Virus record (IMG/VR): IMGVR_UViG_3300030376_005837
Span: 1-27,261 of that record
Length of the DNA: 27,261 bases
Reading direction: 5' to 3' (one strand)
From: a virus
Lineage: Duplodnaviria > Caudoviricetes
Part shown: positions 1 to 27,261 of the stretch, piece after piece
Position numbering within the stretch: position 1 is the first letter of the stretch
Layout of the letters: each line of letters opens with the position of its first letter
Notes under the pieces: model-generated
Databases searched by the model: none
Told to the model about the DNA's origin: nothing
Seen by the model: the letters and a program-made list of their open reading frames with translations, nothing else
Translations under genes and position numbers: made by a program

Positions 1-40
1 CTGATTGCTTTATAATTTCTTCTACTGTCATGTTTGTCAT
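1..40 (-). CDS. 5' end of next packaging gene (MTNMTVEEIIKQS...), probably portal; runs off the window
   Basis: ATG at 40 overlaps the terminase TGA (ATGA), GAGG upstream, frame open to the edge. Portal call rests only on position after TerL and absence of a portal elsewhere in the window. Confidence 0.5.
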   Translation of the reverse strand, partial: MTNMTVEEIIKQS

Positions 41-1350
41 CTTGTCCTCACTTTAAATTCTCTTTGTTTAATTGGAAATCTATTTATAAAAAAATATCTT
101 ATCATATCGCAACCATGATCGTGAAACCCATCTTTTACAGGGTCAGATTTTAAATCTGTGCCTTCTTTTTCTTCTGGGTATCGATAATTTTCTAAATCTG
201 TTATAATGCCTTGACATTTATCACTTACATGGAGATGTCTTTCTCCTTGAGCATTTTCTATAAAACCTCTAACATGGCTAACACCAGATGCTATACTTCT
301 TGATGCTTTATCTCTCTTAGTGTTAACAATTATTCCATGTTTTCTAAAAATTTCTATATCTCCTAAGCCTGATTGTCCTTGTGCCTGCATTCCAGCAGGG
401 TCGCCAAAATATTTAAGGACATTGTATCGTTTTGCCTTAATTTTTAAGGCTAGCTCATCTGTTTTAACATTTTTCTGATGTATTATTTCATCAATTATTC
501 TTATGTGCCAAATTCCACCAATTCTATAAACTTGAAACCATCCAACTGCTGGCATTCTGTAGCCAAAATCAATTGAACAAAAAGTAGGCAGGTTAGGATC
601 ATATTTATAATCACCTACATCTAATTCTCTTTCAAAAGGATATACTTTCCCTGCAAATGAAGTAAATGCAGCACCATATTCTTGCTGGTATACTTCTTTA
701 GCCATATTTCTCTTTCTTTCAAGAAGAAATTGGTCTTGTTTGCCTTCAGGGAAGGCATAATGGTTATCCCAAGAGGGAGCTTGGTGAGATTCCCATAATT
801 CATCGCTTTGCCCAAGGAGATATAAGTCATAAATCCAATTAAACCCTTCAGGTGTTGTGATAAAAATAGCCTTCCCTTTTCGGTCAGACAAAGTGGGAGA
901 TAAATACATATCCCATATTTTACTTTTAACTTTGGCAGCCTCATCAACTATTAATAGATCTAATCCCTCTCCAACCAGAGAATCTGGATTGTCTGCTGAT
1001 TTAGCCTCAACTACTGTGTCCCATTTAAAATGTATAAACCTGTCTTTTTCTGAAGCTCTCTTAATGTCATTTGGATGCCCAACTACCATTGTTTTCCAAA
1101 TTTCCCTAAACATTAAATCTGCTTTATCGTAGGATAAGCCAACCAGCCATATCCTTTTGTTGGGTTGAGAAGCATAATATGTTGCTTCCATAGCAGATGC
1201 AGTCGTCTTACCAAACCTTCTCCCACAAACCATGACAAAAAACCTTGCAGTATCTTTTGTAGGGTAATGTAACTTCCTTTGCCCTAAGTGTGGCTTGTAA
1301 TCCATGTAGTCAAACCACTTTTCTTTATAATTTTGTAGTGAATTATTCAA
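37..1350 (-). CDS. terL: Terminase large subunit
   Basis: Walker A CGRRFGKT, Walker B LLIVDEAA, coupling motif ITTPEG, RNase H-like nuclease motifs SIDFGY and HDHGCDMIRY; TTG start. Confidence 0.96.
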   Translation of the reverse strand: MNNSLQNYKEKWFDYMDYKPHLGQRKLHYPTKDTARFFVMVCGRRFGKTTASAMEATYYASQPNKRIWLVGLSYDKADLMFREIWKTMVVGHPNDIKRASEKDRFIHFKWDTVVEAKSADNPDSLVGEGLDLLIVDEAAKVKSKIWDMYLSPTLSDRKGKAIFITTPEGFNWIYDLYLLGQSDELWESHQAPSWDNHYAFPEGKQDQFLLERKRNMAKEVYQQEYGAAFTSFAGKVYPFERELDVGDYKYDPNLPTFCSIDFGYRMPAVGWFQVYRIGGIWHIRIIDEIIHQKNVKTDELALKIKAKRYNVLKYFGDPAGMQAQGQSGLGDIEIFRKHGIIVNTKRDKASRSIASGVSHVRGFIENAQGERHLHVSDKCQGIITDLENYRYPEEKEGTDLKSDPVKDGFHDHGCDMIRYFFINRFPIKQREFKVRTR

Positions 1351-1354
1351 AAAT

Positions 1355-1403
1355 TTGCATTTTTACCTGCTTTTAATTTAAGTTATCTATTAGAATTATG
1401 CAA
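1355..1403. promoter_or_regulatory. Putative overlapping divergent sigma70-like promoters
   Basis: + strand TTGCAT(1355-1360)-18 nt-TAAGTT(1379-1384); - strand TTGCAT(1403-1398)-17 nt-TAAATT(1380-1375); lies in the only divergent intergenic gap. Confidence 0.5.
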
Positions 1404-1447
1404 AATTATGCATTATTCATTTATTTTAATATAAAAAGGAGGACAGT

Positions 1448-1972
1448 ATGTCCGAAGAACAAACACAAGCAAAGACAGAAACAGTTAGTGAAAGTCCTGC
1501 TACAGAAACTGTTCAAGATAGCTCGAATGATCAGTATATTGCAGAAAGCAAGAAGTATAGAAAAAGAGCTCAGGATGCAGAAGCTAAATTAGCTAAATAC
1601 GAAAAAGCCAATACTAAAGCTGAAGAAGAAAGACTTAAAGAAAAAGAAGAATTTAAAACCTTATATGAAAAGGCTTCTTCTAAAATTGAAGGTTTAACTT
1701 CTAATGCTGAAAAATGGTCTAAATATGAAGAAGCAAAAAGAACTTCTTTATTAGAAAATCATCCTGAAGATGAAAGAGAATCTTTATCTAAACTAGACTT
1801 AGAAACTCTTGAGTATGTAACAAGTAAAATTAATAACACAAAAACAAATGCTCCTGAAGTTGTTGGTAATGCCAGGAAATCTGTTCCAGAAAAACCTATA
1901 GATTGGAGTAATAAAGAATCTTTAAAGGAAAACTGGAATAATATTGTAGGGCAGTACAAAAAAAACAACTAA
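1448..1972 (+). CDS. Putative capsid scaffolding protein
   Basis: Acidic disordered N-terminus, E/K coiled coil, directly upstream of the major capsid gene, AGGAGG RBS. Confidence 0.75.
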   Translation: MSEEQTQAKTETVSESPATETVQDSSNDQYIAESKKYRKRAQDAEAKLAKYEKANTKAEEERLKEKEEFKTLYEKASSKIEGLTSNAEKWSKYEEAKRTSLLENHPEDERESLSKLDLETLEYVTSKINNTKTNAPEVVGNARKSVPEKPIDWSNKESLKENWNNIVGQYKKNN

Positions 1973-1973
1973 T

Positions 1974-2040
1974 GGTGCTAAACACCTCTCAAAATGAAGG
2001 CTTCGGCAGTTGAAAGAGAGTAAATTCCTTTAGGAGGGAA
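1974..2040 (+). promoter_or_regulatory. Structured leader of capsid mRNA
   Basis: GGTG/CACC hairpin; CTCTC/GAGAG stem enclosing a C(TTCG)G tetraloop; TTCCTT/AGGGAA hairpin over the RBS. Confidence 0.5.
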
Positions 2041-2044
2041 ATAA

Positions 2045-2986
2045 ATGGCAACAACAACAGGTTTAGCAAATCCTGCTGCATCTCAAGCCTCTGATACAGA
2101 ATTAGCTGTATTTATACCAGAGATTTGGGCTCAAGCAGTGAGAGCTTCATTCAAAAAAAACTTAGTAATGGCAAATGTAGGTACTGACTATTCTAGTTTA
2201 GTAACAGCAGGTGGTGATACAGTAAATATACCATCTGTAGCTGATGTAGCAGATGCAGCTACTAAAGCACCTCATGTTCCTGTAAATTATACTAATGCAA
2301 CAGAAGATTCTATTGCATTGGCATTGACTTCACATAAATATGCTTCAGCAATGGTTGAAGATATGGGTGCAGTACAGGCAAACAGTGATCTACTTTCAAT
2401 GTATTCAGAATCTATTGGCTATAAATTAGCTTTAGGCTTTGAAGTAGAAATAGAAGCAGCACTAGCTTTAACTACTGAGTGTATTAACATTGCAGGCAAT
2501 ACAGTAGCAAAAACTATAGATGCTTTAACTCTAGCACATATTTCAAAAGTTGTGATGGAAAATGATTGTCCTCTTAATGAGTGCACAATGATCTTAAATC
2601 CAACTTTGTATGCTTCATTGTTTAGAATAGATGATTTCATTCACATTTCTAAAACTAACACAGCTAATCTTCAAAATGGCTTAGTTGGTTCAGTTATGGG
2701 TATGGATGTTGTTCTTTCTAATAACATCACATCAACAAATCATAATGATGCTGTTGATTCTGATGATGGTGCATTAACTAATGGCAATGTTCTTGGTGGA
2801 TTCGTAGTTCATAATTCAGCATTAGCATATGGCTTTAGTAAAGCTCCTACAGTAAGCTCAGAATATGACATTGATTATATCGCACACAAATTAGTGGGTG
2901 ATTATATTGGTGGAGCTAAATTAGTTCAAGATGCTTCTCAAACTAAATGTTGGGGAATTGTCGAAGAAGCTACAACTTCTTGGTAG
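2045..2986 (+). CDS. Major capsid protein (HK97 fold, P22-coat/N4-gp56-like)
   Basis: FIPEIWA...KNLVMAN...GDTVNIP N-terminal signature, GLVGSVMGMDVVLSNN motif, 313 aa, follows scaffold. Confidence 0.9.
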   Translation: MATTTGLANPAASQASDTELAVFIPEIWAQAVRASFKKNLVMANVGTDYSSLVTAGGDTVNIPSVADVADAATKAPHVPVNYTNATEDSIALALTSHKYASAMVEDMGAVQANSDLLSMYSESIGYKLALGFEVEIEAALALTTECINIAGNTVAKTIDALTLAHISKVVMENDCPLNECTMILNPTLYASLFRIDDFIHISKTNTANLQNGLVGSVMGMDVVLSNNITSTNHNDAVDSDDGALTNGNVLGGFVVHNSALAYGFSKAPTVSSEYDIDYIAHKLVGDYIGGAKLVQDASQTKCWGIVEEATTSW

Positions 2987-3012
2987 TCAGTCTTAACTGA
3001 TTATCTTAATCT

Positions 3013-3045
3013 TGTAAGGGGAGTATTTATATTACTCCCCTTGCA
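3013..3045 (+). terminator. 13-bp hairpin after capsid gene (terminator, attenuator or mRNA stabiliser)
   Basis: TGTAAGGGGAGTA-7 nt-TACTCCCCTTGCA; no U tract follows. Confidence 0.55.
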
Positions 3046-3061
3046 TAACCATGGAGAATAA

Positions 3062-3253
3062 ATGAAAGATATAAAAGTAAGATTTAAGGGTGGTAAAGCA
3101 CCTTCAGGTAAAAGAACTGGTGCTACTTATACAGTTGGCAAAGCAAGATTAGATGTATGGAAAAAAGATGGTAGATTTGATATGGAAGTTGAAATGCCTA
3201 AAGCTAAAGCAGAACCTAAGAAAGCACCAAAAGCGAAGAAGGAGAAAGAATAA
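3062..3253 (+). CDS. Small basic hypothetical protein
   Basis: GGAG RBS, K/A/P-rich tail, TAATG coupling to the next gene. Confidence 0.75.
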   Translation: MKDIKVRFKGGKAPSGKRTGATYTVGKARLDVWKKDGRFDMEVEMPKAKAEPKKAPKAKKEKE

Positions 3254-3753
3254 TGAGTGAGATAAAAAGAAATCTTAGAAGAGTTGTGAAAGTTCAACCT
3301 ACAGTTGCTGCTGACGATAATGACGATAACCATGTAGCTTTTAACTGGACAGAAATACCAAATGCTTGTTCTGAAAAAGGTGTAGCAACTATGCTTCAAA
3401 GTATAGGAATATTAGATGCAGATGATTCAGGTGCTCCATTAGAACTTATATTCGCAGTAGGTCAGACAGATGGAAGTGCTCCTTCAGCTGGACAAAAATT
3501 AAATCATCCAAGTTCAGTAGTTAATATAACAGCAGCAGAAACACAAGAAGTGCAAATTTGTGGAAGTGTTCAAATGACTTTGACAGAAGGAGATTTACTA
3601 ACTGCACAAATCATAACAAAGACGAATATTGGTCTTATTATGCAACCTCATGCAACTTCTGCTTCTCTCTATGTTGGAGGTGTATGGAGAGGTGATCCTG
3701 CTTCAACAGGTGGAACAGATACTTTAGACATATATTTGGGATTTGAAGACTAA
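3253..3753 (+). CDS. Hypothetical beta-rich virion protein (possible capsid decoration)
   Basis: 166 aa, acidic and G/A/S/T-rich, close to the capsid gene. Confidence 0.55.
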   Translation: MSEIKRNLRRVVKVQPTVAADDNDDNHVAFNWTEIPNACSEKGVATMLQSIGILDADDSGAPLELIFAVGQTDGSAPSAGQKLNHPSSVVNITAAETQEVQICGSVQMTLTEGDLLTAQIITKTNIGLIMQPHATSASLYVGGVWRGDPASTGGTDTLDIYLGFED

Positions 3754-3758
3754 ATAAA

Positions 3759-4169
3759 ATGACTTTATTAAAGAAGATTAAAAAGCACGAAGGTTTCAAA
3801 TCTACTGTTTATAAATGCACCGAAGGTTATGACACAATCGGATATGGCTTTGCTATTAAAGATCTATACTTAGATGAAGATATAGCAGAGCTTATCCTTG
3901 TTAGAAACTTAGCACTTTTAGTTGAGAGAATTAAAAAGACATTTCCTTGGGTAAAAGATGCTCCTACTGAAATACAAGATGTTGTTGTTGATATGTGCTA
4001 TCAATTAGGTGTTAATGGGTTTTCTAAATTCAAAAAAACAATATACTTATTAGAAACAGAACAGTACGAAGAGGCTTCCATCGAGATGCTCGATAGTCTT
4101 TGGGCTAAACAAACCCCAAATCGTGCCAAAGAGCTAAGTCAAGAAGTAAAAGCAGTAGCCTCAAATTAG
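3759..4169 (+). CDS. Phage lysozyme (GH24/T4-lysozyme-like endolysin)
   Basis: HEGFKSTVYKCTEGYDTIGYG (E-x8-C-x5-T catalytic triad), DMCYQLGVNG, SLWAKQTPNRA. Confidence 0.93.
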   Translation: MTLLKKIKKHEGFKSTVYKCTEGYDTIGYGFAIKDLYLDEDIAELILVRNLALLVERIKKTFPWVKDAPTEIQDVVVDMCYQLGVNGFSKFKKTIYLLETEQYEEASIEMLDSLWAKQTPNRAKELSQEVKAVASN

Positions 4170-4220
4170 GAAATTTCCTCCCTTTATACTAAATTAATAT
4201 TAAAAATACAAGGAAAATAT

Positions 4221-5000
4221 ATGGCTTTGAGGGATAAAGGAGTCGTTAAACGAGCAATCGTAACTCCTGATAAACATTTTCCTCTACATGATGTCAAGTC
4301 TATAAATATATTATGTAAGACTATAGAAATAGTTAAACCAGATATATATGTAGATCTTGGAGATGTAGGTGAATGGGAAGCATTTTCGCATTGGAAGTGG
4401 AAGAGAAAGAAGAAACCACCATTAGAATATATATTACCTACCTTAGAAAAAGATGTAAAAGATGTTAATAAAGGTATGGATCAAATAGATGAGGCTTTAG
4501 ATAAAGCTGGATGTGATGAAAAATACATTACAGAAGGTAATCACGACAATTGGCTTAATATGTTTGTTGGTAGTTATCCTTATTTAGATGGATATATGTT
4601 TAAAGATGCAGTAAAACTTGATGAAAGAGGATACACATATTATCCTTTTGGTAGTCATCTTAAAATAGGCAAGTTGTATTTTTATCATGGACACCAGTAT
4701 GGAGGTCAATATCATGCATCAAATCACCTTAGAAAGTTAGGTTGCAATATAATGTATGGACATTGGCATGACTTACAGCAACATTCAGCTACTCATATGG
4801 ATGGAGCTAAATCAGCCTGGAGTATAGGTTGTTTAAAAGATATGTCTACAGAGAAAAATGCTTGGCTTGATAATAGAACTATAAATTGGTCACATGCATT
4901 TGCAATAGTTGATTTTTTTAAAGGTGGTTTATTTACTGTGCATATAATACAAATCATAAATGGCAGAACAAGTTTATGGGGAGAATTGATTGAAGGATGA
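4221..5000 (+). CDS. Calcineurin-like metallophosphoesterase
   Basis: DxH (PDKH), GD (DLGD), GNHD, HGH and GHxH (GHWH) motifs in canonical order. Confidence 0.9.
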   Translation: MALRDKGVVKRAIVTPDKHFPLHDVKSINILCKTIEIVKPDIYVDLGDVGEWEAFSHWKWKRKKKPPLEYILPTLEKDVKDVNKGMDQIDEALDKAGCDEKYITEGNHDNWLNMFVGSYPYLDGYMFKDAVKLDERGYTYYPFGSHLKIGKLYFYHGHQYGGQYHASNHLRKLGCNIMYGHWHDLQQHSATHMDGAKSAWSIGCLKDMSTEKNAWLDNRTINWSHAFAIVDFFKGGLFTVHIIQIINGRTSLWGELIEG

Positions 5001-5641
5001 AAATAGGTGATTTATTATTACTCAAAGGGTATATAAATAAAAAACAACTCAGAGCAGCTTTGAGCAAACAAGCTGATGAGGCTATTAATTATAATAGATC
5101 AGTCCCACTTGGAAAAGTGTTAGTAGAAGAAGGTCATGTAACAGTAGAGGAAGTTGCAGAAGCTTTGAATGACCAACAAATAAATGTAAATATTGAAGAG
5201 GAACAACCAATGGCTCACAAAATAGGCGAGAATACAGCATTTCAGATGGATTTAAAATTCCTTGTTACTATTATGTTTGTAGTAGTTTCAGGAGTTGGTG
5301 TTTATTTTACACTAACAGGTGCAGTAGAAGATAATACTAAAGAAATAAATAATATTAAGTCTATGGGTGACTTAAAGATTATATCTTACAAGTTAGACGA
5401 ATATGATGAAACATTTAAAGATTTAAAAGCATTATCTACTCAACTTACACCTTTAGCTAGTGATTTAACATACATTAAAACAGAATTAGATAAATTAAAA
5501 AACAAGAAAATTAGCATACCTGAAGTTGATTTATCAGGCATTGACGATTGCAAAGATAAGTTAGATGCATTGTCAGCTAAGATAACTACATTTGAGGAAA
5601 GGTTAACTAAGGTAGAAAAAAGCTCAAAAGGAAGATTTTAA
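4997..5641 (+). CDS. Membrane protein: tandem MshEN-like motif + one TM helix + coiled coil
   Basis: KIGDLLLLKGYINKKQLRAALSKQ and PLGKVLVEEGHVTVEEVAEALNDQ; TM FLVTIMFVVVSGVGVYFTL; heptad-rich C-terminus. Confidence 0.75.
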   Translation: MKIGDLLLLKGYINKKQLRAALSKQADEAINYNRSVPLGKVLVEEGHVTVEEVAEALNDQQINVNIEEEQPMAHKIGENTAFQMDLKFLVTIMFVVVSGVGVYFTLTGAVEDNTKEINNIKSMGDLKIISYKLDEYDETFKDLKALSTQLTPLASDLTYIKTELDKLKNKKISIPEVDLSGIDDCKDKLDALSAKITTFEERLTKVEKSSKGRF

Positions 5642-5718
5642 TGGCTTATAAAAAGAAAAATAAAAATAAAAAAAAAGCAAAACCAAAATATAAATCTGTA
5701 AAAAGGAGAAGAAAGTAA
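5641..5718 (+). CDS. 25-aa highly basic peptide MAYKKKNKNKKKAKPKYKSVKRRRK (not in ORF track)
   Basis: TAATG overlaps at both ends, AAGGA upstream, fills the gap exactly. Confidence 0.65.
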   Translation: MAYKKKNKNKKKAKPKYKSVKRRRK

Positions 5719-6788
5719 TGCTTAGTGGAGGATATAAAAATTATATTGCTTATGTGGTTACGACTTGCAGTTTGGTCTTTGGTGGTTTCTTTGATTATTC
5801 GACTCTTTATCTTAGTGGCTCAATGGGCACACCCTATGTAAAAGGCAATCAAATATTAAAAGATGATTATAATTATACAATAGGTTTAAGAAAGATTGCA
5901 TTATTCCCATATCAATCAAGATCACGATTTTATAAAGGTAATGAATCATCATTAGCAGATAAAGCAGTTATAGGTGCAGTAAATGGTTGGGAATATCTAT
6001 TTAAGTATTCAGATGTTAGAAATAGAAACAACGAGTTTAAAGATGCAGAAGTGTGGCTTAAATGGTCAAATGATAAGTATGTAGTTAAAGGCAAATACAC
6101 TAACAAAGAAAGTAGAGATTTAGAGTTTGCAGAACTAGATATTAGATACAGAAAGCACTTTTGGTTTATTGATTTTACAACAGGGTTTACAATTAAAGGG
6201 CATCCAGTATATGGTCATCCAGCATACGATGATTATGAAGACCCTTGGTGGTATCTAGCATATGAGTATGGATATACAGATTACTTAGTACCTCTACATG
6301 ATTTAAATGGAAATGAAGAAATTGATAGTTATTATATTTTTATTGAAACTGACCCAATTACTGAAGAAGGTTATTGGGAAATGTATTATGAGGAAGCTAG
6401 TTATTATTGGGAGAACTCTGACTCCATTGCAGTTGCATATTCTGATTCAGAGTTTTACGAATATCATATGCCAGGTATTATAAACCAATATAATGAAGAC
6501 AATAAAATTAAAGAATACCAAGCAGAATTATATCAAGTTATAGGGTTAGATGTATTAATGGGAACAAGAGATACTAAATTTTATTCACATATTTGGCTTA
6601 ATATATTTCCACAATCTTATGGCTTAACAGATAAATCATACAAAGGAAAAGAAAATCAATATGATATAGGTATGTTATTTGGTATGAGCTTAACAGATAA
6701 AATAGGTCTGTTTTTAGAAGGAACAAAAGCAAGTTTTTATGGTAAAAATGAAGAGTATATCTCTACAGGAGTTAATTGGAGGTTCTAA
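5718..6788 (+). CDS. Putative outer-membrane beta-barrel protein
   Basis: Signal-like N-terminus, amphipathic aromatic strands, C-terminal YISTGVNWRF beta-signal-like end, AGGAG RBS. Confidence 0.6.
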   Translation: MLSGGYKNYIAYVVTTCSLVFGGFFDYSTLYLSGSMGTPYVKGNQILKDDYNYTIGLRKIALFPYQSRSRFYKGNESSLADKAVIGAVNGWEYLFKYSDVRNRNNEFKDAEVWLKWSNDKYVVKGKYTNKESRDLEFAELDIRYRKHFWFIDFTTGFTIKGHPVYGHPAYDDYEDPWWYLAYEYGYTDYLVPLHDLNGNEEIDSYYIFIETDPITEEGYWEMYYEEASYYWENSDSIAVAYSDSEFYEYHMPGIINQYNEDNKIKEYQAELYQVIGLDVLMGTRDTKFYSHIWLNIFPQSYGLTDKSYKGKENQYDIGMLFGMSLTDKIGLFLEGTKASFYGKNEEYISTGVNWRF

Positions 6789-6881
6789 GTGCAGGAAATG
6801 ACAGCATTTTGGTTAGGTTTCTGGGTTGTTTTTTTGGGTGGTTTATTATTATTTTATGCTACTGGAATGATAGGAGAATAA
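6789..6881 (+). CDS. 30-aa single-TM peptide MQEMTAFWLGFWVVFLGGLLLFYATGMIGE (not in ORF track)
   Basis: GGAGG 6 nt before GTG; abuts both neighbours exactly. Confidence 0.65.
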   Translation: MQEMTAFWLGFWVVFLGGLLLFYATGMIGE

Positions 6882-7112
6882 ATGCTACAAGGTATTTTAG
6901 TTAAAAAAGTTTTAGATCTTGTTTTAAAGCAAATCTTTAAACAATTTGATTTAAATAAGATTAACAAGTATGTAGAAGAAGACAATGAGCTTGATGTGCA
7001 AATGAAACAAGCATATAAGCTAATTGATAAACAAGGTAAAACAATAGAAAGCAATGAAAAAGAAATTGCTATTTTAAAAAAAGAAATAAAAAAATTAAAA
7101 AAGGAGAAGTAA
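6882..7112 (+). CDS. Small coiled-coil protein with amphipathic N-terminus
   Basis: AGGAG RBS; heptad C-terminus. Confidence 0.7.
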   Translation: MLQGILVKKVLDLVLKQIFKQFDLNKINKYVEEDNELDVQMKQAYKLIDKQGKTIESNEKEIAILKKEIKKLKKEK

Positions 7113-7262
7113 ATGCTATCAATGCTAACAAGTAACTGGGAATGGTTTTTATTGGCTTTATATGTATTAGAAAAAGGTATTAAGCTAAGTCCATCTAAAA
7201 AAGATGATTTGGTATGGGACATGGTTTTAAAACCTATTGTGGATAAGATTAAAGGAAAGTAA
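7113..7262 (+). CDS. 49-aa putative holin-like membrane protein (not in ORF track)
   Basis: MLSMLTSNWEWFLLALYVLEKGIKLSPSKKDDLVWDMVLKPIVDKIKGK; hydrophobic helix, SPSKKDD turn, basic tail; AGGAG RBS. Confidence 0.55.
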   Translation: MLSMLTSNWEWFLLALYVLEKGIKLSPSKKDDLVWDMVLKPIVDKIKGK

Positions 7263-7955
7263 GTGGCATCAAGAAGAACTGAAATACGAGCAGATAGATT
7301 TGAGTCTAAAAGAAAAAACCCTATAAAATTAGGCGATGATTCTAATATAGACATAAACCTTAAGCCTGTTAAAATAGGCGATAAAAACAGTATTTTAGAG
7401 CTTTCTAATGATGAATTAAGAGTAAGAGGAACTATTGATGCCTCAGCTATAACAGTAGATGGGGCATCTGTTCAAACAGAGGTAGATGCAGGCAAAATTT
7501 TAGGATATACCTGTATTGATGATTATGGTCTGCATTATTTAGAAACATCTTTCACAGTAGAAGATGCAGGACACAAAGTAAGTTTTGTAGTTCCACCAAG
7601 TGGTAATGTAGAAATAGAGTTTACAGGATTTTTTGACAGAGCAAGTACATCTGATGTTACTGTGTATGCAGGTCTAAGTGACAGTTCTACTTATAATTCT
7701 ACTGGAAATACACATGAGTATGATTATAATGGAGTTAAATCAGATGATGAAATAGATGATGAAATAATTACTTTTAAATGGTGTGTGAAAGGATTGGAAA
7801 AAGGGGCATCTATTACTTATTATTTAGGCTTAAAGTCTAGTGATGCTACTGCTGTTCATTTAAAATATGGATATAGATCAGCAAATGGATTAGCTTTTCA
7901 TCCTTTTATAATGAAAGCAACAGCATTACCTTCAACAATTTATGATGGAACTTAG
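7263..7955 (+). CDS. Putative virion fibre/accessory protein
   Basis: GTG start with AAGGA; short beta shaft (LRVRGTIDASAITVDG) followed by a beta-sandwich-like C-terminus. Confidence 0.55.
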   Translation: MASRRTEIRADRFESKRKNPIKLGDDSNIDINLKPVKIGDKNSILELSNDELRVRGTIDASAITVDGASVQTEVDAGKILGYTCIDDYGLHYLETSFTVEDAGHKVSFVVPPSGNVEIEFTGFFDRASTSDVTVYAGLSDSSTYNSTGNTHEYDYNGVKSDDEIDDEIITFKWCVKGLEKGASITYYLGLKSSDATAVHLKYGYRSANGLAFHPFIMKATALPSTIYDGT

Positions 7956-7975
7956 AAATAACAATGGGAGCAAAA

Positions 7976-8119
7976 ATGGAATATGATAAAAAAATAGAAG
8001 AGTTAGAACAACAATTAAAAGGCATTGAAACTGCTTATATAAAGTGCATGGGTACTATAGAATATTTAAAAGCTGAAAAGAAAAAAGCTGAAGAGGGGAA
8101 GAAAGATAAAGGTAAATAA
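7976..8119 (+). CDS. 47-aa coiled-coil protein (not in ORF track)
   Basis: MEYDKKIEELEQQLKGIETAYIKCMGTIEYLK...; GGAG RBS; TAATG overlap with the next gene. Confidence 0.7.
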   Translation: MEYDKKIEELEQQLKGIETAYIKCMGTIEYLKAEKKKAEEGKKDKGK

Positions 8120-8916
8120 TGGCTAGTTTTACAGATAAAAAATTAAGTGAAGTTTATAAAGATATACTTCATACTGATAACTCCAATAGTGGTATCTCTT
8201 CTACTATAAAACAAATTAAATGTGGAGATGGAGATACAAGTGCATTATATTTATCTGATAGAAACTTAAAAGCACAACCATCAACTGACTCAACTACTAA
8301 TAGTGTTATATGTGATGCTGATGGAAATGCATTATTAACTGTAGATTCTACAAATGATTTAGTTAAAGCAGGAATAGGGCAACATACTGTGAATACACAA
8401 TATGCTTACTTTGGTGTATCTTCAGGTATTGGGGCTAACTTTGCAACAGGTAGGCATCATGTTCTTTCCTTTGGAGGGAACACCCAAACTGATGCTTTAG
8501 CAGATAATTTCCAGCTAGGCACAGGAACTGATCCAGATACATCATTTACAACAGCAGATGGAAGTGCAACAGATGCTTCTTTGATAGTTCCTTGTATGTG
8601 GTTAGTTCCTGATAATGTAACTATTGATGCAGTATACTCTTTAGAAGGTGGTGATAATGCAACAGGTGCTACAACTCGTATGCATCTTATGTCTTACACA
8701 TTTAATTCAGGCTCTACATCAGCTTTAGCAGATGGGACATTGTTAGCACATAATTCAGATGTGACTAATGCAGGTAGTGAACAAGCCTATAAAAGCACAT
8801 GGACAGTAGATAGTGCTGATGTAGCAGGTAATAAAGTAATTTTAGCAACATTTTTAACAACAGATGTGACAGGTGACTACTCTGTATCTGTTATGGTTAA
8901 ATATCATTTAAGGTAA
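8119..8916 (+). CDS. Putative virion fibre/structural protein
   Basis: S/T/G/D-rich beta composition, late-operon position. Confidence 0.55.
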   Translation: MASFTDKKLSEVYKDILHTDNSNSGISSTIKQIKCGDGDTSALYLSDRNLKAQPSTDSTTNSVICDADGNALLTVDSTNDLVKAGIGQHTVNTQYAYFGVSSGIGANFATGRHHVLSFGGNTQTDALADNFQLGTGTDPDTSFTTADGSATDASLIVPCMWLVPDNVTIDAVYSLEGGDNATGATTRMHLMSYTFNSGSTSALADGTLLAHNSDVTNAGSEQAYKSTWTVDSADVAGNKVILATFLTTDVTGDYSVSVMVKYHLR

Positions 8917-8931
8917 AAAGGAGAAAGTTTT

Positions 8932-10491
8932 ATGGCAGACTACAGCAATCCAGCAGGAATAAATACAAACCTACCTGTTGAAAGTGCAAATAACAATAAT
9001 TTGACTACTAGAAATGGTGGGGCATCAGAAATGATTGACCAAACACTTAAGATAGGTAGCACAGTAACATCTGTTTATTCATCTAGCATAACAGCAGCTA
9101 AAGGAGTCTTGGTTTCTCCTGAGTCTATTGAAATTTCTAATACAGGAGGATCAGGAGCTCAAGTTTTAATGAAACTTAGCTATTGGACAGATGGTAATAC
9201 AAAAGGAACATCTCAGTATTTACAGTTTTTAATAGGAGAAGGTGAAACTGTTAATTTTCCTATGTCTAGGGTTATAATATCTCAAGATGCAGATACTATG
9301 TATAATGGAACTGAATTAGCTCAAGCAGCACCTAATTCTAATATGTATATAGATTCAACAGTAGATTCTAATGATGGAACAGGAGATGATATAACAGGCT
9401 CTGCATCAGTTACAAATTTAATATTAGAATCTGACAATGATACAAACTTTTTTCATGTTGGTGACTTAATACGAGTCAATAATGAAATTATGGAAGTTAC
9501 TGCTGTAGGAGATGATTCTGATGCTGCTAATACTAATTTAACTGTTATTAGAGGAACACATGGTTCTACTGCTGCTTCAGACCATGCAGATGATGCTGCA
9601 ATAAGGTTTCCTTTCTTTAATGCTTACCATAATTTTACTGCTGCGACAGGTGGTTACGATGTTCCTCAGACAGATAATGATGGTAAATTTAAAGCAATGA
9701 ACTTCTTTGGGTATGGGAGAGCTAATACACTTCATAGTTCAGGGATATTACCAGGTTCTGTTTCTTTTAAATTTTACAATGCAGGTTATCAAGAATTAGG
9801 TCTTTCAGGTATAACACCTGGAACTAACACAGGTCTTACAGCAGGCACTACATATCAATTTGATATAAATGTAGATGGAGCAGGAGATTTTGATGTGCAA
9901 TTCACAGTAGATGCTAATAATACTAATTGGGGTGGTCGTAATGGTGTTTTAAGCAAAATACAACAAGTATTTAATGATGCTTATTATGCATCAGGTAATT
10001 TATTTGAAAAGAAAGTAACTGTGGGGATAGTTAATGGAGATGTAAGGTTTACTTCAGGGCAATGCCTTTCTTCATCTTCTATAGCCCTAACTGATTCTTC
10101 AGGAGCAAGTACAGATGTTTGGGGAGTTGGAAGATTTCCTACTGTAGCAAAATTAGCAACAGCAGTAGCTGCTAAACTTCCTGATGATTCAGTTTCTACT
10201 GCTCAAACTGGCGAATCAATGGTCAATCAAAGTGTGTTTATGTTTGATGATGGTAAAGGAAGATTGGTAGGTATGGGTACAGGGACTATAGATTATGAAA
10301 CAGGAGCTGTTGATTTTACATCAAAGCCTAATGCAGAATTTGTAATTTCAGCTAGATATGCTAGTGTAATGACAGGAAAAATTACTACAAGATCTTCTAA
10401 TACAATAGATGATATATCAGTTCGTAGCCTTAGTAATAAATTAGATACAATGGTAAATATTAAAGTTAAAGGTTATCCTTTAGTTAAATAG
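8932..10491 (+). CDS. Multi-domain virion structural protein
   Basis: 519 aa, G/T/S/D/N-rich; GDLIRVNNEIMEV...RGTHGSTAASDH module and GTIDYETGAV motif typical of virion proteins. Confidence 0.65.
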   Translation: MADYSNPAGINTNLPVESANNNNLTTRNGGASEMIDQTLKIGSTVTSVYSSSITAAKGVLVSPESIEISNTGGSGAQVLMKLSYWTDGNTKGTSQYLQFLIGEGETVNFPMSRVIISQDADTMYNGTELAQAAPNSNMYIDSTVDSNDGTGDDITGSASVTNLILESDNDTNFFHVGDLIRVNNEIMEVTAVGDDSDAANTNLTVIRGTHGSTAASDHADDAAIRFPFFNAYHNFTAATGGYDVPQTDNDGKFKAMNFFGYGRANTLHSSGILPGSVSFKFYNAGYQELGLSGITPGTNTGLTAGTTYQFDINVDGAGDFDVQFTVDANNTNWGGRNGVLSKIQQVFNDAYYASGNLFEKKVTVGIVNGDVRFTSGQCLSSSSIALTDSSGASTDVWGVGRFPTVAKLATAVAAKLPDDSVSTAQTGESMVNQSVFMFDDGKGRLVGMGTGTIDYETGAVDFTSKPNAEFVISARYASVMTGKITTRSSNTIDDISVRSLSNKLDTMVNIKVKGYPLVK

Positions 10492-10499
10492 GAGGAAGA

Positions 10500-11495
10500 A
10501 TGGCAACAGCACCAACATACTGTACACACAGACAATTAAAGGATGTATTTCCTCAATTAGACTCATTTGACAATAAAAGAGCATTGTATGGATGGAAAGA
10601 AGTAACAACGAATAAATATGCTGCACATAATAGTGGATTAACAACTCAATTATTTGCTGATGGCGAAGACTTAGGTTCAGCTCAATCTGCACATACTGAC
10701 TTAAATGTTGAGGGAGAATGGTTTTATAATAGTGCTGAAGATATAACTTATTATTATTCAGCAAACTCTCCAAATGATAAGCTTATGGAATCTGGAGAAG
10801 AATTTTCTGCTTTAATCACAAGAATTACAGCTAATGCTAGTAGATATTTAGATGCTAAGTTAGATCCTAACTTACCTAAAGAGCAATTAAAAGATAAAGA
10901 AGGTAATTACGATTATATAATAGTAAGAACAACTGCATTATTAGCAGCAACCTTTCTTATTAGAAGCCATGACCCAACTTCAGAAGTTGCAACAGCAATG
11001 ATGGAAGATGCAATGGGTAATATAGATGCTTTAAACAAAGGAGGAGCAGCACTATCATGGCAAACAACTGGGGACTCATCAAAAGGAATTATAAGAGATG
11101 TCTATTATACATCAGGAAAAATAAGACCAGTAGATACAAGAGGCAGATGGTCAGGTTCTTGGGACTTAATAAAGATTAAAGTTATAGATTCGGGTGTTTT
11201 TGGAACTGCTACTTATTCTGTTTGGGTTAAAGATGGAGATAGTTTAAAAAGCAGACAAGTTATAACTGCTGAAAAGATTACAGGAGATTATCAACATATT
11301 GCCAATGGCTTACAAATAAGATTTGGTGGAGCTAATGCTACTGCTTCTACAGGTGTGTCTGCAACAGAGGCTGCTACTGATGATGAATGGGAAATCGAAG
11401 TAGCAGGATGGCAAGAAGAAGTAGATAATTCTGCTATAAATTCAGTTAAAATGACACGAGGTGGTATTAGAACCACTAGATTTGGAAAATATTAA
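10500..11495 (+). CDS. Putative head-tail adaptor with extra domains
   Basis: N-terminal YCT-x3-L and ITANASRYLDAKL...IVRTTALLAA helices resemble SPP1 gp15/Mu gp36-type adaptors; position before tail genes. Confidence 0.55.
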   Translation: MATAPTYCTHRQLKDVFPQLDSFDNKRALYGWKEVTTNKYAAHNSGLTTQLFADGEDLGSAQSAHTDLNVEGEWFYNSAEDITYYYSANSPNDKLMESGEEFSALITRITANASRYLDAKLDPNLPKEQLKDKEGNYDYIIVRTTALLAATFLIRSHDPTSEVATAMMEDAMGNIDALNKGGAALSWQTTGDSSKGIIRDVYYTSGKIRPVDTRGRWSGSWDLIKIKVIDSGVFGTATYSVWVKDGDSLKSRQVITAEKITGDYQHIANGLQIRFGGANATASTGVSATEAATDDEWEIEVAGWQEEVDNSAINSVKMTRGGIRTTRFGKY

Positions 11496-11497
11496 GA

Positions 11498-11950
11498 ATG
11501 GCAGTAAATTTCACAAACAATTGGAAGAATATTTTAGACAAGTTAGAGTCTGTTCTGGAAACAGAATTTAAAGGTGCTCTACCTGTCTATAAAGGAAATA
11601 CTGTACCTAAAGGTGTAAATCAAGCATTACAGCTTATACCTACAGGAAGTGTTTTAAACGAGTATAATGCAACCTCTGAAACAAGAGAATTTTCTATTAC
11701 AATAAGATTTATATTTGCAGAGGTTAATGTTAAAGAAACTGCATTAGATCATATACTTAGGTATGTTTCTCGTATAGAAGCATTAATACACGATAATGTG
11801 GCTATGACTTTAGATAAAGGCTCAGATGCAGATAATAGTAATGCTTTTAATTGCAGATTTGAAAGTACAGATTTAAATACTGATGAAGAATCAGGTATTT
11901 ATATAACAGAATGGGCATGGAAGTGCCAACATTTAGGAAATATAGGCTAG
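11498..11950 (+). CDS. Putative tail completion/terminator protein
   Basis: 150-aa alpha/beta pattern, located just before the tail tube. Confidence 0.55.
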   Translation: MAVNFTNNWKNILDKLESVLETEFKGALPVYKGNTVPKGVNQALQLIPTGSVLNEYNATSETREFSITIRFIFAEVNVKETALDHILRYVSRIEALIHDNVAMTLDKGSDADNSNAFNCRFESTDLNTDEESGIYITEWAWKCQHLGNIG

Positions 11951-11957
11951 GAGGCTT

Positions 11958-12146
11958 ATGAAAATAAAACTTAAAAAAGGAGTGGTATTGCCAAATAATT
12001 GGAAAAGCTGTGGTTGCTCTGCCGAAGATTGGGCAGACCTAAATAATGGCAAGTCAATTGAAGTCAATTCTGTTCCAGATCTAATAAAAAACAATGTAGA
12101 TGTTGCTGAGTCAGCATCAAAAAATAAAAGTAAGGGGAATAAATAA
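11958..12146 (+). CDS. Small hypothetical protein
   Basis: AGGAGG RBS, TAATG coupling to the tube gene. Confidence 0.7.
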   Translation: MKIKLKKGVVLPNNWKSCGCSAEDWADLNNGKSIEVNSVPDLIKNNVDVAESASKNKSKGNK

Positions 12147-13147
12147 TGGCAACAGTAGCACATGCATTTTCTCCTAAAGAGTTTAAATGCTTCATCATAT
12201 CTGATGCAACTAATGCAGGAACATCAGGTATACATTCATCAAATATGCTTCAATTAGATGTTGATTCAGTTTCTTATCCATCTCTTAATGTTACACAAGC
12301 ATTAGATGTTAGAAGTGGTGTTGGAGCTACTCTTAAGGATGAAGATTTTTTTCAAGATAACAAAATGAGAGTAGTTGAGTTAGGGCTATCAGGAACATTA
12401 CACGATGATGTAGGACATAGATTATTATTAGCTAATATTTGTGGAGCAGCTCAAGCAGATGATACAAACCAAACAATTGCAAGTGGGCACAAAGTAATAT
12501 CACAGAAATATGGAGCAGCAGTAACAAATAATGCTTCTTCATTAACTGTTGTTATTCAACCATCAGATGTTTCTAATCAAACAGGTTTAGAATTTCCAGG
12601 GATGGTTGTAACTAATCTTACAATATCAGCAGATGCAGGTACTGAAGGTGGTAGATATAAGTTTTCTGCTACACTTCAATCAGGAAAAGTGCCTGACTTA
12701 GCTTCTACTGCTTCTGCTGGAAGCACTGTTTATGCAAATACTACAACTTCATTTTTGTCATCAGCAAGTGGAATTAAAGTTTACAATACTGATGCAGTAT
12801 TAAATAGCTTTACTACTACAATTGATTATCCTGCTGTATTTACAGGGATCACATCTACAGGATACGAAGTAGTAAGTAGAGGGGCTGAATGCTCAGTAAC
12901 TCACGATTGTCAAGTTAAGTATGATGGAAATACTAAAGGTCTAGTAAATTCATTTGATACACAGACTGCTGCAATGGCAGAAAACTCATTTATTATTGTA
13001 AATAATGGTAAATTTGGGGTAGATACAGCAAATGCTGTACTGACTAATGTAGCATATTCAGAAGGCGATGTAATGATGCTTGATGTTTCATTAAAAGCTG
13101 TTGATGATGGCACAGATGAGTTACTTATAATTGATATAAGTGATTAA
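12146..13147 (+). CDS. Major tail (tube) protein
   Basis: 333 aa, S/T/A/G-rich, FPGMVVTNLTIS tube-like strand, precedes the chaperone pair and tape measure. Confidence 0.75.
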   Translation: MATVAHAFSPKEFKCFIISDATNAGTSGIHSSNMLQLDVDSVSYPSLNVTQALDVRSGVGATLKDEDFFQDNKMRVVELGLSGTLHDDVGHRLLLANICGAAQADDTNQTIASGHKVISQKYGAAVTNNASSLTVVIQPSDVSNQTGLEFPGMVVTNLTISADAGTEGGRYKFSATLQSGKVPDLASTASAGSTVYANTTTSFLSSASGIKVYNTDAVLNSFTTTIDYPAVFTGITSTGYEVVSRGAECSVTHDCQVKYDGNTKGLVNSFDTQTAAMAENSFIIVNNGKFGVDTANAVLTNVAYSEGDVMMLDVSLKAVDDGTDELLIIDISD

Positions 13148-13170
13148 TGATTAAATAAAGGGGGAGCAGT

Positions 13171-13446
13171 ATGAAAATCAAACTCAAGTCAGGTAAAGAG
13201 GTTGTTTTAAATGACCTTACAGTAGATGAAAGAGATGAGTTATTAGATTCTGTTGATTATAATACCACAGATGATGGTGTTAAAATAAAGATGGTACACT
13301 CTACAATGACAAAGTTTATTAGGATGGGTGTTAAAGGTTCTGATGATAAATTTATAAAATCATTAACTTTTGCTGATAAAAGCGAAATCTTTCAACTTAT
13401 ACAAGGAGATCTACTTAACCTGGGGGAAGAAGAAGCCTCAGACTAG
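13171..13446 (+). CDS. Tail assembly chaperone (lambda gpG analogue)
   Basis: Between tube and tape measure; ends with slippery G GGG GAA. Confidence 0.75.
   Translation: MKIKLKSGKEVVLNDLTVDERDELLDSVDYNTTDDGVKIKMVHSTMTKFIRMGVKGSDDKFIKSLTFADKSEIFQLIQGDLLNLGEEEASD
13422..13428 (+). other. Programmed -1 ribosomal frameshift site GGGGGAA
   Basis: CTG GGG GAA near the end of the chaperone; the -1 frame opens just upstream and runs without a stop into the 13458..13892 ORF. Confidence 0.8.
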
Positions 13447-13457
13447 CTTTAAATGTT

Positions 13458-13892
13458 ATGTTTGAGGCTTGCCAAGGATGTCAATACGAAGAATATCCTT
13501 ACGAAGCTCAGATACCTGTATTGGTTAATGGAAGCCGACCAGTTTGGAAATTTGAAAGTGATGAAGATGTCTGGAAGGTTATAGATTTAATAATAGAGGA
13601 AATAAATGAGTCTAATTCTAAAGGCAATGAGTTTGATATTGTACCATCAATACAAGCACAATTGCCTTTTTTTACATGCAGTAATGCAGTACACAGTAAA
13701 AAGGATCAAAAAGATATACAAAGGTATTTGTATTGTGAAAAGTTTAATGTCCCTGCATATAAGGGTGATTATGGCGAACAGCCATGTTTATGGGTAGATA
13801 AAGCATTTGTTATAAGAAATGCATTTGCAAAGTTAGAGAAAAAACAAATTAATAAGGCAAAACAAGATGGCACAAAAACAACTAATAATTGA
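13458..13892 (+). CDS. Tail assembly chaperone frameshift extension (gpT analogue)
   Basis: In the -1 frame relative to the upstream chaperone, no RBS of its own, overlaps the tape measure start. Confidence 0.7.
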   Translation: MFEACQGCQYEEYPYEAQIPVLVNGSRPVWKFESDEDVWKVIDLIIEEINESNSKGNEFDIVPSIQAQLPFFTCSNAVHSKKDQKDIQRYLYCEKFNVPAYKGDYGEQPCLWVDKAFVIRNAFAKLEKKQINKAKQDGTKTTNN

Positions 13893-15996
13893 GTTTAAAC
13901 CTAAAGGCGATAAAGCCCTAGTTAATGCTATAAAACAATTAGATATAGCAACCAAACAGTTGCAAAATTCTACAGCTAATTTCAGAAATAAGACTGATCA
14001 ACTTGAACAATCTCAAAAAAAATTACATAAAGCACAAAAAAAAGTAAACAAACAAGGTCTTTTAGGAGTAAAGAACAATAGACTTTTGAGTGGTTCTTTA
14101 GCAACACTTCGTTCTAGGTTGCTTATAGTTTCTTTTGGTCTAGGTTTAGTTTCAGTAGGATTTAAAAAGCTATTTGATGCTTCTATAAAACAAGAAAAAG
14201 CTGAGAAAAAACTTTCAACAGCATTAGGTAAAACAAGCACACAGTTATTAAATTATGCTTCTGCTCTTCAAAAAACTACTACTTTTGGAGATGAAGCTAT
14301 TATAGAAGTTCAAGCTCTTATAGGTGCTTTTACTCAAGATGAAGAGCAAATAAAAACATTAACTGCTGCTACTTTAGATTTAGCAGAAGCTAAAGGAATG
14401 GATTTATCTTCAGCAGCAGATTTAGTAGGAAAATCATTTGGTTCTTCTACAAATTCTCTTTCAAGATATGGAGTAAAGGTCAATGGTGTTGTAGGCTCTT
14501 CTCAAAGACTTGAATCTTTAACTACAAATATTGCTGAGTTATTTGGAGGTCAAGCAGCAGCAGCAGCAGACACTCTAGGTGGTTCAGTACAGCAAATGAC
14601 AAATGCTATGGGAGATGCAAATGAAGCTGTTGGTAAGGCATTTGCTCCTGTAATAAAAAAACTTTCAGGGTTTTTAACAGAAGCAGCAGGTTCAGCTAGA
14701 GAGTTTTTCTTAGAATTTGCTGAAACTGATTTTGAAAAAACTGTTAGACAAATAGAAGAAGCAGGAGGAAATGCAGATGACTTAAAGTTATCTTATGCAG
14801 AAATGGCAAAAATAGACATGGAAGATCAATTTAAATCAATGCCTGATGATTTAAATTCTTCTAAAGAAGTTTTACAAAAAATGGGTGATATTGACAAAGA
14901 TAGAGTAAAAATATTAAGAAATAGAGCTGCTATTGAACAAGATATGGCTAAAGAAGGCATTTCAAGAGCACAAGTCGAAACTTTCTCTTCAGATGTTATG
15001 GAAAAAAATATTACTAATCTTAAAACATATAGAGATGAATTAGAAAGAAGGCATGCTCAGGAAACTATGTTTGCTAGTGAATTTGCACAGCAAACAGAAT
15101 CTGAAAATGTAAAAGATGTAAAAGCTAGAATTGCACAGATGGAACATTTTCAAAAAGTAGCTAAAGAATTTAAGAAAAGGTTAGATGACGAGGATGCATC
15201 TTTGGCTAATAAAGATAAAGACAAAGAAAAAAATAAAGAAATGTTGAAGTTTTTAGTGGAGTATGAAAAACAATTAGCTTTAATAGTTAGTCTTACAGAG
15301 GGTGATGATGATGAAGAAGGTGGATTTTTCTCAAGAATATTTGGCAAATTTTCAAAACAAGAGGAAATGGAGAATTTATTAACTAATGTTGATAAAGTAG
15401 TTAATGCTATAGCCAATGTAGGCAATGCTTATGATAAAGTTAAAATGCAACAAATCAATCAAGCTAAACAAGCAGAGCTTGATACTGTTAAAGGCATAAG
15501 AAATGAAAGAATAAGAACTAAAAAAATAGAAGAAATTGAAGCTAAATATGCTGAAAAAACAAGAAAGCATAAAGAAAAAATGAAAGATGTTAAGGTTATG
15601 GAAGCTATATCTAATACTGCATTAGGAGCAACTAAAGCATGGTCTGACCCTGGTGGCTTTTTAGGAATGGCTTTATCTGCATTAATTGTTGCTCAAGGTG
15701 CAATGCAAATCAAAGCAATTAAAGCACAGAAATACCAATATGGTGGTATGGTTGGTGGCAATAGACATTCTCAAGGTGGAACTATGATTGAGGCAGAACA
15801 AGGCGAGTTTGTTATGAGTAGAGATGCTGTTGAAGCTGTAGGTATAGAAAACTTAAATAGAATGAATACTGGTTTAGGTGGTGGAGGTGGAGCTAGTATT
15901 ATTATAAATAATCCTATATTAGGTAAAGATACTATAGAAGATGAGATAGTTCCACAAATAAAAGAAGCACTTAGAAGAGGAGGTTCTATTGCTTAA
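13867..15996 (+). CDS. Tail tape measure protein
   Basis: 709 aa helical, A/K/E/Q-rich; ASALQKTTTFGDE repeat region; C-terminal GGMVGG...EAEQGEFVMSRDAV motif. Confidence 0.92.
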   Translation: MAQKQLIIEFKPKGDKALVNAIKQLDIATKQLQNSTANFRNKTDQLEQSQKKLHKAQKKVNKQGLLGVKNNRLLSGSLATLRSRLLIVSFGLGLVSVGFKKLFDASIKQEKAEKKLSTALGKTSTQLLNYASALQKTTTFGDEAIIEVQALIGAFTQDEEQIKTLTAATLDLAEAKGMDLSSAADLVGKSFGSSTNSLSRYGVKVNGVVGSSQRLESLTTNIAELFGGQAAAAADTLGGSVQQMTNAMGDANEAVGKAFAPVIKKLSGFLTEAAGSAREFFLEFAETDFEKTVRQIEEAGGNADDLKLSYAEMAKIDMEDQFKSMPDDLNSSKEVLQKMGDIDKDRVKILRNRAAIEQDMAKEGISRAQVETFSSDVMEKNITNLKTYRDELERRHAQETMFASEFAQQTESENVKDVKARIAQMEHFQKVAKEFKKRLDDEDASLANKDKDKEKNKEMLKFLVEYEKQLALIVSLTEGDDDEEGGFFSRIFGKFSKQEEMENLLTNVDKVVNAIANVGNAYDKVKMQQINQAKQAELDTVKGIRNERIRTKKIEEIEAKYAEKTRKHKEKMKDVKVMEAISNTALGATKAWSDPGGFLGMALSALIVAQGAMQIKAIKAQKYQYGGMVGGNRHSQGGTMIEAEQGEFVMSRDAVEAVGIENLNRMNTGLGGGGGASIIINNPILGKDTIEDEIVPQIKEALRRGGSIA

Positions 15997-18900
15997 TTTA
16001 GACTTTTTTCCTGAATTTAAATCAGATATACAAGGTAATGCTACTAGCATACATCCTATTGTTAAGATAAACACAAATCCCCCTATTTATTTATCTCAAA
16101 ATGCAGAAGTATTAGAGGATAATGGAGAAATTGTAAACTTTCAAACATTAAATCTTAAAATACCTTCTATTAAAGAATCTATTGATATAGAAAACAGAAA
16201 CTTTAAAATAAATAATGTGACTCTCACATTGTCAAATACAGATTACTTTACAAATGATGGGAATAGAATTTTGTTTAGTGATTTATTTAATGAAATAAAC
16301 TTTTTAAACACCGATGTTCAAATATATTGGAAATCTCAATCTTGTACAACTCTTGTGCAATGTTTACCTATATATAGAGCTATTATTAAGAGAGTTTCTC
16401 ATGATTACGACAATATTAAAATTATATTAGAAGATCTTACAGAATCTGTTATGCACAAAAAAGTACCTATTGGAGTGTTAAACTCTGAAAATGCATACAG
16501 AGAAGAAGACATAAACAAAACAATACCTATGGTATTTGGTGAGATTGAAAAAGCACCTTGTGTTTTATACAAAGACATAAGTTTAGATACTTCTAATCTT
16601 AAAAGAATATATACTTTAGTTGATAGGTTTGAAGTTCCTGTTAAAAAAGGAGTTGCTAACATAGAAGATGTTTACAATCAAAATCAAACTATCGCTACAG
16701 GGTGGACTGAGTTACTATATGTTTATTCAGGCTCTTATTTAAAAGTTATGAAAGACTTAGCTCAAAGTTCTAATTTAGATGAAGGTGTTGATTTTTCTGC
16801 TCCTTCTTCTCCTGGAGTACAAGTAAGCACTTCAGCAGGTTCTGAACAGTCTTTAACATGGCTTAGAGCTACATATGATGGTTTAGTACCTACAAACACA
16901 ATATCTATGGGGATAATGCAAGTTGTTTATAATAATAAACCAACATCTTTAAGTTTAGGAAATGTTGGAGCATCAGGGATACATTTTTCAGGAGCAAATG
17001 AGTCTAATTATGCTAATACAGGTATAAACTGGCAATATGAAGATGAAGGTTTTTCTATAACAAACCCTGAATATGGAATAGATGGTAATTCTAGCACATA
17101 TGCTAATTTTCCACCATACGACATTTCTAATTTAACCGAACTTGCAACTACTGATGATGGTTTTTTTATTATGAATCATTTTTACAATGGCACTTACACT
17201 AGCAACACCTTCAACAATTCTGAAACTTTTTCACTCAATGCAATGGAAGGCGATTGGAATGAAACAAGTCCTGAAATATCTGATAATGAAAAATATTGGC
17301 ATTGGCACAGAAATGCAAATAGATTACTAGGCCTTGATTTAGCTAATAAGGTTGAATTTATATGTATGCCTGATGCTAAAAAACTATATGATTTATTTAG
17401 AATATGGTATGAAAACGAAACTGATAACTCAAGACCATTAAAACCTTGGAGTAGTTGGTCAAAAATAACAGATTATGAAGTTAATACTTCAAATAGTAGT
17501 TCATTTCATAAAAAGGGCAATATATTAAATCATTTTTGGGGAACACCTACAGATTTTTACCAAAGACCTTATTTTCAAGGAAGCACTTTTTTAGTTAATA
17601 ATGATAGATTGCAAATGACAGATTTTGAAGACGACCAATATGAATCAGATAATTATAACCAAGCCCATATACCAAATTATTTATATGGATTTTCAAGAGA
17701 TTTTTCAGTTAATGAAAATCTCCATGCATGGCTAACTTTTTCTAAAGATTTTAATGGTGACACTATCAATGGTTATGATTTAAATGGGCTTCCTGATGCT
17801 AATCCTATTAATATAGATTTTTGGGAGTTAATGGAATATCATGGTTTTACATATGATGATTTTCCAAGGTATAGAATTACAGGATTAATTAACAGGCATG
17901 AATTTTTTAATAGCACTCCATACGATATATCTCATTTTAAAGATGATTTGCAAGTAGAATGGAATGGAATTGATTCTAATTTTTGGCAAAACACAGGTGA
18001 AGTGTCAGGAATGAATCAACCTTGGGATGCTTACAATGGTGGTGGTAGTATGGGGTTTGTAGCAGGAGGTTATTATTCTTGGTATCTTACAGGAAATAAT
18101 GATGGAGGGGTAAAAAGAGAAGCACAAGGATGGCATAATTATTTTTGTGATAGTGGATGGCATATGCACTTCACAGATAGTTACCAATTTGAAGATTCAG
18201 GTGTTACAGCTCCTAAAGGTTTAATGATGCCAGGAGCAATGGGTATGCCAATTTTAAAAGAGATTAACAGTTATAATGGTCTAAGACCTTACATGACACA
18301 AGAAGGCTATAGTAATGGAGCAGGAATGAGAGTTGTTTCAAAAAATAAAACTCCAGGTACAGTTATGAGTGAGGCAGGAAGTAATTATTTTAATATGAAT
18401 ATAGCTGCAAATACATTAACTACATTTGGTCTTTTAACTACCTTAAGTTCTGAAGTAGATGATGCTATAGAAGGTTCAGGATTTAGTTATTTAGATGCAG
18501 AAATTTATTTTGAAAAAGATAACAACATACCTATTGCAGACAATCTTGGAAACAACTCTGTTAAATTAATTCATTTTGGAGTAGACCTTCCTGAAGCAGG
18601 TTCAGATGGAAGTACAGAGATTATTGATTTAGGAAATTTAAGTACAGCATCTTTAAGCACTATAGATGGCATTGATGGATTATACCCTATTTATAATACT
18701 AACGAACCATCAGGCACTCAGAATTGGGATGATCAATTAAATATTGATTTAGAGTGGGATATTCCTAGTAGATTTAATGCTACAATGATTGGTTTTATTT
18801 TTAATTATACAGATAGAGAAGATAGTGTAAACTTTAGAATAGAAGCTAGTAGAATGAGTATGAAACATGTTTTTGAAATAGATAATATATTTGATAAAAA

Positions 18901-20608
18901 CTTTTACTTAGAAACAAAAGGCAGAATGGCTGATAATATATTAGAGGGGACTCCTCCAACTTCAGTCATTAGACATATTATAGAGGAAGAATTAGGATTA
19001 CAAATATTTTTAGATACTCAAAGATTTAATAATATTGACAGTTTTTTAAGTGGTGGCAATTGGAGTATGGCTTTTTCACAAACAGAACAAATGGAAGCTA
19101 AAAAACTTGTACAAGAAATAGCAAAAAACTCTCCTATAGTACCATTGTTTAGATCTAACTCAACATTAAGCATGGCTATTATTAAAAATGACTACACAGG
19201 AGAAGATGTTAGTGCTACAATACTATCTTCAGATATTATAAAATCATCTTTTGACAGAACAAAGATTGAAAATGTTAAAACTATGGTTTCAGTAAAACAT
19301 ACAAGAGATTATGAAACTGATTCGTATAAAAAAACATCTTATGTCAGTGCTTATGATTTTTATGGAAATGGTGATAAAGGTTATCCTAATGGATATAAAA
19401 AAGAATATTATGGATTAGACAAAAATAATGCAGGAGATTCTGTTTTAGAATTTGAAAGCAAATACACAAGATACCCTGTTGGGTATACAGGAGAGTATTT
19501 CGGTACATCAACACCTGAAAAATTAAGAGATTTTACTTTAGCATATAACTGTAATCAACATAATATTATTAAATTTAGAGTTCCTATTAAATATGCTAAT
19601 CTTGAAGTCACAGATATAATTAGATTTGACTCCTTAATAGAAAATATGAAATTATATGGAGAAGATTATACACAGTCTTTTACTAGGAATGGTCAAGAAA
19701 TTTATCCTTATTTTATGATAACAAATATAACTAAAGATATAAAATCTGTAAACATAGAGTGTATACAGATGCACAATTTAAATAGAAATGATAATGTTTT
19801 ATCAGGAGCAAGTGGCGATTTTAATTTAACAGGTGTTACAGACCAGCAAGATTATGAAGATTTAAATCAACATTTACTTTATCCTAATCAATATATATCT
19901 GAAGGGCAATTATATAACTGTGATATGAATGGAGATAAAGTTATAGATAGCAACGATTTAGCTATTTTAAATGAAGTTTTAAATCCTGACCTTATTTCTG
20001 AAGAAGAAGAAGAAGATGTTATTGTTGATGCATACAATTATGAAGGGGTAGGTGTTTTAAGATTGCCTACAGGTGAATCTTCGGGAATATTGAATAGGTT
20101 AGGACTTGATTGGAGAGCTATATTAAGAGATGACAATCAATCCTGTGTTTTGGGTGTAACAAAATATTGGTCAAATAATCTTTATGAAGAGATTACTCAA
20201 GCTTTGCCTAATTGGCTTATTTCTTCTGCTCATGGAGAAGGAAATGGTTTTGATAATCTTCAAGAAGGAATTGGTCGTAATATCTTTTTAAATAACCCTG
20301 ATGTATTCAACTATAATGATACTGTTTTATCTGATAACGATAATGTTATGAGCAAACTTACTCCAAACATTCTTAATTATTATACAGGAACAGGAGGTGG
20401 CTTAGAAAGTATATATACAGGTTGGCATATGAAAATAGGAGATGAATGGATTCGTGTAACAGGTTCTACTACAATGACATACTCTAATGATACACTTGGA
20501 ATTATACTTTATGTAGAAAGAGGTGTTCTTGGAACACAAATAGCAATGCATAATTCAGGCGATGAAGTTTTTATATATAGTGGAGAACCTTCTTCAGGAG
20601 AAATGTAA
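15989..20608 (+). CDS. Large tail tip/hub protein with long central insert and dockerin-like domain
   Basis: 1539 aa after the tape measure; TTG start with GGAGG; IPMVFGE hub-like motif; duplicated Ca-binding loop-helix at 19814-19983. Confidence 0.75.
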   Translation: MLNLDFFPEFKSDIQGNATSIHPIVKINTNPPIYLSQNAEVLEDNGEIVNFQTLNLKIPSIKESIDIENRNFKINNVTLTLSNTDYFTNDGNRILFSDLFNEINFLNTDVQIYWKSQSCTTLVQCLPIYRAIIKRVSHDYDNIKIILEDLTESVMHKKVPIGVLNSENAYREEDINKTIPMVFGEIEKAPCVLYKDISLDTSNLKRIYTLVDRFEVPVKKGVANIEDVYNQNQTIATGWTELLYVYSGSYLKVMKDLAQSSNLDEGVDFSAPSSPGVQVSTSAGSEQSLTWLRATYDGLVPTNTISMGIMQVVYNNKPTSLSLGNVGASGIHFSGANESNYANTGINWQYEDEGFSITNPEYGIDGNSSTYANFPPYDISNLTELATTDDGFFIMNHFYNGTYTSNTFNNSETFSLNAMEGDWNETSPEISDNEKYWHWHRNANRLLGLDLANKVEFICMPDAKKLYDLFRIWYENETDNSRPLKPWSSWSKITDYEVNTSNSSSFHKKGNILNHFWGTPTDFYQRPYFQGSTFLVNNDRLQMTDFEDDQYESDNYNQAHIPNYLYGFSRDFSVNENLHAWLTFSKDFNGDTINGYDLNGLPDANPINIDFWELMEYHGFTYDDFPRYRITGLINRHEFFNSTPYDISHFKDDLQVEWNGIDSNFWQNTGEVSGMNQPWDAYNGGGSMGFVAGGYYSWYLTGNNDGGVKREAQGWHNYFCDSGWHMHFTDSYQFEDSGVTAPKGLMMPGAMGMPILKEINSYNGLRPYMTQEGYSNGAGMRVVSKNKTPGTVMSEAGSNYFNMNIAANTLTTFGLLTTLSSEVDDAIEGSGFSYLDAEIYFEKDNNIPIADNLGNNSVKLIHFGVDLPEAGSDGSTEIIDLGNLSTASLSTIDGIDGLYPIYNTNEPSGTQNWDDQLNIDLEWDIPSRFNATMIGFIFNYTDREDSVNFRIEASRMSMKHVFEIDNIFDKNFYLETKGRMADNILEGTPPTSVIRHIIEEELGLQIFLDTQRFNNIDSFLSGGNWSMAFSQTEQMEAKKLVQEIAKNSPIVPLFRSNSTLSMAIIKNDYTGEDVSATILSSDIIKSSFDRTKIENVKTMVSVKHTRDYETDSYKKTSYVSAYDFYGNGDKGYPNGYKKEYYGLDKNNAGDSVLEFESKYTRYPVGYTGEYFGTSTPEKLRDFTLAYNCNQHNIIKFRVPIKYANLEVTDIIRFDSLIENMKLYGEDYTQSFTRNGQEIYPYFMITNITKDIKSVNIECIQMHNLNRNDNVLSGASGDFNLTGVTDQQDYEDLNQHLLYPNQYISEGQLYNCDMNGDKVIDSNDLAILNEVLNPDLISEEEEEDVIVDAYNYEGVGVLRLPTGESSGILNRLGLDWRAILRDDNQSCVLGVTKYWSNNLYEEITQALPNWLISSAHGEGNGFDNLQEGIGRNIFLNNPDVFNYNDTVLSDNDNVMSKLTPNILNYYTGTGGGLESIYTGWHMKIGDEWIRVTGSTTMTYSNDTLGIILYVERGVLGTQIAMHNSGDEVFIYSGEPSSGEM

Positions 20609-20618
20609 AAGGATAAAA

Positions 20619-21077
20619 ATGTCATTTAAAAGAAACACAAAAATAAGAAAAAACAACTTTAAAAACACAAATAGTGTTACAGAGGCAACAATTAAAACAG
20701 AAATTTTAAATGATGAAATATCTACAATTGATTTTGAAGTTAATGGAATTGTAAAGTCTATAGAAATAAGTTATATTGGAGAGGTTTATGATCTTGTTTT
20801 AGCAACAAAAGGCATTTCTTTTGTTCATAATCCAAGAACTAAAAAAATCAATATAAATAATCGTAAAAAATTAAACCTTAATGGTTTGAGTTTGTTAAAG
20901 TATAAAGGTACAATAAACGAATTTCATCTTGTTAAAGTTTATAATTGGGGAAGTGCAAGTATAATGGCTGACAAAGAAACACCATCATATACTAAAGAAA
21001 ATATTCAAAACAATGAAAATATAATAGGCACAAGTGGAGAAATTTTGAGCTTTAGACCTAAAGGAGGAAGAATTTAA
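20619..21077 (+). CDS. Hypothetical beta-sandwich protein (possibly cohesin-like)
   Basis: Start revised to ATG 20619 (AAGGA RBS, after the upstream stop); alternating beta strands. Confidence 0.55.
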   Translation: MSFKRNTKIRKNNFKNTNSVTEATIKTEILNDEISTIDFEVNGIVKSIEISYIGEVYDLVLATKGISFVHNPRTKKININNRKKLNLNGLSLLKYKGTINEFHLVKVYNWGSASIMADKETPSYTKENIQNNENIIGTSGEILSFRPKGGRI

Positions 21078-22171
21078 TGGCATATAGTAGTGTAGGAAGA
21101 CCAGTATTTTATATAGATAATTATTTGTATCACAAGACAATGGGAACTACAATGAACACGATTGGTTATGATAGTATCTTTGGCTTTATAACACCTGATA
21201 GTCTACCTGAGTTATTCACACTTAATCCTGCTATATCTAGACGATTACAAGACATTACTGGTAATAGTGGTAATGTAGTACACATTCCAATGCCATCTTC
21301 TTTTATGGATTACGACCTTACAGGAAACATGAAGACTTATATTGCTGTTTTAAATCACAGTCGTCTTATTAATTGTGGATTAGGGTATATAGGAACTTCA
21401 TCTAACAACCCAAAATATTTTCAAAAAACATATTCTCAATCTAATGCTGTAGAAGTTTTAAATGGTCAGTTTGATGGAAGTTGGTATCAACCTTTAGCAG
21501 GTTCTACTATAGTAACAGGTTCTGACCCAGTAGAGAGTGAAAATTTTTATGTAAACTTACTTGGCGATGTGACTGTAGGGGCTGTAAGTGTAGGCATTCA
21601 ATACACCATGCCTCATTCTCCTGATTTAAAATTAAGTATGGAAATAGAAATGGATGGTATTAACACTACAAATACATCAGGTGGTGGAACTATATCTAAT
21701 GTTAAATATACAGGTAATCCATTATGGGTTAATGGCGATAACAGAACAAATCCTTTTGATGTTTATGGAAATGATGGACTAGATGTTACACAAACAGGAG
21801 CTAGAAGAAATGGTAGAAAGTCTTGGAATCTTAAATTTTCTTATATGAGTGAAACAGATCTATTTTCATCTAACCCTAAAGGTGGTAATTATACTGAGCA
21901 TCCTGCTGACTCTACTTATAATAATGGAGATTTATCTTCAGGAGCACAACATTCAGAAAACACATTAGCATTTAATATAGAAACAGATGATTCATTCTAT
22001 GCACAGGTATGGAATAAAACATTAGGAGGTGCTTTGCCTTTTATTTTCCAACCTAATAGCAATGACAATGATGACTTTTATATTTGCAGGTTTGATCAAA
22101 ACTCTTTAAGAGTGTCTCAATCAGCTTACAAAGTCTATGATATATCTGTTAAGATAGTAGAAACTTGGTAG
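21077..22171 (+). CDS. Putative distal tail/baseplate protein
   Basis: GGAGG RBS; C-terminal GRKSWNLKFSY...GGALPFIFQP...YDISVKIVETW resembles Dit/lambda gpM-type domains. Confidence 0.55.
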   Translation: MAYSSVGRPVFYIDNYLYHKTMGTTMNTIGYDSIFGFITPDSLPELFTLNPAISRRLQDITGNSGNVVHIPMPSSFMDYDLTGNMKTYIAVLNHSRLINCGLGYIGTSSNNPKYFQKTYSQSNAVEVLNGQFDGSWYQPLAGSTIVTGSDPVESENFYVNLLGDVTVGAVSVGIQYTMPHSPDLKLSMEIEMDGINTTNTSGGGTISNVKYTGNPLWVNGDNRTNPFDVYGNDGLDVTQTGARRNGRKSWNLKFSYMSETDLFSSNPKGGNYTEHPADSTYNNGDLSSGAQHSENTLAFNIETDDSFYAQVWNKTLGGALPFIFQPNSNDNDDFYICRFDQNSLRVSQSAYKVYDISVKIVETW

Positions 22172-22336
22172 TTACCAAATAGGATTTTCTTTAATAGCTT
22201 TATACTTCTTAGCATTATGCTTCCTTGATTGTTCTAATTTGCAAGGCTTACATATTTTCTGTATTCCAGGATAGTTGTGGTATTTAACTCTATTTTCATA
22301 AGTAATTTCTTTATTGCATTCTCTACATATTTTCAT
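22172..22336 (-). CDS. 54-aa Zn-finger protein (not in ORF track)
   Basis: MKICRECNKE...KICKPCKLEQSRKHNAKKYKAIKENPIW; two CxxC. Confidence 0.7.
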   Translation of the reverse strand: MKICRECNKEITYENRVKYHNYPGIQKICKPCKLEQSRKHNAKKYKAIKENPIW

Positions 22337-22682
22337 CTAAGTACCTATCTATATCATCACCTGCTATTTTTTTAAATTGTAAGTATTTTTTATAATCTTC
22401 AAGGAAATCATCTAATCTTAATAATATGTAGCTATCGCCCCTATCTTCTCTTACCACTACTGCATCTACAAAGATACTAGGTTTTAGCCATTTTGCTATG
22501 TTTTTTCGCCTTTTAGCCTGTATTCTGAGTTCTCCATGAGCCAAACAATCAACTTCTTCATGATGACCTAGTGCTTGACCATTAGATCCCCATGCTCTTT
22601 TACATTCAATTCCTGATTCTTCAAACTTAGCTACAATTTCTCTTTCGTAGGTATTGCCTTTTACTTTACTTGGATGTGCCAT
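22323..22682 (-). CDS. Holliday junction resolvase (Hjc-like PD-(D/E)XK)
   Basis: SKVKGNTYERE...AWGS...VD...IQAKRRK; start revised to ATG 22682 with AGGAG RBS. Confidence 0.8.
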   Translation of the reverse strand: MAHPSKVKGNTYEREIVAKFEESGIECKRAWGSNGQALGHHEEVDCLAHGELRIQAKRRKNIAKWLKPSIFVDAVVVREDRGDSYILLRLDDFLEDYKKYLQFKKIAGDDIDRYLDENM

Positions 22683-22800
22683 TTTTCTCCTTTTTAATCT
22701 TTTCGTTTTCTTTTTTAAGTTTAAGTGCAAACTTCCTCATAGCTTCTTGAGGTGTTTCACTTGGTTTTTTTATTTTCTTTTTGCAAATCTCACATATCAT
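22666..22800 (-). CDS. 44-aa basic hypothetical protein (not in ORF track)
   Basis: MICEICKKKIKKPSETPQEAMRKFALKLKKENEKIKKEKNGTSK; ATGA overlap with the upstream stop. Confidence 0.55.
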   Translation of the reverse strand: MICEICKKKIKKPSETPQEAMRKFALKLKKENEKIKKEKNGTSK

Positions 22801-23243
22801 TTTATAATCTCCCATGGAACACAATAATAATCTTTATAATTATCAGGATATTGTTTAATTTCACAACCACCTGCTATATTAAGAAAATCATTATGTTTTA
22901 TAAACTTGTACTGCTTGTATGTTGTAGAGTAGAAGAAATACATTAAAGGCATAATTTTATTCCACTTATCGTAATATTCAATGTTTTCTAATTTCATTCC
23001 TAGTTCATCTTTGCACCCTTTTACCTCAATAAAATAAGTTTTTTTAGCAAATATAATATAATCAGGTGTGTATCTTACCATCTTACTTATAGTCACAAAC
23101 TGGTGTCCTGGAATACCTGAGTTTAATTGATCTAAACCATACCTTATAAATCTAATGTATTTTTCAGCACACTTATCTTCAAATAATGATTCTGCAGCAT
23201 TGTTCTTTCTTCTTACATCAAATGGTTGTGTGTGATCAGCCAT
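22797..23243 (-). CDS. PD-(D/E)XK endonuclease
   Basis: YTPDYII...YFIEVKG catalytic motif. Confidence 0.8.
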   Translation of the reverse strand: MADHTQPFDVRRKNNAAESLFEDKCAEKYIRFIRYGLDQLNSGIPGHQFVTISKMVRYTPDYIIFAKKTYFIEVKGCKDELGMKLENIEYYDKWNKIMPLMYFFYSTTYKQYKFIKHNDFLNIAGGCEIKQYPDNYKDYYCVPWEIIK

Positions 23244-24375
23244 ATATTTTCTCCATAATTGCTTTTATAACAGGAACTGATACTGCATTCCCACATTGTT
23301 TATATCTTTGAGTGTCTGATTGTCCTTCTGTCCAACCATCAGGAAATCCTTGTAATCTTTCACATTCAGTTGGTGTCAATCTTCTAATGCTTCCTGTTAT
23401 CTCCTGATTCTTTTTTAACATCTTTAAGTATTCTGATGACGACCCACCTCTCCCTATAGCTTCAGTTAGTGTGCCACTTACAGAACTATCTACTTTAAGT
23501 TTATTAAGTTTATTGCTTTGGTTCTCATTAAGTGATTTAACTTTATATAATCCTGTTTTAGCACCCATACCACCACCATTTTTAATTGTCCTAGCACAAG
23601 ATGTATCATACACTCTTGCAGCTTCCGAATCTTTTTCTATAACACCTATTTGATTTAAAACTTGTTGTGGCTGCTTATAATCTGTGGCACTCAAACAAGA
23701 TGCAATTCCATTTGGAGAATGTATATCTCCTCTTTGTCCACCTGTTCCTGAATGTCCCACTATATCTATTTCGCCATTCTTAATTTGGATGTCATTTTTT
23801 CCGATAGGAAATACTTTTCTTCCACTTGGGTTTCCATTATATCTGCCAAAGATAAAGATTCTCTCCCTGTTTTGTGGGAGAAACCAGCGAGTATTAACCA
23901 CTTGGCATTCAAGGGTATAATTAAGGTCGGCAAGAACTTTGTAGATTGTAGTAAATGTTCGTCTAGAGTCGTGGCTAAGTAAACCTTTAACATTTTCGAG
24001 AAGTATACAGGGTATGGGTTGTCCATTTTTAATATAATCTTCGAGAATCCTTGCGATTTCAAAAAAGAGAGTACCTCTGGTGTCTTCAAATCCTCGTCTT
24101 TTTCCTGCAATACTGAAAGCCTGACAAGGAAATCCTCCTGTAAGCAAGTCAATTCTTTTTCCTTTGAGTGATCTGTATGAAACATCGGTAATTGATCCGA
24201 GTTCTTCTGCATCTTTAAACCTCCTTTTAAATAATTCATTAGCATATTTATCAATTTCTGAATAGCCATGCCATCCTATGTCTAATCCAGCTTGCTGTAT
24301 ACCTAGACTAAATCCTCCTATACCACTAAATAGATCTAATAAATTTATGTTCTTTGATTTTCTTTTATTATCCAC
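23236..24375 (-). CDS. dcm: DNA (cytosine-5) methyltransferase
   Basis: Motifs I LFSGIGG, IV GFPCQ, VI ENVKG, VIII QNRERIF, IX RRLTPTECERLQGFPD, X YKQCGNAV. Confidence 0.97.
   Translation of the reverse strand: MDNKRKSKNINLLDLFSGIGGFSLGIQQAGLDIGWHGYSEIDKYANELFKRRFKDAEELGSITDVSYRSLKGKRIDLLTGGFPCQAFSIAGKRRGFEDTRGTLFFEIARILEDYIKNGQPIPCILLENVKGLLSHDSRRTFTTIYKVLADLNYTLECQVVNTRWFLPQNRERIFIFGRYNGNPSGRKVFPIGKNDIQIKNGEIDIVGHSGTGGQRGDIHSPNGIASCLSATDYKQPQQVLNQIGVIEKDSEAARVYDTSCARTIKNGGGMGAKTGLYKVKSLNENQSNKLNKLKVDSSVSGTLTEAIGRGGSSSEYLKMLKKNQEITGSIRRLTPTECERLQGFPDGWTEGQSDTQRYKQCGNAVSVPVIKAIMEKIYG
23766..24212 (-). CDS. Nested alternative-frame protein, M.EcoHK31I beta-like partner of the methyltransferase
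   Basis: AAGGAGGT just upstream of ATG 24212; 148 aa; ends SLSLADIMETQVEEKYFLSEK. Confidence 0.75.
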   Translation of the reverse strand: MQKNSDQLPMFHTDHSKEKELTCLQEDFLVRLSVLQEKDEDLKTPEVLSFLKSQGFSKIILKMDNPYPVYFSKMLKVYLATTLDEHLLQSTKFLPTLIIPLNAKWLILAGFSHKTGRESLSLADIMETQVEEKYFLSEKMTSKLRMAK

Positions 24376-24557
24376 TTTTTATACCTTACATTGTTTCTAT
24401 AATTAGAGCCAAACATTTCTCTTACTGCACATTTTCTACAGATTAATCCTAAAAAATTATATGTTACATCAGAATGCCATTCATAGAATGGTGCATTCAT
24501 TTTATAGTCATCGCAGCAACAACATCTCTGACTTAAATTCTGCATATATTTTATCAT
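24345..24557 (-). CDS. Small Cys-rich (Zn-binding) protein; start uncertain
   Basis: RCCCCD and ICRKC; tiles between its neighbours. Confidence 0.6.
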   Translation of the reverse strand: MIKYMQNLSQRCCCCDDYKMNAPFYEWHSDVTYNFLGLICRKCAVREMFGSNYRNNVRYKKWIIKENQRT

Positions 24558-24735
24558 CTATATTTACCTCCGATAAATCTCCACCTAACTCCATATATCT
24601 TTCTAAGCAGTTAAAAATCATTGATTTGGTTACCATAGTTCCTGTTATTTTTGATTCATTACCGATCCCAGTTTCACAATAGTTCCTTAATCTGAATCTA
24701 TATGTGTCTAAGATCACCTGATGAGTTTTGTCCAT
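24508..24735 (-). CDS. Hypothetical protein
   Basis: 75 aa, AAAGG upstream, operon orientation. Confidence 0.7.
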   Translation of the reverse strand: MDKTHQVILDTYRFRLRNYCETGIGNESKITGTMVTKSMIFNCLERYMELGGDLSEVNIDDKIYAEFKSEMLLLR

Positions 24736-24765
24736 TATTGGCCTTTCTTTTTTTTGAGATACCTT

Positions 24766-24832
24766 GTGGTGGCGAGGGAGTCGAACCCTCTCAAGCTAAA
24801 GGAATAATAAAAAGCCTGAACCACTACCACCA
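24766..24832 (-). ncRNA. tRNA-like small RNA with an anti-Shine-Dalgarno loop
   Basis: UGGUGGU/GCCACCA acceptor-like stem; AGUGGU D-loop-like linker; UCAGGCU/AGCUUGA stem with 15-nt loop UUUUAUUAUUCCUUU; T arm GAGGG-UUCGACU-CCCUC; intergenic. Confidence 0.8.
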
Positions 24833-24878
24833 TATTACCACAAAACATTCTCACTCCGACATGAAAAAACAAATATTA

Positions 24879-25115
24879 TTAATCTGTTTCATTTCCTTTT
24901 ATTCTACTTATGTCTTGTGGTAATTCTTTATCGCAATCTGCAATTGCTTCTTTAATTCTTTTTACAACATTAGCTGATGAGTCATTCATGGAAATTATAA
25001 CTTCAAGCCCATCTAAAGCAATAGAAAGTTTTTGATTTAATATGCTGTTTTCTTTAGCAAGAAACTCTGATTGCTTTACTAATGCCATAAAAACACTTGT
25101 TGATTTTTCTTTCAT
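24879..25115 (-). CDS. Hypothetical coiled-coil protein
   Basis: TAATG overlap with the upstream gene. Confidence 0.7.
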   Translation of the reverse strand: MKEKSTSVFMALVKQSEFLAKENSILNQKLSIALDGLEVIISMNDSSANVVKRIKEAIADCDKELPQDISRIKGNETD

Positions 25116-25588
25116 TATTTACCCATCTTTTCTTTAGTTTGTTGTAAAAGTTCTTTAACCCAATCTTGTGGAGCAGAATCAACCTCTGCTTCCTTTAAAT
25201 ACTCATTCCTTTTCTTTATCTGACGATCTATTTGCTTATCAACTTGCACAGGAATGCTTCCTCCATTGTCCATTGCTCTACTGAGCCAATTATTTGTAAA
25301 CCTTTTAAAATCTTTTTTTGCTTTATTTGTGTTGCATAGCAACCAGGATTCACACCTCTTTGTTTGTTCGAGTATATCCACATTAGGATATGCTTTTTTC
25401 CAAGTTTCAAGTAACTCCTGGGGGATATTAGAGTAGAACTTCTTGATTCGAGTGTTATAGGGATCAACTGTTTTACCACCATAGCTGATTTTTGAGTAGT
25501 CCTCCAGAAGATACTTGAAAACTTTTCTTCCATCAACCCATTTTTCTTTGCCATCAATACGAACTAATATTTCAAAGAACATGGGCAT
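25115..25588 (-). CDS. Putative replication protein (initiator C-terminal-domain-like)
   Basis: WKKAYPNVDI...WLLCN...KKDFKRFTNNWLSRA resembles the C-terminus of phage replisome organisers; next to SSB and Sak. Confidence 0.55.
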   Translation of the reverse strand: MPMFFEILVRIDGKEKWVDGRKVFKYLLEDYSKISYGGKTVDPYNTRIKKFYSNIPQELLETWKKAYPNVDILEQTKRCESWLLCNTNKAKKDFKRFTNNWLSRAMDNGGSIPVQVDKQIDRQIKKRNEYLKEAEVDSAPQDWVKELLQQTKEKMGK

Positions 25589-25591
25589 AAT

Positions 25592-25852
25592 TTAAAATGG
25601 AACTTCGTTTGTGTCAAATTCACTAACAGCACTTGTGCTAGTTGAACTATTATCACTTTTAGGCTTCCATTCACTTACATTTATACTATCGTAAGTTTTT
25701 GAACCATCTTTTGACTTTTGATCTGTCCAAACTGCGATATTATACATCTTACCACCTAGTTTAAAACTTCCTGTTTTATTAGGATGTTTGTCGGTTGTTC
25801 TGTTTTCGTTTTTCCAGAGCGAACCTCTTCCTTCTTTTACTTCATATGCCAT
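25592..25852 (-). CDS. Putative single-stranded DNA-binding protein (DUF736-like)
   Basis: GSLWKN...KHPNKTG...YNIAVW; acidic tail ending EVPF; follows the recombinase. Confidence 0.7.
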   Translation of the reverse strand: MAYEVKEGRGSLWKNENRTTDKHPNKTGSFKLGGKMYNIAVWTDQKSKDGSKTYDSINVSEWKPKSDNSSTSTSAVSEFDTNEVPF

Positions 25853-25863
25853 GACTTATCTCC

Positions 25864-25929
25864 TTAATTAAAAATTGACATTATTAAAATTAAAAACACT
25901 AATAGAAACCCTTGCATAAATAAATCCAT
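25864..25929 (-). CDS. 21-aa hydrophobic peptide MDLFMQGFLLVFLILIMSIFN (not in ORF track)
   Basis: AAGGAGG RBS, TAATG overlap with the Sak stop. Confidence 0.55.
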   Translation of the reverse strand: MDLFMQGFLLVFLILIMSIFN

Positions 25930-26423
25930 TATTTATCCTCCTTAGGTTTCCATTGTTGTACAACTACAAAACTATTTGTATTAGGATTTAAAAACTTGTT
26001 GCCCTTCATCTCTGCAACATATTTAAAACCTTTTGGATCAGGAAGATTATATAAATCTCTAGCTAACCCAAAATGAACAGCACACCTCTTAAAAGCATCT
26101 GATACCTCACCTTTTTGCTGTTCTACATTAGATTCTGTACCTACATCTGTTTTACTTACAGAATCAACAACTCCATCTTCTCTAATGAATTTGATTGTTA
26201 TAGTGCAATAAAGTATTCCTTTTTCATCTCTATGGAATTTATTACTCCAATTACATATACCAACTATTTCATCTAACTTATCTTGAATATACCTAGCATC
26301 AACATAAGCTAACATTCTTGCATACTTCTTTTCTGCCCAATTAAATGTTGAACCAGGACGATACTTTATTTCGTCTTTAGGAGTTGCAACATTCAACTTT
26401 GATAACTCATTTTCTTTTATCAT
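25929..26423 (-). CDS. sak: Sak/Rad52-family single-strand annealing recombinase
   Basis: LAYVDARYIQDKLDEIVG-NW and KTDVG-ES...KGEVSDAFKRCAVHFGLARDLY. Confidence 0.9.
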   Translation of the reverse strand: MIKENELSKLNVATPKDEIKYRPGSTFNWAEKKYARMLAYVDARYIQDKLDEIVGICNWSNKFHRDEKGILYCTITIKFIREDGVVDSVSKTDVGTESNVEQQKGEVSDAFKRCAVHFGLARDLYNLPDPKGFKYVAEMKGNKFLNPNTNSFVVVQQWKPKEDK

Positions 26424-26444
26424 TTGTTATTCCTTTTTTGTTTA
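26420..26444. repeat. 25-nt direct repeat, copy 1 (RBS and start of sak)
   Basis: TCATTTGTTATTCCTTTTTTGTTTA, identical to 27080-27104. Confidence 0.9.
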
Positions 26445-26752
26445 TAATCTGTTGGATTTTGTTCTACTATAATTTCATTTACTCTATCAATCATAATTTG
26501 TCTTGATGGAGTAAATATTTCTTTTAAATAAATCATATAAGCATCTCTCCAGTCATTGCAATCTTTATCATCTCCAAAGTCTACGATAATATTTGTTCCA
26601 TTTTTAAAGTAGAATTGTATACAGGAGTGATATTCGCCAGTACAAATCTTATTGCTAAGATCTCCATTATCTCCACCTATTGAAACAAATCCGATAATTT
26701 CATTCACTCTGAAGGTGTGATACATATCTATTGTTATAAATTCATCTTTCAT
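26420..26752 (-). CDS. Hypothetical protein
   Basis: 110 aa, AGGGA RBS, ATGA overlap with sak. Confidence 0.75.
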   Translation of the reverse strand: MKDEFITIDMYHTFRVNEIIGFVSIGGDNGDLSNKICTGEYHSCIQFYFKNGTNIIVDFGDDKDCNDWRDAYMIYLKEIFTPSRQIMIDRVNEIIVEQNPTDYKQKRNNK

Positions 26753-26762
26753 TTTATTCCCT

Positions 26763-27083
26763 TTATTGTTTTATTATTTTATCTTCTATTGCATTTTCTA
26801 TCATTACACCTTTTACTGCTAAATCAACATCTTCCATATGTTCAGTTGATTTCTTAATGCCTTTACTAAGATGAATCTTAACCCAGTTTGTATTACAGGT
26901 ATCGCACACAGGCATAGATTCTCTATGTGTTTCCCATGCCCAATCAGGAACAGGTGTTTCGTGTGCCCAAATAGTTGTTTTACCTATAACAAAAGACTTG
27001 CGAGTATATTGATCTCCTTTTTCTATTTTGCATTTACAAGAATAACATTCGTACTCTTGCCTTGCTTTTTTAGTCTTGCTCAT
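26763..27083 (-). CDS. Zn-finger protein
   Basis: KARQEYECYSCKCKIEKGDQY and VCDTC. Confidence 0.75.
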   Translation of the reverse strand: MSKTKKARQEYECYSCKCKIEKGDQYTRKSFVIGKTTIWAHETPVPDWAWETHRESMPVCDTCNTNWVKIHLSKGIKKSTEHMEDVDLAVKGVMIENAIEDKIIKQ

Positions 27084-27261
27084 TTGTTATTCCTTTTTTG
27101 TTTAATATATCTACTAATTCATCATGTCGTCTTCTTAGCTCCATGACACTTCCATGCTCGTAATATACTTTACCACTCTTACTAACATAAATCTTTAGAT
27201 CAGAATGCTTTACTTTTTTGAACTTATAAAGCTCTTCTATCTTTGATGCTTCAATCTCAAT
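27070..27261 (-). CDS. 3' part of a hypothetical protein entering from the right edge
   Basis: Open frame IEIEASKIEELYKF...NKKGITNEQD*. Confidence 0.65.
   Translation of the reverse strand: MEIEASKIEELYKFKKVKHSDLKIYVSKSGKVYYEHGSVMELRRRHDELVDILNKKGITNEQD
27080..27104. repeat. 25-nt direct repeat, copy 2 (RBS and start of the Zn-finger gene)
   Basis: Identical to 26420-26444. Confidence 0.9.

Follow-up and report, generated by a model that had tools for sequence, protein, structure and literature searches.

What is a tRNA-like RNA with an enlarged loop doing at the distal end of a phage's early genes? The stretch of DNA analysed here (27,261 nt; hereafter the window) represents most of one tailed-phage genome, in which genes for terminase, major head protein, endolysin and tape measure protein were recognised, together with a leftward arm encoding Sak, SSB, a DNA methyltransferase and a RusA-like resolvase. 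Within this arm, 3' of small early genes and between the ORFs at 24879-25115 and 24508-24735, an initial annotation had placed a minus-strand small RNA that mimics a tRNA and carries a loop complementary to the ribosome-binding sites (RBSs) of the phage's own early genes. The gene that it called sak (25929-26423) was confirmed as Rad52 family, and the one that it labelled as Zn-finger (26763-27083) does encode two CxxC motifs, with no family match behind the label. No cultured relatives of the phage were found (a 157-aa neighbouring protein, used below as an anchor, gave three weak partial matches and the capsid 13 distant ones) and no relative of the anchor protein was found in species genomes; as clues to the host, the capsid matches reached only 25-45% and protein clusters gave no organism names. 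The 1539-aa protein encoded after the tape measure gene (15989-20608, plus strand) carries a dockerin type I domain, a possible host-surface clue.

The minus strand folds as first described (MFE -24.6 kcal/mol, z -2.05, over 81 nt), and with the upstream leader included the z-score was -3.95, with 1/200 shuffles as good. From the fold and a family model (R1, which finds one copy in the window at 71.7 bits, the window having been part of the model), we predict a 68-nt small RNA (24764-24831, minus strand) that runs from G1 to an ACAA tail and combines a TLD-like scaffold with an anti-RBS loop. Fold and pair conservation define an acceptor-like 5' strand, GGTGGT (24826-24831), with a predicted RNase P cut 5' of G24831 and a U at -1, and pair conservation defines the 3' strand, GCCACC, followed by the discriminator A24767 and by CAA replacing CCA (24764-24773). 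Between the two strands lie a stemless D-loop-like AGTGGT with its GG (24820-24825; in relatives with a 7-bp acceptor GG(T/C)TT(C)GA, as in tmRNA), a 7-bp hairpin termed P2 at the position of tmRNA helix 2 (24791-24819), and a T arm, GAGGG-TTCGACT-CCCTC (24774-24790), which matches the T-arm piece of an Rfam model and shows compensatory pair types in 22 variants. P2 closes the 15-nt anti-RBS loop (24798-24812), for which the predicted probability of being unpaired is at least 0.96 at all 15 positions.

The acceptor-like stem is present, with 6 bp more likely than the 7 bp originally drawn: because the top U-A pair is mismatched in 6/22 variants, the RNA more likely starts at G24831, and the stack of acceptor and T arm, which does exist, is more likely 11 bp than 12 bp long, with an unpaired ACAA tail. 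Across the variants the conserved stem begins at GG and an unpaired ACAA-type tail follows it. The two top G-C pairs occur in 21/21 parsed variants and several pair types are found lower in the stem (at pair 3, U-A in 7, A-U in 4, G-U in 8 and G-C in 2); these counts come from a parser that follows paired positions only and that mis-parsed the acceptor row of the window, hence n = 21.

As the annotation had expected, ARAGORN calls no tRNA in the window; the D stem and 7-nt anticodon loop of a canonical tRNA are absent, and the loops of homologues measure ~8-16 nt, with no normal 7-nt anticodon loop of the kind that would mark a decayed tRNA. Over the loci, ARAGORN called 1/30 (L015, an irregular tRNA-Gly on the homologue), and an alanine-type tRNA gene lies in the early arm of L178 (L178:2033-2107). 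The proposed comparison with the Rfam C4 and YrlA models likewise gave no match (for C4, RF01695, with E limits of 10 for the window region and 1 for the 22 locus scans), Y RNA models did not match in the window or the related loci scanned, and the only similarity was to the T-arm piece of tmRNA (14.1 bits). No linked Ro60 was named among the window proteins scanned. A CTCATCAG motif had pointed to a hammerhead on the opposite strand, which Rfam did not find. One RNA run was found (0.05 share); its contigs do not span the element, and it weighs neither way.

The sequence AAAGGAATAA occurs in exactly three copies in the 27 kb, namely as the loop's complement and before the starts at 27083 and 26423. 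The reported complementarity of 13 out of 14 nt between the loop and the sequence preceding these ATGs is a real match, with the correction that the 14-nt target extends as far as the A of the AUG. Three target sites can be placed on the minus strand, comprising the RBS and start of the CxxC protein gene 26763-27083 (site 27080-27103; 10-nt Watson-Crick run, -9.7 kcal/mol), of the ORF 26420-26752 (site 26749-26775; 7-nt Watson-Crick run, -10.0 kcal/mol with G-U pairs) and of sak (site 26420-26443; exact AAAGGAATAA match). The second of these had been considered weaker, which did not hold up: with G-U pairs counted it matches the other two in strength (-10.0 vs -9.7 kcal/mol). Sites 27080-27103 and 26420-26443 form a 24-nt exact direct repeat, and a 26-nt start-site repeat is found in four copies in the related genome G002; such start-site repeats may also promote cassette shuffling by Sak.

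Among the starts of the window, runs of at least 9 nt occur at 2/5 upstream, 0/8 downstream and 0/19 late starts. The duplexes are modest (-9.7 to -10.0 kcal/mol) with a small margin over non-target starts (25929, -8.6 kcal/mol). Because shuffled loops gave two such 10-nt matches among 7 upstream starts in 63/5000 trials, the window match taken alone is only moderate evidence, and the case is carried by the homologues.

These were fetched via the neighbouring unknown protein of 157 aa (25115-25588, minus strand), which served as a synteny anchor and yielded 119 loci; 15 were too short downstream and the rest amounted to 77 distinct regions, including 58 close loci (at least 47% identity over >100 residues). 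A crude test scored both the T arm and an open pyrimidine loop in 23 of the 58, the loop only in 22, the T arm only in 8 and neither in 5, so that one or both stand at the same place in 53/58 distinct close loci; a CCTTTC hairpin was present by eye in the five scoring neither, and 6/19 distant or partial regions scored a loop. An exact-pattern search for window-type RNA in viral contigs gave no match. Our literature search, which covered titles and the starts of abstracts, for the most part in journals free of subscription, returned no published description of this RNA. The element is a real, conserved and apparently undescribed RNA family.

Co-variation of loop and RBS had been set beforehand as a test of the proposed function. 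We used 37 loci with enough upstream DNA, in which 617 starts were called by a heuristic, and 16 loop groups; each loop was scored against the starts of every group, and row and column means were removed. Loops fitted their own starts better than foreign ones (p = 2e-4 for duplex energy and p < 1e-5 for the longest paired run, permutation p values that overstate independence, the loop groups being related). The centred excess was 1.12 for the true antisense and 0.05, -0.05 and at most 0.15 for the sense, reversed and shuffled loops, respectively, while other parts of the RNA gave 0.06 and -0.24. A small composition effect, about a quarter of the signal, was seen with the complement-only control (0.30; p = 0.006) and with the leader (0.29; p = 0.005). 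Runs of at least 9 nt were found at 97/617 upstream starts, 5/275 downstream starts, 1/94 opposite-strand starts and 3/1821 coding windows, and most of them begin at -12 to -17 and end at -3 to -8 from the start. In the complete relative G001 the loop matches 9/25 upstream starts (one over 15 nt), 1/5 downstream starts and 0/38 other starts, all of them outside the early arm; in G002, 6/22 upstream starts are matched and none elsewhere. The pairs themselves differ among phages: L219 has a loop with CCCTTTCT opposite AGAAAGGG starts, L183 a loop CGTCCTTTCT opposite AGAAAGGACG starts, and L185 a loop TTGTTTTTC opposite GAAAAACAA, without a standard SD core. This co-variation supports an antisense action on the phage's own early genes.

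The same data bear on another alternative, that the element is what decay has left of a tRNA or tmRNA, for instance at an attachment site, and that its loop matches by chance. The 63/5000 loop shuffles that reproduce the window match fit such a remnant, and it is hard to reconcile with compensatory changes in all stems, fixed synteny, the swap of loops between groups, the enrichment by position and the lack of integrase in near-complete relatives; the co-variation tests largely refute it, and we consider it extremely unlikely.

Some groups fit their own starts poorly, namely L166/L171 and L226 by both measures and L184 by energy only, and G005 has no match of at least 9 nt and G003 8-nt matches only. 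The distant variant L235, outside the swap test, has two own starts matched over 9 nt, and L237, with an L235-type loop, has no 9-nt match to its own starts. In these two distant relatives the RNA forms a three-way junction (L235:7265-7335 and L237:7835-7905) with one anti-AUG-like loop and one anti-SD-like loop; similar T-armless junctions form in L028, L159, L185 and L199, and a two-loop form of the RNA occurs in the L018/L229 group.

CTCC, corresponding to the anti-SD core CUCC, was found in 0/16 loop groups, and GGAG stands at 271/617 upstream starts and at many late starts. Because no loop carries CUCC, late genes of the AGGAG type would be spared. When the AAAGG core was fixed, co-variation was weak (p = 0.02 for the next 5 nt, p = 0.13 for positions 3-5 and p = 0.046 for the 5' flank), so that loops and RBSs may both have been drawn towards the host 16S 3' tail. 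In a reading in cis, the fold marks the early transcript for cutting or stabilises it, the loop has no more than a likeness to that tail, and the early RBSs have separately adapted to it. This reading accommodates the weak spacer-only co-variation, the several loops that contain TCCTTTCT(A), which we take to resemble a 16S tail, and two sorts of element elsewhere: in the early arm of L027, an acceptor/T-arm element reduced to a minimum and lacking the loop (L027:1530-1575), and T arms with acceptor strand and terminal CCACAA, which are common in unrelated phages (L031-L149; ~430 stretches estimated), have highly diverse middles and lack RBS matches. A processing signal, however, needs no anti-RBS loop, yet the loop stays where the T arm is missing; moreover, CTCC is absent from the loops of 16/16 groups, and the loops of L185, L016 and L229 match the spacer and AUG, not the SD core. 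We therefore regard punctuation in cis as unlikely.

For the unrelated T-arm/CCACAA elements (n = 51) no own-RBS signal was detected (upstream, p = 0.23; downstream, p = 0.053), the family model matched 1/81 of such loci, weakly, and of the unrelated loci retrieved by a loop-plus-T-arm pattern 0/15 had two or more matched starts. tRNA-like elements with C/U-rich loops are also present in the unrelated phages L271 (near 5001-5039, minus strand), L269 (near 2685-2722), L251 and L262; the L271 loop contains CCTCCTTTC, a canonical anti-SD, and the nearby own starts are unmatched.

An RNA of this kind could also be aimed outward, imitating the 16S tail so as to silence mRNAs of the host or early genes of superinfecting relatives, the match to own starts then following from kinship. 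Loops do cross-match related phages well (off-diagonal values up to 11-17) and their shared core is SD-like; own starts are nevertheless matched best on average, and the canonical AGGAG sites frequent in hosts are unreadable by the loops. Tyrosine integrase and serine recombinase profiles (PF00589, PF07508) are absent from 5/5 near-complete relatives (98-100% by CheckV), each of which has one HTH_3 gene, so that prophage immunity is not evident. An outward aim, which we judge quite unlikely, is not exclusive with antisense repression of early genes.

The scaffold of the RNA points to tmRNA. In 6/9 related loci scanned, the tmRNA model RF00023 aligns from its first to its last position (39.7-51.2 bits), and 3/9 pass its cut-off of 47 (51.2, 51.2 and 50.4 bits, with the message domain replaced by 4-12 nt); 308-312 model positions of the tmRNA message region are replaced by 4-23 nt. 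The window, with its T-arm piece at 14.1 bits, lies below this cut-off, as does the near-identical L005 (17.9 bits), in which the window type shows the same alignment in weak form. A blastn search with a tmRNA-like variant against cultured phages gave annotated tmRNAs as the best matches, weak ones. Because position, leader and loop core are common to the tmRNA-like forms, the scaffold of the window RNA is likely of tmRNA origin as well. As to the direction of change between tmRNA-like and other forms, a quick tree built from the anchor protein, with its root unsure, did not place the tmRNA-like state as ancestral at the root. On the same tree the T arm is missing with the loop kept in several lineages, by at least three and up to seven changes (three of the seven forced by strong branches). 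Because many relatives without the T arm keep the loop, the tRNA shape is not essential to the system.

This likeness raises another alternative, that the RNA is a TLD-only tmRNA decoy of the type found in mycobacteriophage DS6A, which titrates SmpB and inhibits host trans-translation. In the passages of PMC4131195 and PMC11915505 that concern them, CDS-less tmRNAs of ~65 nt are described from plastids and from DS6A, the DS6A-type molecule inhibits tmRNA, and TLD-only tmRNAs are discussed only as tmRNA inhibitors or rescue aids. With these molecules (DS6A; CDS-less plastid and mitochondrial forms) the element shares the acceptor, stemless D loop, helix 2, T arm, a length of ~65-80 nt and the lack of a message domain; a 7-bp acceptor with G3-U70 and A73 is retained by 8/22 variants, and the RF00023 scores of 39.7-51.2 bits in six loci speak for the same kinship. 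The window copy differs from the DS6A type: it keeps A73 and has a 6-bp acceptor, U3-A70 in place of G3-U70 and no connector, and it has lost the alanine mark. Unlike in TLD-only tmRNA, helix 2 closes an anti-RBS loop that co-varies with phage starts, a match that the decoy leaves unexplained, and the loop occurs without a T arm in 22/58 close loci. In L151, whose anchor protein is 78% identical to that of the window, tandem tRNA-like RNAs (L151:964-1098) comprise an anti-RBS copy and, beside it, a pure TLD-only copy (51.2 bits, 4-nt loop), which suggests that the antisense and TLD roles are separable; in L166/L171, the most tmRNA-like group, the poorly fitting loop matches the RBS core only. 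For the window RNA the decoy appears very improbable; in the 7-bp relatives alone it may be an additional role or an ancestral one.

The cassette extends beyond what had been noted, and a conserved upstream stem, P0, belongs to it. This 15-bp leader stem (24834-24924, minus strand) has its 5' arm (24910-24924) in the final codons of the upstream 78-aa ORF (24879-25115, minus strand) and its 3' arm at 24834-24848, and by fold and homologues it encloses a hairpin (24849-24866, minus strand) with a conserved GUCGGA loop. P0 was scored in 30/37 loci with a search pattern that fixed its central pairs, and shows double-sided changes, for example in L016/L229 and L216, those in L016 and L229 also altering encoded residues. 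When the 5' arm was removed in silico from 19 variants, the acceptor pair probability fell from at least 0.75 to at most 0.5 in 11/19; the real leader was more disruptive than the shuffle mean in 15/17 and within the lowest tenth in only 10. On this prediction only, ribosomes on the upstream ORF could gate excision via P0.

Other features of the cassette are noted here for completeness. The GUCGGA hexaloop (24855-24860, minus strand), whose stem varies in sequence, could be a protein-binding hairpin. A conserved CTCATCA(G)-type motif (24718-24725, minus strand; found in 34/37 loci with a loose pattern) lies in the window inside the ORF 24508-24735 and generally 24-136 nt after the loop, whether intergenic or inside the next gene, and no partner for it was found. 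In the T-armless L184, L186, L180 and L017, a perfect extended -10 (TG-n-TATAAT) overlaps the P0 3' arm and may stand in for processing as the RNA's own promoter; in the window such a promoter in the P0 3' arm would remove the acceptor, and the scan lists none there.

Taken together, the fold, its compensatory conservation, the distal position in the early arm, the tmRNA match and the co-variation form the sequence-level basis of the antisense reading, in which a predicted processed RNA represses a subset of early genes, and which we consider on balance probable. The RNA, encoded on the same strand as its targets, would be co-transcribed with them, and no terminator-like site was found between targets and RNA on the minus strand. 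Host tRNA-processing enzymes would then release it, RNase P cutting 5' at G24831 and the 3' end being trimmed, and the resulting stable RNA would build up with time. Its loop is predicted to pair over the SD, the spacer and in some phages the AUG, excluding the 30S subunit. Selectivity would reside in a two-class RBS code: a target class consisting of (T)A(G)AAAGG(A/G) with a phage-specific spacer, and a spared class with AGGAG at late genes and some early genes (SSB, HTH), which no loop could read. More tentatively, P0 may gate folding, its freed 3' arm being predicted to invade the acceptor stem. The outcome would be a delayed shut-off of early genes.

Pairing at these sites might conversely help translation, with the RNA delivering weak early RBSs to ribosomes or, at the extreme, serving as the acceptor piece of a two-piece tmRNA for which phage mRNA is the message in trans. 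The target RBSs are indeed weak against a generic 16S tail (~-6 vs -8 to -12 kcal/mol) and the loop sits exactly at the position of the tmRNA message domain. The pairing, however, covers the SD and spacer and reaches the start codon in L016, L229 and L185, the alanine mark and T arm are dispensable, and the RNA lies downstream of its targets; we find a helper role highly unlikely. A more far-reaching form of the antisense reading, to which we give somewhat less than an even chance, is that a host rescue RNA has been turned into a re-programmable antisense guide: the loop would replace the tmRNA message domain and read a private RBS code (up to ~10 early genes), loop and code would co-evolve, the scaffold would be exchangeable for plain hairpins, and a translation-sensitive leader would time the release.

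The comparison originally drawn with the C4 and CI antisense RNAs holds for logic and not for descent, there being no C4 match while relatives match tmRNA end to end. The account that assumes least joins the logic of C4 to a body derived from tmRNA. As characterised in the relevant passages of PMC5320573 and PMC4825925, C4 and P4 CI are cut from a longer transcript and pair through an exposed loop with an RBS of the same unit, loop changes setting the specificity; RNase P cleaves C4 at a GGT, and C4 occludes an RBS (same passages of PMC5320573), and where PMC2864571 names the c4 motif it merely lists it. Like C4 (P1/P7, RF01695) and P4 CI as so described, the element is predicted to be a structured small RNA, processed and directed by its loop at RBSs of the same unit, and a GG(W) opens the terminal stem, the GGT at 24831 being a likeness in sequence. 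Unlike C4 and CI, the window type has one loop, not two (a', b') for two-part sites, its scaffold matches tmRNA, it has many candidate targets (3 in the window and, in G001, 9 upstream starts), not a single icd/ant or kil unit, those in the window being sak and small unknown ORFs, and with no integrase, lysogenic immunity is not evident. It also differs from tmRNA in having no message domain with a tag reading frame. In phage T4, according to the part of PMC3014915 that treats them, RegA and RegB shut off a set of early mRNAs post-transcriptionally via a shared translation-initiation feature, and the element is predicted to do likewise; RegA and RegB are proteins (a repressor and a GGAG nuclease), whereas here the predicted agent is an RNA and the GGAG class would be spared. 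The best reading by analogy is that the element works like C4/CI and RegA/RegB while being a member of neither, and is not a tmRNA.

Small lytic phages must turn their early genes down, and to our knowledge the known translational devices for doing so are proteins (T4 RegA and RegB). This family would offer an RNA solution with a readable code, and its natural loop/RBS pairs, which differ in specificity, lend themselves directly to compensatory tests. Phage mini-tmRNAs, overlooked by annotation tools or discarded by them as truncated, would gain a function besides SmpB titration, and the forms at one locus grade from intact tmRNA ends into plain hairpins. Synthetic gene control could also make use of a stable scaffold that excises itself and whose anti-RBS loop can be exchanged. 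If the re-programmable guide is real, it would constitute an RNA-only early-to-late switch in a non-integrating phage.
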